Below, piece by piece: positions 1-64,000 of a stretch of 64,000 bases of DNA. The stretch lies in sequence record NC_054933.1, one strand, 5' to 3'. Positions within the stretch are counted from its first letter, which is position 1; every line of letters begins with the position of its first letter. The notes below the pieces were generated by a model. It did no database searches. It saw only the letters and a program-made list of their open reading frames with translations, and had not been told where the DNA came from. Origin of the DNA: Escherichia phage teqhad. The translations under genes were made by a program, and so were the position numbers.

Positions 1-1338
1 TTTAGGAGCTGTTCCTGCGATATATTCATGAATTGGATAAACTTTAAACTGCCCACGAATAGTCTCAGGACTAATGTTAACCTGACGAATAATGCTCGGA
101 TACAAAGACGTCAAGTCAAAACTCATAATATATCGACGAGCAATTGGTTTAGGTTCAAATACAAATGCACCCGGAAAACTCTGTTTAACGTGCGAACCTT
201 GTTGAGGAATAACCTTGTGTTCACCTTTCAATGAGTTAAAAATAATAGCATCCCAGGTTTTAATAGGACTCATTACACCAGAAAAAGGCATTTTAGCGTA
301 ATAAGACATACTTAAAACTAGATCGATAAACCCGCGAATTTTATCAATTGCTTGAACTGATTCTACGTCAATGATGTTATAACTAATGTATCGTTGATGA
401 TTAGTCTCACGAAGTTTATTAATAGGACCGTCGTATGGTAATTTACCTTTTTTGGTTTCATGTTGAGCAACTGATTCCAAAGAGAATGACGGCAAATTAG
501 TAAATGCGAATTTCTTATACAAATCTAAATAATCAAGAATAGATACGCCATCAATAGAATAAATTTCTTTGCTACCGTACATATTTTGGATAAGTTTAGA
601 TTTTACTCGACCGATTGGAGAGAAGCGTTTCATACTACGTTCACCGAGAACCATTTTAACGCGATTCATGATATACGGAACGTCAAATCCCTCAATATTC
701 CAACCAGTAAAAATAGCAGGTCGTTTCTGTTCCCAGAGATTGATATATTCCATGAGCATATCACGCTCATTATCGAATGGCATATAAATTACTCGGTCAA
801 GAATTTCTTGAGGAACTTCATCACCACCTTCACAGTCAAGCTTAGCAGCTAACTTTGCATCCCATTTTGATACTGAACCATACATTGAATTCAAAAGGTC
901 GAAAACATAAAAACGATCATCAATTGAATCGTAATGAGTGATAGCATCAATTTCATATTCAGCTTTCATTGGGTCAGGAAATTTATCACCAGTAACCTCA
1001 ATGTCACAGTTAGCTACACGAACAAATTTTCGGTCATAAACAATTTCTGAACCGTATGTATCACTGATATAAGCGAGTTTAAAATCGTTCATACCGAGAG
1101 CTTCGAGACCGATGTCTTCCATTCGTTTCATCCAATCTCGAGCATCTTTCATTGATGGAAATTTTTGAGGAGCGCAGTTTTTACCATAGATGTCTTTGTA
1201 CTTTGACTCTTCCTTACAATGCCTAAACATAGTTGGAAGATATTCTACTTCACGAGTACGTTCCTTTCCATTTTCATCAATATAACGTTCAACAATATTA
1301 TTTCCGACTGTTTCAATAGAGATATAAAATTCTTTCAT
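1..1338 (-). CDS. 43: DNA polymerase (family B), N-terminal 446 codons; partial, continues beyond window start
   Basis: Minus-strand translation from ATG at 1338-1336 reads MKEFYISIETVGNNIVERYIDENGKERT..., recognised as T4-type gp43 N-terminus; in frame to position 1. Confidence 0.95.
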   Translation of the reverse strand, partial: MKEFYISIETVGNNIVERYIDENGKERTREVEYLPTMFRHCKEESKYKDIYGKNCAPQKFPSMKDARDWMKRMEDIGLEALGMNDFKLAYISDTYGSEIVYDRKFVRVANCDIEVTGDKFPDPMKAEYEIDAITHYDSIDDRFYVFDLLNSMYGSVSKWDAKLAAKLDCEGGDEVPQEILDRVIYMPFDNERDMLMEYINLWEQKRPAIFTGWNIEGFDVPYIMNRVKMVLGERSMKRFSPIGRVKSKLIQNMYGSKEIYSIDGVSILDYLDLYKKFAFTNLPSFSLESVAQHETKKGKLPYDGPINKLRETNHQRYISYNIIDVESVQAIDKIRGFIDLVLSMSYYAKMPFSGVMSPIKTWDAIIFNSLKGEHKVIPQQGSHVKQSFPGAFVFEPKPIARRYIMSFDLTSLYPSIIRQVNISPETIRGQFKVYPIHEYIAGTAPK

Positions 1339-1385
1339 AGATATTCCTTAGTTTATAGCCCGAGTTATTAGGCTCTTGATATATT
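1339..1385 (-). promoter_or_regulatory. gene 43 translational operator (hairpin plus Shine-Dalgarno)
   Basis: Minus-strand RNA reads GAGCC-UAAUAACUC-GGGCU hairpin followed by UAAGGAAUAUCU-AUG, as in the autogenous gp43 operator. Confidence 0.7.
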
Positions 1386-1396
1386 ATACTCCAAAT

Positions 1397-1415
1397 AAGG
1401 GGCCGAAGCCCCTTT
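1397..1415 (-). terminator. UUCG-tetraloop hairpin (terminator / RNA-stability element)
   Basis: Minus-strand RNA AAGGGGC-UUCG-GCCCCUU immediately after the stop of the upstream ORF. Confidence 0.6.
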
Positions 1416-1418
1416 GCT

Positions 1419-1655
1419 TTAAATTTCTATTGTACGACGCGATATAACGGACTTGCCATCTGTATTTGTGGTTTTGATAATCGCATGAAATGCGCGTTGG
1501 CGTGGGTAAACTAATCGTTGGAATTCTTTTTGGAATTCTATTTGTTTATCTTCCGGGAGGTCAAAAACCAGTTGGGTAGAAGACAGACCATATGTTTGTT
1601 TTAGATTTTCGAATATTAGAAAAGCTTCGGTAAACTGAATCTCTGATTGTGTCAT
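1419..1655 (-). CDS. hypothetical 78-aa protein between regA and gene 43 (track ORF extends to 1706 from a non-ATG start)
   Basis: ATG at 1655-1653 preceded by UAAGG that overlaps the regA stop; MTQSEIQFTEAF...; no recognisable motif. Confidence 0.5.
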   Translation of the reverse strand: MTQSEIQFTEAFLIFENLKQTYGLSSTQLVFDLPEDKQIEFQKEFQRLVYPRQRAFHAIIKTTNTDGKSVISRRTIEI

Positions 1656-1665
1656 ATAATTTACC

Positions 1666-2034
1666 TTAATTACCAATCGTATATTTAGGAACGAGTTTCC
1701 ATTCATGTTTTTGTTTAAAAGAAATAACTCGGAAGTTATTAGTTAAATCTTTCATAAAAGTTCTTTGTCCAGGAACGATTTCAATCAGTCCCCAATCTTC
1801 TAACAGCCATGCAATCGAATCACGACGAACTTCATCTTCTTCTGTCATTTCAACTTGACGGCCATCCATACGAAGCATTTCTTTAAAATGAACGATATAG
1901 TATAGTCCTTTTTTCTGAAGAATATGACAGGACTGATACAGAACTTTATCTTTATTATTAGCAATTCCCATACGAGTCAAAGTTTCTTTTACTTTCAGAA
2001 AATCTTCAGGTTTTTTAAGAGTAATTTCAATCAT
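1666..2034 (-). CDS. regA: RegA translational repressor
   Basis: 122 aa, MIEITLKKPEDFLKVKETLTRMGIANNKDK...; synteny 62-regA-43. Confidence 0.93.
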   Translation of the reverse strand: MIEITLKKPEDFLKVKETLTRMGIANNKDKVLYQSCHILQKKGLYYIVHFKEMLRMDGRQVEMTEEDEVRRDSIAWLLEDWGLIEIVPGQRTFMKDLTNNFRVISFKQKHEWKLVPKYTIGN

Positions 2035-2035
2035 T

Positions 2036-2599
2036 TTACCATTCCAATGCTAGTTTTTTGAGTTGTTTCTGTTCTTTTACGTTCTTAGTCACTTCTTTTA
2101 AAAAATCATCCGTGACTAATCCTTTAAGTTCTTTTAATACTAAAGGTAGTTTTCCATTTTTAGTAAGAATTGATTTATAGTTAATTGCATCATTTGTGTT
2201 AACTTGATACCGCTTAGCAAGTAACTTAATAATCAATACTTCGGTGGAATCTTCAACTAGTTTTGCCCATTTACCATATCTTTTACCACGAGGAACTGCA
2301 GCCATCAGATAATTAAAATGGGCTTCATCGCTTAAACCTGATCCAATTAAATTCATAGCATATACAGCTGGCATGCACTCCGGAAATTGTGATAATGCAT
2401 TTTCAACCATGAATTTTGAATAATCTTTTTGAGCAATAGAGCATTTAGTTTTATTATTAATAGCTCCAATTATTTCAAAAAACTCATTTTCAGCTTTTTC
2501 TTTAAAAGAATCAGCAGCGGATTGGACAGCTGTCCAATCTTTTGAATACCAAGCAACTTGATGCTCGTTTAATTGAATATCATCTTCAAATAAGCTCAT
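2036..2599 (-). CDS. 62: clamp loader small subunit
   Basis: 187 aa from [22 protein letters not shown]; synteny 44-62-regA; start overlaps stop of gene 44. Confidence 0.88.
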
Positions 2600-2600
2600 A

Positions 2601-3560
2601 TCACTTCCACTGCATTTCACATGCTAATTGAATGAAAAGATAAGCTAAATGCAATTCAGTATTAGCTGCAATACCATGATACTGATTATTTTCGCCGACA
2701 ATTTCGTACATACGAATAATACTCTGTGGAGTTACACGTGAATAGATTTCTTCGGCAAGTTTACCCACGAACCACGAATAATCGGCTGCATATTTTGGTG
2801 CTAAAGCTCTGAGTTGTTTAACATCTTTATTTTTGAGAGACTCAAGAACATCATCAATAGCACCACGATCGTTAGTAACCAGTGATAAAATACCAGCATC
2901 CAAAACACCTTTAGATGAATAACTATCGAGCTCGCCAATAGTTTTACGAAAATCAGGAAAATTCTTTTTAACCAAAGCTGCTACAACTTTCATATCAGCT
3001 ATAGCAATTCCTTCATGCTTACAGATTTCAGTCAATCGACGAATCATCTGCTTCATCATTTCAATTTTATCTTCATCGGTCGGTTGACCGAATGTAATAA
3101 CTCGACAGCGTGACTGAAGTGGTTTAATAATACCATCAATATTGTTAGCAGTAATAATAATACTACAGTTTGAACTATAAGCTTCCATAAAGGAACGAAG
3201 ATGTCGCTGAGACTCTGCTAACCCTGAGCGGTCAAATTCATCAATAACGATTACTTTTTGACGACCATCAAATGAAGCGGCGCTGGCAAAATTAGTCAAA
3301 GGACCACGAACGAAATCAATTTTACAATCTGATCCATTCACAAACATCATATCAGCATTTACATCATGACACAATGCTTTTGCTACAGTTGTTTTACCTG
3401 TTCCTGGAGAAGGAGAATGAAGAATAATATGTGGAATCTTACCTTTACTTGTAATAGATTTAAAGGTTTCTTTATCAAAGGCGGGAAGAATACATTCATC
3501 GATAGTAGATGGACGATATTTCTGTTCAAGAATGTGTTCTTTTTCATTTACGGTAATCAT
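2601..3560 (-). CDS. 44: clamp loader large subunit (AAA+ ATPase)
   Basis: 319 aa from [18 protein letters not shown]; Walker A SPGTGKTT; track start at 3575 is a TTG codon. Confidence 0.93.
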
Positions 3561-3595
3561 AATTTCCTCATTCAAGTTTTAGTGTAAATTATAAA

Positions 3596-3607
3596 GGGCC
3601 GAAGCCC
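3596..3607 (-). terminator. UUCG-tetraloop hairpin in the 45-44 intercistronic region
   Basis: Minus-strand RNA GGGC-UUCG-GCCC. Confidence 0.5.
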
Positions 3608-3611
3608 TCTA

Positions 3612-4298
3612 TTAAAAATCGTGGGTAGAATCAGCTTCAAGAGCTACTACATAATTCGCATGTTCACCTTCAAATTTAGCAGCACCTTGTTTACCTTTTG
3701 CCCAGAGCAGAAGTTTATAATTTCCTGGTTGCATTTTCATATTTGCCATATTGATAATGAAATTAAATGTATTTTCACCATCATAATCACCAAGAGTCAA
3801 AGAATATTTAACACGGGTCAGAGCAGAATCTTCTACTTTATTAAAACCGTTAATTACGATTTTACCTTCTTTTACCGTGATAGCAATTGTATCAATTTGC
3901 AGACCACGAGATACACGCAACAGCTGTTGAAGGTCTTCAGCTTTAATTTCAGTAACAACAGATGCTACCGGGAATGGAATTGGTTTATTAGGAGCAACTA
4001 CTGTACTCGGATCGGCTGCTGGCCAAAAAATTGTTGAACGAGCATCAGCAATTTTAATATTTCCATCTTCTGACTGGGAAATTTCTGCATCATCATTAAC
4101 TAGAGACAGAATACCGAGAAAACCGTTCAAATCGTAAATTGCTACATCAAAATCAATAGTGTCAGAAATATTTGCTTCCGCATAAGTTGTACCATTAACT
4201 GCACGAGTCATAATAAATTGACCTGATTTAAGCATAATACCAGAGTTAATAGTAGCGAAATTTTTAAGCAGAGCAGTAGTATCTTTAGACAGTTTCAT
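3612..4298 (-). CDS. 45: DNA polymerase sliding clamp
   Basis: 228 aa, MKLSKDTTALLKNFATINSGIMLKSGQFIMTRAVNGTTYAEANISD... recognised as gp45. Confidence 0.95.
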   Translation of the reverse strand: MKLSKDTTALLKNFATINSGIMLKSGQFIMTRAVNGTTYAEANISDTIDFDVAIYDLNGFLGILSLVNDDAEISQSEDGNIKIADARSTIFWPAADPSTVVAPNKPIPFPVASVVTEIKAEDLQQLLRVSRGLQIDTIAITVKEGKIVINGFNKVEDSALTRVKYSLTLGDYDGENTFNFIINMANMKMQPGNYKLLLWAKGKQGAAKFEGEHANYVVALEADSTHDF

Positions 4299-4353
4299 GT
4301 AATTTCCTTCAATTCAAATGAGATTTAATTTTATAACTAATTTAATAAAGCAA

Positions 4354-4743
4354 TTAACGATTAAAATCAGCCGCAATTGTTTCCGCAACAATTTGTGCAG
4401 CAACAATTAGACGTTCATCTGCATTACCGCAATAATCATCTTCAAGGCGTTCACCGCATGAAGTCATAATAAATTTAGCACCGGCGTTTAGGGATTCTGT
4501 AGTATGTTTGCGCATTAATTCAATCCATTTATTACTTACTTCACGATCGATAGCTTCATAATACGCATGACGAGCAGGTGCAGATTTAATTTTGTTCTGA
4601 ATAACTTCCATTGCATTATCAGAAAGAGACAAAACCCATGCTCGACGAATTTTATTTTGGTTTTGTGGATTTGATTCAGAACGCACGTGTTTTGGCTGAA
4701 TATCTTTTACATCAACAGTATAATTCACAGTAATTTTAGTCAT
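4354..4743 (-). CDS. rpbA: RNA polymerase binding protein A
   Basis: 129 aa; position directly downstream of gene 45. Confidence 0.85.
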
Positions 4744-4752
4744 AATACACCT

Positions 4753-4944
4753 TTAGTCATAATAATCAGTAACAGTCCAAGCTTCATTTCTATTGGACAT
4801 TATTTTTGTATATTCTGCTTTAAATGCATTCCTAAGCATAGATTCAGTAACTATATGCTCTTCATTAGAAAAATTATTTCTCAGAATATATCGTTTTATT
4901 TCAGGAAAAGTTAATAGATGCTGTCCGGTTGAATATTCTGCCAC
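4753..4944 (-). CDS. 45.2: small early protein 45.2-like
   Basis: 63 aa; synteny between rpbA and 46. Confidence 0.65.
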   Translation of the reverse strand: MAEYSTGQHLLTFPEIKRYILRNNFSNEEHIVTESMLRNAFKAEYTKIMSNRNEAWTVTDYYD

Positions 4945-4954
4945 AGTTCCTCCG

Positions 4955-4962
4955 TATAAATA
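4955..4962 (+). promoter_or_regulatory. late promoter TATAAATA (plus strand)
   Basis: Exact TATAAATA 34 bp upstream of the plus-strand HNH gene; AAGGA SD at 4986-4990. Confidence 0.55.
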
Positions 4963-4995
4963 TGTTTATCACTCGCTGTATCAAAAGGATATGTT

Positions 4996-5712
4996 ATGAA
5001 TTATAAACTAATTTATGAAAAGTTAATCTCTAATGCTAAATCTCGAAAACTTGATTGCTATACTGAATCTCATCACATTATACCACGCTGTTTAAATGGC
5101 AGCGATGATGCTTCAAACTTAGTAGAGTTAACACCAGAAGAGCACTATGTAGCTCATCAACTTTTAGTAAAAATTTATCCTTCTGAACCAAAATTAGTCT
5201 ATGCTGCTAACATGATGACAGTTTCCACGAAATACGCTAAACGCAACAATAAAACTTTCGGTTGGATTCGTCGTAAACTCTGGGAAATAGAAAAGAACAA
5301 AGAATTCTCCCAGGAGACACGAAAGAAAATGTCTGATGCAGTAGCTAATAAAGCAAGACTAACTTGTCCTCATTGCGGTAAGTCTGGATTAAGCGGGAAT
5401 ATGAATCGTTGGCATTTTGATAACTGCCCAAATCACCCTAATCCTAAAGTTAGACCACCAATGTCTAAAGAACACAGAAATAATATCTCAAACGGACTTA
5501 AAGCAATCGTTCTTGAAGAAACATCCTGCGAATTCTGCGGAATGATAGGCAAGAAATGCGTTATCGCAGCGCATAGAAATTTCTGCAAGAAAAATCCAAA
5601 TGGACGCAAGAAAACTGAAAAGACTGGTACTTGCGTCCATTGTGGTAAAGTTACCACTTTCGGAAATTTATCAAGATGGCATAATGATAACTGTAAATAT
5701 AAACCTAGCTAA
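4996..5712 (+). CDS. HNH homing endonuclease with C-terminal zinc-finger-like repeats
   Basis: 238 aa; HNH core HHIIPRCLNGSDDASNLVELTPEEHYVAH; repeated CxHCGK...RWHxDNC motifs; antisense to all flanking genes. Confidence 0.85.
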   Translation: MNYKLIYEKLISNAKSRKLDCYTESHHIIPRCLNGSDDASNLVELTPEEHYVAHQLLVKIYPSEPKLVYAANMMTVSTKYAKRNNKTFGWIRRKLWEIEKNKEFSQETRKKMSDAVANKARLTCPHCGKSGLSGNMNRWHFDNCPNHPNPKVRPPMSKEHRNNISNGLKAIVLEETSCEFCGMIGKKCVIAAHRNFCKKNPNGRKKTEKTGTCVHCGKVTTFGNLSRWHNDNCKYKPS

Positions 5713-7393
5713 TCTTAGCTAAACTAAATCTACCAACTTTTTCCATTTGAATATGCTGACCGTATTCTTGTGGGTCATGGTCTTTATGCGAAATTATGAA
5801 GAAGTTGGTATCCTTCAAACCATCTAAAATTTTAGCTACATTTTTAATACCTTCAGCATCAAATGCACCGTCATACACTTCATCAAGAAATAAACAACTT
5901 ATTTTAACACCTGAAACTTTTTCAGCAATATCACGCCAAGTAAATAAAAGAGCAATATCAATTCGTGCTTTTTCACCTTGACTGAATGAAGCATAACTAA
6001 AATCTTCACGACCACGGGATTTAATTGTCTCATTAAATTCTTCATCTAATGTAAACACATAATCCGCTTCCATTATTTTAAGATAATAATTAATCTGTTT
6101 ATTAAATAATGGAATGTACTTTTTAATAATAGCACCTTTAATACCAGAATCTTTGAGCATATCAGTCAAAATTCCTCGGTGGTATTTTTCCATTACTAAA
6201 TTAGTTTTTGTCTTAACAATTTTATCAAGTTCTTCTTGAAGCAGTGCTATTTCATCAGCATGGTCAATAAACTCAGAAGATGCTTTTTCTATAGCTGCTT
6301 TAACTTTTTTAGCTTTATCTACCGTCGTGATTAAGGATTGCTTTTTATTGCGAATATCATTTGCTAATGACTGTTGGGTTTTAATATTATCTCGGTATTC
6401 ATCAACAAGAACTTTTAAATTATCGCGATGCGTTGAAAGCTGTTCAAACGAATGCGTGCATTCAGAAACTTTATCTTTAATTTTAGAAACAACTTTATCA
6501 CCGGAACTTAATTGTGACAAACAGGTTGGACATAATCCACCTTCATGATACATATTAATGACTTTATTATACGAGTCAATTTTTGATTTAATTAAAACTG
6601 CTTCTTGACCGATTTTATTAAATGCATCAGTCGGGTCTTCGTCTAAAACAATATTAACTAATCTTTCATTAGCTTCTTCTATTTCTGATTTTAGCGTTCT
6701 AGCTTCTTTTGCCAAATCATCATACATATTTTGAAGACGAGTAAGGTTGTCACCAGACAATTTTTTCTGACGTTCAACATTATCATTATATATTTTAATT
6801 TGTTGGATAATACTATCTTTTTTAACATCAAGCACTTGGTTTTGTGAATTTAATTCACGTATTAGTGCTTTATTAAGCTTATCCATTTCAGCTAATGTTC
6901 CTACCTCAAGCAGGTCTTCCACAAGCTTTCTTCGTGCAGGGGTCGACAAACCCATGAAAGGGGTATACCCTGCTGTACCAAGGACAACAATCTGCTTGAA
7001 ACTGGCATATGACATTCCGATAAGCTGTTCAAATTCTGCTTGGAAATCTTTACTGCTGGCAGATTCATTAAGACGTGTACCGTTAACGGTGATTTCGAAA
7101 ACGTTTGGTTTTTGTCCTCTTTTGATATAGTACTTTTTCTCATCATATTCCATCCACAGTTCAACTAAAAGTTCTTTCTTATTTGTGCTGTTTATTAATT
7201 GACCTTTCTTTACATCACGAAATGGCTTGCCAAAAAGCCCAAACGTGATGGCTTCTAACATAGTAGACTTACCACCGCCATTTCGTCCAGTAATAAGAGT
7301 TTTTTGAACCTTATCTAATTGAATGTCAATAGGATTTCCACCTACTGACATTATATTTTGATACCTAACTCGGTTTAGTTTAAAATTCTTCAC
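5705..7393 (-). CDS. 46: recombination nuclease subunit (Rad50/SbcC-like ATPase)
   Basis: 562 aa; Walker A GRNGGGKST; long coiled-coil region; start codon is GTG at 7393-7391. Confidence 0.9.
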   Translation of the reverse strand: MKNFKLNRVRYQNIMSVGGNPIDIQLDKVQKTLITGRNGGGKSTMLEAITFGLFGKPFRDVKKGQLINSTNKKELLVELWMEYDEKKYYIKRGQKPNVFEITVNGTRLNESASSKDFQAEFEQLIGMSYASFKQIVVLGTAGYTPFMGLSTPARRKLVEDLLEVGTLAEMDKLNKALIRELNSQNQVLDVKKDSIIQQIKIYNDNVERQKKLSGDNLTRLQNMYDDLAKEARTLKSEIEEANERLVNIVLDEDPTDAFNKIGQEAVLIKSKIDSYNKVINMYHEGGLCPTCLSQLSSGDKVVSKIKDKVSECTHSFEQLSTHRDNLKVLVDEYRDNIKTQQSLANDIRNKKQSLITTVDKAKKVKAAIEKASSEFIDHADEIALLQEELDKIVKTKTNLVMEKYHRGILTDMLKDSGIKGAIIKKYIPLFNKQINYYLKIMEADYVFTLDEEFNETIKSRGREDFSYASFSQGEKARIDIALLFTWRDIAEKVSGVKISCLFLDEVYDGAFDAEGIKNVAKILDGLKDTNFFIISHKDHDPQEYGQHIQMEKVGRFSLAKIS

Positions 7394-7653
7394 AAAAGAT
7401 TCCTTTTAATGTATCTTTTAGACCATTCTATCATATCATCATAATCTAAAAAGTATTCATCAAATTCAGCCACGCAAACAACACCTTGTGCTGTTTTTGA
7501 TGTAATATAAATTATTCCAACATATCTAGAATCTTCTTCGGTATAATCAATATTTGCTATGAATTCATCATTAATGTCAAATGTCGAAAACTTCACAGTA
7601 TGCATCCTTAATACAAGATACAGCCATATCTTGTAATGATTTAGGTGTGTCAT
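7390..7653 (-). CDS. hypothetical small protein (46.1-like position); start uncertain
   Basis: ORF between 46 and 47; overlaps next ORF, true start probably internal. Confidence 0.45.
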   Translation of the reverse strand: MTHLNHYKIWLYLVLRMHTVKFSTFDINDEFIANIDYTEEDSRYVGIIYITSKTAQGVVCVAEFDEYFLDYDDMIEWSKRYIKRNLL

Positions 7654-7840
7654 TATCTAAAATGTTGAAGTTAAAAGATACAGCCCAGTCAGTGCAGACT
7701 GTAACCTTTTTAATACAATTATCTTCAACCTCTAGTGGTTCAAACCAATATTCAATAATTTCTTTATGCCCAATATCATCTTTTACTTCGCATTCAAAAT
7801 GCTGACTCATCATAACATTTTTAAATTCATCAAAAGTCAT
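7577..7840 (-). CDS. hypothetical small protein (46.2-like position)
   Basis: 87-aa ORF immediately downstream of gene 47. Confidence 0.5.
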   Translation of the reverse strand: MTFDEFKNVMMSQHFECEVKDDIGHKEIIEYWFEPLEVEDNCIKKVTVCTDWAVSFNFNILDNDTPKSLQDMAVSCIKDAYCEVFDI

Positions 7841-8856
7841 TGTGTTGCCTCTACATATAACTGATTTGCATATTGAATAAGTGCTTCACGGTCAGAATCA
7901 GTGATGTCTGGAATTGCATTAATGTATTCTTCCATCAACGTCTGAAGAGATTGAACTTCAACTTCTTCACTGTCATCTGACTCGACAGAGTTATCAATCT
8001 TTGACACAACTCGTAATGAATGCACAACTTTTTCTAGTTCAGATTCGAACTTCGTCAGATTTTTGTCTACTTCAGTTACTATAACACGTACTGATAGATT
8101 TGTAAAATCTTTATAGTCAATTTTTCCTTTAAACGGATAATGAATTCTACGATGCCAGGTAGTATTGTTTGGAATAAATTCCATTCGTTCTGTTTCTGTA
8201 TCAAACATCCAGAACCCACGAGGGTCATTCTCGTCACCTGCTGTTAGTGTCCATGGTGTCCCAATATATCTGACGTTAGCAGCCTCAGAGATAGTATGGA
8301 AGTGACCAGACCACACCTCTTTATAAGTCTTAAGGAAATCAGGTTCAAGACCGTGAGATTTCATTCCTTTATAAAAATAAAATCCATTCAGTTCCCAGTG
8401 ACCAACACAAAAAGAAGCAGATGAAGTTTTGATGTGTTCAAGAATTTCACCAGTATTTTCTTCGCACATCCAAGGAATCAAATCAATCAAACACCCGTCA
8501 AAATCTACTGTAGTAGGCTTATCATACACTTTAACATTATGATATTTAGCCAAAAGCTCAGTAGAGGCATTTGGATGCATTACATTTTTGTAGTGGAGAT
8601 CGTGATTTCCTACAATAGTATGTAATGTGATTCCAGCGTCATCAAGCATTTGAACTATTTCACGGGCAAACTCCATAGTTTTATGCGTGATTGCTTTTCG
8701 CACATCAAAAATATCACCATATTGAATCCATACAGTAATTCCATTTTTCTTAGAATATTCTATCGCTTGCTTAATTCCATCAATTTGAATACCGCGAATC
8801 CACTCATCATCAGCTTTAACGCCTAAATGCCAATCACCCAAGTTTAGTATTTTCAT
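7837..8856 (-). CDS. 47: recombination nuclease subunit (Mre11/SbcD-like phosphoesterase)
   Basis: 339 aa; GDWHLG and GNHD phosphoesterase motifs; ATG at 8856-8854. Confidence 0.92.
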   Translation of the reverse strand: MKILNLGDWHLGVKADDEWIRGIQIDGIKQAIEYSKKNGITVWIQYGDIFDVRKAITHKTMEFAREIVQMLDDAGITLHTIVGNHDLHYKNVMHPNASTELLAKYHNVKVYDKPTTVDFDGCLIDLIPWMCEENTGEILEHIKTSSASFCVGHWELNGFYFYKGMKSHGLEPDFLKTYKEVWSGHFHTISEAANVRYIGTPWTLTAGDENDPRGFWMFDTETERMEFIPNNTTWHRRIHYPFKGKIDYKDFTNLSVRVIVTEVDKNLTKFESELEKVVHSLRVVSKIDNSVESDDSEEVEVQSLQTLMEEYINAIPDITDSDREALIQYANQLYVEATQ

Positions 8857-9457
8857 GGTGTCTTTTCCATCCTAATTTAGCTGCTTTTGAAACCAGTTCT
8901 TTAATTTTTCCTTTTGTCCATTCAGGACCAGGAGGTTCATGACATAACATTTGCTTAACTCCGTTATTATACCATTTTTTACCTTTATTATGTGATGAAG
9001 CTTTAAATTTATTTGACCTTCCTTTTACATAACCTTCTGGAATATAAGGCAAAAAGGCAGATTTTCCTGTTAATGGATCATGTGAATGTATATTTCCTTT
9101 ACAATTATGAGAACCATATAATGGATGATTTTGTCCTTTATTATCTCTTCCAAATGAACCTTTTGGAGCAGCATATGACATATTAAAGAATAATGGATTT
9201 TTAACTGCATCATGCAATCGTTGATAATATAACTCGCATTTAATAGCTTCTTCACGCGTATCAAATTCAGCTAAAATGCATGAATCAAATAAGTGAGGAT
9301 TATCTGAAAGCTCTTTATTATAAATTTTCTTATACTTTTTAGATAAAACTGAACCATGATATCCAGCTAAATGCCTATCTAAAGACGTAGATCCAATATA
9401 AAAAGGAGGAAGTTTATCTCCACTATATATTGTTAAATAAGTTATATATTTTTTCAT
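8834..9457 (-). CDS. GIY-YIG-type (Seg-like) homing endonuclease
   Basis: 207 aa; N-terminal YITYLTIYSGDKLPPFYIGSTS matches GIY-(10 aa)-YIG spacing; NHPLYG element; lysine-rich C-terminal tail. Confidence 0.65.
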   Translation of the reverse strand: MKKYITYLTIYSGDKLPPFYIGSTSLDRHLAGYHGSVLSKKYKKIYNKELSDNPHLFDSCILAEFDTREEAIKCELYYQRLHDAVKNPLFFNMSYAAPKGSFGRDNKGQNHPLYGSHNCKGNIHSHDPLTGKSAFLPYIPEGYVKGRSNKFKASSHNKGKKWYNNGVKQMLCHEPPGPEWTKGKIKELVSKAAKLGWKRHHENTKLG

Positions 9458-9594
9458 ATATCAAGAACCGTCATTGAAATGCAAAATAAAATTATTGAAA
9501 TAAACCCATCTGGTGTGCTAAAGAACCCAATCCAACATGCTTTAGTGAATAGATAAAATGCAAGAAAAAGTATCACATATCCAAGAAATATCAT
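9454..9594 (-). CDS. small hydrophobic protein (46 aa), ATGA-coupled to the GIY-YIG gene; below track cutoff
   Basis: ATG at 9594-9592; MIFLGYVILFLAFYLFTKACWIGFFSTPDGFISIILFCISMTVLDI; stop TGA overlaps downstream ATG. Confidence 0.35.
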   Translation of the reverse strand: MIFLGYVILFLAFYLFTKACWIGFFSTPDGFISIILFCISMTVLDI

Positions 9595-9617
9595 TATATC
9601 AAACTCCGTATAAAGCT

Positions 9618-9636
9618 AAAGGGCCGAAGCCCTTTA
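9618..9636 (-). terminator. UUCG-tetraloop hairpin overlapping the a-gt stop codon
   Basis: Minus-strand RNA AAAGGGC-UUCG-GCCCUUU. Confidence 0.5.
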
Positions 9637-10836
9637 TTTTGTAATAATGTCAAACTGTTCTTTAAAGCAGAAGCTTGAATCTTGATGCTGATACAAAAAT
9701 TCATATGCTTTTTCTCGCTCACGGTCATAAAGAGCTCGGTCAGATGACAGTTCTTTAATACGCTCAAATGTTGATTCCATATCATTTTCATCAAACCAAA
9801 TGATACCGCTATCATGCGAGGTCAAAGGAGTATTATCAACACGGAATTTTAAATTTTCGCCAGTAGATTTCCAAAATACCGGAATTGTTCCACATGCACC
9901 AAGCTCGAGATGAGTATATTCTAAAGAACGTTGTAGATATTTTTTATCCAACTTACTCAACTGATAACCAAAACCGGATTTACTCATGCGTTCAAGCATT
10001 TCGCTATTTACATAACGATCAAGAATTTGCGTTGGCAAATTAGGAGCAATTTTAATTTGGTCTACTTGATGAAGACGATAATACTCGTATGGAATTCCTT
10101 TTTCTTTAATAGGAATGAACGCTGGAGAACGTTCCAGACCTTCCATAATAGTACTTAGTCCTGCAGGTTTAAGATGTTTTTCATGAAAATCAAACATCTG
10201 ATAAAAACCTTTCCATGTAGTCGTACGACCAATCCATCGGTTGACATTCATGTTAATTTCAGAAACATCTTTCCAGTAGGTTGACCGAACCTTCGCAATA
10301 TCCATAGGAGGCTGAAAGTTATATACGGTCGGCGCTTCTTCAATATCATCAAACAAAGAAACTGTTTCAGGATACCATTCTTTCATCAGAACTTTATTAA
10401 AATCGCCATTATCAGAATGACTAAAAATAACATCAGCTCGACGAACAGTTTCTTCTAATCCCAAATTTCGGCGCAAAGAAAGAGAAGAATGGTCATGTTG
10501 ATAAACTACAACACGAACCGAAGGTTTAATGTTATCAATAATTTTTTTATAGTTATTAATAGTGTCTTCTTCAACTGAAGTAGCAGGAACTGAATTGATA
10601 ATTAGAATATCACAATCATTTACCAGCTTAAGTGTTTTATCGTATTCTTTTGCCAATAAAACCGGAATTGAAAATGATTTATAATCATGTGCGCAATTAC
10701 GAGTAAATGATTTATCTTTAGCATAAACCAAAGTTACTTCATGACCATTTTTAATAAACCAATCACGTTGCTCAAGAGAAAATTTAGTTACACCACAACC
10801 TTCAAGACCTCGAGCCATAAAAATACATACTTTCAT
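9634..10836 (-). CDS. a-gt: DNA alpha-glucosyltransferase (hmC glucosylation)
   Basis: 400 aa; MKVCIFMARGLEGCGVTKFSLEQRDWFIKNGHEVTLVYAKDKSF... recognised as T4 a-gt. Confidence 0.92.
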   Translation of the reverse strand: MKVCIFMARGLEGCGVTKFSLEQRDWFIKNGHEVTLVYAKDKSFTRNCAHDYKSFSIPVLLAKEYDKTLKLVNDCDILIINSVPATSVEEDTINNYKKIIDNIKPSVRVVVYQHDHSSLSLRRNLGLEETVRRADVIFSHSDNGDFNKVLMKEWYPETVSLFDDIEEAPTVYNFQPPMDIAKVRSTYWKDVSEINMNVNRWIGRTTTWKGFYQMFDFHEKHLKPAGLSTIMEGLERSPAFIPIKEKGIPYEYYRLHQVDQIKIAPNLPTQILDRYVNSEMLERMSKSGFGYQLSKLDKKYLQRSLEYTHLELGACGTIPVFWKSTGENLKFRVDNTPLTSHDSGIIWFDENDMESTFERIKELSSDRALYDREREKAYEFLYQHQDSSFCFKEQFDIITK

Positions 10837-10903
10837 TTAATATCCTCATTGTTTTTGGTTTATTTTACCAAAAATTTATAAAGCAATATAGGAGCCGAAG
10901 CTC

Positions 10904-11077
10904 CTATCCGCATAATACGCCATACAAAGGCTCATTAGAGCTTCTAAATTTTATGCGCTTATATGTTATAGTTCCTTCTGCTTTAGCTTTATCGTAAGAC
11001 TCTTTAAAGCGTCTCATCATTTCTACTTTAGAGGAACGAATTTTATTATAATCTATTTCAGAAGTCTGGATGTTCAT
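10904..11077 (-). CDS. possible small ORF (57 aa), below track cutoff
   Basis: ATG 3 nt after the stop of the upstream ORF; stop sits inside a GGAGC-UUCG-GCUCC hairpin; weak SD. Confidence 0.3.
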   Translation of the reverse strand: MNIQTSEIDYNKIRSSKVEMMRRFKESYDKAKAEGTITYKRIKFRSSNEPLYGVLCG

Positions 11078-11080
11078 CTT

Positions 11081-11287
11081 TCATAACTGCCACCATTTTT
11101 TGACTTGATAAGAATCAACCCACACTTTCATATTAGGGTCTGCTCTTACAATAGGAGGATTAACTTCTTTAATTGAACTATCATGGTATTCTTTTTCAGA
11201 AATTTTCACACAAAGATGACCATTCAAAGATTCAGTAAATCCTGCATTAATTTTAAGACGCTTGAATTTTACGTGTGTAAGCATCAA
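11081..11287 (-). CDS. hypothetical small early protein
   Basis: 68-aa ORF between 55 and a-gt. Confidence 0.45.
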   Translation of the reverse strand: MMLTHVKFKRLKINAGFTESLNGHLCVKISEKEYHDSSIKEVNPPIVRADPNMKVWVDSYQVKKWWQL

Positions 11288-11570
11288 TCATATCCTCAAT
11301 TTGCGATCTAGTAGTCTTCCAAAGAATACTGATGAGTTCATCGTTATATGGCTGTTTTAGAATATCCCGACTTTTCTTGATAGCATATTCGTATTGAGCA
11401 AAATTATTGTTTTCAGCTGCGATCTGAGCGTGCTTATAAAGACGATTCAGTTCGCGTTTGTTTTTAGACAATAACTTATTTGCTTTTCTTTCTGCTTCAA
11501 GACGGTTCTTTTCTTCAATAGAAGAAATAAGCTTTTCCACTTCATCATTAATTTCGGGTTTATCAGTCAT
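11253..11570 (-). CDS. hypothetical small early protein
   Basis: 105-aa ORF; charged, helical composition. Confidence 0.5.
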   Translation of the reverse strand: MTDKPEINDEVEKLISSIEEKNRLEAERKANKLLSKNKRELNRLYKHAQIAAENNNFAQYEYAIKKSRDILKQPYNDELISILWKTTRSQIEDMIDAYTRKIQAS

Positions 11571-11571
11571 A

Positions 11572-11790
11572 TTATTTCTCTAATATAAAATAAAAATCAT
11601 CATCTGTTAAATGATACCTGTAATTTAATTCTACACCATTAGATTTAAAAGCGGTATCATACGGATTTTCTGGATCAATATCAATGTCAAGAGCTAAAAC
11701 TTCCCTGAGATACATTTTAAGTAAATAGGGAATAGCTTCAACTTCAGGTATTTCTTCCAAGAATCCGGAGAGGTTAATCGTTAGCCTCAT
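11572..11790 (-). CDS. hypothetical small early protein
   Basis: 72-aa ORF immediately downstream of gene 55. Confidence 0.5.
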
Positions 11791-12331
11791 ATAAAAAATC
11801 CAAACTAGGAGAATCGTCTACAACACTTTTCTTTTCAGCCCCCGGTGTTCTATAGGTTGATTCTTCGTAATGCGTCATTTTATCGTAGATGTCTTGAATA
11901 AAAGTTTCATCTACTAACGCAACCATATCGTCGTCACGACTGTCATAGACATTGTGAACGAAGTAACTATATTTCTTTGCAACTTCCTTACGTTCTTTTT
12001 TAATACGCTGGACGAATGCATTAAAACAAGCTTGAGTTATATATGCATGTGGGTTTTTATATTTCGTTTCATCAAAATTATGAAGCCCCTTAATAGAAGC
12101 TTCTATACCATCTGCAATCATTTCTTGTTTCCAAGACTGGGTGTATCCTGAAAAGTTGAAACGTTTAGATAAGCCTTCTGCAATAAGCATAATGGCTAAT
12201 CCGATAGTATCATTCTGACGAACTACTTTATTTGGGTCTTTATTATTTGCTAATTCTGTTTTCCAATCAATAATAGCTTGTAAAAGCTCTTTATTGTTTA
12301 CGTAATTATATTTAGGCTTAGTTTCTGACAT
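11774..12331 (-). CDS. 55: late-transcription sigma factor gp55
   Basis: 185 aa from [23 protein letters not shown]; ATG at 12331-12329 preceded by GAGGUG; track start is an upstream GTG. Confidence 0.9.
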
Positions 12332-12368
12332 TTTCACCTCTTAGCTCAATTCATAGATCTATTATATC

Positions 12369-12395
12369 ATAATATTTGAAGATCTATCTTAAAGC
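12369..12395 (-). promoter_or_regulatory. middle promoter candidate (MotA box TGCTTTA plus -10 TATTAT)
   Basis: Minus strand uaTGCTTTAag, 14 nt spacer, TATTAT; about 40 bp upstream of gene 55. Confidence 0.45.
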
Positions 12396-12409
12396 ATAGA
12401 GAATATCAG

Positions 12410-12679
12410 TTATCTAAGTAAACAGTATGCTTGGAATACTTTCTCCATCATCTTTTTAAATTCATGAATATCTATATAATGACTAGTTAAATCAGCATGA
12501 TATAAAAAGTCTAAAAACTTTTCATGTGTGCTAACATATTCACTTTCATTTAATTCAGAAACATGACTTTCCCAATATCCAACACCAGTCTTATTTGGGA
12601 AAAATGAAATTTTCATATATTGGTCAACATAGAAAATGCCATAATTTTCAATAGTAATAGAAATATTAATAAATTTCAT
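12410..12679 (-). CDS. hypothetical early protein
   Basis: 89-aa ORF, ATGA-type junction with the upstream ORF. Confidence 0.5.
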   Translation of the reverse strand: MKFINISITIENYGIFYVDQYMKISFFPNKTGVGYWESHVSELNESEYVSTHEKFLDFLYHADLTSHYIDIHEFKKMMEKVFQAYCLLR

Positions 12680-12891
12680 ACATTCATCAACTTAGCCGCT
12701 TCAAGAGCTGCATCTAGTGAATCAAATTGGTCAACATATTCAATCAATTCGCCATAATTGGCATATAACCACCATTGGCTAAATTCATACTCAAGGATGA
12801 ATCCGTTTCCTTCAATTTGAGTTAAACCAATGCCATTTGTATTTACTTCATATCCAGCAAGACGCAAATCGTTAATAAGAGCTTCGTTCAT
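12676..12891 (-). CDS. hypothetical early protein
   Basis: 71-aa acidic ORF. Confidence 0.5.
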   Translation of the reverse strand: MNEALINDLRLAGYEVNTNGIGLTQIEGNGFILEYEFSQWWLYANYGELIEYVDQFDSLDAALEAAKLMNV

Positions 12892-12893
12892 AA

Positions 12894-13220
12894 TTATACC
12901 TTAGTAATTTTCAGGTCTGCAAATTTTTTCTTGCGTTGATTTTTCATGCGACGAATAGTTTTATCGGAAATTTCATGCTTTTGATAAGCTTTAGATTCTA
13001 CACCAAAAGCTTTAACATCAAATTCTGACAAGATATATTGAACCAACAATTCACGGACAGTATTGCGTCCAATCTTCTGATCATTCTGTTTCATCGTTTG
13101 ATGAAGCTCTTTTTCCCATTTATCCAAACTTTGAGGAGTTACAATATCGCCTTTTTCTAGCAAAGAAACTACTTTATCATATGCGTAAGAATTAATGACG
13201 TTTTTAATTTGAATAGTCAT
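12894..13220 (-). CDS. hypothetical early protein
   Basis: 108-aa ORF with basic C-terminus. Confidence 0.5.
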   Translation of the reverse strand: MTIQIKNVINSYAYDKVVSLLEKGDIVTPQSLDKWEKELHQTMKQNDQKIGRNTVRELLVQYILSEFDVKAFGVESKAYQKHEISDKTIRRMKNQRKKKFADLKITKV

Positions 13221-13272
13221 ACATTATCCTCAATTACGTTAAAATTTTATTATCCAAAAAGGGCCGAAGCCC

Positions 13273-13473
13273 TTAGCTAAACTTTTTGGCACCCTTCCAG
13301 CCTTCATACATCATTGCGGCTGATATTAATATTGCTCCTGAGCAACTTGAATATTTGTGATTCCAAAACCAGTTCAGAAAAACTTCGTCATCAATACCTT
13401 GGGCTATCATATTTTCAAAGAACTGACGACGAGCTTCGGCAATTCGCTGCGATAATTTAGATTCAGGATTCAT
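13273..13473 (-). CDS. hypothetical early protein
   Basis: 66-aa ORF preceded by a UUCG hairpin at 13261-13276. Confidence 0.45.
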   Translation of the reverse strand: MNPESKLSQRIAEARRQFFENMIAQGIDDEVFLNWFWNHKYSSCSGAILISAAMMYEGWKGAKKFS

Positions 13474-13689
13474 TTAAATTTTCCAATTACCATTTTCATC
13501 AATAAATTTAATCCAGTCATTTACTGACCACTTAGTTGTATCACCTTTTGGAGTAACATTTAAAGTGTATAACCCCTGCTTAAAAAGCATTCGTTTGATA
13601 TTCATATTTTCCTCAGCTGTAACGATAACACTCGTTTGATTTACGTTTAGCAACTCGTTGAGAAGTATTATAATCAAAATCATCGTCAA
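13474..13689 (-). CDS. hypothetical early protein (start uncertain)
   Basis: 71-aa track ORF; N-terminal part overlaps the upstream gene. Confidence 0.4.
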   Translation of the reverse strand: MTMILIIILLNELLNVNQTSVIVTAEENMNIKRMLFKQGLYTLNVTPKGDTTKWSVNDWIKFIDENGNWKI

Positions 13690-13906
13690 TGTAAACTGAT
13701 TTTTTCAACTTTCTTACTTCACCGCGTAATTGACGATTTAGCTCATCTTTAACTTCTGAATCAATACCTTTCATTCTACGCCATTTATCTGAGCGAAAAA
13801 TGTTTTCAACCATATCTTTATGACTTACACCATCAGGAGCTTTACGCTTTCCGAAATAGTCATAATCACGTACTTTTAAATCTTTACGACGATACGTTTT
13901 ACCCAT
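13613..13906 (-). CDS. hypothetical basic protein (97 aa from MGKTYRRKDL)
   Basis: ATG at 13906-13904 overlaps the stop of the upstream small ORF. Confidence 0.45.
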   Translation of the reverse strand: MGKTYRRKDLKVRDYDYFGKRKAPDGVSHKDMVENIFRSDKWRRMKGIDSEVKDELNRQLRGEVRKLKKSVYIDDDFDYNTSQRVAKRKSNECYRYS

Positions 13907-14075
13907 GGAGTTTAATTTCCTTAGCAACTGAACTAAATACAGCACGATCACAAACCATGCGTTTGTTCCATTTAATCACAGTATAATGAACATCTAGATC
14001 ATCGACTGCTGTAACAATAACGATATGTCCGTTAACACGATAGTACTGGTCAATTTTAATCTCTTTATCAACCAT
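13899..14075 (-). CDS. small ORF (58 aa), below track cutoff
   Basis: ATG at 14075-14073 with GAGGA SD 6 nt upstream; MVDKEIKIDQYYRVNGHIVIVTAVDDLDVHYTVIKWNKRMVCDRAVFSSVAKEIKLHG. Confidence 0.5.
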   Translation of the reverse strand: MVDKEIKIDQYYRVNGHIVIVTAVDDLDVHYTVIKWNKRMVCDRAVFSSVAKEIKLHG

Positions 14076-14105
14076 ATCAATTCCTCAAAGGTAATTCATA
14101 TGTTA

Positions 14106-14135
14106 ATAATACCACGGTTTGAACCTGTTGTAAAC
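14106..14135 (-). promoter_or_regulatory. T4-type early promoter
   Basis: Minus strand GTTTAC - 18 nt - TATTAT with TG extension and A/T-rich upstream. Confidence 0.55.
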
Positions 14136-14217
14136 AACTTTGTGAAAAATATTTTAGGGAATGATAAGAAAGGAACGATAGCTTAGAATGGTAATATACA
14201 GAATGTGAGAAAGAAAG

Positions 14218-14231
14218 GCCCAGAGGGCCCG
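14218..14231 (-). terminator. GC-rich hairpin after the nrdH-like ORF
   Basis: GGCCC-AGA-GGGCC inverted repeat just 3' of the stop. Confidence 0.4.
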
Positions 14232-14233
14232 TC

Positions 14234-14541
14234 TTAATCTTCTATGATATCTCTATCATATCCAAGTGAAATGAGAGTTTCTTTGAAGTGTTTAATGTTC
14301 TTTTGTCTAGAATCATTAATGAAAATGACTGGATAACGAATGTTAAGAGATGTGAATCCAGCGCGTTTAGCAAGAGATACAATCAGAGGACGATCATACT
14401 CAATCTTACCGTTATTTGTAAGAACTTTATAGAAAGTAAAAGGAGCATTGAGCTCCTTTAGAAGTTTTGTAACTGATTGACATCCAGGACAACGACCTAC
14501 TTCATCTGGAATTCCATAGACTTCAATCTTATTCTTTAAGT
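14234..14541 (-). CDS. nrdH: glutaredoxin/NrdH-like redoxin; start codon uncertain (possible GTG)
   Basis: KIEVYGIPDEVGRCPGCQSVTKLLKEL with CPGC redox motif; no in-frame ATG near the conserved N-terminus; AAGGA 10 nt upstream of GTG at 14541. Confidence 0.55.
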
Positions 14542-14840
14542 TCGAGTTTTGTTCCACGAGAAATAATTCCTTGGTAAGCCCAATAAGGAGGATTAACAGA
14601 ATCCTCACCAGAGTTTTCTTCAGGAAAATAAACCTGGATAACAAATCCAGACGCATCAAAGGTAAAATAAACCGTAGGCAATTCACCTAACAATTCGGCA
14701 CGAGCATTAATTTCTTCTAGATCTCGTTCACGTCCAGCCCAAAAACTAGGATTTAGATTACATTCGTAAAAATAATAGTCATTACCGAACATATCAAAAC
14801 CCTTCCAACTCTCTACCACGTACCGCTCAAAACTAATCAT
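14529..14840 (-). CDS. hypothetical early protein
   Basis: 103-aa ORF between nrdG and the nrdH-like gene. Confidence 0.5.
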   Translation of the reverse strand: MISFERYVVESWKGFDMFGNDYYFYECNLNPSFWAGRERDLEEINARAELLGELPTVYFTFDASGFVIQVYFPEENSGEDSVNPPYWAYQGIISRGTKLELKE

Positions 14841-14842
14841 AA

Positions 14843-15058
14843 TTAAGCCTTTTTATCAAGAACAGAATTCAGTTTGTTAGTAATTTTATCCAGACGCTCA
14901 TTAAACTCACTAGAAGATAAGCCCTTTTCTGGAGAAATTAAACTAATAACGAAAAATATAGCAATAAAAGGAATAAGGAAAATAGCTCCAACTGCCATAA
15001 ACAGAAAGAATGTTACAGTTGTAAGAAAATCAGCTAAACCTTTACGAAATTTATACAT
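14843..15058 (-). CDS. small membrane protein
   Basis: 71 aa with a hydrophobic stretch FFLFMAVGAIFLIPFIAIFFVISLI. Confidence 0.5.
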   Translation of the reverse strand: MYKFRKGLADFLTTVTFFLFMAVGAIFLIPFIAIFFVISLISPEKGLSSSEFNERLDKITNKLNSVLDKKA

Positions 15059-15173
15059 ATTTTACCCTTAATTAATTAACAAAGCATTGATAAGTACTAA
15101 ACTATATTGGGAATAAAATTCTGGACCAAAATGAAAAATCATATCATTTATAGTATCCATAATGCAATTCAAT

Positions 15174-15644
15174 TTAATCATGTTTCCACACCCCATCGGT
15201 ATTTGACCAAAGTCGCTGATTATCTGATCCTCGCCACAGCTTTTTAGTCGGAAGATTTTTCTCATACTTCCCATCAATAATAACATCAACATATTTAAGC
15301 ATTTCTAGTTGTTTAATATCTTCAAACTTATATCCTGTCCACAACCAAATGCTTTTATTGGGATAAAGATTTTTAATAGTTTGAACCACAGAGTGAATCA
15401 CGTCTCTGTTATCAGGATAAAGAGGGTCACCTCCGGTTATAGTCAATCCTTCTATATAATCATTATTCAAACATTCAATTAATTGTTCTAGTGTTTCACC
15501 AGTGAATGGAACACCATTTCTAGCATTCCATGTTGATTTATTATAACACCCTTCGCATTTATGCAAACAACCTGTAACGAAAAGAACGACCCTGCATCCA
15601 GGGCCATTCACAAAATCACAGGGATAAAATCTATCGTAATTCAT
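15174..15644 (-). CDS. nrdG: anaerobic ribonucleotide reductase activase (radical SAM)
   Basis: 156 aa; CLHKCEGC (CX3CX2C) cluster motif; directly downstream of nrdD. Confidence 0.9.
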   Translation of the reverse strand: MNYDRFYPCDFVNGPGCRVVLFVTGCLHKCEGCYNKSTWNARNGVPFTGETLEQLIECLNNDYIEGLTITGGDPLYPDNRDVIHSVVQTIKNLYPNKSIWLWTGYKFEDIKQLEMLKYVDVIIDGKYEKNLPTKKLWRGSDNQRLWSNTDGVWKHD

Positions 15645-17458
15645 TGGTGTTTAACCCTATGCATGATTTCTTTATTTTTACCGAGATTAAATCCGCGTTC
15701 GTTCGGATTTCCCAAATAGCCGCATGTTCTTCTTATTGTGTTCATCTTTTTAGGATCAGTTTCTCCACAAATAGAACAAACAAATCCGTTTTCAGTAGGA
15801 GTCATTTCATGGGTACTTCCGCATGTAAAACACTTATCTACTGGCATATTAACACCAAAATAATCTAAATGCTGTGCAGCATAATCCCACACGGCCTCAA
15901 GACCTTTTAAGTTATTTTTCATATCAGGAAGTTCAACATAAGAAATGTGACCGCCGGTCGCAATGAAATGATACGGCGCTTCACGAGAAATCTTTTCAAA
16001 CGGAGTAATATTTTCTTCTACTGAAACATGGAAACTGTTGGTGTACCAACCTTTATCGGTAACATCCTTTACACTTCCATATTTTTCGGTATCAAGTTTA
16101 CAGAAGCGATAACAAAGGTTTTCAGCAGGAGTAGAATACAAGCTAAAAGCAAAACCAGTTCTTTCAGTCCACTGCTTAAGACGAGCATTCATTTTAGTTA
16201 AAATTTCTTGTCCAATATCACGACCGACAAGAATATTCAATTCGTGAATACCAATGTATCCTAAGGACACTGAACTTCTACCGTTTTTAAATAACTCAAT
16301 TATATCATCATCAGGTTTAAGACGAACCCCGAATGCACCTTCTTGGTAAAGAATAGGAGCAACAGTCGCTTTAACTCCTTTTAAGGAACTAATTCTACAC
16401 ATCAAAGCTTCAAAACATAAATCCATTCGCTCATTGAACAATTCGATAAATTTCTGTTCATTGAACTGTGTTCCAATATAAGAATCTAACGCGATACGAG
16501 GAAGATTCAGTGTTACAACACCGAGATTATTACGTCCATCAAGAATTTCATTACCAGTCGAATCTTTCCATACGCTCAAGAAACTACGGCAGCCCATTGG
16601 AGAAACAGGAACAGATGAACCAGTGATATCTTTATTGTTCTTAGCTGAAATAATATCAGGATACATTCTTTTGCTTGCGCACTCTAGAGCAAGCTGTTTA
16701 ATATCATAGTTCGGATCGTCTTTATAAAGATTAACACCTTCTTCAACAAACATAACAAGCTTAGGGAAAATAGGAGTTATCCCATCACGACCAAGACCTT
16801 TAATACGATTTTTCAGAATTGCTTTCTGAATCATTCGTTCAGTCCAGTCAGTTCCTGTACCAAATGTAATTGTTACAAAAGGTGTTTGTCCGTTTGAACT
16901 AAAGAGAGTATTTACTTCATATTCATAAGCTTGGAATGCATCGTATACATCTTTTTCTGTTTTAGATTGAGCATAATTCAACGCATCAGCGATTTGCCAT
17001 TTTTCTGCATCCTCAATATGTTTTGCATAGGTGCGTTTAACATAAGGAGAAAGTACTTTATCTACATTCGCAAAAGTCGTTCCGCCGTATTGGTGAGAAG
17101 CAACTTGCGCAGTAATTTGCGCCATAATTGCAGTAGCAACTCCAATTGATTTAGGAGTTTCAATCTGTGCATTACCTAGCTTAAATCCGTTCTCAAGCAT
17201 TCCTTTTAAATCTACTAAACAACAATTAGTAAATGGAAGAGCAGGGGAATAATCAATATCGTGGAAATGGATAATTCCGCTTTCATGCGCTTTCATAATA
17301 AAAGACGGGACCATATTTTTGGCAATGTGTTTAGACACAATACCAGCCATAAGGTCCCGTTGAGTTGGAAAAACACGAGAATCTTTATTAGCATTCTCGT
17401 TCAAAAGGTCTTTATTAGTTTTATGAATCAATCCTTCAATTTCTTTTTCAATTGTCAT
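15641..17458 (-). CDS. nrdD: anaerobic ribonucleoside-triphosphate reductase, uninterrupted
   Basis: 605 aa; C-terminal glycyl radical motif RRTCGYLG and Zn ribbon CFTCGS...CSICG; single continuous ORF. Confidence 0.92.
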   Translation of the reverse strand: MTIEKEIEGLIHKTNKDLLNENANKDSRVFPTQRDLMAGIVSKHIAKNMVPSFIMKAHESGIIHFHDIDYSPALPFTNCCLVDLKGMLENGFKLGNAQIETPKSIGVATAIMAQITAQVASHQYGGTTFANVDKVLSPYVKRTYAKHIEDAEKWQIADALNYAQSKTEKDVYDAFQAYEYEVNTLFSSNGQTPFVTITFGTGTDWTERMIQKAILKNRIKGLGRDGITPIFPKLVMFVEEGVNLYKDDPNYDIKQLALECASKRMYPDIISAKNNKDITGSSVPVSPMGCRSFLSVWKDSTGNEILDGRNNLGVVTLNLPRIALDSYIGTQFNEQKFIELFNERMDLCFEALMCRISSLKGVKATVAPILYQEGAFGVRLKPDDDIIELFKNGRSSVSLGYIGIHELNILVGRDIGQEILTKMNARLKQWTERTGFAFSLYSTPAENLCYRFCKLDTEKYGSVKDVTDKGWYTNSFHVSVEENITPFEKISREAPYHFIATGGHISYVELPDMKNNLKGLEAVWDYAAQHLDYFGVNMPVDKCFTCGSTHEMTPTENGFVCSICGETDPKKMNTIRRTCGYLGNPNERGFNLGKNKEIMHRVKHQ

Positions 17459-17928
17459 TTTAAACTCTTTCTAAGCTGCTTCTTGAATGAAGCTATTAAT
17501 TGTGTTTTGGTGTCAGATTCATTATATTCAAATCCTCTTTGAAGCATCTCGGCCATCATTTCCTCTTTTCCTAAACGAGAAAATTCCTTTGATTTATCTC
17601 CAACGAAGTTAGGGTGAATATTATTTTGGGTGTAATCGGATTTTAAATAAGTAAGTAAATTTTCTAACCATTCAAGATAATCAACACCTTGTCCCTTTAA
17701 GCCAGAACGATTAAATTTATGCTTCATTTGACCTTCTGCGGCATTGCAGAGATTACAAAGCAATCCACGTACCTTTCCTGCTTTTGGTCCATTTAATTCA
17801 TGGTCATGGTCGAGGTGATTAGCTTGAACGTCAGGATTTAGTTCTCGTTGGCAAATTAAGCATTTACCATTTTGTGCATCATAAAATTTCTGTTTTTCTT
17901 CTTTGTATAATTTGCCAGTCAATAACAT
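17455..17928 (-). CDS. 49: endonuclease VII (Holliday junction resolvase)
   Basis: 157 aa, MLLTGKLYKEEKQKFYDAQNGKCLICQRELNPDVQANHLDHDHELNGPKAGKVRGLLCNLCN recognised as gp49. Confidence 0.92.
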   Translation of the reverse strand: MLLTGKLYKEEKQKFYDAQNGKCLICQRELNPDVQANHLDHDHELNGPKAGKVRGLLCNLCNAAEGQMKHKFNRSGLKGQGVDYLEWLENLLTYLKSDYTQNNIHPNFVGDKSKEFSRLGKEEMMAEMLQRGFEYNESDTKTQLIASFKKQLRKSLK

Positions 17929-17970
17929 AATAAAACCCTTACCTTAAATAGATAAGGGTATTTATTATTT

Positions 17971-18456
17971 TCAAGTATTGTAAAACATTTGATTCAATCG
18001 CTTATATTGCCGAATCTTTTGGTCAGAAAAAGAAATTTGGGTTTCAAGCCATTCAATATATTCTGCCGCAGCTTGCATCAAATTTCCTTCATAGCCATCG
18101 TTATTTTCTTGTGCAGCTAATTTAGCTAATGCGTATGAAATACGTTCACCTTGAAAATCAGCTTTAGGCTTCTGAACAACTTGATTAGTTCTCTCTACAA
18201 CTTCTTCAATTTCGCCATTTTCTACTGATTCAGTATTCCACAAGCACCAATACGTAATTGGCTTATCGTAGATGTTAATAATCTTTCCATCAGAAAGTTC
18301 AATTTCAATAATTCCAGTGTCAGGCTCTATATCATCTTCACATTCTTTTGCAAGTTCACGAACTTTAAAGACAGTACCTGCACTAAGTTCCGGCCAGTAA
18401 TTACACAGCCCTGTATCAGCACGATTAATTCTAAACCACTTATCTACTGTAATCAT
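17971..18456 (-). CDS. pin: protease inhibitor Pin-like
   Basis: Synteny downstream of 49; about 161 aa from MITVDKWF. Confidence 0.6.
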   Translation of the reverse strand: MITVDKWFRINRADTGLCNYWPELSAGTVFKVRELAKECEDDIEPDTGIIEIELSDGKIINIYDKPITYWCLWNTESVENGEIEEVVERTNQVVQKPKADFQGERISYALAKLAAQENNDGYEGNLMQAAAEYIEWLETQISFSDQKIRQYKRLNQMFYNT

Positions 18457-18579
18457 GTCCCATCTCCATATCAATTAAGTCATTTATCGTTGGTTCATTA
18501 TATACTGTTTCTTCATCAGTGTAAACCGGTTCTTCCGGCTCTGGCTCTACAGTTTCCCATCTAGCCGCCCACCAAGGTT

Positions 18580-18900
18580 TTATAGCGTAATCCATTCTCG
18601 TACTATCTGAGTTACTACACGTTCACGGGGCTCGACTAGTTCAACAGTCGGAACTGCATAATACCAGTCAGAATGATAAGAACCTGACCGAGATTCATTT
18701 ACCGCTACATGTACATTATGTTTTGGACTAAAGTAAACACACTGACGATATTGGCATTTACCATCTTGCACCCAGTCTTCTATTTCGATAGGTTTAAGAT
18801 AATCGGAAAAATCGAAATCATAGTTTTCCGAAAATGCATCATGGTCTTCAATGATTTCGCTCAGAACTGCATCAACATCTAATTTATTTTCAATAGTCAT
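18580..18900 (-). CDS. hypothetical early protein
   Basis: 106-aa ORF. Confidence 0.5.
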   Translation of the reverse strand: MTIENKLDVDAVLSEIIEDHDAFSENYDFDFSDYLKPIEIEDWVQDGKCQYRQCVYFSPKHNVHVAVNESRSGSYHSDWYYAVPTVELVEPRERVVTQIVREWITL

Positions 18901-18910
18901 TTTTCACCAA

Positions 18911-19120
18911 TTAATTTCGCAATTTATTAAGTTCTTCATCATCAATCCAGGATTCTAGTCCTGTTGGCAGGTCACATTCAATTTCCCAAAGAAGTTCTTC
19001 AATTTTATGAAGACGATCTAGTTCTTCAGCAGGAATAGTAACCATTGACGGAGCTCTTGCTACATTAATATCGTAAATCATATTTACCCCAGTTTGACCA
19101 TACAATCGCCGTATTTCCAC
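18911..19120 (-). CDS. hypothetical early protein
   Basis: 69-aa ORF. Confidence 0.45.
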   Translation of the reverse strand: MEIRRLYGQTGVNMIYDINVARAPSMVTIPAEELDRLHKIEELLWEIECDLPTGLESWIDDEELNKLRN

Positions 19121-19299
19121 TTAGAAATAGACTTTTCACCATTAGAATAATAAACTTCGAGTTTAGCACGATTATTTTTAATTTGAATAACCTTGGCTGT
19201 CATCAAAGTTCCATACCCATAATAAACTGCAACTTCATCACCTACATATACCGCGCTTCCGCGGTAATCATGAATATAGTCATTTCCTTCGAGCATCAT
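19084..19299 (-). CDS. hypothetical early protein
   Basis: 71-aa ORF, ATGA-type junction with nrdC. Confidence 0.45.
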   Translation of the reverse strand: MMLEGNDYIHDYRGSAVYVGDEVAVYYGYGTLMTAKVIQIKNNRAKLEVYYSNGEKSISKWKYGDCMVKLG

Positions 19300-19559
19300 T
19301 TAAAATATTCTCGCAGTTGGTCAAATCCACCAATATGACTTCCATCAGGAGCAAATACTTGTGGCATTGTCAAACCAATTTGAGTATCACGACCTAGTTT
19401 AGTCAGAAGCTCAGCGATTTTCTCATCATCAAAAACACCTTTTTCCGGCATAATGTTGATAAATTCAAACGGCTGTTTCTTCACGGTCAAAAGACGTTTT
19501 GCATTATCGCAATACACACATTTATGAATGTTGCTATCATAACCATATACTTTAAACAT
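19296..19559 (-). CDS. nrdC: thioredoxin/glutaredoxin
   Basis: 87 aa; CVYC redox motif (HKCVYCDNAK). Confidence 0.85.
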   Translation of the reverse strand: MFKVYGYDSNIHKCVYCDNAKRLLTVKKQPFEFINIMPEKGVFDDEKIAELLTKLGRDTQIGLTMPQVFAPDGSHIGGFDQLREYFK

Positions 19560-19560
19560 A

Positions 19561-19962
19561 TTATTCCTTAATTCCTAGTACTTGTTTAAAAGTCTCGTCG
19601 TAATCAAGACTTTGGCCCGTTTGTTCTTTATGTTTGTATATAATATCACTTACTTCTGATAGCATATTTTTATATGAACGAGTTAAAGCAGATTTAAGCA
19701 CGCTGTATCTATCAGGAAATTTACCATGTTCATTATAATACGCTATTGCTAATTCACGGACTGCCTTTTCAGCAGTCTCCATATATTCTTTACGCTTTGT
19801 CATTTTCTTCTCGGTCAAATCGGTGTTTACAATGGCGGCATTTATAACGAAGATTACTAGTCTGCCAATGAACCAATTGCACCTGTTCAGTTCCACATTC
19901 AGGGCAATTAGGAACGTTTTTAGAAGCCCTTTCGCGACGTTTAACCATAGCCATAATGGCAT
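19561..19962 (-). CDS. hypothetical protein (probably starts internally near [13 protein letters not shown])
   Basis: Track ORF overlaps the upstream gene; C-terminal part soluble and helical. Confidence 0.4.
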
Positions 19963-20086
19963 CCCATGCTGGAGGTTTAAAATCTAAATCGTCAGTAACT
20001 AGCAGTCCTTTATCAAACCCAACGCATGGAGTCCATTCAGGAAAATCTGAAGCTTCGGCAATATCTTCTAATAAACGCTTTTTCAT
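19790..20086 (-). CDS. zinc-ribbon protein
   Basis: 98 aa; CPECG...CRHCKH four-cysteine ribbon. Confidence 0.5.
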
Positions 20087-21009
20087 TTCAGTACCTCAAT
20101 AGCATCACGTAAACCATTTGCTTTGGCGGTTAAAGCCTTAATAACTTTAGTATGCTCTTCAATCTGTTTTTCAACTTCAATCAAACGGGCACTGAGATAT
20201 TCGCGTTCTTCTTTCATAGTATCATTCCCATGATTGGGCTTTGGCGTAGGTTTAAATTTATTAGGGTCCTTTAACTTAATAACAACTTTAGTTTCAAACA
20301 GTGAAAGACCATAATTCGTATTATCATCAAAGGATTCAACTACGTCCATTTTAGACAATAACGTACGAAGATTATAAGTCAAAGAACGAATCGTTTTATT
20401 ATGTTTATTAGCTTCACATGGTTTCATATATGGAAGATTTTTATATATTTCATGCGGAGCACAAACAATAATTGACAATTCAAATGGTCCATTCTGTGAT
20501 GATGGAATGAATTTAGCCGTAACCCAATCTTTTACATTTACATTAATAGTACGATCATCGCCATGACAAAACAGTCTACGAGAATGCTTAAAAATCATAT
20601 TCACATTATTATTAAATTCGTGTGAAAACTCGCTGGCAAATTTTTCTTTACTATTTTTAGAAAACCATTCTTCTAAATAAGTTCTTTTCACGTCATTAAT
20701 AATATTAAATGTAACAACATTAGCATTTGATACATTAGTCTCAATGTAGCTTGGATACATAAATTTTTTAACATTATTAACAGCTATCACAGAAGATAGT
20801 AATCGGGAACGTTTGAACCACTCGAGCAAAGAACCAAGAGAATGTGAATACGCATTTTGTGTATCTTTACAAATATGGTTTTCCCATCCAATATAGTCTA
20901 AAAAATCACGAAGAATATTATTGATTACTGCTCTGTGTCCTATCTGATAATTACGATGTTTAGTAATAAGACTGTCAAAATAATCAATATAATGTTTACG
21001 AGTTTTCAT
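20083..21009 (-). CDS. hypothetical protein, member 1 of a tandem coiled-coil paralog family
   Basis: 308 aa; C-terminal heptad-rich segment; shares S-T-x-L...MDVV motif with the next three ORFs. Confidence 0.6.
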   Translation of the reverse strand: MKTRKHYIDYFDSLITKHRNYQIGHRAVINNILRDFLDYIGWENHICKDTQNAYSHSLGSLLEWFKRSRLLSSVIAVNNVKKFMYPSYIETNVSNANVVTFNIINDVKRTYLEEWFSKNSKEKFASEFSHEFNNNVNMIFKHSRRLFCHGDDRTINVNVKDWVTAKFIPSSQNGPFELSIIVCAPHEIYKNLPYMKPCEANKHNKTIRSLTYNLRTLLSKMDVVESFDDNTNYGLSLFETKVVIKLKDPNKFKPTPKPNHGNDTMKEEREYLSARLIEVEKQIEEHTKVIKALTAKANGLRDAIEVLK

Positions 21010-21061
21010 GTTCTTCTCACTTGGTTAATGATTTATACTCCGAGCCATCCTTGGCTTTAAA

Positions 21062-22063
21062 TTACTTAATTAACTGTAAAGCTTGTTCAAGACGATCCAG
21101 GCGATTAACAGATTCTTCCCAAATCCTTTTAGCCTGCTCATATTCTTTCTGCGCTTTATTAGAAATTTCTAGAACTTCTTTATAAGCTTTTTCTAATGCA
21201 ATAACTTCTGGACGAATTTCTACCGGTTCAGGCGAATCATCAAGATTATCCATTAGTTCCTCAAGTGTAGTTTCTTCTTTAGGAGTATTCACAATTTCTT
21301 CACATTTTTGTTGGTAAATTTCTTTATCAGTTAGTGAATAAGCACATTTCACTTCACGAAGGCTAATTACGAGTTTATATCCTTCCCAACCGCATATATT
21401 CTTAAAAGGATATGTATGAATATTTTCTACTGTTTCCATACAAAGTAATGCGGTCTCTAATTGACGAGTTATAGTGCTAGCAATTGAGAAAAATTTATTA
21501 ATATTCTTTTGGTTAGTTTCTGGTGTAAAAAATCCATAATTCACAAAAATAGCTACTTTATTTTTATCAAGTTCATATTCTTTTATGATAATCATATCAG
21601 AAGCCAAAGGATGAATTTGACGATAATCGCCATAACATAATTTAGAAGCTGATTTTAGAATTTGCTTCTTGAAAAGTCTGAAATTACTAATCCAACGACG
21701 AGTAAAAATATTCTCAGGGTCTTCTTTATTATTGAGATGATAAGAATTAACATCACCGAACCAATTATATCCTACTACATCTTTAGTTCGTTTAATTTCT
21801 TTCCCAAAATTACCAAGAATATCCCGATTAACCAAATATGAAAGAAGACGAGACTCTTTAAAGGTTTTCTTGATAACATCTTTATCTACACGGCTAGAAA
21901 TTTTACGAATTTCATGAATAAATTTAGTAGAAGAAACAATACCTGCATCAACACTATTGAGCCATTGATTGATAATAGAAAGAACGCTATTTTGGCCAAA
22001 CATCGGTATAGCTTTATCATCAATAACGCTATTGAATGATTTGATATATTCGTTACGAGTCAT
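21062..22063 (-). CDS. hypothetical protein, member 2 of the tandem coiled-coil paralog family
   Basis: 333 aa from MTRNEYIKSF (ATG 22063-22061, GAGGAG SD); the track start lies upstream of the promoter -10. Confidence 0.6.
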   Translation of the reverse strand: MTRNEYIKSFNSVIDDKAIPMFGQNSVLSIINQWLNSVDAGIVSSTKFIHEIRKISSRVDKDVIKKTFKESRLLSYLVNRDILGNFGKEIKRTKDVVGYNWFGDVNSYHLNNKEDPENIFTRRWISNFRLFKKQILKSASKLCYGDYRQIHPLASDMIIIKEYELDKNKVAIFVNYGFFTPETNQKNINKFFSIASTITRQLETALLCMETVENIHTYPFKNICGWEGYKLVISLREVKCAYSLTDKEIYQQKCEEIVNTPKEETTLEELMDNLDDSPEPVEIRPEVIALEKAYKEVLEISNKAQKEYEQAKRIWEESVNRLDRLEQALQLIK

Positions 22064-22091
22064 ATTAATCTCCTCAGTAGAAAGTAAGAAC

Positions 22092-22121
22092 ATTATACCA
22101 CATCCTTGTGGCAAAGTAAAC
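22092..22121 (-). promoter_or_regulatory. T4-type early promoter
   Basis: Minus strand GTTTAC - 18 nt - TATAAT with TG extension; -35 abuts the upstream stop codon. Confidence 0.6.
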
Positions 22122-23140
22122 TAGTTCAGTGCATTTAGTGCATTGTTCAGTTTAGAACGTTGCTTCATGAGATTTTTGACTTTTTCTTGTGCTTTTTCTA
22201 GCATCTTTTCAGCTTCTAGCACTTCATTGGTCGCTTTAACGAGTTCATCATCTACTGCCTTAAGGGACTTCTCAATCGCATCCGCGTGCCATTTTTCAAC
22301 AGGTTTAAGACTCGGATTTTCAATAGGAAGAAAATTCACTTTATTGAATTTCCATGCATCTTTATTGCCTGAACTATACATCCAAAATTTAGGATCGTTT
22401 GATGAGTAATTAGATAAATTTAAGTTATCTTGCACTTCTTGCTTTTTCTCTTGCGGGACTTCGTCCTTTCTCAAAAAATCGTATTTAAATGAAACGATCA
22501 TATCAAGTTCATATGTTGTTGTATGTTCCCAATTTCGCTCAAAACGAGGTAAAATCTTAGAATGAACAGCGGCAACAACATCCATATACTTAAATGCTTC
22601 TGTCAACTGCGATTTAAGGCATTCGCAAATTGAAAGAGAATTTTTTGTATTAGGTTTAAAGCTAATTCGTGCAGTTCTATTATTTTCTTTTAATGGTCTT
22701 ACTTCCATCTGAAGAGTATAACCATCAAATTTCAGGTTCTTTAAGTTAATGTCAGAACCTTTTAATCGACTAGCCGTCGACAAAATTTGCTTTAATTGTT
22801 TACGGAATAGAGCAATAAATCTCCATTCAATACGATAATGATTTGGATTGAAAAATCCAGATGATAAATCGACCTTACTCTGACCAACACCTTGAACAAA
22901 CAGAGGATTTTTATAATCAATAGTTTTACAGAAATCGGTGAGCTGCTCACGAGCAGTCATTTGTGTAATATACCCCGCTTTACTAAAATGACGTAACCAT
23001 TCACTGCTATTCATATATTTAAAGTGAATATCACGATTAACTTTATCAGGGTCTAAATTATTTTGGCACAAAAATGTCATAACATCACGAGTATAGCTGG
23101 CATTACGAACCATATCTTCAATTTGAGAACGAGTTTTCAT
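22121..23140 (-). CDS. hypothetical protein, member 3 of the tandem coiled-coil paralog family
   Basis: 339 aa; EWRFIALFRKQLKQILSTASRL similar to RWISNFRLFKKQILKSASKL in member 2. Confidence 0.6.
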   Translation of the reverse strand: MKTRSQIEDMVRNASYTRDVMTFLCQNNLDPDKVNRDIHFKYMNSSEWLRHFSKAGYITQMTAREQLTDFCKTIDYKNPLFVQGVGQSKVDLSSGFFNPNHYRIEWRFIALFRKQLKQILSTASRLKGSDINLKNLKFDGYTLQMEVRPLKENNRTARISFKPNTKNSLSICECLKSQLTEAFKYMDVVAAVHSKILPRFERNWEHTTTYELDMIVSFKYDFLRKDEVPQEKKQEVQDNLNLSNYSSNDPKFWMYSSGNKDAWKFNKVNFLPIENPSLKPVEKWHADAIEKSLKAVDDELVKATNEVLEAEKMLEKAQEKVKNLMKQRSKLNNALNALN

Positions 23141-23148
23141 GGTGTTCC

Positions 23149-24036
23149 TTAAGATTTAAGTAAATCAACAATTTTAATTAACTTTTCACGCTCAGATTTA
23201 GCTTTACTACTCAATCCAGATAGTCTAAAGATTTCATCGTCATATTGTTGAATAGAAATATTCAGCTCTTCAATTTGCTTATTAAAATAATCAATTTGTT
23301 CAGAATGTTTTTCGTTACTACGAACTGGTACAGGTTTTGTAGGAAATTTAGTTAAACTGGATTCATCCGGGCGATAAATTAAAATACAATTTGAACCAAT
23401 CGGGCATTTAGCACCAGACACATATTCTAATGTTCCAGCTTCCTTTAAAACTTCAAAAGCTAAACAGAGATGATGCCCCATATTGACATAATCTGTAGAG
23501 TGAGCTCTGACGTAATAATCATCTCCACGAGTGCTAAATTTAAAGCATTTAAGGTCTTCTGTATTATTAGTTTTAAAAATCATTTGTTTATCTAAACCTT
23601 TAGCTAATCGAGCGCCTAATGCTAATAATCGTCGTTGATTTTCCCACAAATCCGCAATCATTTGATCGAATGACAATTTCGGCATTAGTCGACCATAAAG
23701 GTCATATCCTTTATTATAATTGCGAAGGATTTCACTCGCATTAATACGAGACAACGCTCCAATTTTATTAAGGGCTTTCATGATGCGATTAGATAAACCC
23801 ATTCCAGACCCATTTGTTCGTTGTAAATGTTTTTCTAATCCAAATCCAATATCAACTTTAAATTTATCTAAAATTTCAGCATGAACATCTCTGTCAATAA
23901 CATTCAAATCCAAAGTTGGGTTAAATCTATGAAAAAATTTATCTGGCTCTCCACGACGAAGTACAGTCCATTCATTTAATTTTTTATTAACTAAAGATTT
24001 AATTACTGCATTGACATTATTAATTACTACTGACAT
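23149..24036 (-). CDS. hypothetical protein, member 4 of the tandem coiled-coil paralog family
   Basis: About 295 aa from MSVVINNVNAV (ATG 24036-24034; track start is TTG); C-terminal coiled coil. Confidence 0.55.
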   Translation of the reverse strand: MSVVINNVNAVIKSLVNKKLNEWTVLRRGEPDKFFHRFNPTLDLNVIDRDVHAEILDKFKVDIGFGLEKHLQRTNGSGMGLSNRIMKALNKIGALSRINASEILRNYNKGYDLYGRLMPKLSFDQMIADLWENQRRLLALGARLAKGLDKQMIFKTNNTEDLKCFKFSTRGDDYYVRAHSTDYVNMGHHLCLAFEVLKEAGTLEYVSGAKCPIGSNCILIYRPDESSLTKFPTKPVPVRSNEKHSEQIDYFNKQIEELNISIQQYDDEIFRLSGLSSKAKSEREKLIKIVDLLKS

Positions 24037-24047
24037 ATTTTTCTCAC

Positions 24048-24452
24048 TCAATTTTCAATTTTACTAAATACACAGAATATGATGGAAAAGACTATATAAG
24101 CACCGCATACAGATTGAACTAATACCATTCCAAAGAACCAAACAATATTATCAAACAATGTCTGTTTTACGTCGAAAGGACGTAAACTTACAGTAATATT
24201 ATCGCCTTTTTCTATTGATGAATACATCTCTGGTGAAATATATTCACTAAATCTATAACCGTCTTTGAGTTCATATACGGCAATAAACGATAAACTAGAC
24301 CCCTTTCCTTGAGTTCCTGTAAGGGTATTAACTACAGTAACATCATAATCTTTATAATGCATATAATCATTAATTGCGTAATAACCATATGCAACTACTA
24401 CACATAAACAACATATCAATAAATTCAATCTTTTAATTATCAACTGTTTCAT
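24048..24452 (-). CDS. membrane protein with N- and C-terminal hydrophobic segments
   Basis: 134 aa; LLICCLCVVVAYGYYAI and FFGMVLVQSVCGAYIVFSIIFCVF. Confidence 0.5.
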   Translation of the reverse strand: MKQLIIKRLNLLICCLCVVVAYGYYAINDYMHYKDYDVTVVNTLTGTQGKGSSLSFIAVYELKDGYRFSEYISPEMYSSIEKGDNITVSLRPFDVKQTLFDNIVWFFGMVLVQSVCGAYIVFSIIFCVFSKIEN

Positions 24453-24481
24453 AATAATCTCAATTAAAAGGGCTTAGAACC

Positions 24482-24504
24482 ATTATACCATCCTTGGTAT
24501 AAAG
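24482..24504 (-). promoter_or_regulatory. promoter candidate (MotA-box-like GCTTTA plus -10 TATAAT)
   Basis: Minus strand cGCTTTAta, 12 nt spacer, TATAAT. Confidence 0.4.
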
Positions 24505-24507
24505 CGG

Positions 24508-25035
24508 TTATGCGAGTACCGTCTTTAACCGTTCTTCAAACTTCCGAAGAGTATTCTGGCGTTCAGCTCTTTGCTTTTTGTAAGTTTCAATACGCTCTGA
24601 AATGAGAGTGTATCGTTCATTTACTGATTCTTTCATAAAATCAGGAATTTCACGAGAAGCTTTAATCTCATCAAATTTATCAATAACAGCTTGCTCTTCA
24701 GCAATTAAGTTATCATACATCAAAATATCTTTCTTGATGAACTCAATATCTTCTTGAGTTACACGAGATAATTTAGATGCTTTATCCTTTTTGTACTGTT
24801 CGTTAGTATCACGAGACCAGTGTAATGTACGATTTTTATTCGTATTTTTGTAAATTTCTACAATACCAATCTCATCAATAATAACGATCCAATTCCAACG
24901 GGATTTGTAAATTTGTCCTCCATCAACCGTGATTTCACCTCCGATTGAGATGTCATTAAAGAACTTGCTTTGTGCTTCTGATTTAAATTTACCATCATTG
25001 TAATTTACCAGGTTGAAAATATCTTTAGCGTTCAT
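24508..25035 (-). CDS. hypothetical early protein
   Basis: 175 aa; ATG at 25035-25033 with GGAGG SD. Confidence 0.55.
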   Translation of the reverse strand: MNAKDIFNLVNYNDGKFKSEAQSKFFNDISIGGEITVDGGQIYKSRWNWIVIIDEIGIVEIYKNTNKNRTLHWSRDTNEQYKKDKASKLSRVTQEDIEFIKKDILMYDNLIAEEQAVIDKFDEIKASREIPDFMKESVNERYTLISERIETYKKQRAERQNTLRKFEERLKTVLA

Positions 25036-25063
25036 TTTCTGTTCCTCCGTAGTTGATAGTTGT

Positions 25064-25093
25064 ATAGTACCACAGAGGAACAGTCTTGTAAAC
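25064..25093 (-). promoter_or_regulatory. T4-type early promoter
   Basis: Minus strand GTTTAC - 18 nt - TACTAT followed by ACAACTATCAACT leader. Confidence 0.55.
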
Positions 25094-25095
25094 CA

Positions 25096-25410
25096 CTAAA
25101 AGAAACTTCTTTCACAATTTTTTCCACTGAACCATGCGCTCACTGCTTTCTTAGTCTCAGGAGCAGTGTTATCCATAAACCATTCAAAGGCAGCCTTTTT
25201 ATGATTCTGGAGGGCTTCTCGGGCTTTAATCTGCTCACGGTCTATTAACACTAACATATGAGCCTTTCTTGTCACCAAGGGCTTCTTATGATTCTTGGAG
25301 TATTCCCAGTCATTTGTCCAACGCATTGTCGTTGCGAACTGAAATACTGCTTCTTTAATTTTAGTTTCGTAAATTTCACGAGCCTTTGAGTATAACATCA
25401 TTACCTCCAT
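25096..25410 (-). CDS. hypothetical early protein (start probably at the 5th codon)
   Basis: 104-aa track ORF; GGAGGU lies 5 nt upstream of the internal ATG. Confidence 0.5.
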   Translation of the reverse strand: MEVMMLYSKAREIYETKIKEAVFQFATTMRWTNDWEYSKNHKKPLVTRKAHMLVLIDREQIKAREALQNHKKAAFEWFMDNTAPETKKAVSAWFSGKNCERSFF

Positions 25411-25499
25411 TTATCAGTTTAATTCTAGTCATCTTTTTGATGGCAGTCCATATAATCTATTTCTGAACTGCCTTTTTATCTTAGAAGGCCTCTTATGAA

Positions 25500-26468
25500 T
25501 TATTTCAGAAGAGTAACCTCAGCGATTTCTTCCCAACCGTTTTTGTCGGTCATAATAAAGTCAGCAAGATAAAGAGCAGTACGCAGTGAAACATTGCGTA
25601 AACGATTAACATTGACTTTCATCCATGATAATGCTTTATAAGTTTCTTCATCAGAAAGACCACGCTTTTGCATCATGTCAGTTGAAAGAATAACATCTTC
25701 AACCCTGACCATAATTTCTTCATTAGTGTGAACACCCAAATCCAAATAAACTGAGCGGGACACTAATGCTTGTAAATGTGGAGCAAGTTTAGTACCACGG
25801 TCTAATTCGCGGTCAATGTCAACGTTTGTGATAAAAACAATCGTTCCTTTAAATTCAAACTCACGCTCAATGCCTTTTTCTTCTAAGTAAGAAGATGCAG
25901 TGCTCCAGCAGACTTTACGGGTCTCTCCAGTGTCCAGAGCAGCTTTCAGAAGATTAAGAATGTCCATATCAGAGAAAACATCCACATCATCAATCAAAAG
26001 GACAGAATTCTCTTCACGATTATTCCAAAGTTGTTCATAAAGACCGATACCGGAGATTTTACCGTTAATGCTTTTATATTCAATGTATCCATTATCATTT
26101 GCTTTATTTAAAGCTTTATCTAAAGAATACGTTTTACCAATACCTGCTGCTCCCGAGATAATTAATGAACGAATGTTTCCGTTAATAATACCATTCGTCA
26201 TCATTCCCATAACATTAAATCTTTTATTAATGCGGGTTTTCATATCTTCATATGATTCTTTAACTTCTTCAACTTTTACACCATCATATGAAATGTCTGA
26301 TTTGTAAACCCAAACACCGCGACGTTTACCGTCAATTTCAACAAAAACTTTACCATCTCCTTGTGCATCTACCGGAGCATTATCTGGGAACCATTCACCT
26401 AAGAGCTCAAAAGTTCCAGAGATTTCTTTACCGAAGTAGATACCCTTATTGATAGTTACAGTTTTCAT
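25500..26468 (-). CDS. P-loop NTPase (AAA-like)
   Basis: 322 aa from MKTVTINKG; Walker A GAAGIGKT and Walker B VLLIDDVD; GGAG SD. Confidence 0.65.
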   Translation of the reverse strand: MKTVTINKGIYFGKEISGTFELLGEWFPDNAPVDAQGDGKVFVEIDGKRRGVWVYKSDISYDGVKVEEVKESYEDMKTRINKRFNVMGMMTNGIINGNIRSLIISGAAGIGKTYSLDKALNKANDNGYIEYKSINGKISGIGLYEQLWNNREENSVLLIDDVDVFSDMDILNLLKAALDTGETRKVCWSTASSYLEEKGIEREFEFKGTIVFITNVDIDRELDRGTKLAPHLQALVSRSVYLDLGVHTNEEIMVRVEDVILSTDMMQKRGLSDEETYKALSWMKVNVNRLRNVSLRTALYLADFIMTDKNGWEEIAEVTLLK

Positions 26469-26502
26469 TTTATTCTCCAAATCCGTATCAGTTGATAGTT
26501 GT

Positions 26503-26532
26503 ATAGTACCATAAAGCTTTATGCTTGTAAAC
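26503..26532 (-). promoter_or_regulatory. T4-type early promoter
   Basis: Minus strand GTTTAC - 18 nt - TACTAT with A/T-rich UP-like tract. Confidence 0.55.
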
Positions 26533-26562
26533 CGTTTTGTGAAAAATTTTTGAAATAAAAAA

Positions 26563-26580
26563 GGGAGCCCGAAGGCTCCC
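26563..26580 (-). terminator. UUCG-tetraloop hairpin followed by a U-run
   Basis: Minus-strand RNA GGGAGCC-UUCG-GGCUCCC then UUUUUU. Confidence 0.6.
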
Positions 26581-26582
26581 TA

Positions 26583-27596
26583 TCATTTATAATAACTTCG
26601 GTGGTTTTCAAGATAGACCTTCTCAAGGAAGTCATCCCAGAAACCCATGTCTACTTTTTGCTGCATACCGTTCTTAGAAGCTTCAGTAGATGCTGCTTCT
26701 ACTTGATCGACCACATCTTCCAAAAACTTTTGAACCGTTTTAAATGGATGTTTACCCAACTTCACGTCGAGAATAAATGGAGCGTCTTGAAGTGGATAAA
26801 CCAAGTCACCAGTTTTGTAAATTTCCAATAGTTGAAGTCCACCACGACAAGCATGGCTCAGAGCTTTCCAGTCAATGCCTTCATTGGCTTCGGCCTTTCG
26901 AGCGCGTTCACCATATTCAGCATCTAATTTGTTCAGTGACTGCTTAAGCTCAATAAGAGAAAGCGTTGTCTGATATTTACGACCCAGCACTGTATAGAAC
27001 GTTTGTGGACCTGTTTTCTCATGATTATGGAACACCCATTCACAGAATTCGTTTTCTGGAAGACGATGCTTAATATCTTCAACTTTAGTACGACGCTGCT
27101 TAATGGAACCGTCTTCTTGGTAATCAACCCATTGCTCAGGGATTTGATTAACTACTTTCAATACATCACGTAATGCAGCCAAACGAGAACCCTTGACGCC
27201 GTATTTAGAAGCTTGCTTGCGGACATATCCTAAATAGGATTTCATGTTAGTCGTATAAAAACGAGAACGGTTGTCTTGAATAAACTTCCACACATCAGGC
27301 AAATCAGATTTAACCACTAGTTCAGGTGGAGTGTGAAGCATATCCAATGCTACAGTTTCACCATCTGCTGCTAATTTAAAGAAATATTTAAGACTGTATA
27401 GTTCATGGTCAATATCATCTTTAGTGTTTTTAGATGATGTGTTGTTAGTGTTTTTACTCATGTGCTCTTTGACATTTCCGACAAGAATATCGCGAGCAGG
27501 AGGAACAAAGATTTCTTTAAAATCTACATCAGATTCTGGGGTAGAAGTTCCATAAAGATGACTACCAAAATAGCTTTTCATTACTGTTTTCATCAT
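26583..27596 (-). CDS. protein with minimal nucleotidyltransferase-fold (pol-beta-type) motif
   Basis: 337 aa; N-terminal FGSHLYGTSTPESDVDF matches the hG[GS]x9-13DxD motif, third acidic residue in VALDMLH. Confidence 0.6.
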   Translation of the reverse strand: MMKTVMKSYFGSHLYGTSTPESDVDFKEIFVPPARDILVGNVKEHMSKNTNNTSSKNTKDDIDHELYSLKYFFKLAADGETVALDMLHTPPELVVKSDLPDVWKFIQDNRSRFYTTNMKSYLGYVRKQASKYGVKGSRLAALRDVLKVVNQIPEQWVDYQEDGSIKQRRTKVEDIKHRLPENEFCEWVFHNHEKTGPQTFYTVLGRKYQTTLSLIELKQSLNKLDAEYGERARKAEANEGIDWKALSHACRGGLQLLEIYKTGDLVYPLQDAPFILDVKLGKHPFKTVQKFLEDVVDQVEAASTEASKNGMQQKVDMGFWDDFLEKVYLENHRSYYK

Positions 27597-28054
27597 TCAG
27601 CCTTATATTCAATAACAGGACATACTTTAGCTTTACGAGCTTTTAAAAATTCAACGATAATCGATTTCTTGGGTTGAATAGGAGGTAAACCTTTATTTTT
27701 CCTATCAATGTTTTCTACGTGTAAAGCATAATCCTTTTTCCATTTATAATCTTTATATTTTTCACGCAAATGTACAGGAATAACAAATGAACCAATAATA
27801 AGTAAAACAACCAAAAGCGCAAGTATAAATGCTGATGGAAGCAAAGTCCATAAACTACCAAAAATAAGCCAACGCTGTAAACTTTCTGCACAAATAATTG
27901 TTAGCCCTACGAGTATAGCACATCCAAAAATAGAAACGAAAAATGTAGGAATGGCAATAGACCAAAAATATGCGCATAGTGTCTTAGGTCGTTGCCATTC
28001 ATCGTTAAACAATTTGAATAATTTATAATGCCAAGAGTTTTCATTAATAATCAT
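27593..28054 (-). CDS. polytopic membrane protein
   Basis: 153 aa with three or more hydrophobic helices. Confidence 0.55.
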   Translation of the reverse strand: MIINENSWHYKLFKLFNDEWQRPKTLCAYFWSIAIPTFFVSIFGCAILVGLTIICAESLQRWLIFGSLWTLLPSAFILALLVVLLIIGSFVIPVHLREKYKDYKWKKDYALHVENIDRKNKGLPPIQPKKSIIVEFLKARKAKVCPVIEYKAE

Positions 28055-28056
28055 AA

Positions 28057-28578
28057 TTATCCTTTCATTGAAGGTGTAACAGTTGTTAAATACTTAATCA
28101 TAGCCTCAGCTTCTGATTTTGATAGTGAAATTTCTTCACCGTTTTGGCGAATAGAAACAAAATCTGGATGACGATCACCACCAGCTTTTAAAACACACAT
28201 ATAAGTATCAGCTTCGCCTTCAATATTTGAAATGATTGAAGCAGTTCCACACGAATGTGGTTTTTGATAAATCAATACAGCTTTTCTTCCACCATTTGAC
28301 TGTTCATAGGCTTTTAATACATCAAACAAATCAGTTCTTTTATCAATAGCTAAGATGTTATTTTCATCTTCAATATTAAATCCTTCGGATACTTCATAAA
28401 GAGTTACCCATAAATCACCGATGTCAATAACAGCATTTACTTTTCCACGGCTTTCAAGAGTATGACAAATTTTCTTGATTTCGTCATAACTCATTTTAAT
28501 AATATCATCTCCTTGACTAAGGAAGATGTCATTTTTAAATTCAACACGAATTAAACCACTTCCACTTGAAATAAACAT
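28057..28578 (-). CDS. hypothetical protein (paralog pair A)
   Basis: 173 aa; C-terminal VSIRQ...SEAEAMIKYLTTVTPSM similar to the next ORF. Confidence 0.5.
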   Translation of the reverse strand: MFISSGSGLIRVEFKNDIFLSQGDDIIKMSYDEIKKICHTLESRGKVNAVIDIGDLWVTLYEVSEGFNIEDENNILAIDKRTDLFDVLKAYEQSNGGRKAVLIYQKPHSCGTASIISNIEGEADTYMCVLKAGGDRHPDFVSIRQNGEEISLSKSEAEAMIKYLTTVTPSMKG

Positions 28579-28584
28579 ATTTCC

Positions 28585-29139
28585 TCACTTTGAAATCATA
28601 ATTGGAATGACAGAATCAAGATAAGTCTTTAGCGCAATAGCTTCGTCTTTGGTAAATGTGACAATATGTGCTCGAAAATCGTCAATTTGACGAATAGATA
28701 CTACATCTCCCTCTTCATAGCATTTTGACACATTTAAAATAGTTTCATCATTCTGATTGCAAGCGTTAGTAATAATAGCATTGCAATTTTTAAACCATTT
28801 TAAACTGTGTTTTCTTTCATTAGAATAATAAAAATATTTAATCTTATCTATAAAACTATCCCAATGGATAACTGATAAGCATATTGACTCGCTTTCAATA
28901 TTAAATCCTGGGCATGAAGAATAAAAATGAATTTTATGCTCATCATTAATGCTTACAATTTTATCAGTATAAGGATTTTCAATTTGGGTTAAATGAATGA
29001 TTTCACTAGGCGTAAAATATAGCATATCATCTTCTTGTGTCAAACGATACATATTATTTACTTTTTCTATAGCCAATTCACCAAAAAGTGAACTAACTTC
29101 TAATACTAATCGTTTCATATTAATCCTTTTTATTGGCAC
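28585..29139 (-). CDS. hypothetical protein (paralog pair B)
   Basis: 184 aa; C-terminal VSIRQ...KDEAIALKTYLDSVIPIM. Confidence 0.5.
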   Translation of the reverse strand: MPIKRINMKRLVLEVSSLFGELAIEKVNNMYRLTQEDDMLYFTPSEIIHLTQIENPYTDKIVSINDEHKIHFYSSCPGFNIESESICLSVIHWDSFIDKIKYFYYSNERKHSLKWFKNCNAIITNACNQNDETILNVSKCYEEGDVVSIRQIDDFRAHIVTFTKDEAIALKTYLDSVIPIMISK

Positions 29140-29398
29140 GAATTTGTTCTAAAATTTTAGAGTATTCCTTTGTATCAGATTTACGTACAATCGATACACT
29201 ATACGGCATACTATCGGTGTCTTTTATAAAGCGTTCCAAATGACACTCTAATAAAATTTCTGGATTATAAATCGTGTACATCAAATTACCTGTTGCTCCA
29301 CGATATTGACAGATTTCTACTGATTGAACACCATTCCATAATTTTGTTAAGACCAAATCACCTACTTCTAATTTAGGAAAGCCCATGTTATTCACCAA
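29120..29398 (-). CDS. hypothetical protein
   Basis: 92-aa ORF. Confidence 0.45.
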   Translation of the reverse strand: MVNNMGFPKLEVGDLVLTKLWNGVQSVEICQYRGATGNLMYTIYNPEILLECHLERFIKDTDSMPYSVSIVRKSDTKEYSKILEQIRANKKD

Positions 29399-29573
29399 TT
29401 AAAGTTTCAATATAAGAATCAAGATTTACTTTAGCTTCTTCCATAAGAGTTTTGTATTTAATCTTGTTAGCATGTCCGGAGAAAGCTGATTCATCAATAA
29501 CTGTTGATGTATGAACAGCTCTACTATACGTCTCAATTAATTCTCTTAATTTAAAAGCCTGCTCACTTGTCAT
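29388..29573 (-). CDS. small protein, ~60-aa paralog family member
   Basis: 61 aa, MTSEQAFKLRELIETYSRAV... Confidence 0.5.
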   Translation of the reverse strand: MTSEQAFKLRELIETYSRAVHTSTVIDESAFSGHANKIKYKTLMEEAKVNLDSYIETLIGE

Positions 29574-29705
29574 TACATACTCCTTTGAATCATATCAATA
29601 ATATTGTTCACCAGATTATAGGTAAACATTGGGTAATTATATTGAATCATCACATATATAACAAACAAAACTTTCATTCTCTTCTCCTTGACAGTTGACA
29701 AGATT

Positions 29706-29735
29706 ACTATACCATAACCTTGCCAACTTGTAAAC
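29706..29735 (-). promoter_or_regulatory. T4-type early promoter
   Basis: Minus strand GTTTAC - 18 nt - TATAGT. Confidence 0.55.
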
Positions 29736-29737
29736 CG

Positions 29738-29911
29738 TTAAATGTTGTTTTCAATAAAATTCTGAAGCTTTGTGTGAGCATCAACCATGATTTTCATTTC
29801 TTCCTTTGCGAAAGCTGTACCTCTTTCCCGAGCAGAATACTCATAGTCAGAAACTGCATTAGCATATTCTTCAATTAGCTTCATTAAAAACATCTGCTTT
29901 TCAGTTTTCAT
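29738..29911 (-). CDS. small protein (57 aa), ~60-aa paralog family member; below track cutoff
   Basis: ATG 29911-29909 with AGGUGG SD; MKTEKQMFLMKLIEEYANAVSDYEYSAREGTAFAKEEMKIMVDAHTKLQNFIENNI. Confidence 0.5.
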   Translation of the reverse strand: MKTEKQMFLMKLIEEYANAVSDYEYSARERGTAFAKEEMKIMVDAHTKLQNFIENNI

Positions 29912-30095
29912 TATTCCACCTAATCATTTCAAGATATTGAACTAACTTAGCTTTAGATTTATCCAAATCCTTTTTAGCTGCTTCTATACCGTCGTATGAA
30001 TATCCTTCACAATGCTCAACTGCTAATTGATATGAATCTATTTCAATATCACGTGCTAATTTAATGATTTTTTCAAACTGTTCACGTGTTAGCAT
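29901..30095 (-). CDS. small protein, ~60-aa paralog family member
   Basis: 64 aa, MLTREQFEKIIKLARDIEIDSY... Confidence 0.5.
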   Translation of the reverse strand: MLTREQFEKIIKLARDIEIDSYQLAVEHCEGYSYDGIEAAKKDLDKSKAKLVQYLEMIRWNNEN

Positions 30096-30097
30096 AC

Positions 30098-30301
30098 TTA
30101 AACTCTCGTATTATGATCGATAATTTCATCAAGAAACATATCTAACGCTTCTAAAGCATTATCAACTTTAGCTTCAAGTTCATCAATGCCTTTATTTGCA
30201 ATGCCTGACGAAAACCAAGCAAAGTCACTAAGTTCCTCGTCTGCTTTACGAATTAAAGCTACCAATTCTTTAATCTTATCCGCTTGTTCGATACTAATCA
30301 T
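30098..30301 (-). CDS. small protein, ~60-aa paralog family member (start at [13 protein letters not shown])
   Basis: Internal ATG gives 67 aa and an ATGA-type junction with the upstream ORF. Confidence 0.45.
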   Translation of the reverse strand: MISIEQADKIKELVALIRKADEELSDFAWFSSGIANKGIDELEAKVDNALEALDMFLDEIIDHNTRV

Positions 30302-30489
30302 TATTCCACCACATATGAAAGAGAGAATATTGCACACGCCATGTGAGTTGCAACTTCATCACACATATTATAACGTTTCTTAAGAAGTTCTACAAGTTCT
30401 TCACTAGTAACTTCATCCATGTCGACGAAAAAATCACCATTAATGATGACGTAGATATTTCCTTCTTGATTAAGTGCTTCAATTTTCAT
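30301..30489 (-). CDS. small acidic protein
   Basis: 62 aa; GAGGAG SD. Confidence 0.5.
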
Positions 30490-30517
30490 GATGTTCTCCT
30501 CTTTATCCGATGGTTGT

Positions 30518-30547
30518 ATAGTACCACGGCTCAGACGGAAAGTAAAC
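30518..30547 (-). promoter_or_regulatory. T4-type early promoter
   Basis: Minus strand GTTTAC - 18 nt - TACTAT. Confidence 0.55.
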
Positions 30548-30562
30548 CGGTAAAATGAAAAA

Positions 30563-30580
30563 AGTCTCCCGAAGGAGACT
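30563..30580 (-). terminator. UUCG-tetraloop hairpin
   Basis: Minus-strand RNA AGUCUCC-UUCG-GGAGACU upstream of rI.-1. Confidence 0.5.
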
Positions 30581-30584
30581 AATG

Positions 30585-30971
30585 TTATTCGAGGGAAAGA
30601 AGATACTTACTCTGGTAAAACATTCCAGTAATATCATCTATCGTGCTTTGAATGGCTGGAGGCATTTCTTTATAAATGCTGTTAGATTGGTCTAGTATGC
30701 GATCAATCATTTTAATTATGTCGGTAGGAAGTTTACTGGCATCTGGAATTGAAGGTGTGTATTTTCTACCAGAATACCCCAAATATTGCTCACCAAATTT
30801 ATCAATCAAATCTGGCAACTCGGAGAAAATAAAATCGTATGCTTTGTGTCTAGCATAACTTTTAGTTTCAAAATGTGCAGAATGAAAATAAGCTTGTGCA
30901 GCCATTAATAAACCTAAGTATTCATCTGCCTTTGAAGGTTTTCCACTTTGTGAAAAGTCGCTGAATTTCAT
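30585..30971 (-). CDS. rI.-1: rI.-1-like protein
   Basis: 128 aa; position immediately downstream of rI. Confidence 0.6.
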
Positions 30972-31261
30972 TCAGTCTCCAATTTAATGTTCATAATTCT
31001 AGCGTATGATTGTGCCATCTCCGCGCCTCGTTCTATACATTCAAAATCAGAAGAGCACGGGTCATTTTTATAGGTCGTTCTCATAAAACTATAGAACTGT
31101 TCAGATGATTCTACACTTTTATTTTCAAAAAGCATATAAACGTGTCTAATACCAGATTCCATAAATTTATCAAAATGAGGATCGACATTCGCTTCAATCG
31201 ATGGAGATAAAACAAATGACAATCCTAGCATGGCAAATAGTGCCGTTGCTTTTAAGGCCAT
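30968..31261 (-). CDS. rI: lysis-inhibition regulator RI (periplasmic antiholin)
   Basis: 97 aa; N-terminal signal-anchor MALKATALFAMLGLSFVLSPSIEA. Confidence 0.85.
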   Translation of the reverse strand: MALKATALFAMLGLSFVLSPSIEANVDPHFDKFMESGIRHVYMLFENKSVESSEQFYSFMRTTYKNDPCSSDFECIERGAEMAQSYARIMNIKLETE

Positions 31262-31273
31262 AAAGGCCTCCTA

Positions 31274-31486
31274 TCATTTTTGTCCTGTATTTACTTTATG
31301 CCGATGCACGGCCTTAACTTTATCAAGGTATTTTTCAAAATTTCGCAATCTAGTATAGTCTGCCGGAGATTGGTTGAGTGATACTTCTCGACGCAAAGCT
31401 GAAATAACATTTCCAACTTCCCTACGAATTTCATCTAATTGAAGAACAGTAAGATTGCGAAGTTGCTTTTCAGTTAATTGTAGCAT
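31274..31486 (-). CDS. rI.1: rI.1-like small protein
   Basis: 70 aa; synteny between tk and rI. Confidence 0.55.
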
Positions 31487-31528
31487 ATATACCCCTTTAG
31501 TTAGATAAACCTATTTATAACTTTTGCA

Positions 31529-32110
31529 CTAACCAAGCTTTTTAGTTAATTCATTCCAATGTTTTCTACACAAAGAAACATAAATTTCATCACCAATACA
31601 GATTTGATTACCTTCTTTAACTGGTGTTCCATCTTCCATTAATCGAGCTGTCATAATCGCTTTTTTACCACAATGACAAACTGCCTTTAGTTCAATAAGT
31701 TTATCTGCAATCGCTAAAAGTTCTTTAGAACCTTCAAACAATTTTCCAGCGAAATCAGTCCTTAATCCATAAGCCATAACAGGAACATTATATGTATCAA
31801 CAATTCGACTCAATTGATGCACTTGTTCAGTTTTTAAAAACTGAGCTTCATCTACAAATACGCAATGAATATCTTTTTGTGCTTCAGCCCATTTATAGAA
31901 CTCAAAAATATCCATATCATCCGTAATAATATTCGCTTCCTGCTTAATTCCAATACGAGAAACGACTTCACAGACAGAATCGCGAGTATCAATAGCAGGC
32001 TTAAGAACTAATACACTCATTCCACGTTCTTTATAATTATGTGCAGCAGTCAAAAGAGAAGCAGATTTTCCAGCATTCATTGCTGCATAAGTAAAAATTA
32101 AACTCGCCAT
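31529..32110 (-). CDS. tk: thymidine kinase
   Basis: 193 aa; P-loop AAMNAGKS; Zn-binding CHCGKK...C..H. Confidence 0.92.
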   Translation of the reverse strand: MASLIFTYAAMNAGKSASLLTAAHNYKERGMSVLVLKPAIDTRDSVCEVVSRIGIKQEANIITDDMDIFEFYKWAEAQKDIHCVFVDEAQFLKTEQVHQLSRIVDTYNVPVMAYGLRTDFAGKLFEGSKELLAIADKLIELKAVCHCGKKAIMTARLMEDGTPVKEGNQICIGDEIYVSLCRKHWNELTKKLG

Positions 32111-32111
32111 T

Positions 32112-32300
32112 TTAGTCCTTAGTTAAATTTTCTAAATATGTTTCTAAATCATTTTCAGCTTTATCGATAGATTTTACTAATTCGTAATATGTTTCGGCAT
32201 CTCCATAATCAGAAGATATTTCAAAAGACAAATCCTTTTCTAAACTAATAATTTCACCAACTAAAAATAATATTTCGTTCTTTTGTTCGCGAGTAATCAT
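32112..32300 (-). CDS. small protein, ~60-aa paralog family member
   Basis: 62 aa, MITREQKNEILFLVGEIISLEKD... Confidence 0.5.
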   Translation of the reverse strand: MITREQKNEILFLVGEIISLEKDLSFEISSDYGDAETYYELVKSIDKAENDLETYLENLTKD

Positions 32301-32482
32301 AAGGAATTTATATAATTAATAAGTTCTTGTTCTTTATTATCGAATTCTTTAGAAAGTTCTTCGTACTCGTTTGCACTAAAAGGACCGCATTCATTACAAA
32401 CTTTTTCCAATTCACTATTTTTATCCATAACTTCGTGGATAAGAGAAAAGAGTTTGTCTTTTTGTTCTTTGCTTAGGCTCAT
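32297..32482 (-). CDS. small protein, ~60-aa paralog family member
   Basis: 61 aa, MSLSKEQKDKLFSLIHEVMDKNSELEK... Confidence 0.5.
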   Translation of the reverse strand: MSLSKEQKDKLFSLIHEVMDKNSELEKVCNECGPFSANEYEELSKEFDNKEQELINYINSL

Positions 32483-32652
32483 ATATTAATTTCCAGAAGT
32501 TTTAAAATAATTCGCTTTTGCTTAAATATTTCCACAGTTAAATGATCAGTATCTTTTTGACCAATTCCAATGGCAAAACCTTTATTAACAGCGAGTTCAA
32601 TTAAATTATCAAGTTCACGTAACACTTCATATTGTAACTCAGAACTATTCAT
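32479..32652 (-). CDS. small ORF (57 aa), ATGA-coupled on both sides; below track cutoff
   Basis: ATG 32652-32650 overlaps the upstream stop; MNSSELQYEVLRELDNLIELAVNKGFAIGIGQKDTDHLTVEIFKQKRIILKLLEINI. Confidence 0.45.
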   Translation of the reverse strand: MNSSELQYEVLRELDNLIELAVNKGFAIGIGQKDTDHLTVEIFKQKRIILKLLEINI

Positions 32653-32882
32653 TTTGGTTCACCTTGTTTTACAAAGTCTGGATACGGTTGAAACCCGGAA
32701 TAGAAACCTTCACCGGTATGATTTGTACATCCTTTATTGGAGCAATAGCAATAGCACCAATAATCAAAATCACATATCATTTCATCGTTACATAAAGTAA
32801 AAACAACAGGCCATTTACACTTTTCACAATGGGCATTTTTAAGAATACTAGTTTGGCTCATAACCATGTAACCTTTAAGCAA
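32649..32882 (-). CDS. cysteine-rich small protein
   Basis: 77 aa with 10 Cys (CEKCKW...CYCYCSNKGC). Confidence 0.5.
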   Translation of the reverse strand: MLKGYMVMSQTSILKNAHCEKCKWPVVFTLCNDEMICDFDYWCYCYCSNKGCTNHTGEGFYSGFQPYPDFVKQGEPK

Positions 32883-33070
32883 TATTCTTCTACATGTTGT
32901 TTACGACCTTTCTTATCAATAAAGGTATATTCAACGAATGTTCCAATGTAGTCTTTATCTACATCATGTGGACTATTAATTGGACATTTAGTACGGCAAA
33001 TGCGTTCCCATTGACGAATAATTTCCACTTTGTTTTTAGGATCAAACGGATGTGGGTAATGTACTTTCAT
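32858..33070 (-). CDS. hypothetical small protein
   Basis: 70-aa ORF. Confidence 0.45.
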   Translation of the reverse strand: MKVHYPHPFDPKNKVEIIRQWERICRTKCPINSPHDVDKDYIGTFVEYTFIDKKGRKQHVEEYCLKVTWL

Positions 33071-33521
33071 AATCCACCACTATTAAATCAATATCAGGAG
33101 TAAACATGTCGATTAATTTAGAAACCTTATCCCAATCGCCGCCAGCAATACCACAACCTATGCGTGGAATGTAAATTACCGGTTTAAACAAAAGGGTTTC
33201 TGCCTGTAGATTTAATTCTATCATGCAGTTTACTAAAGCACCATAATCAAGATTAGGACCCGGTTCGTATTGCGTATACAAATTATAGCATATACTAAAT
33301 CCTGTGGGATTATGTTTAAAAACAATAGACATATCGCCTAATTTATCACGAGAACCGTACTCAGTAGTGGTTTTATCTATTTCTAAAATTTTGGGATAGG
33401 CTCTTGCTAATTGACCAGCTACACCTGAACCCATAGTATGAAAACAATTGCACCCGTGCGCAATAATATTACCTTGAAGAAATAGGGCGACAATATCGCC
33501 CTTGATATATTTTACAATCAT
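33042..33521 (-). CDS. macro-domain protein (ADP-ribose binding/processing fold)
   Basis: 159 aa; KGDIV...IIAHGCNCFHTMGSGVAGQLARAYP and PRIGCGIAGGDW match macro-domain glycine-rich motifs. Confidence 0.65.
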   Translation of the reverse strand: MIVKYIKGDIVALFLQGNIIAHGCNCFHTMGSGVAGQLARAYPKILEIDKTTTEYGSRDKLGDMSIVFKHNPTGFSICYNLYTQYEPGPNLDYGALVNCMIELNLQAETLLFKPVIYIPRIGCGIAGGDWDKVSKLIDMFTPDIDLIVVDYESTLPTSV

Positions 33522-33859
33522 CTAGTACTCAATCCTCGATTATAAGAATCTACCAAACGGTCAACCATTGAATGACAAGCGGCTTTATCTTTCTCCTCCG
33601 CAACTGAACATTCTAAGGTATTCCACTTTTTAGCATATCGTTTTAACAATGTATCATTTTTGTATCTGCTTGATTTATCTCTTTCTCCGTCTTTATATGC
33701 ATATATTAATTTCTGCGCAAATTCAGCTTGGCATGCTTTATTTTTCCCGCAATAATCCGCTGCAGTACGGTTTACATACTCTCTAATTTCAGTATATGAT
33801 GTATCTGCTAACGCAGAAAATGAAATTAATCCTATACATAAAACCAAAATTTTAGTCAT
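33518..33859 (-). CDS. small secreted Cys-containing protein
   Basis: 113 aa; signal peptide MTKILVLCIGLISFSALA; four Cys. Confidence 0.5.
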   Translation of the reverse strand: MTKILVLCIGLISFSALADTSYTEIREYVNRTAADYCGKNKACQAEFAQKLIYAYKDGERDKSSRYKNDTLLKRYAKKWNTLECSVAEEKDKAACHSMVDRLVDSYNRGLSTR

Positions 33860-34397
33860 TTACTATTTCCAAAAGTTTATTATTTTTAAGGTAATTAGCC
33901 TTTTCTAGGACTTCAGAAGCATATTTAGAACCTGCTTTAACATTCCATCCCGAATTATAAGAGGATATTGCTTTTCTTATATCGCCCTTATGTATATTTA
34001 ACCAATAAGAAAGTTCAATGTACGCCCAGGAAGCTGAATTGGACCGTTTATTCAACATTCTTTTTATTTCAGCATCGGTCATATTATAACCAAGTTCCTT
34101 AACTCTTGCTCGCATAGTAGGCAAATAATTTTGGAACATTCCATAAGCGTGATGCTTTGGTTTAGATTTTAAATTAACTCCGCCAGAGCTTTCTTGCCAT
34201 AAAATAGCAGCCATTATATGACCCAATCCGCTCTTGTGGATATTTTTGTGTGTTTTATATTTTCCATCCTTAGAAAATTGTTCCCCGAATTGATACGCGT
34301 AACGCATGTTATCGAGTTGGACATTACTGAAAGTATGCTCGGAGCTATGTGCCATCATTGAAATGGCCAATAGACCAGCGAGTAGTGCTTTTCTCAT
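33852..34397 (-). CDS. secreted lytic-transglycosylase-like (SLT-domain) protein
   Basis: 181 aa; signal peptide MRKALLAGLLAISMMAHS; ILWQESSGG...YGMFQ resembles the SLT catalytic ES...GLMQ motif. Confidence 0.55.
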   Translation of the reverse strand: MRKALLAGLLAISMMAHSSEHTFSNVQLDNMRYAYQFGEQFSKDGKYKTHKNIHKSGLGHIMAAILWQESSGGVNLKSKPKHHAYGMFQNYLPTMRARVKELGYNMTDAEIKRMLNKRSNSASWAYIELSYWLNIHKGDIRKAISSYNSGWNVKAGSKYASEVLEKANYLKNNKLLEIVND

Positions 34398-34404
34398 GCT
34401 TACC

Positions 34405-34866
34405 TCATTGAGTTTTAATTACTGCTTTAGAAGCCTTTCCTGGTAAACGACGACTGTTGATAATTGCCATCCTGCATTGAAGTGACGGGTCTTTGAACTT
34501 CTCATTAGGCTTACAAACCGTAAATCCAAGCCAAAGATTTCCATCTGTGATTTCTAAACGTCCAGGACGATATTCAACCCCATCAATAAAATCCTCGTCA
34601 ATGTCAGGACGCGGAGGCATACTCAGGAATTCATTAACTTCTAAAACATGGTCTTTTATTTTATGGAATAATTCAAAAACATATGTCTCATCAATCTCCC
34701 GTTGAATTGCACGATCAAGAAGATGTTGAGAATATTTTAGATGAAACGATGAGACTCCTGCTGCTTTTGATGCCTCACGAATCTCATTGTTAATTTGACG
34801 AAACTCCGACTCAAAGTGACGACGAAGCTTATTTCGACGGATAAAAACTTCTGTATTGATAGTCAT
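34405..34866 (-). CDS. regB: RegB endoribonuclease
   Basis: 153 aa, MTINTEVFIRRNKLRRHFESEFRQINNEIREASK... recognised as T4 RegB. Confidence 0.9.
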   Translation of the reverse strand: MTINTEVFIRRNKLRRHFESEFRQINNEIREASKAAGVSSFHLKYSQHLLDRAIQREIDETYVFELFHKIKDHVLEVNEFLSMPPRPDIDEDFIDGVEYRPGRLEITDGNLWLGFTVCKPNEKFKDPSLQCRMAIINSRRLPGKASKAVIKTQ

Positions 34867-34925
34867 GTTGTTCTCCTCTTAACTGATAGAAAAATTATAC
34901 CACAGTCAAGAGGAAAAGTAAACAG

Positions 34926-35246
34926 TTATTCTTTAAATCTAATCAATTTATTCATAGACTTTGAAACTTCTGCACGAACCTCATGTAAGTTTTTAAGCTG
35001 TTCAAGACGCTGCTCATAGTAAGCAATTTCATCTTCTTCGAGACAGTCCTGTGAATCTTCTTTAAGATAGCGTGCATAGTCCTGGAAAGCTTTACGGACT
35101 ACTTCCTGGAAGTCATCAAGACTTTGAATTTTCTTAGGAGCGGCAGATACACGACGAGGGGCAGTATAATACTCATAACCAAACCCTGCACTTAATTGAG
35201 CCATTATTATTTTTCCTCTGGTTGGAACACTGCACGACAAGCCCAC
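34926..35246 (-). CDS. hypothetical early protein (likely starts at [13 protein letters not shown])
   Basis: 106-aa track ORF. Confidence 0.45.
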
Positions 35247-35506
35247 ATACTGGCTTCTTTGAGTTTCGTTTTAGCAATAGTTAACTGATCGAGGCTTTCG
35301 GCATAATTCTTCGCGAATTCACAATCTTCACAATTATCTAGTGCTTCCCAGAATTCATCATACAAAGCATCAAAGATAAGTCCTAAACGAACTTCAGCGT
35401 CTTTGATAGCATTCACTTTACCGATTTTCTCTTCAGTATGTGGTTTATAACCCTTAATATCTTCAATCATATTTGACTTCCTCACCAGTACATAAATCAT
35501 ATTCAA
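35207..35506 (-). CDS. hypothetical early protein (likely starts at [10 protein letters not shown])
   Basis: 99-aa track ORF. Confidence 0.45.
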
Positions 35507-35684
35507 CTAAACGAATAGGTTCATGAATGCCATATCCCTGAACAGAAATTTCTGTCGTAGGATAAATTCCACTAATATCACCCATATTCCACGCTTCATT
35601 AAATTGCTGTTCGCCTGAATTACTAAACCATTCTGCGAAAGCATTTAGCACATCTTTAGAACCTTCAATAATTATCTTTGCCAT
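35463..35684 (-). CDS. hypothetical small protein
   Basis: 73-aa ORF. Confidence 0.45.
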   Translation of the reverse strand: MAKIIIEGSKDVLNAFAEWFSNSGEQQFNEAWNMGDISGIYPTTEISVQGYGIHEPIRLVEYDLCTGEEVKYD

Positions 35685-36046
35685 TACAAACTCTCGGTAA
35701 AGGTACGAGCGATAACGTCGCGCTGCTGTTCCGGAGTCAGAGAGTTAAAGCGAACTGCATAACCGGATACACGGATGGTCAGCTGCGGATATTTTTCCGG
35801 ATGCTTAACTGCATCTTCCAGAGTTTCACGACGCAGAACGTTAACGTTCAGGTGTTGACCACCTTCAATTTTAACTGTAGGCTGTGGCTCAATTTCAATT
35901 TCACGGGCATGCAAACCGTAGAAAATTTCTGGGTCTACAAAAGAGTCCTCTTTAAAGGTTTTAGAGACAATAATTCGTGCTTGAATACCATCTTCAAAAT
36001 AAATAGTACCTTTATGTGTGCCTTCAAGAATTTGATATGCTTTCAT
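35684..36046 (-). CDS. autonomous glycyl-radical cofactor (GrcA/YfiD-like)
   Basis: 120 aa; C-terminal [60 protein letters not shown] carries the RVSGYAVRF glycyl-radical motif. Confidence 0.85.
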
Positions 36047-36053
36047 ATAAACC

Positions 36054-36380
36054 TCAATTAGAAAATAAATTTATCCAAGATTGTTCTTTAATTAAAAATG
36101 GCTCAGAATCATATGCCATTAAACTTTGGGTGATTAGTCCTTTAAAAGGTCCATCAATAAATTCCATGGTAAAATATGGAATTTTATTCATTAACTGTGC
36201 GTTAGGAGCAGTGCACAAAACTCTGCATCCTTTGAATACACCTTTTTGTAATTTGTATTGCTTGGGATAAAATTCGCTTAAAATGTTGTTATTTGCCAAA
36301 ATTTCAAAATGATTTACCAATTTATTTTTAATAGTTTTTGGCGAAAAATAGAGATATTCGAAAAGCTGTGTGTCTGTCAT
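36054..36380 (-). CDS. hypothetical protein (from [12 protein letters not shown])
   Basis: About 108 aa. Confidence 0.45.
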
Positions 36381-36967
36381 TATTGCATTCCGATTACGAA
36401 AAACTGTGGACGAGTAATACCACCAATGCAACATTTACTATTACAGCAGTAGTGTACAGTGTCAATATGGACGCTATAAATCTTATCCATATCAGGAGAT
36501 TTGACAGGCTCATCAATTATATACAAAATTCGCGAAAGCGATAAACCTCTGAACTTGCTTCCTTTATTACCAATAAAACTGCGTACAGAATCAGTAAATA
36601 AACGAAAACGTATATCATCATTAGAATAACGCGAAAATTCCTTTTTAATGTTATTTGCAGAAATTTTAGCGTAAGCTGAAGTATTAGAAAGAACAATAAC
36701 TGTTCCGCCATCATACAGCCAATTAGCAGCAAAGTTAGTCACAGCAATTGATTTACCAGATTGACGTCCACCATCTATACGAAGTGTGCAGTACTGTTTA
36801 AGTAATTCTTCAAATGGCGGGATATATTCGTTTTTACAAATTTCTTCTACTCTAGCATCAGAATGGTGTGTAAAAGCATTCATCAGGGATAGATAAGGAC
36901 CAGTTAAAAATGTTCTCATTTTATTCTCTCTAAATTTGGGCCATTCCATGGCGCATGAATTGTCCAT
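36380..36967 (-). CDS. P-loop protein (start probably at MRTFLTGPYL near 36919)
   Basis: Walker A GGRQSGKS and Walker-B-like ILYIIDE. Confidence 0.5.
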   Translation of the reverse strand: MDNSCAMEWPKFRENKMRTFLTGPYLSLMNAFTHHSDARVEEICKNEYIPPFEELLKQYCTLRIDGGRQSGKSIAVTNFAANWLYDGGTVIVLSNTSAYAKISANNIKKEFSRYSNDDIRFRLFTDSVRSFIGNKGSKFRGLSLSRILYIIDEPVKSPDMDKIYSVHIDTVHYCCNSKCCIGGITRPQFFVIGMQ

Positions 36968-37060
36968 TTCTGTATTTACCCATTACCGCACTCAGGCTCG
37001 ACCTTATTACAGGTTGGCGGGAATCCCTCATAGAATCATGAGGTCCAGGCTGTTCCCATA

Positions 37061-37534
37061 TTATTTGAACGATTTAACGTACTGAATAGAACCTTTACTA
37101 TTTACAAAGGCAATTTTACCATTTTTATTATACATGGTAGCAGTACGTTGATAACCATAAGTTTGTTTACCAGATTGATAACCAACTAATGCGAAATTAT
37201 CTTCGCCCATTTTATTCTGTTTAGCGCGAATGCGTTCATGACCATGTGCCATAAGAACCTTAGCATCACCGGTTGCAATGGATCTACGAGTTTTTTCATC
37301 TTCAACTGTATTAACAAAGTCGTCAAATGAATCAAATTTAGCATGAGATTTATTATACAGTTTTCCATCTACTGCATAATTATATCCCTGTACATCCATC
37401 TCAACTTCTGTACCATCATCCAATACAGCAGTGATTTTTTGACCTTTTTTAAATTTCAAAAGATCAGTAAAAGATTCAGCAATAATTTGAGAATTAATAG
37501 CTGCTTCAGTGATAAATTCTTGATATGTTTTCAT
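37061..37534 (-). CDS. internal head protein (IP) with capsid-targeting sequence
   Basis: 157 aa; N-terminus MKTYQEFITEA is the T4-type CTS cleaved by prohead protease. Confidence 0.75.
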   Translation of the reverse strand: MKTYQEFITEAAINSQIIAESFTDLLKFKKGQKITAVLDDGTEVEMDVQGYNYAVDGKLYNKSHAKFDSFDDFVNTVEDEKTRRSIATGDAKVLMAHGHERIRAKQNKMGEDNFALVGYQSGKQTYGYQRTATMYNKNGKIAFVNSKGSIQYVKSFK

Positions 37535-37543
37535 ATGTTTCCT

Positions 37544-37960
37544 TTAAATGTAAATATTTTTACCGTAATACTTATACCAATGTGGTTTCATTAAAATTTT
37601 TTCATCAAGTCGTTGTTGACTCAATTTAATAGCTGATTTGCATGGATTATAATCATTTTTCCATTCTACTGGAATATCGCTGATGTCAGGAACTTCAGTA
37701 TCTTTTATACTGAACCCTCGTTTTAAGCATTCCGTTATAATGTCTAATTGACGCTTTCGCAAAAATTCTAACTTATCGTAAAAGAACGTAACATGGCCAG
37801 AACCTAAAATAAACTCGGAAGATATTTTAAAATCTTTAACGCGCTTACCATTTGCCACATGCTTACGAACTATACCAAAAACACGTGGCAATTCACGATA
37901 TTCTGCAATTAAATGCTGATCAGTAAGTTCAGATACTAAAGTCAAATTAATACGAGTCAT
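37544..37960 (-). CDS. denV: endonuclease V (pyrimidine-dimer DNA glycosylase)
   Basis: 138 aa; [12 protein letters not shown]...[10 protein letters not shown]...; diverged from T4 denV. Confidence 0.88.
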
Positions 37961-38019
37961 TTTATCCCTCCAAATAACTGTGAATATACTATCACAATTC
38001 TAGGAGAAAGTAAACAACT

Positions 38020-38988
<969 letters not shown>

Positions 38989-39007
<19 letters not shown>

Positions 39008-39477
39008 TCAGTGATAAAGTTATTTAAATTTTGAGTATATTTCTTTTCATCAAAAATCTTTTGCTGTCTGCGTAAACGCCATGGCATTTCAATGAACGTG
39101 TACCATATCCCAGATAATATTGCTGCTGTAAAAATATTAACAAGTATGGTTAAAATAATCCAATCTCCCGTTCTGTCTACTGGACTTTCTCCAAAGAAGC
39201 AAAATACAAATGATGTCACAGGAAAACTAATAATGTACCACAGAATCATAATTTTATCTGTGAACCAATCAGCATTTGTTAACTTAGCACGACCATTATG
39301 AATACACACGAATTTATCATCTGTTATAATAGATGGCTTAGCTGCTTGATATCCCATTCTAAACTCCCTAATCAACAAATTTTTCATATCTTCGGAACAA
39401 CCATTCCAGTCAACTCTATTAACTGAAATGCCATCATCCCCATCATCTAAATCATACCAGCGAGTTTTTAAAATCAT
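38989..39477 (-). CDS. membrane protein, member of a tandem family
   Basis: 162 aa; hydrophobic helices; C-terminal ...FITECRKLK. Confidence 0.5.
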
Positions 39478-39836
39478 TTAATTTTCCTACAATCACTCAC
39501 AAACTCTTCCATTGATTCTTTTTCAATATAAGACATGTAGCTATTATATTCCTTTAATTGTATTTTGTAATCCTTTTTTCTTTGCCAATTTATTTTAAAA
39601 TTATCATAATGAAAATATAACATGGTACCAAAGAATGAAAATAATGAAATAATTTTAGTATAGTGAAGTTCACTCCAAACTTCTATTATATTTACTGTGC
39701 CGTCAATGTTTAAAATAAGACAGTCAATTAACAATCCAAAAAGACTACCCGCAAGAGCTGCAGCCAACGCTACAGCAAAAATTAAAAATGACTCAGGAAG
39801 AGAATATTTGACTTTATTTAGTTTTGGCTTTTGCAT
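39474..39836 (-). CDS. membrane protein, member of a tandem family
   Basis: 120 aa; C-terminal ...FVSDCRKIK. Confidence 0.5.
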   Translation of the reverse strand: MQKPKLNKVKYSLPESFLIFAVALAAALAGSLFGLLIDCLILNIDGTVNIIEVWSELHYTKIISLFSFFGTMLYFHYDNFKINWQRKKDYKIQLKEYNSYMSYIEKESMEEFVSDCRKIK

Positions 39837-40231
39837 CGTGATTCCTTAACAAATTTCATAATTTCATCAAATTCATGCGCAGCAAGTTTAAGCTGATGTT
39901 CCTTTTTAATCTTTTTACACTGAGCTTTCCAATCACGTACACGTTTACGATAGTGTCTTCCTTGATACCAGTATCCTATCCAATTTATAGGTACTAATAA
40001 AAGCGGAACTACCAATGGAAGAATTAGTGTTGCTCCAAATATTGCACCAGATTCAATATCAGTCATAACGTCTATAACTATTCCAGCAATCAGCAGAATC
40101 ACAAATGATACGGCTACCACAGGACCTATTAACACATCAGTAGAAATTATCTGACGCTTTAATTCATACTTCAACGGTTTACTTGGAAGGTATAGTGATG
40201 GCTTTGACATATTCTCTACATTCCTTAACAA
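39818..40231 (-). CDS. membrane protein, member of a tandem family (start uncertain)
   Basis: 137 aa; C-terminal ...FVKESRCKSQN. Confidence 0.5.
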   Translation of the reverse strand: MLRNVENMSKPSLYLPSKPLKYELKRQIISTDVLIGPVVAVSFVILLIAGIVIDVMTDIESGAIFGATLILPLVVPLLLVPINWIGYWYQGRHYRKRVRDWKAQCKKIKKEHQLKLAAHEFDEIMKFVKESRCKSQN

Positions 40232-40784
40232 ATTTTTCTAATAATAAATCGCTTTCAAAATTGGGATTTTCTACGAATTTATCAAAAAGATCATCAACAA
40301 TAGTTAAGATATTCTTTTTACTAAGAATACGTTTATTTTCATGCTTCGTTTCAGAATCAACTATAAGAGTAAAGAAATATTTCTTGCCCTGAAATTTTAC
40401 AGTAGTATCAATATAGAATAAATTTGACTTTTGTAAATTACGTTTAAACCATGCATCACTTAAACTATAAACACCAAGATAATCATAATCGTCGTTTAAA
40501 TAACATACTGTCCATTCAGGAGAAATGAAATCAGTAAATTCAACATCAAAATCACATGTTAATGAATGAATTGATTCAATACTGTTAATAAGTATTCCAG
40601 GACGTATTAAAGACTTTTTACCTTTATAAAATCCAGAAAGACTTTCATCAGTTTCATATGAAGAACCCCAATAATAATTACGTCCTTCTGCCATACGTTT
40701 AAGAGCATTTAATAATTGGTCTGGAACATCAACCTGTCTTTGGAACTCTTCAAACATTGAATTGAAATCACTTTGCATTTTCAT
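40179..40784 (-). CDS. hypothetical protein
   Basis: 201 aa; C-terminal ...FVKECREYVK. Confidence 0.5.
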   Translation of the reverse strand: MKMQSDFNSMFEEFQRQVDVPDQLLNALKRMAEGRNYYWGSSYETDESLSGFYKGKKSLIRPGILINSIESIHSLTCDFDVEFTDFISPEWTVCYLNDDYDYLGVYSLSDAWFKRNLQKSNLFYIDTTVKFQGKKYFFTLIVDSETKHENKRILSKKNILTIVDDLFDKFVENPNFESDLLLEKFVKECREYVKAITIPSK

Positions 40785-40806
40785 TCCTACTTACTCCAAG
40801 TAATAG

Positions 40807-40820
40807 GGGCCGAAGCCCCT
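40807..40820 (-). terminator. UUCG-tetraloop hairpin
   Basis: Minus-strand RNA GGGGC-UUCG-GCCCC. Confidence 0.5.
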
Positions 40821-40825
40821 TATCA

Positions 40826-41419
40826 TTATTTCAGAGAATTAATATATTCCTGAACATCGGCAGAGGTAGTTTCAACCCCAGAAATATTACCATTAAAGGT
40901 TTCAACTCGGGCGAGAGTATCTTCAATATCAACCTTAGTCAGCGCTGCAATTTCAACTACATCATCGGCAGTACTAATTCCAAGGGCATTCGCTGCACGA
41001 GTTTCACGGATATATTCCAATTTAACTGCAAGTTCTTGGCGAGCATCATCCAATTCAACTACTTTCTTGGCGATTTCAATTCGCATTTCAGCATAACCAT
41101 CAGCTTTAGTAGTCAACTGTTCAGCTGTTCGACGATATAGCAAGCCGAGTTTAGCATGCATTGTTACATCTTGACCTTCAGAAAGAAGCTTGCGAATTTC
41201 ACGCTCTTTTGATTCGGCCTGTCGATTCTTTTCGACAATAAGTTCACGAATACGTTTTTCTTCATTAATAGATTTAACAGAAGCAGTTTTTAGATCTTTA
41301 ATCTTATCAAGTAGTTTTGCTGCCGCAGCAGTATACTGTTCTTCAACAGATAGATTTTTAGCCATAGCAGAACCAAGTTTAGTGCGAATAAACTCAACAA
41401 TTTTCTTCAGTGTGTTCAT
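40826..41419 (-). CDS. coiled-coil protein
   Basis: 197 aa, largely heptad-repeat helical. Confidence 0.5.
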
Positions 41420-41476
41420 AGTATTTCCTTAGGTTGGTATAATTAGATAATATCACGTTTCTAATAGATTGTAAAC

Positions 41477-41812
41477 TTATTCTTCGTCTAGCTCGTCGAT
41501 AAAGGCGTCGATGGCCTCGACAACGGCATCATTGATAGCCAATAAAATAAAATCATCGTCAGTACCTTTAGAAGATTTTAAAGCATTGATATATGCTTGG
41601 TTGGCGAGTTCCCAAGCCTTTTTAAAATAAGGAGCTTCATCATCGGGGCCAACGAAACGTACGCCTTCAAAGATACGGTTAGCATAATCCAATACCCACT
41701 GTACAGGCATGTTTTGAGAACGTTCGTTAAACTCTTTAAATTCCTTAGATTCAAAAAGCTCTTCAGGATAATCATTTCTATTACAAAAAGCTTTACTAAA
41801 GTTACGTTTCAT
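41477..41812 (-). CDS. hypothetical acidic protein
   Basis: 111 aa. Confidence 0.5.
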   Translation of the reverse strand: MKRNFSKAFCNRNDYPEELFESKEFKEFNERSQNMPVQWVLDYANRIFEGVRFVGPDDEAPYFKKAWELANQAYINALKSSKGTDDDFILLAINDAVVEAIDAFIDELDEE

Positions 41813-41838
41813 AATGTTTTCCTTGTGATGATAAGTCT

Positions 41839-41868
41839 ATAGTAACGCCTTCATACTTAGATGTAAAC
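41839..41868 (-). promoter_or_regulatory. T4-type early promoter
   Basis: Minus strand GTTTAC - 18 nt - TACTAT; -35 overlaps the stop of the upstream small ORF. Confidence 0.5.
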
Positions 41869-42021
41869 TATTTCAACATCGCCTTTTGCTGTTTTATAAC
41901 CTTCAGCCCAAGATACAACCGAGTTTTTATCTGAAGATTCAAATTCTGGCATTGGGCTTTCGCCAATGTTCACGCAGTATGTTTCTTCATTTTCGTCGAA
42001 CCAAATAATTAAAGTAGTCAT
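41857..42021 (-). CDS. small ORF (54 aa), below track cutoff
   Basis: ATG 42021-42019 with GGAG SD 7 nt upstream; MTTLIIWFDENEETYCVNIGESPMPEFESSDKNSVVSWAEGYKTAKGDVEIVYI. Confidence 0.5.
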   Translation of the reverse strand: MTTLIIWFDENEETYCVNIGESPMPEFESSDKNSVVSWAEGYKTAKGDVEIVYI

Positions 42022-42057
42022 TTATTTCTCCGTTTCTGTATTTGTTTTGATAAGTCT

Positions 42058-42087
42058 ATAATAACACCATCCTTGGTGTTTGTACAC
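42058..42087 (-). promoter_or_regulatory. early-promoter-like element
   Basis: Minus strand GTGTAC - 18 nt - TATTAT. Confidence 0.4.
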
Positions 42088-42089
42088 AA

Positions 42090-42355
42090 TTATTTCATAT
42101 TATTGAAATATTCTTCTGCGATTTCGTCGTTATCATGGTAAACTTTAGAAGACAGTTTAACATAACCTTCAGCAGTGAACATGTTAATCACAACCTTTAC
42201 AGTATACCACTGACCATCTTCATTACCCATTACTGCGTAAGTTTCAAACATCGGATGGTCAGGACCGATAACTTTAATATCATTCACTGTACGACCGAAA
42301 TCTTCTGAAACACATTTCATAAAGAAGTTGAACAGCTCACCGTAATTATCCATTT
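42090..42355 (-). CDS. hypothetical protein (88 aa from MDNYGELF)
   Basis: GGAG SD upstream of the internal ATG; the track start lies upstream of the promoter. Confidence 0.5.
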
Positions 42356-42396
42356 CATTCTCCAAGTTGTTTTCTGTATCAGTAGTTGATAGTTGT

Positions 42397-42426
42397 ATAG
42401 TACCATGGAAGGGCAAGGATGTAAAC
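42397..42426 (-). promoter_or_regulatory. T4-type early promoter
   Basis: Minus strand GTTTAC - 18 nt - TACTAT, with A/T-rich UP-like tract. Confidence 0.55.
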
Positions 42427-42563
42427 CGTTTTGTGAAAAAATTTTTAAAAAGTTTTGGGGAATTCTAGGGCAGGAAGGGGAAATCAAAGGATAGGATAAT
42501 ATATTATAAAGGGTAGAAACTAAATGATGTCTAGAGAGGCCCGGAAAGGCCTAGATACCAAAA

Positions 42564-42587
42564 AGCCCCAACCTTTCGGCTAGGGCT
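42564..42587 (-). terminator. GAAA-loop hairpin downstream of the IP-like gene
   Basis: Minus-strand RNA AGCCCUAGCC-GAAA-GGUUGGGGCU followed by U-run. Confidence 0.55.
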
Positions 42588-42594
42588 AAGAATG

Positions 42595-43068
42595 TTATTT
42601 GATTTGTTTAGCAGACCAAATGCGATCTTTAATAATTTTTTGGATGTCTTCAACATACTCTAGGTCATGAGCATGTGGATTATCTTTGAAACTATGAGCT
42701 CGCGCAAGTTTCTGGCCTTCGGTCTTAATTATCAAAAGTTCTTTAAGAATTGCTTCATACCTAGAGATAATTCCTTTAGCAATATTTTTTTCTTGTGCTG
42801 CTTTAGGGTCAGCCTTAGGAGCAGGTTTACCTGAAGCCTTTGCAAAAGCAGCTCCAGTAGCAACTAAACTTTTCCAGGCCATACTAACTGCATTTCCCGT
42901 AAATCCTTCTGCTTTCATGTCGCGAGCAAATTGGAATCGTGATTCATCAGAAGCATCTTTATAGGAATATTTACCCGCTGCAATGGCTGCTTTTGCGACA
43001 GCTTGAATTTCGGTGCTAAACGCTTCATTTAACACCGCTTCATTTAAAAATTGAGTATATGATTTCAT
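42595..43068 (-). CDS. internal-protein-like protein with CTS-like N-terminus
   Basis: 157 aa; MKSYTQFLNEA resembles the CTS MKTYQEFIAEA; Ala/Lys-rich. Confidence 0.6.
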   Translation of the reverse strand: MKSYTQFLNEAVLNEAFSTEIQAVAKAAIAAGKYSYKDASDESRFQFARDMKAEGFTGNAVSMAWKSLVATGAAFAKASGKPAPKADPKAAQEKNIAKGIISRYEAILKELLIIKTEGQKLARAHSFKDNPHAHDLEYVEDIQKIIKDRIWSAKQIK

Positions 43069-43104
43069 CTTATTTCCTGTTTTAATTTGTAGATTTAATA
43101 TACT

Positions 43105-43112
43105 TATTTATA
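43105..43112 (-). promoter_or_regulatory. late promoter TATAAATA
   Basis: Minus-strand TATAAATA about 37 bp upstream of the IP-like ATG. Confidence 0.5.
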
Positions 43113-43118
43113 CTAAAA

Positions 43119-43142
43119 AGCCCCAACCTTTCGGCTGGGGCT
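43119..43142 (-). terminator. GAAA-loop hairpin, near-identical copy of the 42564-42587 element
   Basis: Minus-strand RNA AGCCCCAGCC-GAAA-GGUUGGGGCU followed by U-run. Confidence 0.55.
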
Positions 43143-43458
43143 AAGCCTTGCGGCAACCTTGTCGGGGTTCCACCTGCTAAGGCAAGTGTTTGTACGAAAC
43201 GCCGGGATTCGAACCCGGTTATCAAGCAGTTGACGCTACTCAATATTTTTAAAAGGCCATATCTCGACCATATCCGAACGTTCCGTCAAAAACGCTACTC
43301 GGCTTACGGCAAAGATATTTCCTCGAATCGATAATTCGGTGCGCCGTTTCTGCTGTGATGTAAGGGGATATTAACAAATCATAAAGATTTATTAAGACCA
43401 GTCCTTACTCAGGGAACATCAGTCCGACGTCTTGCCGGTAGCGACCCGGCTTCTTGTT

Positions 43459-43534
43459 TGGTCGAGGCAGTAGGGATCGAACCTACGACCCAGGACTTAG
43501 AAGGTCCTTGCTCTTCCTTCTGAGCTATGCCCCG
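43459..43534 (-). tRNA. tRNA-Arg (anticodon UCU)
   Basis: Manual fold: acceptor CGGGGCA/UGCCUCG, anticodon loop CUUCUAA, T-arm GUAGG-UUCGAUC-CCUAC, CCA encoded. Confidence 0.8.
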
Positions 43535-43538
43535 TAAT

Positions 43539-43614
43539 TGGGGTGACCGATGGGAGTCGAACCCATGACTACGAGAATCACAATCTCGAGTTCTACCAAC
43601 TGAACTACGGCCAC
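43539..43614 (-). tRNA. tRNA with anticodon GUG (His by anticodon; C73 present, no encoded G-1)
   Basis: Manual fold: acceptor GUGGCCG/CGGUCAC, D-stem GUUC/GAAC, anticodon stem CGAGA/UCUCG, loop UUGUGAU, T-loop UUCGACU, CCA encoded. Confidence 0.6.
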
Positions 43615-43728
43615 ATTAATACCTACTCCAACAATCAAGATGTCTTCACACGAAATTAAGAGAAGAGTGATCAGTTCAACCCCTATAATCGCGTCAAGTA
43701 GATATTAATGTGACAGTTGTCACAAATT

Positions 43729-43803
43729 TGGCGGACGTGATAGGATTCGAACCTATAACCAATCGCTTAACAGGCGATCGCTCTGCCATTGAGCTACACA
43801 TCC
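43729..43803 (-). tRNA. tRNA-Asn (anticodon GUU)
   Basis: Manual fold: acceptor GGAUGUG/CACGUCC, anticodon stem AUCGC/GCGAU, loop CUGUUAA, T-arm AUAGG-UUCGAAU-CCUAU, CCA encoded. Confidence 0.7.
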
Positions 43804-43807
43804 AAAT

Positions 43808-43894
43808 TGGTGGGGAGTGGTGGAGTCGAACCACCCGAGTCGCAATGACAATGGATTTACAGTCCACACCGCTACCTCTACGGGATAACTCCCC
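43808..43894 (-). tRNA. tRNA-Tyr (anticodon GUA), long variable arm
   Basis: Manual fold: acceptor GGGGAGU/ACUCCCC, anticodon stem GUGGA/UCCAU, loop CUGUAAA, T-arm GGUGG-UUCGACU-CCACC, CCA encoded. Confidence 0.65.
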
Positions 43895-43907
43895 TTAATT
43901 CTTAATT

Positions 43908-43982
43908 TGGTGGCCCTGGGTGGAATTGAACCACCATCTGGCGATTATGAGTCGCTTGCTTGAACCTTCCAGCTACAGGGCC
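43908..43982 (-). tRNA. tRNA with anticodon CAU (Ile-type as in T4, or Met)
   Basis: Manual fold: acceptor GGCCCUG/CAGGGCC, anticodon loop CUCAUAA, T-arm GGUGG-UUCAAUU-CCACC, CCA encoded. Confidence 0.65.
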
Positions 43983-43983
43983 T

Positions 43984-44059
43984 TGGTGCTGATTGACGGA
44001 ATCGAACCGCCGACCTTCTCATTACAAGTGAGTTGCTCTACCTACTGAGCTAAATCAGC
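43984..44059 (-). tRNA. tRNA-Thr (anticodon UGU)
   Basis: Manual fold: acceptor GCUGAUU/AAUCAGC, D-stem GCUC/GAGC, anticodon loop CUUGUAA, T-loop UUCGAUU, CCA encoded. Confidence 0.75.
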
Positions 44060-44064
44060 AAAAC

Positions 44065-44154
44065 TGGCGGAGGCGATAGGATTTGAACCTATGAGTCGCC
44101 GGAGCGACTGCCGGTTTTCAAGACCGGTGCATTAAACCACTCTGCCACGCCTCC
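44065..44154 (-). tRNA. tRNA-Ser (anticodon UGA), long variable arm
   Basis: Manual fold: acceptor GGAGGCG/CGCCUCC, anticodon stem CCGGU/ACCGG, loop CUUGAAA, T-arm AUAGG-UUCAAAU-CCUAU. Confidence 0.75.
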
Positions 44155-44156
44155 AG

Positions 44157-44230
44157 TCTCCATACAAGGATTTGAACCTTGGACCTCCTGATCCCAAATC
44201 AGGCGCTCTACCAAACTGAGCTACACGGAG
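44157..44230 (-). tRNA. tRNA-Pro (anticodon UGG), CCA not encoded
   Basis: Manual fold: acceptor CUCCGUG/UAUGGAG (G-U pairs), anticodon stem CCUGA/UCAGG, loop UUUGGGA, T-arm CAAGG-UUCAAAU-CCUUG; 2 nt from tRNA-Ser. Confidence 0.7.
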
Positions 44231-44240
44231 TAAATTAAAT

Positions 44241-44314
<74 letters not shown>

Positions 44315-44319
44315 AAATT

Positions 44320-44406
44320 TGGTGCGAGAAGTGGGACTCGAACCCACAAGGAAATCATTCCGCAGCATTTTAAGTGCTGTGCCTTTACCAATTTGACCAT
44401 TCTCGC
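44320..44406 (-). tRNA. tRNA-Leu (anticodon UAA), long variable arm
   Basis: Manual fold: acceptor GCGAGAA/UUCUCGC, anticodon stem CAGCA/UGCUG, loop CUUAAAA, T-arm GUGGG-UUCGAGU-CCCAC, CCA encoded. Confidence 0.75.
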
Positions 44407-44412
44407 TCTATA

Positions 44413-45021
44413 TTATTTATTACGTGAAAAAGATTGTTCTATCAATTCTGGACACTTTCGTTCTATCCATTTTCTAGCTTTTTGTGGGCTTATACCTATT
44501 ATTTTAGCAGCTTTACTAACCCATCCAAATTTAGAATAATCGATTTTAACTAATTCTTCGTAAATTTCATCAGTTAAAATCTTTTCATTAATATTTACCA
44601 GTAAATGATATAATTTATTATCATTAGCAATTTTAATGAATCTTTTATAGTTTCCGCCTTTACTTAAACCTAATGAAGTAATTGCAGATGATATAGTAGC
44701 CGAATTTAATAATGCGTTTAAAATTTCTTCATCACTAACATTATAACGCTTTTTATTATTTTTAATATTTTTACCAGCAAAAGTATCAGTTTGCGAATGG
44801 CAATTTGGACATAATAATCTTAAATTTGATTTAAGATGATTTTTATTATTTCCATCAATATGGTCTAATTGCAGAACAATATGCTTATTTTGCCATTTTG
44901 AAATTTTACAAATTGCACACTCATATGGAAAAATATTTTCTTTTATTATTTTGTCTTTCAGCTTTCCTGTACTAAAATTTGGATGTTTTCCTTCAAAAAT
45001 TTCAGCTAATTTAGTATCCAT
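44413..45021 (-). CDS. HNH homing endonuclease with C-terminal helix-turn-helix, abutting tRNA-Leu
   Basis: About 202 aa from MDTKLAEIF; HNH core CAICK...QLDHIDGNNKNH...NLRLLCPNCHS; stop is 6 nt from the tRNA-Leu 5' end. Confidence 0.8.
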   Translation of the reverse strand: MDTKLAEIFEGKHPNFSTGKLKDKIIKENIFPYECAICKISKWQNKHIVLQLDHIDGNNKNHLKSNLRLLCPNCHSQTDTFAGKNIKNNKKRYNVSDEEILNALLNSATISSAITSLGLSKGGNYKRFIKIANDNKLYHLLVNINEKILTDEIYEELVKIDYSKFGWVSKAAKIIGISPQKARKWIERKCPELIEQSFSRNK

Positions 45022-45120
45022 AATATAATTCCCAATTATTAACAAAGGCTCTCAAACAAGAGCCCTTGATGATAGAGGGTATTAATCAGTGCGGTATGAG
45101 TTAATAATAACAAATAATTC

Positions 45121-45645
45121 TTAAAGCAAATTAAACATTTTAACGGTCGGCAAAACAATTTCTTCTTCTATATAAGAGTATTTAACACTCTCAACTACAC
45201 GCAAAAAATCATAATCATAATACTCAGAAGCATTACCTAAAATATTAATAAGTCCTTCAAGCACTTTATTACCATTCACAAAGAATAAGTCAAATACACG
45301 TTCTTCGTCTTCTTCGGATTTATTACCAAGGTCAACTTCTATGTCAAAGACCTTTTTAATGAATTCTGGATAAAGTTGTTCTGAGAACAGTCCTTCAACC
45401 AAGTATTCATAAATAAAAAGCGATTGCTCGCTGAACAAGCCATTACCACAATAACGTTCAGCTTTAGTACTAGAATGTCTGCTTTTAAACTTCTTTAAAA
45501 GATATTGGAATTGTAAGATTTCATGCTCTTCTACGCCAAACAGTGTTTTAGTTTTATAGTTGTCACCATCATTTTCCCAGGTAGTGACATCAATTACGTA
45601 ACCCTGCGGAATTGTAGTACCTAAACAAATATTCATTTTCACCAC
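45121..45645 (-). CDS. hypothetical protein
   Basis: 174-aa ORF followed by hairpin GGCUCU-N6-AGAGCC at 45068-45085. Confidence 0.5.
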   Translation of the reverse strand: MVKMNICLGTTIPQGYVIDVTTWENDGDNYKTKTLFGVEEHEILQFQYLLKKFKSRHSSTKAERYCGNGLFSEQSLFIYEYLVEGLFSEQLYPEFIKKVFDIEVDLGNKSEEDEERVFDLFFVNGNKVLEGLINILGNASEYYDYDFLRVVESVKYSYIEEEIVLPTVKMFNLL

Positions 45646-45929
45646 GCTGCATTAATATACGTTTTCTGAATACATTCAAGACCCAAAGGATTCTTGAAAA
45701 TATCATATTCAAGAGGACCTTTTTCTGTTTCAATAAAGAAATCAAAATTTACTGTATTAAATTTACGGTCTTCCTTCACTAATTTAACCTGAGAAGATGA
45801 ACGGTCAATGTAAACCTTTTCAACTTCAAAACATGTTAAAATGCCATAATCATCAATCAAGGCTTTAGCTGCTTCTTGATCATATTTATATCCATTTTCA
45901 ACGGATGATACTTTAGCATAAAGAATCAT
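45639..45929 (-). CDS. hypothetical protein
   Basis: 96-aa ORF. Confidence 0.5.
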   Translation of the reverse strand: MILYAKVSSVENGYKYDQEAAKALIDDYGILTCFEVEKVYIDRSSSQVKLVKEDRKFNTVNFDFFIETEKGPLEYDIFKNPLGLECIQKTYINAAW

Positions 45930-45931
45930 TA

Positions 45932-46342
45932 TCAGCCTCTATCAACGATAGTATGAGTATGGGCATTTACGATTTGCCACCAGTCAAAGCGATTAGAACC
46001 ATAATCTGGTTTATTTTCATTTTCTTTAATGATATCACGCAGTTTATCTTCTGTTTCAGCATACGCAATTAAATCATCATATCCACCACAAGGGTAATAA
46101 TTATCACCTGCGAATAAAAGAAAATTTACCTTAGATGGATTTAAGTAATAATGGTCTTTAGGATATTTAGTTCCTCTCCAATCAGTTACTTCAACATAAC
46201 GGTAAGAAAATCCATTTTTACTTTCAATCCAACTCCACGCTTCAAAAGGAGTATTAAAAACTTTATCAGGTATTAAATTACCTTCAAAATGAGAAGGATT
46301 TGCATAATCCCCAGCATAAACATAATATTCGTTAATACTCAT
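45932..46342 (-). CDS. hypothetical protein
   Basis: 136-aa ORF rich in aromatic residues. Confidence 0.5.
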   Translation of the reverse strand: MSINEYYVYAGDYANPSHFEGNLIPDKVFNTPFEAWSWIESKNGFSYRYVEVTDWRGTKYPKDHYYLNPSKVNFLLFAGDNYYPCGGYDDLIAYAETEDKLRDIIKENENKPDYGSNRFDWWQIVNAHTHTIVDRG

Positions 46343-46528
46343 TTATTCACCTTTAGAAATTTTATCCATAACGATAGCAATTAAACCAATTAAAAATGCT
46401 ACTACAAGTGAAAAAACATTTTCTGCTGTAGTCAATAATCCGCATATAAATCCAACAAACATTGAAAAACTAAAAGCAGAAGCAGAAATTGCAATAGCAA
46501 CATTTCGAATTAATTCACAACGTTTCAT
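46343..46528 (-). CDS. small membrane protein
   Basis: 61 aa with two hydrophobic helices. Confidence 0.5.
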   Translation of the reverse strand: MKRCELIRNVAIAISASAFSFSMFVGFICGLLTTAENVFSLVVAFLIGLIAIVMDKISKGE

Positions 46529-46556
46529 TTTATTCTCCTCAGTAGTAGATAGGGTA

Positions 46557-46586
46557 ATAGTATCACTACCCTATCTAAAAGTAAAC
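46557..46586 (-). promoter_or_regulatory. T4-type early promoter (duplicate of the 46857-46886 element)
   Basis: Minus strand GTTTAC - 18 nt - TACTAT; lies inside an 11-bp inverted repeat TAGATAGGGTA...TACCCTATCTA. Confidence 0.5.
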
Positions 46587-46838
46587 TTATTTTTTACGAA
46601 AAATTGATTTATATTTATCAGCCCATTTCTCGATGACTTTTTCTGGTCCATAGATAACAAAATAATCACCAAACTCTTCACCACCGAGTTGACCGAAATT
46701 ATCTAATGCATCACGAAGAACTCCATGAGGCATTTCGCCCATTTTATCTTTCTTACCAATGTAAATAAACTCAACTTTTACATCAGCAGCTTCAGCAATA
46801 AATTCTTGATACGTTTTCATTTTATTCTCCAATTTCAC
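46587..46838 (-). CDS. small internal-protein (IPI-like) with CTS
   Basis: CTS MKTYQEFIAEA beginning at the internal Met (76 aa from that start); position upstream of 57B as for T4 ipI. Confidence 0.7.
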   Translation of the reverse strand: MKLENKMKTYQEFIAEAADVKVEFIYIGKKDKMGEMPHGVLRDALDNFGQLGGEEFGDYFVIYGPEKVIEKWADKYKSIFRKK

Positions 46839-46856
46839 ATTTGTTTTGATAGGGTA

Positions 46857-46886
46857 ATAGTATCACTACTAAAACCCCGTGTAAAC
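46857..46886 (-). promoter_or_regulatory. T4-type early promoter
   Basis: Minus strand GTTTAC - 18 nt - TACTAT. Confidence 0.5.
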
Positions 46887-46898
46887 AACTTTGTGAAA

Positions 46899-47595
<697 letters not shown>

Positions 47596-47596
<1 letters not shown>

Positions 47597-48309
47597 TATA
47601 GTACCTTTAGTGTATTTTTAATTTTAGAAAAAAGTTCTTCAAGAGAACCATCGTTTGTAATTACTAAATCACCATCACGAATTGGCAATCCAGCTTCTGT
47701 AATATGTGTATCATTGGATTTTTGACCAGGACGAACTACATGAATTACTGTAGCACCCATCGCCCTAGCCGCATCCATTTCATGATCTTGACGAGTATCA
47801 GGAACAATATAATAATCATAACCTGAGTTAAATTTATCAAGATAATCTAAAGCAAATAATTTTACCCAGTACATGCGGTCGAAGTTATTAACAATCAAAT
47901 CCGTACCTAGGGCTTGCATCAGACGACGGACTGACCATTGATCTTCAATATTATTTATAACGTCAGCAATCTTGTTAAATGCTACGAAATTAACTACGTC
48001 ATCAAAAACAAACACACCTTTAATTGGGCTTTTACTATTAAGATAGCAAAATGCTTGTTCCATAATCGTAATTACTTCTAATTTAGTCAGATTTAAATTA
48101 GTTTCACGATCATAGTCAATTCCTTCAAACTCTTTACGAGTTAAACAAGGATAGTCAGTGTTTGCTGCAAATACACCCCATGCATAAGCCAATGCATCTT
48201 TAATAGGACCAGCAAGTTGATATTTAACTGCAGAATAATTGCTCATGATAAAATCTGCAGTAGTATCTTTTCCACTACGCTTTACACCGCTTAAAAAGAT
48301 TAGTTTCAT
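47596..48309 (-). CDS. 1: deoxynucleoside monophosphate kinase
   Basis: 237 aa from MKLIFLSGVKRSGKDTT (P-loop); strong GAGGAG SD; track start is upstream. Confidence 0.85.
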
Positions 48310-48358
48310 GTGTTTCTCCTCAAATTTAATTAAGATTATAACACACAAAACTGAAGCA

Positions 48359-48889
48359 TTAAACTTCTGCTATAATTTTTCCATCTTTTTCTACTTGAAA
48401 ATATGTGTAAGGAATCGTTGCAGTACATACTAAAGCCGGGTCTGAATCTTCTGTGTAGCTAAATTCTACTTCAGATAGGTCAGAAACCCAAGGCTTATAA
48501 AAATTTATTGACATCACGATTTCAGTTTTGCTATTATCTAAGATGTAAAGCGTAATGTACTCAGGACCTGTTTTTTGGGCAGTATTTTCACCTGTAAGAT
48601 AGTTGCTAGTTCCTAGCATCCATTCATACATTCCTATCCACGACTTAAGTTCTTCATCAACTATAAATCTCACAATGAGTGGATCATACTCAAATGTAAC
48701 ACCTGGACGTTGTGCTCGGCCCAGTCCAAACGGCCCAGTCACGGTATCAGTAACAGGTATTCTAATTCCTGGAATAGGAACTGACTGAGCATTTAAAGTA
48801 AAAGCAGATGTAGTATTACTATGTGGTATTGATACTACAAAGTTAGTTGTATTTGCTTGGTTAAAAATTTGTTGCAGAGCTTGCGACAT
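48359..48889 (-). CDS. 3: tail completion / sheath stabiliser protein
   Basis: 176 aa from MSQALQQIF; synteny 1-3-2-4. Confidence 0.7.
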   Translation of the reverse strand: MSQALQQIFNQANTTNFVVSIPHSNTTSAFTLNAQSVPIPGIRIPVTDTVTGPFGLGRAQRPGVTFEYDPLIVRFIVDEELKSWIGMYEWMLGTSNYLTGENTAQKTGPEYITLYILDNSKTEIVMSINFYKPWVSDLSEVEFSYTEDSDPALVCTATIPYTYFQVEKDGKIIAEV

Positions 48890-48995
48890 ATATTCCTCAT
48901 AATGCTTTATAACTGTTGGTGGTATAATGGGTCTAAGTCTCTTCCATTCAATTCCATTTAGAACAAACAACAGAAAAGAATGGAAGATAATAGAA

Positions 48996-49820
48996 TTAGA
49001 TATTTGACCAGACTTTGTTTGCAGAGAAACGTTTTCCTTTTGAAACGAACTGTTGAAGTGGCATCAACACAACGTTCGCCCAGTCTTTCGGGGCGATTTC
49101 AACAAGGCTACCCATAATATTACCGGGTATATATGCCTTAATCATTTGGTCTGCACCCCTAAATCCTTTCACTTGACTCCAATCAATTTTTAATTTCGTT
49201 TTATTAGTAATAGTAGGTGTATTTGCATATTGCTTTAAAAGCTCTTCTAGAAATTGCTGACGAGCTTTAGGTGGAATATAGTGCAAGTTCAATCCGTACA
49301 TTAAATTATGCTTACCTAAACCAAGGTAAATTATCAAAGGAAATTTATCCCAGTAAGGAAGAGTTTCCTTGTGTTTAGCATCATAAGCAAAAGCATATAT
49401 TCGTCCCGGCTGCGGGCGAACAACTTTATGTCCTTTTACTTGCTTAATAGTTTCAGCAAACCACTTTCTGGTTTTATTATTAATTGCTGCACCTTCATTA
49501 CGAATTTTATCACGCAATGTTTGCCTGAATGAATTTATCATAAGCAGTTGTCTTTCTTGCTTATTGAGTTTATTCATTGGTTTTGATTCAAGCTTTTGAA
49601 TCTTTTCAGCTGTTTTAATTCCTGAAGCATATTTTGACATTGCCGAAGTAAACGTAGAGTATTTGATTCCTCTTTCTTCAGCAAATTGCTTTCCTGTCAT
49701 TCCTTTTGCTTTGGCCTTTTTGTATTCAAGACCTATCTGAATCCATTTCTTTTCGTTTAATGATTGCTTAACCTTTGGAACTTGGGGAGTGCTTTCATTA
49801 ATTATTTGAAAAATAGCCAT
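48996..49820 (-). CDS. 2: DNA end-protector protein
   Basis: 274 aa; synteny. Confidence 0.75.
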
Positions 49821-50272
49821 TATGCCCCCTTAAAGCCAAGAGCTCGTAATCCATCTTCTGTTAGAATTCTAAATTTTATTCCACGCTTTTCAGCTAAAGC
49901 TTGCGCTGCTTTCCATTTATCAGTATTAACGGAATATGTATAAATTTCATTCATAAATCTTTTCTTCGCTGCAGTTGTTAGATGTGCTGGTTTAACTGGT
50001 GGTTGTGTTTCTTTTTTAGGTTTTATTTCAATAAAAAATTCTTGTCCAGAAGAATCTTTCATCCAAATATCCATGAAGTATCTACGTTTTTTCCCTTCTG
50101 CATTACAAAAATAAGGAATTACTGCTGTTTCACTACCCCATGCAATAATTTCTGGATTTTTATCTAACCATTCAAAAAAGAATTTTTCCCAATTTGATCT
50201 ATACGTAATTTTTTTAGGGTCACCTCTATATTTTGATATATTTTTAGGAACCCATTTTCCAGAATATGCCAT
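49820..50272 (-). CDS. 4: head completion protein
   Basis: 150 aa; synteny. Confidence 0.75.
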
Positions 50273-50283
50273 TGGATTCTCCT

Positions 50284-50291
50284 TATAAATA
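50284..50291 (+). promoter_or_regulatory. late promoter TATAAATA for gene 53
   Basis: Plus-strand TATAAATA 29 bp upstream of the gene 53 ATG. Confidence 0.55.
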
Positions 50292-50298
50292 GATAATA

Positions 50299-50306
50299 TA
50301 TTTATA
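50299..50306 (-). promoter_or_regulatory. late promoter TATAAATA for gene 4 (divergent)
   Basis: Minus-strand TATAAATA 27 bp upstream of the gene 4 ATG. Confidence 0.5.
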
Positions 50307-50319
50307 AACAGGAGGGCCC

Positions 50320-50910
50320 ATGCTCTTTACATTTTTTGATCCGATTGAATATGCGGCCAAAACGGTGAATAAAAACGCGCCGACTATTCCTATGACAGAT
50401 ATTTTTAGAAACTATAAAGACTATTTCAAACGTGCTCTTGCGGGATACCGCTTACGTACTTATTATATTAAAGGTTCACCACGCCCGGAAGAATTAGCAA
50501 ATACTATATATGGAAATCCACAGTTGTATTGGGTTTTATTGATGTGTAATGATAATTATGACCCGTATTATGGATGGATTACTTCGCAAGAAGCTGCTTA
50601 TCAAGCATCTATACAAAAATACAAAAACGTAGGTGGAGACCAAATAGTATATCATGTAAATGAGAACGGTGAAAAATTTTATAATTTAATATCATACGAT
50701 GATAATCCATATGTTTGGTATGACAAAGGTGATAAAGCTAGAAAATATCCTCAATATGAAGGAGCACTTGCTGCGGTCGATACGTATGAAGCTGCTGTTC
50801 TTGAAAATGAAAAACTTCGTCAAATAAAAATAATAGCAAAATCAGACATTAATTCATTTATGAACGACCTTATACGTATAATGGAGAAATCTTATGGAAA
50901 TGATAAGTAA
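50320..50910 (+). CDS. 53: baseplate wedge protein gp53
   Basis: 196 aa; synteny upstream of gene 5. Confidence 0.8.
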   Translation: MLFTFFDPIEYAAKTVNKNAPTIPMTDIFRNYKDYFKRALAGYRLRTYYIKGSPRPEELANTIYGNPQLYWVLLMCNDNYDPYYGWITSQEAAYQASIQKYKNVGGDQIVYHVNENGEKFYNLISYDDNPYVWYDKGDKARKYPQYEGALAAVDTYEAAVLENEKLRQIKIIAKSDINSFMNDLIRIMEKSYGNDK

Positions 50911-52621
50911 TAACCTTAATTGGTTTGTTGGTGTTGTTGAAGATAGAATGGACCCATTAAAATTAGGTCGTGTTCGTGTTCGTGTTGTTGGTCTGCATCC
51001 ACCTCAAAGAGCACAAGGTGATGTAATGGGTATTCCAACTGAAAAATTACCATGGATGTCAGTTATTCAACCTATAACTTCTGCAGCAATGTCTGGAATT
51101 GGAGGCTCCGTTACTGGACCGGTAGAAGGAACTAGAGTTTATGGTCATTTTTTGGACAAATGGAAAACTAACGGAATTGTCCTTGGCACGTATGGTGGAA
51201 TAGTTCGCGAAAAGCCTAATAGACTTGAAGGATTTTCTGACCCAACTGGACAGTATCCTAGACGTCTAGGAAATGATACTAACGTATTAAACCAAGGCGG
51301 AGAAGTAGGATATGATTCGTCTTCTAATATTATCCAAGATAGTAATCTAGACACTGCAATAAATCCCGATGATAGACCACTATCAGAAATTCCAACTGAT
51401 GATAATCCAAATATGTCAATGGCTGAAATGCTTCGCCGTGATGAAGGATTAAGACTAAAAGTTTATTGGGATACCGAAGGATATCCGACAATTGGTATTG
51501 GTCATCTTATCATGAAGCAGCCAGTTCGTGATATGGCTCAAATTAATAAAGTTTTATCAAAACAAGTTGGTCGTGAAATTACTGGAAACCCAGGTTCTAT
51601 TACAATGGAAGAAGCGACGACTTTATTTGAGCGTGATTTGGCTGATATGCAACGTGACATTAAATCACATTCTAAAGTAGGACCAGTCTGGCAAGCTGTC
51701 AACCGTTCTCGTCAAATGGCATTAGAAAATATGGCATTTCAGATGGGTGTTGGCGGTGTAGCTAAATTTAACACAATGTTAACTGCCATGTTAGCAGGAG
51801 ATTGGGAAAAAGCATATAAAGCCGGTCGTGATTCATTGTGGTATCAACAAACAAAAGGCCGTGCATCCCGTGTTACCATGATTATTCTTACGGGGAATTT
51901 GGAATCATATGGTGTTGAAGTGAAAACTCCAGCTAGGTCTTTATCGGCAATGGCTGCGACTGTAGCTAAATCTTCTGACCCTGCTGACCCTCCTATTCCA
52001 AATGACTCGAGAATTTTATTCAAAGAACCAGTTTCTTCATATAAAGGCGAATATCCTTATGTGCATACAATGGAAACTGAAAGCGGACATATTCAGGAAT
52101 TTGATGATACCCCTGGGCAAGAACGATACAGATTAGTTCATCCAACTGGAACTTATGAAGAAGTATCACCGTCAGGAAGAAGAACAAGAAAAACTGTTGA
52201 TAATTTGTATGATATAACCAACGCTGATGGTAATTTTTTGGTAGCCGGTGATAAAAAGACTAACGTCGGTGGATCAGAAATTTATTACAACATGGATAAT
52301 CGTCTTCACCAAATAGATGGAAGCAATACGATATTTGTTCGAGGCGATGAAACTAAGACGGTTGAAGGTAATGGAACTATCCTAGTTAAAGGTAATGTTA
52401 CTATTGTAGTTGAAGGTAATGCTGACATTACAGTTAAAGGAGATGCTACCACTTTAGTTGAAGGAAATCAGACTAATACAGTAAATGGAAATCTTTCTTG
52501 GAAAGTTGCTGGGACAGTTGATTGGGACGTTGGTGGTGATTGGACAGAAAAAATGGCATCTATGAGTTCTATTTCATCTGGTCAATACACAATTGATGGA
52601 TCGAGGATTGACATTGGCTAA
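50894..52621 (+). CDS. 5: baseplate hub / tail-associated lysozyme gp5
   Basis: 575 aa; internal lysozyme domain MAEMLRRDEGLRLKVYWDTEGYPTIGIGHLI; C-terminal beta-helix repeats VKGNVTIVVEGNADITVKGDATTLVEGN. Confidence 0.93.
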   Translation: MEMISNNLNWFVGVVEDRMDPLKLGRVRVRVVGLHPPQRAQGDVMGIPTEKLPWMSVIQPITSAAMSGIGGSVTGPVEGTRVYGHFLDKWKTNGIVLGTYGGIVREKPNRLEGFSDPTGQYPRRLGNDTNVLNQGGEVGYDSSSNIIQDSNLDTAINPDDRPLSEIPTDDNPNMSMAEMLRRDEGLRLKVYWDTEGYPTIGIGHLIMKQPVRDMAQINKVLSKQVGREITGNPGSITMEEATTLFERDLADMQRDIKSHSKVGPVWQAVNRSRQMALENMAFQMGVGGVAKFNTMLTAMLAGDWEKAYKAGRDSLWYQQTKGRASRVTMIILTGNLESYGVEVKTPARSLSAMAATVAKSSDPADPPIPNDSRILFKEPVSSYKGEYPYVHTMETESGHIQEFDDTPGQERYRLVHPTGTYEEVSPSGRRTRKTVDNLYDITNADGNFLVAGDKKTNVGGSEIYYNMDNRLHQIDGSNTIFVRGDETKTVEGNGTILVKGNVTIVVEGNADITVKGDATTLVEGNQTNTVNGNLSWKVAGTVDWDVGGDWTEKMASMSSISSGQYTIDGSRIDIG

Positions 52622-52655
52622 TATACTTCCAATGAGCGCTGATTTAGGAGAATCC

Positions 52656-53150
52656 ATGGAAGGTTCTTCTATCGACGTCACCTTTACCGCTCAATTAGAA
52701 ACAGGTGAAACGTTAGTATCTATAAATATAACTAGTTACGAAGAAACTCCTGGGGTTTTAGTAGAAGAAAATCGCTTATATGGAACATATGAATCTGTAT
52801 TTGGTTTCGGAAATGATGCGTTGAAATATCGTTTAGGCGATGAATTTAAAACTGCTGCTTCATGGGAAGAACTTCCTACTGATTCTGATACTCAGCTGTA
52901 TTTGTGGAAAGCTCCTCAAAATCTCCAGAAGACATTCACTTACGAAGTAACATTAATATATGACTACCAAGAACAAAGTGAATCTGGAGGTTCTGGCAGT
53001 AATTCTAGGTCATCTTCTGATACTACTGAACCGACAGATCCTCCTGCTCCAGTAAGAAAAACTCTCGTTAAAAATTATACTAAAACTATAGTTGGAAATT
53101 GGAGTCGTTGGGCTAATAAATTGAGAAGCTATGTGTATGAGAGGCCATAA
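52656..53150 (+). CDS. 5.1: gp5.1-like protein (start chosen at the AGGAG-preceded ATG)
   Basis: Track ORF begins at 52593 inside gene 5; ATG at 52656 has SD AGGAG. Confidence 0.5.
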
Positions 53151-53444
53151 ATGTCAGGATTAAGTTATGATAAGTGTGTTACTGCTGGCCATGAAGCGTG
53201 GCCTCCAACAGTTGTGAATGCTACACAAAGTAAAGTATTCACTGGAGGAATTGCTGTTCTCGTAGCAGGTGATCCAATTACAGAACATACAGAAATTAAA
53301 AAGCCATATGAAACACATGGCGGAGTGACACAACCCAGAACTTCTAAGGTATATGTCACTGGAAAGAAAGCTGTTCAAATGGCTGATCCAATATCATGCG
53401 GTGATACTGTGGCTCAGGCATCATCTAAAGTATTCATTAAATAG
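53151..53444 (+). CDS. 5.4: PAAR-like baseplate spike tip protein gp5.4
   Basis: 97 aa; position between 5.1 and 6. Confidence 0.7.
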
Positions 53445-53452
53445 GATTTAAA

Positions 53453-55435
53453 ATGGCAAATACCCCTGTAAATTATCAATTAACAAGAACAGCAAATGCT
53501 ATTCCCGAGATATTCGTCGGGGGTACGTTTGCTGAAATAAAACAAAACCTCATTGAATGGCTTAATGGCCAAAATGAATTTTTGGATTATGATTTTGAAG
53601 GCTCAAGATTAAACGTTCTGTGTGACCTTTTAGCTTATAATACATTATACATTCAGCAGTTTGGTAATGCTGCTGTGTATGAAAGCTTTATGCGTACTGC
53701 TAACTTACGAAGTTCAGTTGTTCAAGCTGCACAAGATAACGGATATTTACCTACTTCAAAATCCGCTGCGCAGACCGAAATTATGTTAACATGCACTGAC
53801 GCATTGAATAGGAATTACATTACTATTCCTCGCGGAACTCGCTTTTTAGCATATGCAAAAGATACTTCTGTTAATCCATATAACTTCGTTTCTACCGAAG
53901 ATGTTATTGCTATTCGTGATAAAAATAACCAATATTTTCCACGTTTAAAATTGGCCCAGGGACGTATAGTAAGAACTGAAATCATTTATGATAAATTAAC
54001 ACCTATTATCATTTATGACAAAAATATAGATAGAAACCAGGTTAAATTATATGTTGATGGAGCGGAATGGATTAACTGGACGAGAAAGTCAATGGTTCAT
54101 GCTGGTTCAACATCAACGATTTACTATATGCGTGAAACTATTGATGGAAACACTGAATTCTATTTTGGCGAAGGTGAAATTTCTGTTAATGCTTCTGAAG
54201 GAGCTTTGACCGCTAATTATATCGGAGGTCTTAAACCTACTCAGAACTCTACGATTGTTATTGAGTACATCAGTACTAATGGTGCTGACGCGAACGGAGC
54301 AGTCGGATTTTCATACGCAGATACATTAACAAATATAACTGTCATCAATATTAATGAAAATCCAAACGATGACCCAGATTTTGTTGGGGCAGATGGTGGT
54401 GGTGATCCGGAAGATATTGAGCGTATTCGCGAATTGGGTACTATTAAACGCGAAACCCAGCAACGCTGCGTAACTGCAACTGATTATGATACATTCGTTT
54501 CAGAGAGATTTGGTTCTATTATTCAAGCAGTTCAGACTTTCACTGATTCTACTAAACCTGGTTATGCATTTATTGCTGCTAAACCTAAATCAGGTCTGTA
54601 TTTAACTACCGTACAGCGCGAAGATATTAAAAATTATCTCAAAGACTATAATTTAGCTCCTATTACGCCATCAATTATTTCTCCTAATTATCTTTTTATT
54701 AAGACTAATTTAAAAGTCACATATGCTTTAAATAAACTGCAAGAATCCGAGCAGTGGCTTGAAGGTCAAATAATTGATAAAATTGATCGCTATTATACCG
54801 AAGATGTAGAAATTTTTAACTCGTCTTTTGCCAAGTCTAAGATGTTGACATATGTAGATGATGCAGATCATTCTGTCATTGGTTCATCAGCGACTATTCA
54901 AATGGTTCGTGAAGTACAAAACTTCTATAAAACGCCTGAAGCAGGTATTAAATACAATAATCAAATAAAAGATCGTTCTATGGAATCTAATACGTTTTCA
55001 TTTAATTCTGGACGAAAGGTTGTAAATCCTGATACTGGTTTAGAAGAAGATGTATTATATGACGTTCGTATAGTATCAACAGACCGAGATTCTAAAGGAA
55101 TTGGTAAAGTTATTATTGGTCCATTTGCTTCTGGCGATGTTACAGAAAATGAAAACATTCAGCCGTATACAGGCAACGATTTTAACAAATTAGCAAATTC
55201 TGATGGACGCGACAAATACTATGTTATCGGTGAAATAAATTATCCGGCTGACATGATTTATTGGAATATCGCTAAAATTAATTTAACATCTGAAAAATTT
55301 GAAGTTCAGACTATTGAATTATATTCTGATCCAACCGATGATGTTATCTTTACTCGCGATGGTTCACTGATTGTATTTGAAAATGACTTACGTCCACAAT
55401 ACTTAACTATCGATTTGGAGCCTATATCACAATGA
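53453..55435 (+). CDS. 6: baseplate wedge protein gp6
   Basis: 660 aa, same length and position as T4 gp6. Confidence 0.85.
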   Translation: MANTPVNYQLTRTANAIPEIFVGGTFAEIKQNLIEWLNGQNEFLDYDFEGSRLNVLCDLLAYNTLYIQQFGNAAVYESFMRTANLRSSVVQAAQDNGYLPTSKSAAQTEIMLTCTDALNRNYITIPRGTRFLAYAKDTSVNPYNFVSTEDVIAIRDKNNQYFPRLKLAQGRIVRTEIIYDKLTPIIIYDKNIDRNQVKLYVDGAEWINWTRKSMVHAGSTSTIYYMRETIDGNTEFYFGEGEISVNASEGALTANYIGGLKPTQNSTIVIEYISTNGADANGAVGFSYADTLTNITVININENPNDDPDFVGADGGGDPEDIERIRELGTIKRETQQRCVTATDYDTFVSERFGSIIQAVQTFTDSTKPGYAFIAAKPKSGLYLTTVQREDIKNYLKDYNLAPITPSIISPNYLFIKTNLKVTYALNKLQESEQWLEGQIIDKIDRYYTEDVEIFNSSFAKSKMLTYVDDADHSVIGSSATIQMVREVQNFYKTPEAGIKYNNQIKDRSMESNTFSFNSGRKVVNPDTGLEEDVLYDVRIVSTDRDSKGIGKVIIGPFASGDVTENENIQPYTGNDFNKLANSDGRDKYYVIGEINYPADMIYWNIAKINLTSEKFEVQTIELYSDPTDDVIFTRDGSLIVFENDLRPQYLTIDLEPISQ

Positions 55436-58400
55436 CAGTAAAAGCACCTTCAGTCACTAGTCTCAGAATTTCCAAGTTATCCGCAAATCAGGTGCAAGTA
55501 CGCTGGGATGACGTTGGTGCTAATTTCTACTATTTTGTAGAAATCGCTGAGACAAAAACAAACTCGGGGGAAAAACTCCCGAGTAATCAATATCGTTGGA
55601 TTAATTTAGGATATACAGCAAATAATAGTTTCTTTTTTGACGATGCTGATCCATTAACAACATACATTATTAGAGTAGCCACAGCTGCGCAAGATTTTGA
55701 GCAGTCTGATTGGATTTATACCGAAGAGTTTGAAACTTTTGCTACAAATGCTTATACATTTCAAAACATGATTGAAATGCAATTAGCCAATAAATTCATT
55801 CAGGAAAAATTTACTCTTAATAATTCTGATTATGTTAATTTTAATAATGATACTATAATGGCTGCATTGATGAATGAATCATTCCAATTCAGCCCATCGT
55901 ATGTTGATGTTTCATCAATAAGTAATTTTATTATTGGTGAAAATGAGTATCATGAAATACAAGGTTCTATTCAGCAAGTATGTAAGGATATTAACCGAGT
56001 TTATTTGATGGAATCAGAAGGAATTCTATATCTTTTTGAGCGCTATCAACCTGTAGTTAAAGTATCCAATGATAAAGGACAAACCTGGAAAGCTGTAAAG
56101 CTCTTCAATGACCGTGTAGGATATCCTTTATCTAAGACAGTATATTACCAATCTGCGAACACAACATACGTTCTAGGATACGACAAGATTTTCTATGGCC
56201 GCAAATCTACTGATGTTAGATGGTCAGCTGATGATGTCAGATTTAGTTCGCAAGATATAACATTTGCTAAACTTGGTGACCAATTACATCTAGGATTTGA
56301 TGTAGAAATTTTTGCCACTTACGCGACTTTACCAGCGAATGTATACCGCATTGCAGAAGCTATTACTTGTACAGATGATTACATTTACGTTGTCGCCAGA
56401 GACAAAGTTAGATACATAAAAACGAGTAATGCACCTATAGATTCTGATCCATTATCTCCAACATATTCGGAAAGACTTTTTGAACCCGATACAATGACTA
56501 TAACTGGAAATCCTAAAGCAGTATGCTATAAAATGGATTCTATCGGTGATAAAGTTTTTGCGCTTATTATTGGTGAAGTTGAAACATTAAATGCTAATCC
56601 TAGAACATCAAAAATAATTGATTCCGCTGATAAAGGAATATATGTTTTAAATCATGACGAAAAGACATGGAAAAGAGTTTTCGGTAATACCGAAGAAGAA
56701 AGAAGACGTATTCAACCCGGATATGCGAATATGTCAACTGATGGTAAATTAGTTTCTCTGTCTTCGAGTAATTTTAAATTTTTAAGTGATAATGTTGTTA
56801 ATGACCCTGAAACTGTGGTGAAATATCAGTTAATCGGTGCTGTTAAATATGAATTTCCTCGTGAATGGTTAACTGATAAGCATTATCATATGATGGCATT
56901 TATAGCGGATGAAACATCTGATTGGGAGACTTTTACTCCTCAACCAATGAAATACTACGCAGAACCATTCTTTAACTGGTCTAAAAAATCTAACACACGT
57001 TGTTGGATAAACAACTCTGATAGAGCTGTAGTAGTTTATGCTGATTTAAAATACACCAAAGTTATAGAAAATATTCCAGAAACATCACCAGATAGATTAG
57101 TTCATGAATACTGGGATGATGGTGATTGCACTATAGTAATGCCAAATGTTAAATTCACTGGATTTAAAAAATATGCGTCTGGGATGCTTTTCTATAAAGC
57201 CTCCGGCGAAATAATTTCTTACTATGATTTTAACTATCGTGTGAGAGATACAGTAGAAATTATTTGGAAGCCAACTGAAGTATTTTTAAAAGCATTTTTA
57301 CAAAACCAAGAGCACGAGACTCCTTGGTCACCAGAAGAAGAGCGTGGATTAGCTGACCCCGATTTAAGACCATTAATTGGAACAATGATGCCTGATTCTT
57401 ATTTGTTACAGGATTCGAATTTTGAAGCATTTTGCGAAGCATATATTCAGTATCTTTCTGATGGGTATGGAACTCAGTATAACAATTTACGAAATTTAAT
57501 TCGTAATCAGTATCCTAGAGAAGAGCATGCATGGGAATATTTGTGGTCAGAGATATATAAAAGAAACATTTATTTAAATGCTGATAAACGTGATGCTGTT
57601 GCGAGATTCTTTGAATCACGTAGCTATGATTTTTATTCTACTAAAGGAATTGAAGCATCATACAAGTTTCTTTTTAAAGTTCTTTATAATGAAGAAGTTG
57701 AAATTGAAATTGAATCTGGGGCTGGTACTGAATATGATATAATCGTTCAATCTGATTCTTTGACTGAAGATTTAGTAGGACAAACGATTTATACAGCCAC
57801 AGGAAGATGTAATGTTACTTATATAGAAAGAAGCTATTCTAATGGTAAATTGCAATGGACCGTAACTATTCATAATCTTTTGGGAAGATTAATTGCTGGT
57901 CAAGAAGTTAAAGCAGAAAGACTCCCTAGTTTTGAAGGCGAAATTATTCGTGGCGTTAAAGGAAAGGATTTGCTTCAAAACAATATAGACTATATTAATA
58001 GAAGTAGATCATACTATGTAATGAAAATTAAATCCAATTTACCTTCTTCTCGTTGGAAATCTGACGTTATTCGTTTTGTTCATCCAGTAGGATTTGGATT
58101 TATAGCAATTACTCTTTTAACGATGTTTATTAATGTTGGTTTAACTCTTAAACATACAGAGACTATAATTAATAAATACAAAAACTATAAATGGGATTCT
58201 GGATTGCCTACTGAATATGCCGATAGAGTAGCTAAATTGACTCCAACTGGTGAAATTGAGCATGATTCAGTAACAGGCGAAGCAATTTATGAGCCTGGCC
58301 CAATGGCTGGTGTAGAATATCCTCTTCCTGATGACTATAATGCTGAAAATAATAATTCAATATTTCAAGGTCAATTGCCGTCTGAACGACGTAAATTAAT

Positions 58401-58530
58401 GAGTCCTTTATTTGATGCATCTGGAACAACATTTGCGCAATTTAGAGATTTAGTTAATAAACGTCTAAAAGACAATATAGGAAATCCAAGAGACCCTGAA
58501 AATCCAACACAGGTTAAAATAGATGAATGA
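55432..58530 (+). CDS. 7: baseplate wedge protein gp7
   Basis: 1032 aa, same length and position as T4 gp7. Confidence 0.85.
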   Translation: MTVKAPSVTSLRISKLSANQVQVRWDDVGANFYYFVEIAETKTNSGEKLPSNQYRWINLGYTANNSFFFDDADPLTTYIIRVATAAQDFEQSDWIYTEEFETFATNAYTFQNMIEMQLANKFIQEKFTLNNSDYVNFNNDTIMAALMNESFQFSPSYVDVSSISNFIIGENEYHEIQGSIQQVCKDINRVYLMESEGILYLFERYQPVVKVSNDKGQTWKAVKLFNDRVGYPLSKTVYYQSANTTYVLGYDKIFYGRKSTDVRWSADDVRFSSQDITFAKLGDQLHLGFDVEIFATYATLPANVYRIAEAITCTDDYIYVVARDKVRYIKTSNAPIDSDPLSPTYSERLFEPDTMTITGNPKAVCYKMDSIGDKVFALIIGEVETLNANPRTSKIIDSADKGIYVLNHDEKTWKRVFGNTEEERRRIQPGYANMSTDGKLVSLSSSNFKFLSDNVVNDPETVVKYQLIGAVKYEFPREWLTDKHYHMMAFIADETSDWETFTPQPMKYYAEPFFNWSKKSNTRCWINNSDRAVVVYADLKYTKVIENIPETSPDRLVHEYWDDGDCTIVMPNVKFTGFKKYASGMLFYKASGEIISYYDFNYRVRDTVEIIWKPTEVFLKAFLQNQEHETPWSPEEERGLADPDLRPLIGTMMPDSYLLQDSNFEAFCEAYIQYLSDGYGTQYNNLRNLIRNQYPREEHAWEYLWSEIYKRNIYLNADKRDAVARFFESRSYDFYSTKGIEASYKFLFKVLYNEEVEIEIESGAGTEYDIIVQSDSLTEDLVGQTIYTATGRCNVTYIERSYSNGKLQWTVTIHNLLGRLIAGQEVKAERLPSFEGEIIRGVKGKDLLQNNIDYINRSRSYYVMKIKSNLPSSRWKSDVIRFVHPVGFGFIAITLLTMFINVGLTLKHTETIINKYKNYKWDSGLPTEYADRVAKLTPTGEIEHDSVTGEAIYEPGPMAGVEYPLPDDYNAENNNSIFQGQLPSERRKLMSPLFDASGTTFAQFRDLVNKRLKDNIGNPRDPENPTQVKIDE

Positions 58531-59527
58531 TTCAAGTGTTATCTATCGTGCGATAGTTACTTCAAAATTTAGAACAGAAAAAATGTTGAATTTTTATAAT
58601 TCAATTGGAAGTGGTCCGGATAAAAACACTATCTTTATCACATTTGGAAGATCAGAACCGTGGTCATCAAATGAAAATGAGGTGGGCTTTGCCCCACCTT
58701 ATCCAACCGATTCTGTATTAGGCGTAACTGACATGTGGACGCATATGATGGGAACAGTGAAGGTTCTTCCATCAATGCTTGATGCAGTTATTCCTCGCAG
58801 AGATTGGGGAGATACTCGATATCCTGATCCATACACATTTAGAATTAATGACATTGTAGTGTGTAACTCAGCTCCTTACAACGCTACTGAATCAGGCGCA
58901 GGCTGGTTAGTATATCGTTGTTTAGATGTTCCTGATACCGGAATGTGTTCAATCGCATCTTTAACTGATAAGGATGAATGTCTTAAGTTAGGTGGAAAAT
59001 GGACTCCTTCTGCTAGGTCAATGACTCCTCCTGAAGGTCGAGGAGATGCTGAAGGAACAATTGAACCTGGGGACGGGTATGTGTGGGAATATCTATTTGA
59101 GATTCCGCCTGATGTATCTATAAATAGATGCACGAATGAATATATCGTGGTTCCTTGGCCTGAGGAATTAAAAGAAGACCCGACTAGATGGGGGTATGAA
59201 GATAATCTCACTTGGCAGCAAGATGATTTTGGATTAATTTACCGTGTTAAGGCAAATACTATCCGTTTTAAAGCATATTTAGATTCAGTTTATTTTCCTG
59301 AAGCTGCATTGCCAGGAAATAAAGGATTTAGACAAATATCAATAATCACGAATCCTCTTGAAGCTAAAGCTCATCCAAATGACCCAAACGTTAAAGCTGA
59401 AAAGGATTATTATGATCCGGAAGATTTAATGAGGCATTCGGGCGAAATGATTTATATGGAAAATAGGCCACCTATTATTATGGCAATGGATCAGACAGAA
59501 GAAATCAATATTCTGTTTACATTTTAA
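58523..59527 (+). CDS. 8: baseplate wedge protein gp8
   Basis: 334 aa, same length and position as T4 gp8. Confidence 0.85.
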   Translation: MNDSSVIYRAIVTSKFRTEKMLNFYNSIGSGPDKNTIFITFGRSEPWSSNENEVGFAPPYPTDSVLGVTDMWTHMMGTVKVLPSMLDAVIPRRDWGDTRYPDPYTFRINDIVVCNSAPYNATESGAGWLVYRCLDVPDTGMCSIASLTDKDECLKLGGKWTPSARSMTPPEGRGDAEGTIEPGDGYVWEYLFEIPPDVSINRCTNEYIVVPWPEELKEDPTRWGYEDNLTWQQDDFGLIYRVKANTIRFKAYLDSVYFPEAALPGNKGFRQISIITNPLEAKAHPNDPNVKAEKDYYDPEDLMRHSGEMIYMENRPPIIMAMDQTEEINILFTF

Positions 59528-59532
59528 ATTAA

Positions 59533-59556
59533 GGGAGCCCATGGGCTCCCTTTTTC
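59533..59556 (+). terminator. intrinsic terminator hairpin after gene 8
   Basis: GGGAGCCC-AUG-GGCUCCC followed by UUUUUCUUU on the plus strand. Confidence 0.6.
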
Positions 59557-59558
59557 TT

Positions 59559-59566
59559 TATAAATA
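59559..59566 (+). promoter_or_regulatory. late promoter TATAAATA for gene 9
   Basis: Plus-strand TATAAATA 25 bp upstream of the gene 9 ATG. Confidence 0.55.
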
Positions 59567-59590
59567 CTATAAACTCATAAGGAAACCGCT

Positions 59591-60457
59591 ATGTTCATTC
59601 AAGAACCAAAGAAATTGATTGATACCGGCGAAATTGGTAACGCTTCTACTGGTGATATCTTATTCGACGGTGGTAATAAAATTAATAGTGATTTTAACGC
59701 AATTTATAATGCGTTTGGCGATCAACGTAAAATGGCAGTAGCAAATGGCACCGGAGCAGATGGTCAAATTATCCATGCTACTGGATATTATCAAAAACAC
59801 TCTATTGCAGAGTATGCAACTCCAGTAAAAGTTGGCACTAGGCATGATATTGATACCTCTACCGTAGGTGTTAAAGTTATCATTGAAAGAGGCGAACTCG
59901 GCGATTGTGTTGAATTCATTAATTCTAACGGATCAATATCAGTTACTAATCCTTTGACAATTCAAGCTATTGATTCAATTAAAGGTGTTTCAGGTAATTT
60001 AGTAGTAACTAGCCCATATAGTAAAGTTACTTTACGCTGTATTTCATCTGATAATTCTACGTCGGTTTGGAATTATTCTATTGAAAGTATGTTTGGACAA
60101 AAGGAATCACCAGCTGAAGGTACATGGAATATTTCTACATCTGGATCAGTTGATATTCCACTATTTCATCGCACTGAATACAATATGGCTAAATTACTAG
60201 TTACATGCCAATCGGTAGATGGAAGAAAAATTAAAACAGCAGAAATAAATATTCTTGTGGATACTGTCAATTCAGAGGTAATTTCTTCTGAATATGCTGT
60301 CATGCGAGTTGGGAATGAAACCGAAGAAGACGAAATCGCTAATATTGCATTTAGTATTAAAGAAAATTACGTAACGGCGACTATAAGTTCTTCAACTGTC
60401 GGTATGAGAGCAGCAGTTAAAGTTATCGCTACGCAGAAAATCGGGGTGGCTCAATAA
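59591..60457 (+). CDS. 9: baseplate wedge / long-tail-fibre socket protein gp9
   Basis: 288 aa, same length and position as T4 gp9. Confidence 0.85.
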   Translation: MFIQEPKKLIDTGEIGNASTGDILFDGGNKINSDFNAIYNAFGDQRKMAVANGTGADGQIIHATGYYQKHSIAEYATPVKVGTRHDIDTSTVGVKVIIERGELGDCVEFINSNGSISVTNPLTIQAIDSIKGVSGNLVVTSPYSKVTLRCISSDNSTSVWNYSIESMFGQKESPAEGTWNISTSGSVDIPLFHRTEYNMAKLLVTCQSVDGRKIKTAEINILVDTVNSEVISSEYAVMRVGNETEEDEIANIAFSIKENYVTATISSSTVGMRAAVKVIATQKIGVAQ

Positions 60458-62265
60458 TGAAACAAAATATTAATATCGGTAATGTTGTAGATGATGGTAC
60501 CGGTGACTACCTGCGTAAAGGTGGTATAAAAATAAATGAAAACTTTGATGAGCTTTATTATGAACTCGGTGATGGTGATGTTCCATATTCAGCCGGTGCC
60601 TGGAAAACTTATAATGCTTCATCAGGACAAACATTAACAGCAGAATGGGGAAAATCGTACGCTATTAATACATCTTCTGGAAGAGTGACTATAAATCTTC
60701 CAAAGGGCACAGTTAATGATTACAACAAGGTAATTAGAGCTAGAGACGTATTTGCTACATGGAACGTCAACCCAGTTACACTAGTAGCTGCTTCCGGCGA
60801 TACGATTAAAGGGTCTGCAGTGCCAGTTGAAATTAATGTTCAATTCAGCGATTTAGAACTAGTGTATTGTGCCCCAGGACGTTGGGAATATGTCAAAAAT
60901 AAACAAATCGACAAAATTACCAGTTCAGACATTAGTAATGTAGCTCGCAAAGAATTTTTAGTTGAAGTTCAAGGACAAACGGACTTTTTAGATGTTTTCC
61001 GTGGAACTAGTTATAATGTAAATAACATCAGAGTAAAACATCGCGGTAACGAATTGTATTACGGTGATGTGTTTAGCGAAAACAGCGATTTTGGCTCTCC
61101 GGGCGAAAATGAAGGAGAACTAGTTCCTCTTGATGGATTTAATATTCGATTAAGACAGCCTTGTAATATTGGTGACACTGTTCAAATTGAAACATTTATG
61201 GATGGTGTATCGCAGTGGAGAAGTTCATATACAAGACGTCAAATTAGATTGTTAGATTCAAAATTAACGTCAAAAACTTCTTTAGAAGGAAGCATTTACG
61301 TTACTGATTTATCAACAATGAAATCAATTCCATTTTCTGCTTTTGGATTAATTCCAGGAGAACCTATTAATCCTAACTCTCTTGAGGTTCGTTTTAATGG
61401 AATTTTACAAGAATTGGCTGGAACAGTTGGAATGCCGTTATTTCATTGTGTTGGTGCCGATTCAGACGATGAAGTAGAATGTTCTGTTTTAGGTGGAACT
61501 TGGGAACAATCTCATACCGATTATTCAGTTGAAACTGATGAAAACGGCATACCGGAAATTTTACATTTCGATAGAGTATTTGAGCATGGTGACATTATCA
61601 ATATCACCTGGTTTAATAATGATTTGGGTACATTATTAACGAAAGATGAGATTATTGATGAAACTGATAATCTCTATGTATCGCAAGGACCAGGAGTAGA
61701 TATTTCCGGTGATGTAAATTTAACAGACTTTGATAAAATTGGTTGGCCAAATGTAGAAGCAGTTCAATCTTATCAACGCGAATTTAATGCTGTTTCAAAT
61801 ATCTTTGATACGATTTATCCTATTGGAACTATATATGAAAACGCTGTTAATCCAAACAACCCTGTTACATATATGGGATTCGGCTCATGGAAATTATTTG
61901 GGCAAGGAAAAGTTTTAGTTGGATGGAATGAAGATATTTCGGATCCGAATTTTGCTCTAAATAACAACGATTTAGATTCTGGCGGAAATCCTTCGCATAC
62001 TGCAGGTGGAACAGGTGGTTCTACTTCTGTTACATTGGAAAATGCTAATCTTCCTGCAACTGAAACAGATGAAGAAGTTCTAATAGTTGATGAAAATGGA
62101 TCAGTCATTGTTGGTGGGTGTCAATACGATCCAGATGAATCCGGTCCAATTTACACTAAATACCGTGAAGCTAAAGCATCTACTAACTCTACTCACACTC
62201 CGCCAACATCAATAACTAACATTCAACCATATATTACAGTTTATCGTTGGATAAGGATTGCATAA
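60457..62265 (+). CDS. 10: baseplate wedge protein gp10
   Basis: 602 aa, same length and position as T4 gp10. Confidence 0.85.
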
Positions 62266-62924
62266 TGAGTTTACTTAATAATAAAGCGGGAGTTATTTCC
62301 CGCTTAGCCGATTTTCTTGGTTTTAGACCTAAAGCTGGTAATATAGATGTAATGAATCGTCAATCAGTTGGGTCAGTGACAATTTCTCAATTAGCGAAAG
62401 GATTTTATGAACCAAACGTAGAATCAGCTATTAATGACGTTCACAATTTTTCTATAAAAGACGTTGGTACAATTATTACTAATAAAACTGGTGTTTCTCC
62501 TGAGGGTGTTTCTCAAACTGATTATTGGGCATTTTCTGGAACTGTAACAGACGATTCTCTTCCTCCGGGTTCTCCTGTTACAGTATTAGTATTTGGTCTT
62601 CCAGTTTCAGCAACAACTGGAATGACGGCAATTGAGTTTGTTGCAAAAGTTCGTGTTGCCCTTCAAGAAGCTATTGCGTCATTTACTGCTATCAACTCAT
62701 ATAAAGACCATCCGACAGATGGTAGTAAATTAGAAGTTACTTATTTAGATAATCAAAAACATGTATTAAGCACATATTCTACATATGGAATAACTATTTC
62801 ACAGGAAATTATTTCTGAATCTAAACCTGGCTATGGTACATGGAATTTATTAGGCGCACAAACTGTAACTTTAGATAATCAGCAGACTCCTACAGTACTT
62901 TATCATTTTGAGAGAACAGCATGA
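62265..62924 (+). CDS. 11: baseplate wedge / short-tail-fibre attachment protein gp11
   Basis: 219 aa from [14 protein letters not shown]; TAATG junction with gene 10. Confidence 0.85.
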
Positions 62925-64000
62925 GTAATAATACATATCAACACGTTTCTAATGAATCTCGTTATGTAAAATTTGATCCAACTGGTACAAATTTTCCGGA
63001 AGAGATTACTGATGTTCAGGCTGCTATAGCAGCCATTTCTCCTGCTGGCGTAAATGGAGTTCCTGATGCATCGTCAACAACAAAGGGAATTTTATTTCTT
63101 GCCACTGAACAGGAAGTTATAGATGGAACTAATAATACCAAAGCAGTTACACCAGCAACGTTGGCAACAAGATTATCATACCCAAATGCTACCGAAGAAG
63201 TTTATGGACTTACACGTTATTCAACAGACGATGAAGCTGTAGCTGGTGTTAATAATGAATCATCTATAACTCCGGCTAAATTTACTACAGCAATTAATCA
63301 CATTTTTGATACACGAATTTCTTCTGAAAGTTCACTTGGCGTTATTAAGTTATCATCTCTACCGCAAGCATTAGCTGGTGCAGATGATACTACTGCAATG
63401 ACTCCATTAAAAACGCAGCAGTTAGCTATTAAATTAATTGCGCAAATTGCTCCTTCTGAAACCACAGCTACCGAATCGGACCAAGGTGTTGTTCAATTAG
63501 CAACAGTAGCACAGGTTCGTCAGGGAACTTTAAGAGAAGGCTATGCAATTTCTCCTTATACGTTTATGAATTCATCTGCTACTGAAGAATATAAAGGCGT
63601 AATTAAATTAGGAACACAGTCAGAAGTTAACTCGAATAATGCTTCTGTTGCTGTTACTGGTGCAACTCTTAATGGTCGTGGTTCTACAACGTCAATGAGA
63701 GGCGTAGTTAAATTAACTACAACTGCCGGCTCACAGAGTGGAGGTGATGCTTCATCAGCACTAGCTTGGAATGCTGACGTTATCCATCAAAGAGGCGGTC
63801 AAACTATTAATGGAACACTCCGCATTAATAACACGCTTACAATAGCTTCAGGTGGAGCAAATATTACCGGAACAGTTAACATGACCGGTGGTTATATTCA
63901 AGGTAAGCGTGTCGTAACACAAAATGAAATTGATAGAACTATTCCTGTCGGAGCTATTATGATGTGGGCCGCTGATAGTCTTCCTAGTGATGCTTGGCGT
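62921..64000 (+). CDS. 12: short tail fibre gp12, N-terminal 360 codons; partial, continues beyond window end
   Basis: ATGA junction with gene 11; [22 protein letters not shown]...; repeated GV(I/V)(K/Q)L motifs. Confidence 0.85.

What the first reader, a model, noticed from the sequence alone, without database searches (positions are those of the whole stretch)
29388..30301. Cluster of ~60-aa paralogous small proteins, each with its own promoter or coupled start
At least four adjacent small ORFs (29388-29573, 29738-29911, 29901-30095, 30098-30301) share an N-terminal pattern M-x-(T/S)-x-E-Q-x-x-K-(I/L)-x-x-L-(I/V). One of them (29738-29911) is below the track cutoff. An early promoter (29706-29735) and a possible 34-aa leader peptide lie inside the cluster.
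Basis: seen in the sequence. Interest (0 to 1): 0.45.

Follow-up and report, generated by a model that had tools for sequence, protein, structure and literature searches.

The report
T4-type small helical-hairpin gene family

Summary
The window is a Tequatrovirus (T4-like phage, 99% identical to phage teqsoen). The finding lies in the T4 "mobD.2–mobD.5" block downstream of tk and rI on the minus strand.

All four ORFs match Pfam DUF7438 (E 1e-15 to 1e-17). Leave-one-group-out profiles also recover each one (E 2e-6 to 3e-14 among 940 window ORFs). Two further members, tk.1 and tk.2, lie just upstream of tk, so the window holds six.

ORFs B, C and D correspond to T4 mobD.2a, mobD.3 and mobD.4. 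ORF A is absent from T4. mobD.5 is not a family member.

The genes are real: pN/pS is 0.1–0.5, and relatives occur in three other groups of T4-like phages. AlphaFold models (pLDDT 90–95) show an antiparallel two-helix hairpin with heptad hydrophobic stripes. The family is acidic (median pI 4.4).

Expression is consistent with two conserved T4-early-type promoters plus overlapping stop/start codons. The "34-aa leader peptide" is the conserved small gene mobD.2. I found no sign of an attenuator.

Two genome-wide screens call all these genes dispensable in T4. Copy number, loop sequence and alleles vary between near-identical phages.

Function is unknown. My best guess is that they are oligomerising, protein-binding accessory factors that modulate the host.

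Verdict: confirmed, already known as a family, low interest.

The parts
30563..30580 (-). Intrinsic-terminator-like hairpin (AGTCTCCTTCGGGAGACT followed by a T run) just after the rI.-1 stop. It marks the upstream boundary of the mobD.5-D-C-B transcription unit.
   Evidence: Terminator scan. The same hairpin followed by a promoter is kept in T4, P896 and S16. Annotated as a terminator in phage OE5505.
30518..30547 (-). T4-early-type promoter upstream of mobD.5: GTTTAC at 30547-30542 and TACTAT at 30523-30518, with TG two bases upstream.
   Evidence: Read from the sequence. The simple scan missed it because it matches only 8 of 12 consensus positions. The mobD.5 promoter was detected by primer extension in T4 (PMC1702504). 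GTTTAC-N17/18-TACTAT is conserved in T4, P896 and S16.
30301..30489 (-). mobD.5 homologue (62 aa). First gene of the unit. NOT a DUF7438 member.
   Evidence: No DUF7438 hit. PHROG 3024 at E 2e-44. T4 annotation.
30098..30301 (-). Paralog D (67 aa), corresponding to T4 mobD.4. Its start ATG overlaps the mobD.5 stop (TAATG). pI 4.3. The loop is hypervariable, with a 21-nt indel between relatives.
   Evidence: DUF7438 E 2.5e-15. Leave-out profile E 1.6e-12. 83-96% nucleotide identity to relatives whose flanks are 98-99% identical; pN/pS 0.22. Protein variants listed.
29901..30095 (-). Paralog C (64 aa), corresponding to T4 mobD.3. It starts 2 nt after the D stop.
   Evidence: DUF7438 E 1.5e-17. 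Leave-out profile E 2.1e-12. pN/pS 0.11.
29738..29911 (-). Paralog B (57 aa), the intact form of T4 mobD.2a, which is 38 aa and frameshifted in the T4 reference sequence. It overlaps the C 3' end by 11 nt.
   Evidence: DUF7438 E 5.8e-16. Leave-out profile E 2.2e-6. AlphaFold model pLDDT 95.2, helices 4-30 and 32-56. T4 has a 1-nt gap, and its two fragments both hit the profile. pN/pS 0.17.
29706..29735 (-). Second T4-early-type promoter, immediately after the B stop: GTTTAC at 29735-29730 and TG-n-TATAGT with TATAGT at 29711-29706.
   Evidence: Promoter scan, 10 of 12 consensus positions with an upstream TG. Sequence read. Nearly invariant in T4 and close relatives; a GTTTAC...TACTAT site, preceded by a terminator, sits at the same place in Ursula. 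Not mapped experimentally as far as I could find.
29573..29677 (-). mobD.2 homologue (34 aa, hydrophobic N-terminus, conserved QYNxPxFTYNLVN core). Preceded by the Shine-Dalgarno sequence AAGGAG. Its stop overlaps the start of A (TAATG).
   Evidence: T4 annotation. PHROG 3515 E 7e-22. Peptide conserved in S16 gp61 and Ursula CDS0117. pN/pS 0.10. No RNA-structure signal.
29388..29573 (-). Paralog A (61 aa). Absent from T4 itself. Followed 1 nt later by a phage Tudor-domain gene (29120-29386).
   Evidence: DUF7438 E 1.7e-15. Leave-out profile E 6.2e-9. T4 lacks window 29117-29561. Among ~501 related phage records, 207 carry A and 115 carry A plus Tudor.
32112..32300 (-). Paralog tk.1 (62 aa, pI 4.15), outside the finding's coordinates. 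Its start overlaps the tk.2 stop (ATGA). tk starts 1 nt after its stop.
   Evidence: DUF7438 E 7.1e-15. Leave-out profile E 2.6e-14. Sequence read. Absent from the six closest relatives fetched.
32297..32482 (-). Paralog tk.2 (61 aa, pI 4.5), outside the finding's coordinates. Its start overlaps the stop of the upstream 57-aa gene (ATGA).
   Evidence: DUF7438 E 3.9e-19. Leave-out profile E 7.1e-11. AlphaFold model pLDDT 90.4, helices 5-30 and 37-60.

Best explanation
SHOWN.
- The four ORFs, together with tk.1 and tk.2 two kilobases upstream, are six anciently diverged paralogs of one small protein family, Pfam DUF7438.
- The window is a T4-like phage, and the block is the accessory region tk.2-tk.1-tk-rI.1-rI-rI.-1-mobD.5-mobD.4-mobD.3-mobD.2a-mobD.2-(A)-(Tudor)-mobD.1.
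- The ORFs are real protein-coding genes under purifying selection that is somewhat relaxed.
- Each is predicted to fold as one antiparallel two-helix hairpin of about 60 residues. A Thr/Ser N-cap (the 'M-I-T-x-E-Q' motif) opens helix 1.
- Hydrophobic residues follow a heptad pattern on both helices, and the surface is mostly acidic.
- The conserved residues sit at the 'open' end of the hairpin, where the N- and C-termini meet. The loop end is hypervariable.
- The genes sit in the T4 early-gene block. Two sigma-70/T4-early-type promoter sequences serve them, each behind a stop codon or terminator. Stop/start overlaps chain the genes together, which should favour co-translation in fixed proportions.
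- They are individually dispensable for T4 growth on laboratory E. coli.
- Their number and alleles differ between otherwise 98-99% identical phages.

INFERRED (about 0.3 confidence for this part).
- The hydrophobic stripe is too wide to be buried in a two-helix monomer. The hairpins therefore most likely pair, either with themselves, with the neighbouring paralog, or with a helix of a target protein. The result would be a Rop-like four-helix bundle.
- They would act early in infection as small protein-binding modulators or inhibitors of host factors, possibly host defence components.
- Different paralogs would cover different targets or target variants.
For: - Identity of the region: 99% to phage teqsoen and 96% to T4; T4 gene names.
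- Family membership: Pfam DUF7438 for all six. Leave-one-group-out profiles give E 2e-6 to 3e-14. A profile scan of all six reading frames finds exactly six members in the window.
- Coding: pN/pS 0.11-0.49, against 0.01 for tk. Members occur in Gaprivervirus P896, Gelderlandvirus S16 and Citrobacter phage Ursula at 20-40% identity.
- Narrow family: only 46 cluster representatives at E<=1e-3 among 1.84 billion proteins, nearly all 57-67 aa.
- Fold: two AlphaFold models with pLDDT 90.4 and 95.2, each helix-loop-helix.
- Heptad pattern and acidity: family median pI 4.4, mean net charge -6.4.
- Early expression: the mobD.5 promoter was mapped in T4 (PMC1702504). Promoter elements are conserved across genera.
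- Dispensable: CRISPRi-ART calls them 'Not Fit' (PMC11879866 supplement). HIDEN-SEQ calls them 'Non-essential' (bioRxiv 10.1101/2025.11.20.689424 supplement). The interval nrdC.11-mobD.3 is deletable (PMC9825161).
- Turnover: A is missing in T4, and mobD.2a is frameshifted in the T4 reference. tk.1 is missing in the six closest relatives. tk.2 is 67-69% and D 83-96% identical in a 98-99% backbone. Natural Tk.2/Tk.1 chimeras exist, P0033 and P0091.
Against: - No experiment or homology links any member to a function or partner.
- I could not run a multimer prediction, so pairing is inferred only from the hydrophobic pattern, gene adjacency and one fusion protein.
- pN/pS below 1 gives no sign of positive selection. 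The local divergence could come from mosaic recombination rather than an arms race.
- The lack of a phenotype in two screens fits an accessory role. It fits redundancy or a marginal role equally well.
- The promoter at 29735-29706 is a sequence match only.
Confidence: 0.8

Rival explanations
1. The hairpins are Rop-like nucleic-acid binders: small four-helix-bundle dimers that bind RNA or DNA and tune early phage transcript stability or translation.
Against: Sequence identity to Rop is 7%. There is no Pfam or PDB sequence match. The family is acidic overall (median pI 4.4, net charge about -6, down to -11), which is unfavourable for nucleic-acid binding. The hairpin fold matches more than 1000 unrelated chains.
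Confidence: 0.07
2. The 34-codon ORF (29573-29677) is a regulatory leader peptide. Its translation would control read-through of a hairpin/terminator (29628-29605) into paralog A and the downstream genes.
For: A terminator-like hairpin with a T-rich tail lies inside the ORF. It is annotated as a putative terminator in phage OE5505. The ORF has a strong Shine-Dalgarno sequence and is coupled to A through TAATG.
Against: The hairpin is weak: 8 pairs, 3 of them G-C, with an 8-nt loop. Folding energy of the region is not better than shuffles in the window (z -0.75), S16 (+0.98) or Ursula (+0.47). The peptide itself is conserved across genera, most strongly where the hairpin lies, so the partial retention of pairing is explained by amino-acid conservation. 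pN/pS is 0.10. It is a recognised protein family, PHROG 3515.
Confidence: 0.07
3. The database names are right: paralog A is a 'helicase loader' and mobD.3/mobD.4 are 'molybdopterin-guanine dinucleotide biosynthesis protein MobD'.
For: PHROG 4859, which A matches at E 1e-38, carries the label 'helicase loader'. RefSeq records give both names to these genes.
Against: None of the six matches any helicase-loader or molybdenum-cofactor family in Pfam or NCBIfam. A 61-residue two-helix hairpin cannot hold the domains of known loaders. The 'MobD' name looks like a mistaken expansion of the T4 gene symbol mobD.x. To my knowledge that symbol denotes ORFs next to the mobile endonuclease gene mobD; GenBank AF158101 calls them 'MobD.3/MobD.4 hypothetical protein'.
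Confidence: 0.01
4. The similarity is convergent rather than paralogous. Any short amphipathic helical hairpin with a heptad pattern would match a coiled-coil-like profile.
For: Pairwise BLASTP is mostly non-significant. The profile picked up two very long, probably coiled-coil proteins, P0127 and P0142, at E 1e-6 to 2e-4.
Against: Non-heptad features are shared: the M-(I/L)-(T/S)-x-E-Q start directly at the initiator Met, the same length, the same loop position, and the C-terminal L-x-x-(Y/F)-(I/L)-E-x-(I/L). Single-group profiles link the groups at E 3e-8 to 3e-4. No other ORF among the 940 in the window scores, although other small helical ORFs are present. The genes share a location and orientation.
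Confidence: 0.03

Closest known systems
Pfam DUF7438 (PF24219), equivalent to T4 Tk.1, Tk.2, MobD.3, MobD.4 and MobD.2a; PHROGs 653, 2758 and 4859
   Same: All six window proteins are full-length members above the curated cutoff. They are orthologous to named T4 genes in the same positions.
   Different: Nothing differs in kind. The window carries six copies. The T4 reference carries four intact copies plus one frameshifted copy. The closest relatives, such as teqsoen, carry five. Paralog A and the intact form of B are missing from the T4 reference.
ColE1 Rop/Rom (63-aa helical hairpin that homodimerises into a four-helix bundle and binds RNA kissing complexes)
   Different: There is no sequence relationship (7% identity). 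The phage proteins are acidic. Dimerisation and RNA binding are untested. The fold is generic.
Other small T4 early 'host take-over' proteins (for example AsiA, Arn, Stp, Dmd). These are recalled from general knowledge and were not tested here.
   Same: Small, early-expressed and non-essential on laboratory hosts. Located in the variable regions of T-even genomes. Several of them act by binding a single host protein.
   Different: No sequence or specific fold similarity to any of them was found. No partner is known for DUF7438. DUF7438 is multi-copy, whereas those are single genes.

Membership tests
Pfam DUF7438 (PF24219) | Whole-protein HMM score above the curated gathering cutoff (25 bits), covering the 57-position model end to end | tested here: met
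   A 57.5, B 59.0, C 64.1 and D 57.0 bits. tk.1 55.6 and tk.2 69.2 bits. Model positions 1-57 are covered in each.
Pfam DUF7438 (PF24219) | Similarity holds when the protein's own orthologues are removed from the profile, so it is not circular | tested here: met
   Leave-one-group-out E-values are 2e-6 to 3e-14 in a database of 940 window ORFs.
Pfam DUF7438 (PF24219) | Single-domain protein of about 55-70 aa from T4-like phages (Straboviridae) | tested here: met
   The window proteins are 57-67 aa. Hits in 1.84 billion representatives are nearly all 57-67 aa. Annotated hits are Tequatrovirus, Gaprivervirus, Gelderlandvirus and other Straboviridae.
Rop/Rom family | Sequence match to Rop (Pfam or PDB sequences) | tested here: not met
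Rop/Rom family | Helical hairpin that forms an antiparallel homodimeric four-helix bundle | not testable with these tools
   The monomer hairpin is predicted. No multimer prediction was available. The only support is indirect: a wide hydrophobic stripe and a tandem-fusion protein, P0147.
Rop/Rom family | Basic or polar RNA-binding face on helix 1 | tested here: not met
   The family is acidic: median pI 4.4 and mean net charge -6.4.
Helicase loader (label of PHROG 4859 and of RefSeq records) | A recognisable helicase-loader domain | tested here: not met
   In Pfam, A shows only DUF7438 above the cutoff. NCBIfam shows nothing relevant. A 61-aa two-helix model cannot hold such a domain.
Molybdopterin-guanine dinucleotide biosynthesis protein 'MobD' (RefSeq name) | Match to a molybdenum-cofactor biosynthesis family | tested here: not met
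   No such hit in NCBIfam or Pfam. GenBank AF158101 names them 'MobD.3/MobD.4 hypothetical protein'.
Leader-peptide transcription attenuator | Stable, conserved alternative RNA structures or a terminator overlapping a short ORF whose amino-acid sequence is otherwise unconstrained | tested here: not met
   Folding z-scores are -0.75, +0.98 and +0.47 in three phages. The peptide sequence is conserved across genera, and pN/pS is 0.10.
T4 early (sigma-70-dependent) promoter | -35-like GTTTAC and -10-like TAnnnT at 17-18 nt spacing, upstream of early genes. The consensus is recalled from the T4 literature. | tested here: met
   Sites at 30547-30518 and 29735-29706. Conserved across genera. The mobD.5 promoter is active in T4 (PMC1702504). 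The site at 29735-29706 has not been mapped experimentally.

The most novel reading that the evidence does not exclude
The DUF7438 hairpins may form a combinatorial set. Adjacent, translationally coupled paralogs would pair into homo- and heterodimeric four-helix bundles through their conserved open ends. Their hypervariable loop ends would each bind a different host protein, for instance a sensor or effector of an anti-phage defence system. Under this reading, the copy-number and allele differences seen between near-identical Tequatroviruses would help set host range. The conserved three-gene string promoter-mobD.2 peptide-hairpin-Tudor protein would be a functional unit of its own.
Probability: 0.12. 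Interest if true: 0.6.

Novelty: already known. Interest (0 to 1): 0.2.

Why it matters
This finding adds little. The genes are annotated in T4 and in hundreds of relatives, and the paralogy is already captured by Pfam and PHROGs.

It has three modest uses:
- It corrects misleading database names ('MobD molybdopterin…', 'helicase loader').
- It shows that the family has six copies here, split into two clusters around tk and rI.
- It documents fast turnover of copies, loops and alleles. That makes the family a reasonable candidate when searching T-even accessory genes for host-range or counter-defence functions.

The function of these proteins remains an open question, though a minor one.

Tried and rejected
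1. Pairwise BLASTP between copies was almost uninformative: only A-D reached E 0.002. Profiles were needed.
2. The PDB sequence-profile search gave nothing below E 0.16.
4. NCBIfam gave no meaningful hit.
6. Literature searches for mobD.x, DUF7438, PHROG ids and tk.1/tk.2 found no functional study. They found only a primer-extension control, a deletion interval and two genome-wide screens. The T4 genome review (PMC150520) is not held.
7. DNA-level repeats between paralogs: none beyond a 13-nt identical start junction. The duplications are therefore old.
8. I tested whether mobD.5, the 57-aa gene at 32479-32652, rI.1, or the ORFs that follow mobD.2 in Ursula and S16 are members. None is significant. 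I left them out.
9. The leader-peptide/attenuator idea was tested by RNA folding and rejected.
Full report
**What the region is.** A 3.1-kb stretch around the finding is 99.0% identical to Escherichia phage teqsoen. It is 95-99% identical to about 500 other Tequatrovirus records. It aligns with T4 at about 96% identity.

All genes here run on the minus strand. Using the T4 annotation, the order from upstream to downstream is:

| Gene | Coordinates | Length | Note |
|---|---|---|---|
| tk.2 | 32297-32482 | 61 aa | |
| tk.1 | 32112-32300 | 62 aa | |
| tk | 31529-32110 | | |
| rI.1 | | | |
| rI | | | |
| rI.-1 | | | |
| mobD.5 | 30301-30489 | 62 aa | |
| D (= mobD.4) | 30098-30301 | 67 aa | |
| C (= mobD.3) | 29901-30095 | 64 aa | |
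| B (= intact mobD.2a) | 29738-29911 | 57 aa | |
| mobD.2 | 29573-29677 | 34 aa | |
| A | 29388-29573 | 61 aa | |
| phage Tudor-domain gene | 29120-29386 | | |
| mobD.1 | | | y05I-like |

T4 itself lacks window 29117-29561, which holds A and the Tudor gene. Its reference sequence also has a 1-nt frameshift in mobD.2a.

**Check of the observation.** The four ORFs are at the stated coordinates. Direct BLASTP between them is weak: only A-D reaches E 0.002. On that test alone the finding's own refutation criterion might seem to be met. Profile methods settle the question.
- Each ORF matches Pfam DUF7438 end to end, at E 1.5e-17 to 2.5e-15.
- The Pfam model may have been built from these very proteins. 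I therefore built a 40-sequence family alignment. I removed each window paralog together with every sequence at least 40% identical to it. I then searched all 940 stop-to-stop ORFs of the window.
- The left-out protein was recovered every time: A 6e-9, B 2e-6, C 2e-12, D 2e-12, tk.1 3e-14, tk.2 7e-11.
- Profiles of single orthologous groups also link the groups: C-tk.1 3e-8, C-tk.2 4e-6, C-D 8e-5, A-D 1e-4.

The paralogy is real and spans the whole protein. It fits D exactly and the others with small deviations.

**Extent of the family.**
- A six-frame profile scan finds exactly six members in the 64-kb window: the four in the finding, plus tk.1 and tk.2. mobD.5 is not a member.
- Other phages carry fewer. 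T4 has four intact copies plus the frameshifted mobD.2a. Gaprivervirus P896 has three. Gelderlandvirus S16 and Citrobacter phage Ursula have two each, next to tk.
- An exhaustive HMMER search of 1.84 billion cluster representatives found only 46 proteins at E<=1e-3, almost all 57-67 aa.
- Word-indexed hits and BFVD structural neighbours are all from T4-like phages of enterobacteria. All are labelled uncharacterised.

The family is therefore small, narrow and already catalogued (Pfam DUF7438; PHROGs 653, 2758 and 4859).

**Are they genes?** I compared the window with seven close relatives.
- pN/pS is 0.39 (A), 0.17 (B), 0.11 (C), 0.22 (D) and 0.49 (tk.2). It is 0.10 for mobD.2. For comparison, it is 0.01 for tk and 0.08 for rI.
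- This is purifying selection, but looser than on core genes.
- Conservation of length and pattern across genera at 20-40% identity points the same way.

**Anatomy of the proteins.**
- AlphaFold2 models of Tk.2 (pLDDT 90.4) and B (pLDDT 95.2) are antiparallel two-helix hairpins.
- The conserved Thr/Ser at position 3 sits just before helix 1, so the 'MITxEQ' motif is a helix N-cap.
- Hydrophobic columns follow a heptad pattern on both helices. Several are doubled at adjacent positions (12/13, 15/16, 59/60, 63/64). That stripe is wider than two helices alone can bury.
- The family is acidic: median pI 4.4 and mean net charge -6.4. The window paralogs range from pI 4.15 (tk.1) to 5.3 (A).
- Among orthologues of D, the two helix ends are almost invariant. 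The loop and the start of helix 2 vary and carry a 7-residue indel.

**Expression signals.**
- After the rI.-1 stop there is a terminator hairpin at 30580-30563.
- It is followed by GTTTAC (30547-42), 18 nt of spacer, and TACTAT (30523-18), and then by AGGAG and the mobD.5 start.
- The mobD.5 promoter was seen by primer extension in T4. Its transcript was used there as a RegB-insensitive control (PMC1702504).
- The terminator-promoter arrangement is conserved in T4, P896 and S16.
- D starts on the mobD.5 stop (TAATG). C starts 2 nt after the D stop. B overlaps the end of C by 11 nt.
- Right after the B stop comes a second promoter-like site: GTTTAC at 29735-30 and TG-n-TATAGT ending at 29706. 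It matches 10 of 12 consensus positions. It is nearly invariant among Tequatroviruses, and an equivalent site sits at the same place in Ursula.
- That site precedes AAGGAG and the 34-codon mobD.2, whose stop overlaps the start of A (TAATG). The Tudor gene starts 1 nt after A.
- tk.2, tk.1 and tk are chained in the same way, through ATGA overlaps.
Two promoters serve the block.

**The 34-aa ORF.**
- It is T4 mobD.2 (PHROG 3515, E 7e-22).
- Its peptide (MK…VQYNxPxFTYNLVN…) is conserved in S16 gp61 and Ursula CDS0117. In both phages it is followed by a helical ORF of about 55 aa, and in S16 then by the Tudor gene. That helical ORF does not reach significance as a DUF7438 member.
- A weak hairpin inside the ORF (29628-29605) is called terminator-like. 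RNA folding of the region is no better than shuffled sequence in three phages. The hairpin also coincides with the most conserved amino acids.
- I conclude it is a small protein gene coupled to A, not an attenuation leader.

**Dispensability and turnover.**
- CRISPRi-ART scores mobD.2, mobD.2a, mobD.3, mobD.4, mobD.5, tk.1 and tk.2 as 'Not Fit' (PMC11879866 supplement).
- HIDEN-SEQ calls them all non-essential (bioRxiv 10.1101/2025.11.20.689424 supplement).
- The interval nrdC.11-mobD.3 can be deleted from T4 (PMC9825161).
- Of about 501 related records, 207 carry A and 115 carry A plus Tudor.
- The six closest relatives lack tk.1. Their tk.2 is only 67-69% identical at the nucleotide level, while flanking genes are 98-99% identical.
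- Natural Tk.2/Tk.1 chimeras exist (P0033 and P0091).
- Paralogs share no DNA similarity beyond an identical 13-nt start junction, GGTGGAATAATGA, at B and D. The duplications are therefore old, and the current variation is gain, loss and exchange of copies.

**Mechanism.**
- What is shown is the family, the fold class, the conserved promoter elements (one of them mapped in T4), the coupling, the dispensability and the turnover.
- What I infer, at roughly 0.3 confidence, is that the hairpins pair into four-helix bundles and act as small protein-binding modulators of host factors.
- The basis is the wide hydrophobic stripe, the usual occurrence as adjacent coupled pairs, one natural protein with two units in tandem (P0147), and the acidic surface.
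- Acidity argues against a Rop-like RNA-binding role, but does not exclude it for A, B and C.

**Database names.** The names 'helicase loader' (PHROG 4859 and RefSeq) and 'molybdopterin-guanine dinucleotide biosynthesis protein MobD' (RefSeq) have no support in Pfam or NCBIfam. The second looks like a mis-expansion of the T4 gene symbol.

**Verdict.** The feature is an already catalogued family of unknown function in a very well-known phage lineage. Interest is low (0.2). The one reading that would raise it is a combinatorial, host-range-determining set of hairpin binders. My evidence does not exclude that reading, and nothing here supports it directly.

Noticed in passing
window 28057-28578 and 28585-29118 (minus strand): Two adjacent paralogous y05I-like genes (Pfam T4_y05I_N plus T4_y05I_C; 173 and about 177 aa), followed by a 153-aa membrane-like ORF (27593-28054). 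They occupy the place where T4 has one copy (mobD.1) and the HNH homing endonuclease gene mobD.
   Followed up: partly
window 29117-29561: This 445-bp segment carries paralog A and a phage Tudor-domain gene. It is absent from T4. Among about 501 related phage records, 207 have A and only 115 have A plus Tudor. The order mobD.2, small helical ORF, Tudor recurs in Salmonella phage S16.
   Followed up: partly
window 32112-32482; loci L006-L011: The six closest relatives (teqsoen, OE5505, phiD1, ACG-C40, ECO4, Some) lack tk.1. They carry a tk.2 allele only 67-69% identical at the nucleotide level, although flanking genes are 98-99% identical. This is a sharp local mosaic.
   Followed up: partly
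window 30098-30301 (paralog D): D is a local divergence hot spot: 83-96% nucleotide identity against 98-99% for its neighbours. It has a 21-nt indel in the loop, and the T4 form is 60 aa instead of 67.
   Followed up: partly
proteins P0033 and P0091; P0147: Public sequences include natural chimeras with a Tk.2 N-terminal half and a Tk.1 C-terminal half. One 119-aa protein carries two DUF7438 units in tandem.
   Followed up: no
window 29908-29920 and 30298-30310: An identical 13-nt junction (minus strand GGTGGAATAATGA: Shine-Dalgarno-like GGTGGA, TAA, overlapping ATG) lies at the starts of B and D. It is the only DNA-level repeat between paralogs.
   Followed up: no
T4 locus L001 3997-4178; HIDEN-SEQ supplement: mobD.2a is frameshifted (38 aa) in the T4 reference sequence. 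The HIDEN-SEQ authors' T4 annotation lists it as 174 nt, which is full length. The frameshift may therefore be strain-specific or a sequencing error.
   Followed up: no
RefSeq annotations of related phages: Several product names propagate without support. These are 'molybdopterin-guanine dinucleotide biosynthesis protein MobD' for mobD.x genes, 'helicase loader' for paralog A, and 'starvation-inducible transcriptional regulator' for rI.-1 (Pfam DUF5856 only). The first two were tested here; for rI.-1 the only evidence is its Pfam hit.
   Followed up: partly
window 29688-29715 (plus strand): A promoter-like site antisense to the cluster (TTGACA, 16-nt spacer, TACCAT; 10 of 12 consensus positions) lies inside the mobD.2 5' leader, where TTGACA occurs twice in tandem. 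It may be a chance match.
   Followed up: no
window 35207-35506 (minus strand): A 99-aa ORF matches the Pfam Acb2/Tad1 hairpin domain at E 1e-19. To my knowledge, that family acts as an anti-CBASS/anti-Thoeris signalling-nucleotide sponge.
   Followed up: no
window 43459-44406 (minus strand): A cluster of ten tRNA genes: Arg, His, Asn, Tyr, Met, Thr, Ser, Pro, Gly and Leu. From memory, T4 has eight with a partly different set. I did not check this.
   Followed up: no
window 32479-32652 and 32649-32882 (minus strand): A 57-aa gene (PHROG 3452) and a 77-aa phage zinc-binding-domain gene lie between tk.2 and the tk.3 homologue. The T4 annotation shows no genes there.
   Followed up: no

Follow-up and report, generated by a model that had tools for sequence, protein, structure and literature searches.

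The small genes tk.1 and tk.2, which lie upstream of tk in a T4-like phage, are members of the Pfam family DUF7438 (PF24219). Four further members stand at a second locus on the same DNA. The short gene next to tk.2 encodes a protein of 57 amino acids (aa) and is not detectable as a member; it is an orphan gene that shares a two-gene cassette with a zinc-binding gene. The best explanation for the locus, with a probability of about 75%, combines two DUF7438 genes, tk.1 and tk.2; a separate 57-aa orphan carried in a cassette; expression through a chain of ATGA junctions; and, much more tentatively, a possible binding-protein role for the DUF7438 products.

Gene order at the locus

The window, meaning the whole stretch of 64,000 nucleotides analysed here (Escherichia phage teqhad, NC_054933.1), is by its sequence matches that of a T4-like Tequatrovirus. 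Megablast with positions 31500–33100 returns 665 phage records, nearly all Tequatrovirus; the closest is Yersinia phage PYps55T, at 98.4%. Positions 29570–32483 align to T4 at 96.6%. Placed on the T4 map, the minus-strand order is regB, vs.1, vs, tk.4, tk.3, two extra genes, tk.2, tk.1, and tk, followed by rI.1, rI, rI.-1, mobD.5, mobD.4, mobD.3, mobD.2a, two further extra genes, and mobD.1. The locus is the tk-upstream part of the variable accessory-gene region of a T4-like phage.

Within it, the three small minus-strand open reading frames (ORFs) from which the analysis set out are confirmed at 32112–32300, 32297–32482, and 32479–32652 (62, 61, and 57 aa, respectively). The first two, tk.1 and tk.2, occupy the same position between tk and tk.3 as in T4, and their products differ from the T4 proteins by one residue (98.4% aa identity) and two residues (97%), respectively. 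Plus-strand (antisense) ORFs beneath the tk.1–tk.2 locus have no family support, and no Rfam families were found in the region. The genes considered here are:

32112–32300, minus strand: tk.1 ortholog, 62 aa, DUF7438 member, very acidic (net charge about -10.5); identified by PF24219, phrog_653, and identity to T4
32297–32482, minus strand: tk.2 ortholog, 61 aa, DUF7438 member, predicted two-helix hairpin; PF24219, phrog_653, and an AlphaFold2 model
32479–32652, minus strand: 57-aa orphan gene (phrog_3452), predicted helical hairpin, absent from T4; phrog_3452 and dN/dS
32649–32861, minus strand: small zinc-binding gene (Pfam Phage_zn_bind), probable start ATG at 32861; PF23895
32858–33070, minus strand: tk.3 ortholog, 70 aa; 91.7% nucleotide identity to T4 tk.3
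29388–29573, minus strand: DUF7438 member, 61 aa (phrog_4859), absent from T4; PF24219, 1.7e-15
29738–29911, minus strand: DUF7438 member, 57 aa, intact version of T4 mobD.2a; PF24219, 5.8e-16
29901–30095, minus strand: DUF7438 member, 64 aa, mobD.3 ortholog; PF24219, 1.5e-17, and the T4 map
30098–30301, minus strand: DUF7438 member, 67 aa, mobD.4 ortholog; PF24219, 2.5e-15, and the T4 map

Six DUF7438 members at two loci

Both tk.1 and tk.2 span the whole 57-position DUF7438 profile, for which the gathering score is 25 bits: tk.1 scores 55.6 bits (E 7.1e-15; residues 2–59 on positions 1–57), and tk.2 scores 69.2 bits (E 3.9e-19; residues 3–61 on the same positions). The ORFs at 29388, 29738, 29901, and 30098 also match end to end, at 57.5, 59.0, 64.1, and 57.0 bits, respectively. 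Both tk.1 (1.2e-22) and tk.2 (4.4e-25) match phrog_653; the DUF7438 ORFs of the window fall in phrog_653, phrog_4859, and phrog_2758, and these PHROGs cross-match. When a family HMM built from 111 sequences is used to scan the window's 940 stop-to-stop ORFs, it returns exactly these six, the next match having E 0.39.

The members are diverged. The tk.1 and tk.2 paralogs are about 31% identical, with a Smith-Waterman z (from shuffles) of 8.6; z is 6.5–6.9 against mobD.3, and 4–8.6 among related members. Leave-one-subfamily-out hhalign controls recover five of the six members at 97.4, 97.3, 89.5, 93.0, and 93.6% probability; the sixth, the mobD.2a-type group, reaches 10% (P 0.003 over the full length). 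Family membership of tk.1 and tk.2 is confirmed far beyond chance.

A sequence-only reading of this DNA had proposed a family of ~60-aa paralogs spread over two loci that are separated by rI and tk. Such a family exists: two members lie upstream of tk and four at 29388–30301 (PF24219), with mobD.5, rI.-1, rI, rI.1, and tk between them. The second cluster, described as having three members, has two: tk.1 and tk.2. Nor does the N-terminal motif by which the members had been recognized, M-x-x-x-E-Q/L-x-x-I/L/V-L, define the family. In literal form it matches none of the window's ORFs; loosened, it picks five of the seven ORFs in question along with four unrelated ones. What it describes is a brief pattern of the kind seen where a helix starts.

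The family had been catalogued before, as Pfam DUF7438, as PHROGs 653, 4859, and 2758, and as T4 genes tk.1, tk.2, mobD.3, mobD.4, and mobD.2a. The window's tk.1 and tk.2 are near-identical orthologs of the T4 genes and show no difference from them; the window, however, holds six intact copies, whereas T4 has four intact copies and one frameshifted copy. A literature search for DUF7438, tk.1, tk.2, and the mobD.x genes found nothing beyond omics tables and one genome-reduction study. Two functional labels attached to family members, "Helicase loader" for phrog_4859 and [quoted passage not shown] for mobD.4, have no support from profile searches and are annotation-transfer errors.

The 57-aa gene: a narrow orphan

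Alignment to a common profile, the check that the sequence-only reading had itself named, separates the third ORF from its neighbours: the 57-aa ORF fails to align in Pfam, in PHROGs, with the custom HMM, by Smith-Waterman, and by hhalign. It has no Pfam match to DUF7438 at E ≤ 1, and indeed matches no Pfam family at all. Among PHROGs it matches only phrog_3452 (E 2.8e-33; residues 1–57 on profile positions 1–58 of 58). The family HMM, run with all filters off (--max), scores it at -1.4 bits, below 1944 of 2000 shuffles of its own sequence. Pairwise Smith-Waterman z is at most 2.8. Finally, hhalign of the 57-aa alignment against the family alignment, run both locally and globally, yields 0.1–0.5% probability, a value unchanged when a divergent homolog from Sf22 is added. 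In none of these sequence comparisons can the 57-aa ORF be recognized as belonging to DUF7438.

Might all three ORFs nevertheless be paralogous, the 57-aa copy having diverged past easy recognition after a tandem duplication? The 57-aa ORF has the same size and predicted helix-loop-helix architecture as the family, and the same tandem, ATGA-linked position beside tk.2. Its N-terminal stretch resembles that of tk.1 (M-x-x-x-E-(Q/L)-x-x-E-(I/V)-L), and in pairwise comparison it scores highest against mobD.4, slightly above the shuffled background (z 2.8; 6 of 300 shuffles do as well). Yet the true subfamilies cross-match in Pfam and PHROGs, whereas this ORF gives no cross-match at E ≤ 1. Its HMM score is worse than that of most shuffles, and its hhalign probability stays near zero even with the Sf22 homolog, where positive controls reach 89–97%. 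An exhaustive search of 1.84 billion representatives produced no bridging sequences. The protein is also less acidic and more hydrophobic than DUF7438 members, and the cassette that carries it has its own, independent pattern of presence and absence. Descent of all three ORFs from one family is therefore quite unlikely, and the one-family reading is unsupported at the sequence level.

The 57-aa ORF is instead a real gene under purifying selection, confined to T4-like phages. Compared with Sf22 (dS ~1.0) and Ac3, its dN/dS is 0.18–0.30 (that of tk.2 is 0.09–0.41), with length, frame, and ATGA junctions kept. It is an annotated CDS in PYps55T, T6, Sf22, and Ac3. Homologs are 79–98% identical, and the Sf22 version ~50%. 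A word-indexed search gives 19 matches, all T4-like. The exhaustive hmmsearch, across the same 1.84 billion representatives, adds to the profile's own family just two long repetitive proteins, which Pfam assigns to a tail-spike chaperone and a Por-secretion protein; both are unrelated. PHROG 3452, a set of uncharacterised 57–58-aa Tequatrovirus proteins, thus forms a narrow orphan family with no detectable relatives elsewhere, and the window's ORF is an end-to-end member with no difference from it. The label "rI antiholin" given to this ORF in AP018814 is an annotation-transfer error that profile searches do not support.

A more sceptical account would hold that the ORF is a chance open frame in AT-rich DNA, and for that reason absent from the annotation track. 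Short length fits, as do the absence from T4, the want of a homolog outside the T4-like phages, and the lack of a Pfam family. However, chance would hardly give the dN/dS values above, with frame, length, and ATGA junctions kept against Sf22 at near-saturated synonymous divergence. The ORF also has a PHROG family, annotation in several relatives, and an AAGGTG ribosome-binding site, and antisense ORFs at the locus have no family support. A non-gene at this position is very improbable.

A cassette bounded by a short direct repeat

Positions 32484–32856 have no T4 counterpart and hold the 57-aa ORF together with the Phage_zn_bind gene. These two genes make up a 379-bp cassette, placed precisely between two ATGA junctions and missing in T4. 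The zinc-binding gene matches PF23895 at E 1e-26, and the match starts at residue 8 of a 77-aa ORF with a TTG start. That residue is the ATG at 32861, which is therefore the probable start of the gene. At each edge of the cassette stands one copy of an 8-bp direct repeat (TATGAGCC on the coding strand), and each copy spans a start codon:

32476–32483: first copy, GGCTCATA (TATGAGCC on the coding strand), at the tk.2 start and the proximal cassette edge; from sequence
32855–32862: second copy, GGCTCATA, at the zinc-binding gene start and the distal cassette edge; from sequence

At the corresponding site T4 has a single hybrid junction. Such a pattern would be expected after a deletion mediated by microhomology, or after an insertion in the opposite sense, and the bounding repeat points to an event of this kind.

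The cassette is present, at a coverage of at least 80%, in 437 of 581 matching phage records; T4, which lacks it, is in the minority. Some genomes keep only part. JS10, for example, retains the zinc-binding gene alone from the cassette, and tk.2 directly adjoins it; in UFV-AREG1, a further deletion has fused codons 1–35 of the 57-aa ORF with the tail of tk.3.

Presence or absence of small genes in a variable region resembles the PeSL-mediated module shuffling of Comeau et al. (2014; PMC4122927). A further likeness lies before the first cluster, where a stem-loop (30580–30563) is followed by a weak GTTTAC-type promoter-like sequence (the two together at 30580–30518). In contrast to PeSL modules, the cassette has the 8-bp repeat at its edges in place of promoter/stem-loop elements: positions 32000–33400 contain no terminator-like stem-loop, and promoter-like matches there are weak (9/12).

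Other parts of the region also vary. Positions 29117–29569 are absent from T4, which has lost one family member by this deletion; the start of T4 mobD.1 looks like a fusion. A second member is lost in T4 through a 1-nt deletion, a frameshift that truncates mobD.2a. In Sf22 and Ac3, tk.1 is missing and just one gene resembling tk.2 is present. In tblastn searches at 80% identity or more, tk.1 is found in 167 records and T4-type tk.2 in 167 records (a comparison of totals). A divergent tk.2 allele, less than 60% identical, is found in 573 records, and tk.1 is absent from the three of these that were examined (Sf22, Ac3, and JS10). From these counts, tk.1 and T4-type tk.2 seem to travel together, which may reflect either plain linkage of neighbours or functional pairing.

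ATGA junctions and possible translational coupling

The ATGA overlaps reported between the three small ORFs are present: the plus strand reads TCAT at 32297–32300 and again at 32479–32482, so that each start ATG overlaps the upstream TGA. Two more lie farther upstream, at 32649–32652 and at 32858–32861, where the tk.3 TGA overlaps the zinc-binding gene ATG. Four consecutive junctions thereby chain five genes: tk.3, the zinc-binding gene, the 57-aa gene, tk.2, and tk.1. The arrangement is typical of the genome and not special to the tk.1–tk.2 locus; among 111 junctions in a crude set of the window's genes, 13 are 4-nt ATGA overlaps, more than for any other short junction.

Ribosome-binding signals along the chain are weak or absent. 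The anti-Shine-Dalgarno pairing energy for tk.1 is +1.6 kcal/mol, that is, no pairing; values for tk.2, the 57-aa ORF, and the zinc-binding gene are -3.3, -4.1, and -3.4 kcal/mol, respectively. Genes that open units (regB, mobD.5, rI, and the 29388 ORF) have energies of -8.2 to -10.2 kcal/mol. Sf22, Ac3, and JS10 all retain ATGA junctions, including where the adjacent genes are not the same ones.

The suggestion that these overlaps indicate translational coupling is consistent with the sequence. Weak or absent Shine-Dalgarno signals together with ATGA overlaps fit coupling, especially for tk.1, which is most likely translated by ribosomes that have just finished tk.2. Similar chains occur in T4-type phages; the likeness is that four 4-nt start/stop overlaps follow one another and that the downstream genes have Shine-Dalgarno sequences which are weak or lacking. 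Here, the arrangement is known from sequence and is common in the genome.

Transcription and expression

A consensus scan found no terminator-like site and no good promoter-like site in the regB–tk stretch; the scan gave 28 promoter matches, compared with 27.7 expected in shuffled sequence. Of the strong promoter candidates for the unit ending in tk.1 and tk, the nearest is:

34894–34922, minus strand (34922 to 34894): promoter-like site TTTACT-17-TATAAT with TG, upstream of regB; consensus scan, 10/12

The tk.1 and tk.2 genes lie about 2.4 kb downstream of this site, a distance at which the tk-cluster genes are probably delayed-early. By pattern, the tk.1–tk.2 locus contains no MotA-box middle promoter.

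In the supplementary tables of a T4 omics study (PMC9697503), Tk.1, Tk.2, and Tk.3 are classed as early-RNA/middle-protein, and MobD.3 and MobD.4 as early/early. These classes fit a promoter-distal tk cluster and a promoter-proximal mobD cluster, and imply that the T4 proteins were quantified. T4 mutants lacking nrdC.11 to mobD.3 are viable (PMC9825161). The T4 orthologs, then, are expressed early and are partly dispensable.

Predicted structure and possible function

The AlphaFold2 model of tk.2 is a hairpin of two helices, residues 5–30 and 37–60 (pLDDT 93). The 57-aa protein is modelled with helices at 3–27 and 32–52 (pLDDT 79). The two models share the same gross hairpin; this is a generic fold, and the likeness of the models cannot decide homology. 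Foldseek found nothing significant with the 57-aa model and, in BFVD, only uncharacterised phage proteins with the tk.2 model. Sequence searches of the PDB returned nothing below E 0.02, and NCBIfam gave no match. Weak PDB matches to 14-3-3 and to an "addiction module antidote" (E 0.16–0.5) did not improve with a profile and were set aside.

Conservation in DUF7438 falls mainly on a/d heptad positions: 11, 14, 15, 18, 21, 25, and 28 in helix 1; and 40, 43, 47, 50, 54, 57, 58, and 61 in helix 2. The conserved polar residues lie near the termini (E6, Q7, K10, D48, and E/D59, in tk.2 numbering), and on the model they would form a small patch where the hairpin is open. Every member is acidic, tk.1 and mobD.4 strongly so (net charge about -10) and the other four of the six mildly.

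A conserved a/d core, a polar patch, and no catalytic signature can be read as marks of non-catalytic binding proteins. Rop/ROM and similar hairpins, which dimerise into four-helix bundles, share with the DUF7438 model an antiparallel helical hairpin. The resemblance is an analogy only: there is no sequence relationship to Rop/ROM (13% identity), and thousands of unrelated hairpins score alike. With odds somewhat below even, DUF7438 proteins may be non-catalytic binding proteins, possibly paired as Rop-like four-helix bundles. Early in infection, their partners would be host or phage molecules, and the diverged paralogs would supply different specificities, for example in host takeover or counter-defence. 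Searches found no link to a particular target, nor an annotated homolog with a function.

The proteins might, alternatively, be accessory subunits or regulators of tk, nrdC, and rI (acting in nucleotide metabolism or lysis timing), or acidic DNA mimics that block restriction, and not general host-binding modulators. Location lends this some appeal, since both DUF7438 loci lie within the nrdC to tk region and tk.1 ends 1 nt before the tk start. Charge does likewise: known DNA mimics carry strong negative charge, as do tk.1 and mobD.4. But DUF7438 copy number, and even the presence of tk.1, varies although every phage compared retains tk; T4 can do without mobD.2a and mobD.3; only two of the six paralogs are strongly acidic; and no similarity to a known DNA mimic or enzyme subunit was found. 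We consider such roles unlikely, and retain host- or phage-directed binding as the preferred, if tentative, reading.

A bolder version of the binding model would make tk.1 and T4-type tk.2 an obligate, translationally coupled heterodimer, forming a four-helix bundle. Combinatorial hairpin pairs would then be drawn from the six DUF7438 paralogs, to which the 57-aa hairpin might belong as a hyper-diverged seventh; T4-like phages would swap the pairs at ATGA junctions and direct them against different host factors or defence systems. This is a long shot.

Significance

For annotation, the result adds little beyond tidiness: names for the T4 members date back to the annotation of that genome, and Pfam already holds the family as a DUF. 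The 57-aa ORF, however, should be annotated as a real gene, and not as a DUF7438 member.

For the phages themselves, the comparison shows the T4 reference to be a reduced version of the region, with one family copy deleted, one frameshifted, and the 57-aa and zinc-binding cassette missing. Start/stop overlaps appear to be the exact points at which modules of the region are swapped or dropped. If the DUF7438 proteins are host-directed binders, the six-copy family would be convenient for deletion screens on panels of defence systems.

Edges of the Two-Gene Cassette

The 379-bp cassette of two genes (the 57-aa ORF and the Zn gene) is absent from T4 and is bordered on both sides by copies of a direct repeat of 8 bp, which reads GGCTCATA on the plus strand and TATGAGCC on the coding strand:

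32476-32483, first repeat copy, across the tk.2 start codon
32855-32862, second repeat copy, across the Zn gene start codon

At the corresponding site T4 carries a single hybrid junction, as expected if the cassette had been removed by microhomology-mediated deletion. The 57-aa protein P0019 of Escherichia phage UFV-AREG1 is a chimera in which the 57-aa ORF supplies residues 1-35 and tk.3 (DUF7202) the tail. This arrangement implies an additional deletion in UFV-AREG1, which would have taken out the Zn gene.

Upstream of the cassette, the tk.3 ortholog overlaps its neighbor, the tk.4 ortholog, by 29 nt in both the window and PYps55T, and by 4 nt in T4:

33042-33521, minus strand, tk.4 ortholog; its label in relatives is macro-domain or A1pp phosphatase

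Downstream lie tk.2 and tk.1 (32112-32482). tk.1 was found at 80% identity or more in 167 records of the phage collection, as was the T4-type tk.2 (167 records at the same threshold); a tk.2 allele below 60% identity occurs in 573 records. All three genomes examined that carry the latter allele (Sf22, Ac3, and JS10) lack tk.1.

Several public product names at these loci, NCBI protein names among them, receive no support from profile searches, and are annotation-transfer errors: [quoted passage not shown] for mobD.4; "Tk.2" for T4 tk.3 (NC_000866); "rI antiholin" for the 57-aa ORF and "tail assembly protein" for the Zn gene, both in T6 record AP018814; and "helicase loader" for phrog_4859.

The First Cluster and Its Upstream Region

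Two elements lie ahead of the first cluster:

within 30518-30580, minus strand, G+C-rich stem-loop followed by a T run (AGTCTCCTTCGGGAGACT TTTTTC), just after rI.-1
within 30518-30580, minus strand, promoter-like sequence GTTTAC...TACTAT, after the stem-loop and ahead of mobD.5 and the first cluster

Together these two elements resemble the PeSL terminator/promoter composites known from T4-like phages (PMC4122927). Elsewhere on the minus strand, Rfam places ten clustered tRNA genes at 43462-44406, one of them barely over threshold (30.3 bits).

Within the first cluster, T4 has both a broken and a missing DUF7438 gene. The intact 57-aa gene at 29738-29911 corresponds to T4 mobD.2a (38 aa; positions 4550-4666 of the T4 sequence, L003), a frameshifted copy whose frame is broken by a 1-nt deletion; the C-terminal half can still be read in another T4 frame. 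Moreover, T4 has no counterpart of the stretch 29117-29569, in which lie:

29120-29386/98, 92-aa ORF
29388-29573, DUF7438 gene

The start of T4 mobD.1, MMSEAKRLVL, has the appearance of a fusion, with the opening codons of this lost DUF7438 gene joined to mobD.1.

Follow-up and report, generated by a model that had tools for sequence, protein, structure and literature searches.

A tk.4 (adfM) ortholog in a Tequatrovirus encodes an ALC1-like macrodomain with a predicted glutamine-type active site and belongs to one of two divergent alleles

A 159-aa open reading frame with an ATG start, found in the ORF listing of the window (the whole stretch of 64,000 nt analysed here), is the ortholog of T4 tk.4, also known as adfM, as seen from full-length homology and synteny. 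Its product is a free-standing macrodomain whose active site, read from alignments, is of the Gln type and not of the Lys type. We consider it probable that this protein hydrolyses the thymidine-ADP-ribose made by DarT2 on phage ssDNA, by a chemistry similar to that of SCO6735 from Streptomyces coelicolor. The translated frame carries GDIVALFLQGNIIAHGCNCFHTMGSGVAGQ and PRIGCGIAGGDW, the two motifs from which an initial annotation of this DNA had recognized a macro domain, and profile and fold searches recovered the macro fold. The same annotation correctly located the gene between tk and regB, and described it as flanked by two signal-peptide proteins, one of them SLT-like. Both proteins exist (Vs and the SLT-like Vs.1) but lie on the 5′ side, the 3′ neighbour being Tk.3. 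The annotation had named neither tk.4, which is the T4 ortholog at this position, nor the Gln-type site.

The window derives from a Tequatrovirus, and the 2 kb around the frame are 97–98% identical to many Tequatrovirus genomes. The T4 gene order regB, vs.1, vs, tk.4, tk.3, tk.2, tk.1, tk is reproduced in the window. Comparison with T4 Tk.4 (NP_049723, 155 aa; database label 'phosphatase; contains A1pp phosphatase motif') gave E=8e-71 and 58% identity over 155 aa, and a 99.4% identical protein of Shigella phage Shfl2 is labelled 'Tk.4'. The two genes immediately next to tk.4 in the window are vs and tk.3, with no adjoining darT, and its 3′ end shares 29 nt with the start of tk.3 (33042–33070).

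Table 1. Coordinates of tk.4, its sequence features and the surrounding genes in the window.
Feature	Position	Strand	Description	Basis
tk	31529–32110		99% identical to T4
tk.3 (DUF7202)	32858–33070		3′ neighbour of tk.4
Divergent allele block	33010–33412		About 30–80% nucleotide identity to T4	30-nt sliding identity
tk.4 / adfM ortholog	33042–33521	-	159-aa single-domain macrodomain protein, ALC1-like (TARG1/DarG/SCO6735/Poa1p) class
P119-R-I-G-C-G-I-A-G-G-D-W130	33132–33167	-	Second glycine-rich loop	Alignments
N80-L-Y-T-Q84	33270–33284	-	Strand carrying Gln84	Q84 in 120/120 homologues listed
G31-S-G33-V-A-G36	33414–33431	-	First glycine-rich (phosphate-binding) loop	Conservation count and alignments
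H22-G-C-N25-C	33444–33458	-	Motif with His22 and Asn25	H22 and N25 in 118/118 covering homologues among 120 listed
ATGA overlap	33518–33521	-	vs stop / tk.4 start	Coordinates and sequence
vs	33518–33859	-	113 aa, signal-peptide-like; 5′ side of tk.4
vs.1	33852–34397	-	181 aa, SLT-like, signal-peptide-like; 5′ side of tk.4
regB	34405–34866		100% identical to T4
Best sigma-70-like promoter match	34894–34922	-	TTTACT-17-TATAAT with TG ahead, upstream of regB	Consensus match only

The ATGA overlap suggests that translation of vs and tk.4 is coupled. The best sigma-70-like match, upstream of regB, may serve the regB-vs.1-vs-tk.4 run as an early promoter. The promoter scan of the region gave 15 matches against 16.7 expected from shuffled sequence, i.e. 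no excess, and for this reason we can only infer the timing of expression: Tk.4 is probably made early in infection. We also observed a perfect palindrome, the hairpin AGGGCGATATTGTCGCCCT (33484–33502, minus strand), in tk.4 codons 7–13, identical in T4, and at the 3′ end of vs (33519–33560, minus strand) a predicted stem that takes in the tk.4 Shine-Dalgarno and ATG; both structures could act in translational coupling or RNA processing.

Several other features of the region deserve mention. The N-terminus of Vs, annotated as 'valyl-tRNA synthetase modifier', is signal-peptide-like (MTKILVLCIGLISFSALA), which is odd for the partner of a cytoplasmic enzyme, and Vs.1 combines a signal-peptide-like segment with an SLT lytic transglycosylase domain (PF01464, E=1.4e-5). 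According to the HIDEN-SEQ preprint, no gene was more depleted than vs when the medium was minimal. Between tk.2 and tk.3 the minus strand carries two frames that have no T4 counterpart, one of 57 aa (32479–32652) and one coding for a Phage_zn_bind (PF23895) protein of about 70 aa (32649–32861), which probably starts with the ATG of position 32861 and not with the TTG at 32882 of the ORF listing. In Shfl2 this pair (32479–32861) is labelled as similar to RB51 orf110c and orf111c. Ten tRNA genes (Arg, His, Asn, Tyr, Met(CAT), Thr, Ser, Pro, Gly and Leu) are found at 43459–44406 on the minus strand; T4 has eight (Gln, Leu, Gly, Pro, Ser, Thr, Ile and Arg), a different set.

The Pfam Macro profile (PF01661) matched residues 22–136 with 34.1 bits (gathering score 22, E=2.8e-8), PHROG 335 matched at E=2e-71, the protein collection contained 795 homologues of Tk.4 and tblastn found matches in 2781 phage records, so that the frame is not a chance ORF. 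An AlphaFold2 model (48-sequence alignment, pLDDT 94.7, pTM 0.89) matched 161 macro structures of the PDB at E<=1e-3 (Foldseek). Membership of the macro superfamily is thus seen both in the profile score, which is above the cut-off, and in the three-layer alpha/beta/alpha fold with its two Gly-rich loops. The highest structural scores against the model were those of BT1257 from Bacteroides (2afc, 18.4), M. tuberculosis DarG (17.7), Poa1p (17.2), TARG1 (16.8) and T. africanus DarTG (16.7), while the best from other macro classes was the coronavirus X-domain (13.7), with MacroD-type, PARP, PARG and macroH2A structures lower. Foldseek and the PDB sequence search returned the same set of neighbours. 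Given that the nearest neighbours in structure and in sequence are ALC1-like, Tk.4 is assigned to this class and not to the MacroD-type, PARG-like or macroH2A-like ones.

Within this class, an orphan DarG antitoxin, as the wording of a recent preprint on T4 suggests, was ruled out: the catalytic Lys is absent, the DarG models match weakly, there is a single domain and no darT gene lies alongside. The DarG equivalog NF048014 gave only 28.7 bits against a cut-off of 250, covering model positions 2–142 of 338, and the PADLOC DarG model gave 263 bits for M. tuberculosis DarG, 133 for PhiKZ gp104 and 28 for the window Tk.4. DarG (M. tuberculosis 5m3i, T. aquaticus 5m31) and PhiKZ gp104 carry F-P-T-K with the catalytic Lys where Tk.4 has N-L-Y-T-Q, and the window protein also differs from DarG in lacking the DarT-binding domain. 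PhiKZ gp104, which shares the name AdfM with T4 Tk.4, is a true DarG-like, Lys-type macrodomain; from the Lys or Gln motif and the DarG scores it follows that the PhiKZ and T4 AdfM proteins belong to different macro subclades.

A toxin partner was also sought beside bacterial homologues of Tk.4. The homologue P0091 had no ART neighbour, the Pelagimonas copy sat amid housekeeping genes and the P0093 copies were on phage-like contigs. On one metagenomic phage-like contig (ERR3585466_24226, L004) a macro gene of the Tk.4 clade and a gene of the Acb5 family (PF26761) are about 4 kb apart (541–888 and 5001–5447), and RNR and dUTPase genes are present as well. Acb5 is anti-CBASS by its family name, and this contig may represent an anti-defence gene neighbourhood.

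Residue conservation was counted among the 120 homologues listed, with identity down to 39%. Of the reference sequences, those of M. tuberculosis DarG, TARG1 and Poa1p agree over their full length with PDB entries, those of T. aquaticus DarG, BT1257 and SCO6735 were taken from printed alignments, and that of PhiKZ gp104 was obtained by translating the sequence in the methods of PMC13309987. The Asn and Gly positions that the initial annotation expected to find retained are indeed conserved (N25, G31/G33 and G122/G124). In the alignments N25 corresponds to Asn27 of SCO6735 and Asn23 of PhiKZ AdfM, and H22 to His24 of SCO6735 and His23 of Poa1p. In the first glycine-rich loop G33 and A35 never vary and 108 of the 120 homologues listed have G31; P119, G122, G124 and W130 of the second occur in all covering homologues among these 120 and are invariant in the 48-sequence alignment, G122 and G124 being equivalent to G126 and G128 of SCO6735. 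Asp49 (33375–33377) is a further invariant residue, present in 120/120 of the Tk.4-clade proteins listed. Its counterpart is Tyr in DarG, PhiKZ gp104, Poa1p, BT1257 and SCO6735, and Leu in TARG1.

The position that sets the Tk.4 active site apart from the Lys type is Gln84. It occupies the place of the catalytic Lys of TARG1 (K84) and DarG (K80) and corresponds to Gln85 of SCO6735. MAFFT and hhalign concur on this column, hhalign pairing NLYTQ with SCO6735 NMIGQ (prob 98.7) and with M. tuberculosis DarG NFPTK (prob 97.9). The counterparts of the strand are N-F-P-T-K in DarG (Lys80), L-I-T-K in TARG1 (Lys84) and F-P-T-K in PhiKZ gp104, against N-M-I-G-Q in SCO6735 (Gln85) and BT1257. The Lys84/Asp125 dyad of human TARG1 (OARD1, 4j5r) reads Gln84/Ala126 in Tk.4. 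TARG1 and DarG share their catalytic lysine (PMC8883491). SCO6735 is without it and yet 'readily' reverses the thymidine ADP-ribosylation made by DarT; its variants Q85A, Q85E and N27S are inactive or nearly so, and a water-mediated mechanism has been proposed in which Gln85 positions the distal ribose (PMC9411070). That a missing Lys would be fatal to DNA de-ADP-ribosylation was ruled out on these grounds, SCO6735 having an essential Gln at the same position and acting on the same substrate.

The likeness of Tk.4 to SCO6735 (5e3b) and BT1257 (2afc/2fg1) therefore resides in a Gln at the catalytic-Lys position, accompanied by Asn and His. The differences are also clear. Both of these proteins are chromosomal whereas the window Tk.4 is viral, they have Tyr in place of Asp49, and they possess an extended basic 'mobile loop', which in the SCO6735 subclass is five residues longer than in DarG/TARG1 and contains the basic DNA-binding Lys89, besides Lys34 elsewhere (PMC9411070). 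The loop of the window Tk.4 is about 6 residues shorter and acidic (YEPGPNLDY; Glu86, Asp92), and the pI is 5.0 against 9.7 on the SCO6735/BT1257 side. The absence of the DNA-contacting residues of SCO6735 (Lys34 is replaced by Ser32 and Lys89 has no equivalent) speaks against hydrolysis of DNA adducts, as do the weak match to the DarG model (28 bits) and the 42% of positions at which the window allele differs from that of T4. Acidic pI as an exclusion of DNA substrates was ruled out, PhiKZ AdfM being equally acidic and DNA-active.

The 'phosphatase' label of the T4 protein implies another activity, that of a small-molecule hydrolase for ADP-ribose derivatives, i.e. a Poa1p-like ADP-ribose-1″-phosphate phosphatase or an O-acetyl-ADP-ribose deacetylase. 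Such an enzyme would clear by-products of RNA repair or of sirtuins, or degrade ADP-ribose-based immune signals. The label, however, stems from a motif match and not from an assay. Of the three Poa1p residues that have been probed by mutant structures (His23, Ser30 and Phe152; F152A is 6lfu), His23 is kept in the window Tk.4 as H22, Ser30 aligns with Thr29 and Phe152 with Ala126, and yeast Poa1p (6lfq) has Ser where the Tk.4 family has its invariant Gln. To our knowledge, tRNA repair of the T4 type (PNK plus RNA ligase) yields no Appr>p, and sensitivity to a toxin that modifies DNA is the sole phenotype known for the T4 ortholog. We therefore regard a small-molecule hydrolase as an improbable identity for Tk.4.

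This phenotype provides the link to host defence. When a T4 transposon library was grown on a host expressing DarTG2, only tk.4 came out as significant, and a clean knockout of the gene made T4 sensitive to DarTG2; the gene was accordingly renamed adfM (anti-DarT factor Macrodomain) in this November 2025 preprint, where hydrolysis of DNA-linked ADP-ribose by the T4 protein only 'seems likely' (bioRxiv 10.1101/2025.11.20.689424). Such a role fits the finding that T4 without both adfA and adfN is still DarTG2-resistant (PMC11825919). PhiKZ gp104 removes T-ADPr in vitro, and less so with the N23A change (PMC13309987, 2026). The initial annotation had proposed reversal either of host ADP-ribosyltransferase defences or of the phage's own modifications; by analogy with T4, where direct genetic support is available, the first would apply to the window as well (bioRxiv 10.1101/2025.11.20.689424), while the second, which would concern the Alt/Mod modifications, is without support.

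In the mechanism that we favour, the host toxin DarT2 would attach ADP-ribose to thymidines in single-stranded phage DNA, and Tk.4, acting as a free-standing macrodomain ADP-ribosyl-glycohydrolase, would strip it off again and allow replication to continue. At this Gln-type centre the distal ribose would be positioned by Gln84, itself held by Asn25, and hydrolysis would be left to a water molecule. The anti-DarTG2 phenotype (transposon sequencing and knockout) is that of the T4 allele only, and we infer that the window allele, 58% identical, shares this role and works by hydrolysis. As ALC1-like macro domains also act on proteins and small molecules, additional roles are possible, and reversal of DarT2 may not be the sole, or the original, role of Tk.4.

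One of these roles, removal of ADP-ribose from proteins or RNA, would concern either the marks made by Alt, ModA and ModB, including RNAylation, or those of host toxins such as CmdT; reversal of the phage's own marks had been raised by the initial annotation. SCO6735 and TARG1 de-modify proteins too (PMC9411070), and CmdT is an mRNA ADP-ribosyltransferase that targets T-even phages (PMC11618068). Against this, the T4 transposon screen yielded tk.4 specifically with DarTG2, and within the CmdTAC paper macrodomains occur nowhere but among the references. As for the phage enzymes, their chemistry has to be considered. Alt and Mod modify arginine, and we know of no ALC1-like macrodomain that cleaves the arginine linkage. 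We consider it unlikely that proteins or RNA are the substrates of Tk.4, and such an activity, if present, might stand beside the DNA role and need not displace it.

Protection without catalysis, in which Tk.4 would mainly bind and inhibit DarT2 or shield the modified DNA, has a precedent in the dead variants SCO6735 Q85A, DarG K80A and TARG1 K84A, which inhibit DarT in vitro, SCO6735 most strongly (PMC9411070). In the Tk.4 family, however, H22, N25, Q84, G122 and G124 are invariant in the covering homologues listed, down to 39% identity, and invariance of ligand and catalytic positions argues for selection on enzyme chemistry. Moreover, Tk.4 with its 159 aa is without the C-terminal DarT-binding domain of DarG (DarG model lengths are 329–338). 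A mainly non-catalytic mode of protection thus appears very improbable.

The window Tk.4 is a divergent allele of the T4 gene. The two proteins share their locus between vs and tk.3, a similar size (159 vs 155 aa) and every family-invariant residue, but differ mainly after residue 36, where identity falls to roughly 46%. The second Gly loop reads IGCGIAGGDW in the window and IGAGIGKGNW in T4, and at its C terminus the window protein is longer by four residues, which overlap tk.3. The neighbouring proteins are far closer to those of T4, with 93% identity for Tk.3 and 97–100% for rI, rI.1, Tk, Tk.1, Tk.2, Vs, Vs.1 and RegB. In the nucleotide sequence the divergence is confined to a block that spans Tk.4 residues ~37 to the C terminus plus the overlapping first codons of tk.3 (Table 1), with flanks that are 93–100% identical to T4 on either side; in the sliding comparison the first ~36 codons of tk.4 and the upstream sequence show 80–100% identity to T4. 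Such a pattern resembles replacement of the allele, one junction lying inside tk.4. Among sequenced phages, both alleles are common: the window type was found, at 90% identity or more, in 311 GenBank phage records, and the T4 type in 224 records at that level and in another 159 at 80–90%.

A broader interpretation would make the Tk.4 clade a third catalytic variety of ALC1-like macrodomains, defined by the Gln-type centre, the short acidic loop and the clade-specific invariant Asp49, with the two alleles, which circulate in Tequatrovirus genomes that are otherwise almost the same, reflecting an arms race. We put this forward as a doubtful proposal. If true, the alleles might differ in specificity, for example in the DarT variants that they counter or in further kinds of ADP-ribose linkage, on DNA or RNA, that they recognise; alternatively, one of them might evade recognition or blockage of AdfM by a host factor.

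The gene tk.4 and its counter-defence role are already published, and hundreds of public genomes carry the window allele. What is added here, i.e. the Gln-type, non-DarG active site, the two subclades under one name and the allele dimorphism, is modest in each case. T4 annotations have long described its product as a macro/A1pp protein, and the 'phosphatase' label, although in wide use, probably misdescribes the protein in hundreds of phage records. The name AdfM covers both the Lys-type PhiKZ gp104 and the Gln-type T4 Tk.4, and with different catalytic residues in the two, conclusions on mechanism should not be transferred from one to the other. The dimorphism of tk.4 offers a natural experiment on the specificity of counter-defence and on the host range of therapeutic T4-like phages.

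Follow-up and report, generated by a model that had tools for sequence, protein, structure and literature searches.

The DNA analyzed here, called the window below, is a stretch of 64,000 nucleotides from the genome of Escherichia phage teqhad (NC_054933.1), a Tequatrovirus. The ORF under study is gene vs.6, known in T4 as Y06I or GRCA_BPT4, and encodes the phage autonomous glycyl radical cofactor (Table 1). At the DNA level the gene is 100% identical to its counterpart in Escherichia phage teqhal and 98.9% identical to vs.6 of T4, and the window and T4 proteins (P13316, NP_049730) agree at 119/120 residues. The sole change is R74H, with His74 in the T4 reference and Arg in the window protein, E. 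coli GrcA and other phages. The gene order vs.7-vs.6-vs.5, running from denV to regB, is the same in the window, T4 and teqhal, and the window and T4 genes also share their length and a 3' tract identical to host DNA (see below). The T4 reference gives vs.6, in the regB-denV interval, the annotation “autonomous glycyl radical cofactor GrcA,” and the exact window protein is found on record in 187 contigs under the name “autonomous glycyl radical cofactor.” The match to PHROG 1209 is full length (residues 1-120 on profile positions 1-121, 210.5 bits). What the initial annotation had described as a resemblance to T4 Y06I is in fact orthology, given the nucleotide and protein identities and the shared position between regB and denV. 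We take P13316 (GRCA_BPT4) to be the protein called Y06I, because T4 has no other GrcA-like ORF and because Y06I is the older UniProt name of this entry. The gene and its function have been known since 2001, and both UniProt and RefSeq name it.

Table 1. Position of vs.6, its parts and neighbors, and the anaerobic ribonucleotide reductase genes in the window.
Feature	Position	Strand	Remarks
nrdG, radical-SAM activase of NrdD	15174..15644	-	Pfam Fer4_12 (166.7 bits) and Radical_SAM
nrdD, anaerobic ribonucleotide reductase	15641..17458	-	Pfam NRDD (573 bits) and Gly_radical; own motif RRTCGYLG
vs.5-like ORF, downstream of vs.6	35463..35684	-	73 aa; start overlaps vs.6 stop; PHROG 1986
vs.6 CDS, Y06I/GRCA_BPT4 ortholog, autonomous glycyl radical cofactor	35684..36046	-	120 aa; ATG-to-TAA ORF
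Final 13 nt of vs.6, CGAGAGTTTGTAA, phage-type and not host-type	35684..35696	-	4 grcA mismatches, GAGAG run, TAATG
Host-derived tract, vs.6 nt 179-350, encoding aa 60-117	35697..35868	-	172/172 nt shared with E. coli grcA nt 200-371 (allele with T at nt 240)
RVSGYAVRF glycyl-radical motif, aa 92-100	35747..35773	-	Gly95 codon GGT at 35762-35764
5' half of vs.6, phage-type, aa 1-59/60; an old and AT-rich GrcA N-terminal region that has diverged	35869..36046	-	48% nt identity to grcA; hhalign
Putative Shine-Dalgarno of vs.6, GAGG	36052..36055	-	sequence reading; 5 nt 5' of ATG, overlaps vs.7 TGA stop
vs.7-like ORF, upstream of vs.6	36054..36434	-	PHROG 2049

The genes vs.7, vs.6 and vs.5 are tightly packed. 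The TAATG at the end of vs.6 joins its stop codon to the start codon of vs.5, and the purine run GAGAG in its last 13 nt is the likely ribosome-binding site of vs.5. A scan of positions 34300-38100 for promoters and terminators gave site counts no higher than the shuffled expectation and no usable signal. As promoter-like sites were not above chance, expression of vs.6 is predicted from this operon-like packing alone.

Residues 61-120 of the window protein are identical to residues 68-127 of E. coli K-12 GrcA at all 60 positions, slightly more than the ~58 host-identical C-terminal residues of the initial annotation. The identical block ends in ...TFTESL. The same annotation had placed the protein in the GrcA/YfiD type of glycyl-radical proteins, and domain and structure searches agree. 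Pfam Gly_radical was detected at residues 61-101 (66.8 bits for a cut-off of 22.2), with no other Pfam domain. The top match among solved structures was 6OWR, the NMR structure named “Autonomous glycyl radical cofactor” (E 8.6e-42, residues 22-120), followed by pyruvate formate-lyase (PFL) 1CM5, residues 697-759 of which align with residues 58-120 of the phage protein (E 5e-26). In the alignments with E. coli GrcA, 6OWR and 1CM5, Gly95 falls on Gly102 of GrcA and Gly734 of PFL, and the size of the 120-aa product is that of a small stand-alone glycyl-radical domain protein (~14 kDa). The phage protein therefore shares with E. coli GrcA (YfiD; 6OWR; TIGR04365/IPR011140) the stand-alone ~14 kDa form, the C-terminal 60 residues and the radical glycine in RVSGYAV. 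It differs in being 7 aa shorter and in its N-terminal 59 residues, which are only ~30% identical and encoded by AT-rich, phage-type codons. Their settings also differ, E. coli grcA lying between ung and eamB and vs.6 in an early-region gene cluster of a lytic phage. The NCBIfam equivalog model for GrcA (TIGR04365) aligns with residues 20-120 and scores 153.3 bits, below its cut-off of 170 and below the 234 of E. coli GrcA, because the N-terminus of vs.6 has diverged. The T4 ortholog carries the GrcA name in RefSeq and UniProt despite the sub-cut-off score of the window protein.

Identity with a full-length PflB or TdcE was considered and rejected. Only residues 58-120 align with PFL (697-759), the ~760-aa barrel and Cys418/Cys419 are missing, and TIGR01255 gives 88.9 bits against a cut-off of 994. 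Compared with the glycyl radical domain of PflB (1CM5/1H16) and TdcE, vs.6 matches the radical loop and the C-terminal helix that are removed by oxygen cleavage; of the 759 residues of PflB it equals the last ~63 only, without the catalytic barrel or Cys418/419. Many phage records label vs.6 homologs “pyruvate formate-lyase” or “2-ketobutyrate formate-lyase.” As vs.6 is not a full-length formate-lyase, these names are over-calls.

The initial annotation had also regarded the N-terminal half as unrelated to GrcA. This is correct for the nucleotides, since the 5' halves of vs.6 and grcA are only ~48% identical and BLASTN of vs.6 upstream of nt 179 found no match in E. coli genomes, but it does not hold for the protein. 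When a profile of nine phage N-termini was compared by hhalign with a profile of 25 bacterial GrcA N-termini, using the N-halves alone, phage residues 22-60 aligned with GrcA residues 28-67 with 92% probability (E 6.3e-7). The BLASTP, TIGR04365 and 6OWR alignments all reach back to residues 20-22 as well, and the first ~21 residues could not be aligned to GrcA by profile. On these profile comparisons, the N-terminal half is a GrcA N-terminus that has diverged, and vs.6 is a GrcA homolog along its length rather than a foreign ORF joined to a GrcA domain.

The nucleotide alignment with grcA proposed in the initial annotation was then informative for the other half of the gene. The run of 172 nt listed in Table 1 is identical to an E. 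coli grcA allele at 172/172 positions and Gly95 is present, which bears out the earlier suggestion that the C-terminal module is of host origin. Over the slightly longer segment of vs.6 nt 179-363 (grcA nt 200-384), identity was 97.3-97.8% in 5426/5426 complete E. coli genomes. Position 240 of E. coli grcA is polymorphic (C/T), and the perfect run is obtained with the T allele, carried for example by strain SK1144. With this allele, all four of the remaining mismatches lie within the final 13 nt of vs.6. The GC content of the tract is 49.4%, as against 34.8% in the window overall and likewise in the 5' half of vs.6, which places the tract in the top 0.8% among 172-nt windows. GC at third codon positions (GC3) is 44% in the 3' half and tract and 22% in the 5' half. 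In a megablast search of the whole 64 kb against E. coli genomes, the vs.6 tract was the sole chromosomal match. The donor of the tract is Escherichia grcA, since the grcA genes of 80 other bacterial species gave at most 91% for the next-best genus, and pflB and tdcE share only 76-80% nucleotide identity with it.

The two ends of the tract both fall within the vs.6 coding region. The 5' end lies where the conserved domain begins, and no phage-type homology anchor is visible on that side. At the 3' end, an ancestral phage form, (A/T)GAGAGTCTATAA, is found in RB16, Matisse and MM02, while the E. coli form is TGAAAGCCTGTAA. Fine-scale mosaicism is seen in the final 13 nt, which are not the same in T4, the window and Mosigvirus RPN187; in T4 the tract extends 6 nt nearer to the stop codon than in the window (TGAAAG versus CGAGAG).

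To place these observations in the family, vs.6 homologs were extracted from 15 named phages. The two-part 120-aa architecture was found in Straboviridae of E. coli, Klebsiella, Cronobacter, Morganella and Aeromonas and also in T5-like Demerecviridae. The homologs of other phage genera often begin with MKAYQ..., and their C-terminal domain is near-invariant. Earlier work had reported vs.6 in 6/6 T4-like genomes (Nolan et al. 2006, PMC1524935). In RB16, Cronobacter phage Dev_CS701 and Enterobacter phage CYPEBC003, all 60 C-terminal residues are those of E. coli GrcA, and the 3' halves of RB16-type genes differ from E. coli grcA by synonymous changes at 29/62 codons, with 83% nucleotide identity. 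As judged from these codon comparisons, purifying selection on the 60-aa domain is very strong in every lineage, but it does not hold the DNA fixed. Amino-acid identity alone therefore cannot show capture, because RB16-type phages encode the same 60 residues at 83% nucleotide identity. Near-perfect DNA identity, on the other hand, marks sequence recently derived from the host, because the identical 60 residues can be encoded with 29/62 synonymous differences.

The same two-part architecture as in the window's vs.6 is seen in RB16/Pseudotevenvirus, Slopekvirus, Krischvirus, Jiaodavirus, Aeromonas phages and T5-like Demerecviridae (PHROG 1209), but there, Jiaodavirus excepted, the 3' halves have phage-like codons and are only 70-83% identical to any sampled bacterial grcA. 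IMG/VR contigs of T5-like, Pasteurellaceae-like and jumbo phages likewise gave 70-83% to any of the 80 bacterial grcA genes. One 19-kb IMG/VR contig (L128) was 91% identical to Yersinia grcA. The wide distribution of the architecture and the homology of the N-halves lead us to regard vs.6 as an old resident, full-length phage homolog of grcA.

Taken together, vs.6 is very probably a phage spare part for PFL, an old grcA homolog whose 3' half has recently been overwritten by host grcA. Phages of the T4 type break down the DNA of their host and recombine very actively. From the sequence patterns, the whole gene would be an old phage homolog of grcA, and in the Tevenvirinae infecting E. coli its 3' half would have been recently replaced by homologous recombination (gene conversion) with host grcA, fragments of which may have served as the exchange partner. 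The last ~13 nt may have stayed phage-type because the putative ribosome-binding site and the start overlap of vs.5 lie there.

A different origin would be a recent illegitimate capture, in which the 3' module of host grcA was fused to an unrelated phage ORF to give a chimeric gene. The lack of nucleotide similarity upstream of nt 179, the sharp step from ~48% to 100% identity and the step in GC and GC3 at the same position are all what a fusion would leave behind. Against it stands the homology of the two N-halves by hhalign, with TIGR04365 and 6OWR aligning from residues 20-22, and the two-part protein of distant phage genera, with its phage-like codons and 3' halves at 70-83% to sampled grcA. 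Because those distant genera have the gene with old 3' halves, it long predates the host-identical tract. The tract also stops 13 nt short of the stop codon and carries no host flanking DNA with it, which points to exchange between homologs and not to end-joining. We consider such a capture quite unlikely. The host-module capture of the initial annotation thus stands for the 3' half, which is host-derived; what happened is better described as the overwriting of an old phage homolog than as fusion to a foreign N-terminus.

One could also argue that there was no recent transfer, and that purifying selection for fit to PflB and PflA, together with codon preference, froze a 3' half acquired long ago. 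Indeed, the 60-aa domain hardly varies in any of the phage lineages examined, even where the DNA has diverged. However, the RB16-type genes retain 60/60 residues with synonymous differences at 29/62 codons, and a perfect run of 172 nt at a background identity of 83% has a probability of ~1e-14. In addition, the tract is identical across phages whose flanks differ by 14-23%, and the patches reciprocally match the host genus of their own phages, E. coli or K. pneumoniae, as described below. A frozen ancient sequence is extremely improbable on this evidence.

The match to the host genus was seen in the Klebsiella Jiaodaviruses KP17, Nispero and AM_K5, where the 3' half of vs.6 has a GC3 of 57-62%. 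KP17 and Nispero, the best of the three, share 97.1% identity with K. pneumoniae grcA, including a perfect run of 104 nt, and only 86-87% with E. coli grcA. The pattern is reversed in the Tequatrovirus and Mosigvirus phages of E. coli, which are nearer to E. coli than to K. pneumoniae grcA; the two host genes themselves are 88% identical. At the scale of the database, identity of at least 95% was reached with the E. coli allele by 495 phage records and with the K. pneumoniae allele by 106. Among the matches listed, all those above 94% to the K. pneumoniae allele were Klebsiella phages, with E. coli phages at 85-88%. In both E. coli-type and Klebsiella-type patches, the mismatches to host grcA concentrate in the last ~13 nt. 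Since the Jiaodavirus patch is K. pneumoniae-like and that of Tequatrovirus and Mosigvirus is E. coli-like, host patching has happened at least twice. It is not universal, as the 3' half of Salmonella grcA used as a query found no phage above 84% identity.

Within the E. coli group, the 5' halves of Mosigvirus RPN187 and contig L105 share 89-90% identity with that of the window gene, and their tracts match the host allele at every position; as to the flanks, in L105, the one for which flanks were compared, these are 77-86% identical to the window. In other isolates, between 1 and 11 private changes are present in the tract, independent of the divergence of their 5' halves. Patch decay is thus graded, spanning 0 to 11 changes, without tracking 5'-half divergence. 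Two apparent variants were discarded. In Mosigvirus, BLAST alignments reaching grcA nt 155 suggested a tract starting further 5', but the extra 45 nt match at only 25/45 positions and other phages at 21-25/45, so that the extension is incidental. Nami and MM02 looked like mosaics of ancestral and host sequence, but their differences are mostly private point changes, as expected of older, decaying patches.

Host DNA is present in phage lysates, and one may ask if host reads were mis-assembled into the phage genomes, or if the patch was gained during laboratory propagation. T4 has been grown for decades on E. coli B, and a BL21 derivative is 97.8% identical, like SK1144, implying the T allele. 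Yet the tract is found in frame and with the same junctions in 495 independent phage records, it is also present in a metagenome-derived IMG/VR contig (L103), and a Klebsiella patch lies at the equivalent place in Klebsiella phages. Moreover, teqhal, the closest isolate, was isolated on K-12, in which nt 240 of grcA is C, the other allele. The many independent genomes, the metagenome contig and the mismatch with the K-12 allele lead us to exclude an assembly or laboratory artefact, whose probability is practically negligible.

A further step would be that the glycyl-radical half of vs.6 is repeatedly re-synchronized with the grcA of the current host by homologous gene conversion during lytic infection, which would give the spare part an exact fit to PflB and PflA of that host at all times. 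We put this forward tentatively and give it slightly less than an even chance.

Regarding function, both Y06I and YfiD are given their glycyl radical by the PFL activase (PFL-AE) and restore the activity of oxygen-cleaved PFL, according to Wagner et al. (2001, BBRC 285:456) as cited in PMC8683613 and PMC12338860. The role of Y06I as a spare part for PFL put forward in the initial annotation is therefore the published function of the T4 protein, as relayed by PMC8683613. In YfiD, residues 61-127 duplicate PFL residues 693-759, and residues 1-60 are disordered, promote binding to cleaved PFL and increase activation ~4-fold (PMC8683613, PMC12338860).

By this precedent, oxygen would cleave host PflB at the Gly734 radical and the C-terminal domain of the phage protein, which is residue for residue that of host GrcA and mimics PFL residues ~697-759, would bind the damaged enzyme. 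By analogy with T4 Y06I (119/120 residues identical), the host activase PflA would then install the radical on Gly95 of the phage protein. With PFL activity restored, fermentative production of acetyl-CoA, ATP and formate could continue in the infected cell in the micro-aerobic gut. The diverged N-terminal half probably acts like the disordered GrcA N-terminus in cleaved-PFL binding and activation. The physiological benefit may be an extra supply of the spare part early in infection, so that fermentation persists when an anaerobic cell meets oxygen.

An early supply of this kind fits the presence of nrdD and nrdG, which the initial annotation had also reported and which are indeed encoded in the window. 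The same two genes raise the possibility that the vs.6 protein is instead a spare glycyl-radical domain for the phage NrdD, activated by NrdG, and does not act on PFL. In Aeromonas phage Aswh_1, the vs.6 homolog immediately follows and overlaps nrdG, and a role in nucleotide metabolism was speculated upon previously (Nolan et al. 2006, PMC1524935). However, vs.6 lies about 18 kb from nrdDG in the window, and BLASTP of the vs.6 protein against the window's own NrdD gave no significant similarity (E 2.6). The NrdD motif RRTCGYLG is of the RxxCGY type and differs from RVSGYAVRF, whereas the vs.6 domain is identical to that of host GrcA at 60/60 positions and matches PFL 697-759. As T4 Y06I is also reported to reconstitute PFL with PFL-AE (in the account given by PMC8683613), a role as an NrdD spare part is very unlikely, and the function in PFL repair remains the favored one.

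T4 Y06I/vs.6 is a textbook example of a spare part that a phage encodes for an oxygen-sensitive enzyme of its host, and the gene itself is nothing new. For annotators, the correction is that homology to GrcA spans the entire protein, which is neither a formate-lyase nor the product of fusion to an unrelated N-terminus. We regard the host-tracking patch as a modest evolutionary curiosity. A full-text search found no published account of the vs.6 nucleotide mosaic or of host tracking, although an earlier mention is possible, as older key papers lie outside such a search. Here, a strictly lytic phage of 35% GC that destroys host DNA carries one stretch of 172 nt that is exactly that of its host, and in Klebsiella phages the corresponding stretch agrees with that of Klebsiella. 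Homologous exchange from host to phage can thus hold a molecular mimic matched to its target, and the vs.6 tract offers a simple experimental system to measure host-phage exchange. If conversion is ongoing, the tract would be a sequence marker of the recent host genus, and vs.6 would be a rare documented case of gene conversion from a host to a virulent phage that upholds a molecular mimic.

The reference T4 genome (NC_000866) carries a private nonsynonymous change in vs.6, the gene for the autonomous glycyl radical cofactor Y06I, in which codon 74 reads CAT instead of CGT (R74H). This change falls within the tract that is otherwise identical to host grcA. Therefore, the domain of the biochemically studied T4 Y06I is not identical to that of host GrcA, whereas the domain of the window protein is. 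The corresponding codon and the other features discussed here are listed in the table.

Coordinates of features in the window and in two comparison phages
Sequence	Feature	Position
Window	vs.6 codon 74	35825-35827
Window	e - denV - internal-head-protein-like ORF(s) - vs.8-like	36380-38514
Window	Internal-head-protein-like ORF	37061-37534
Window	Highest-GC 172-nt stretch	~43396
Window	tRNA cluster	~43743-43900
Morganella phage vB_Mm5 (L089)	vs.6 homolog region	1-982
Aeromonas phage Aswh_1 (L098)	nrdG/vs.6 homolog region	1-587

Host-type residues were also found in other phages. Klebsiella phage Matisse (Slopekvirus) encodes Klebsiella-type residues (ETLLDAVEHPEKY) and RB16 encodes E. coli-type ones, with a DNA identity to the host genes of only 81-83% in both cases. 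The presence of host-type residues on such diverged DNA suggests either very old patches or co-adaptation to the host at the protein level. A GrcA-like protein is also encoded by a 19-kb viral contig (IMGVR_UViG_2706794630_000006), and the 3' half of its gene, 91% identical to Yersinia artesiana grcA, may represent a third host-type patch. The chromosomal gene grcA itself is present on two PLSDB "plasmid" records, CP125156.1 (5.37 Mb) and LR134122.1 (568 kb), which appear to be chromosomal sequence rather than plasmids; the K. aerogenes copy among them harbors a 1-nt frameshift that is probably an assembly error.

The gene order around denV in the window differs from that of T4, where the matching region reads e - ipIII - ipII - denV - vs.8. 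Elsewhere in the window, the tRNA cluster, which lies near the stretch of highest GC content, shows 82-89% nucleotide identity to plasmid-borne tRNA-Tyr/Thr/Asn arrays. Among the 5426 E. coli genomes compared, 212 carried such matching plasmid arrays, and none had a chromosomal match to the cluster.

The vs.6 homolog of Morganella phage vB_Mm5 is annotated within a longer ORF of 217 aa; we took it as the 129-aa ORF starting at the first in-frame ATG, and it is directly followed by an HNH endonuclease gene. In the window, vs.6 and nrdG are ~20 kb apart. In Aeromonas phage Aswh_1, by contrast, the start of the vs.6 homolog overlaps the end of nrdG by 4 nt (228 versus 231), and the spare-part gene is directly linked to the activase of the anaerobic reductase.
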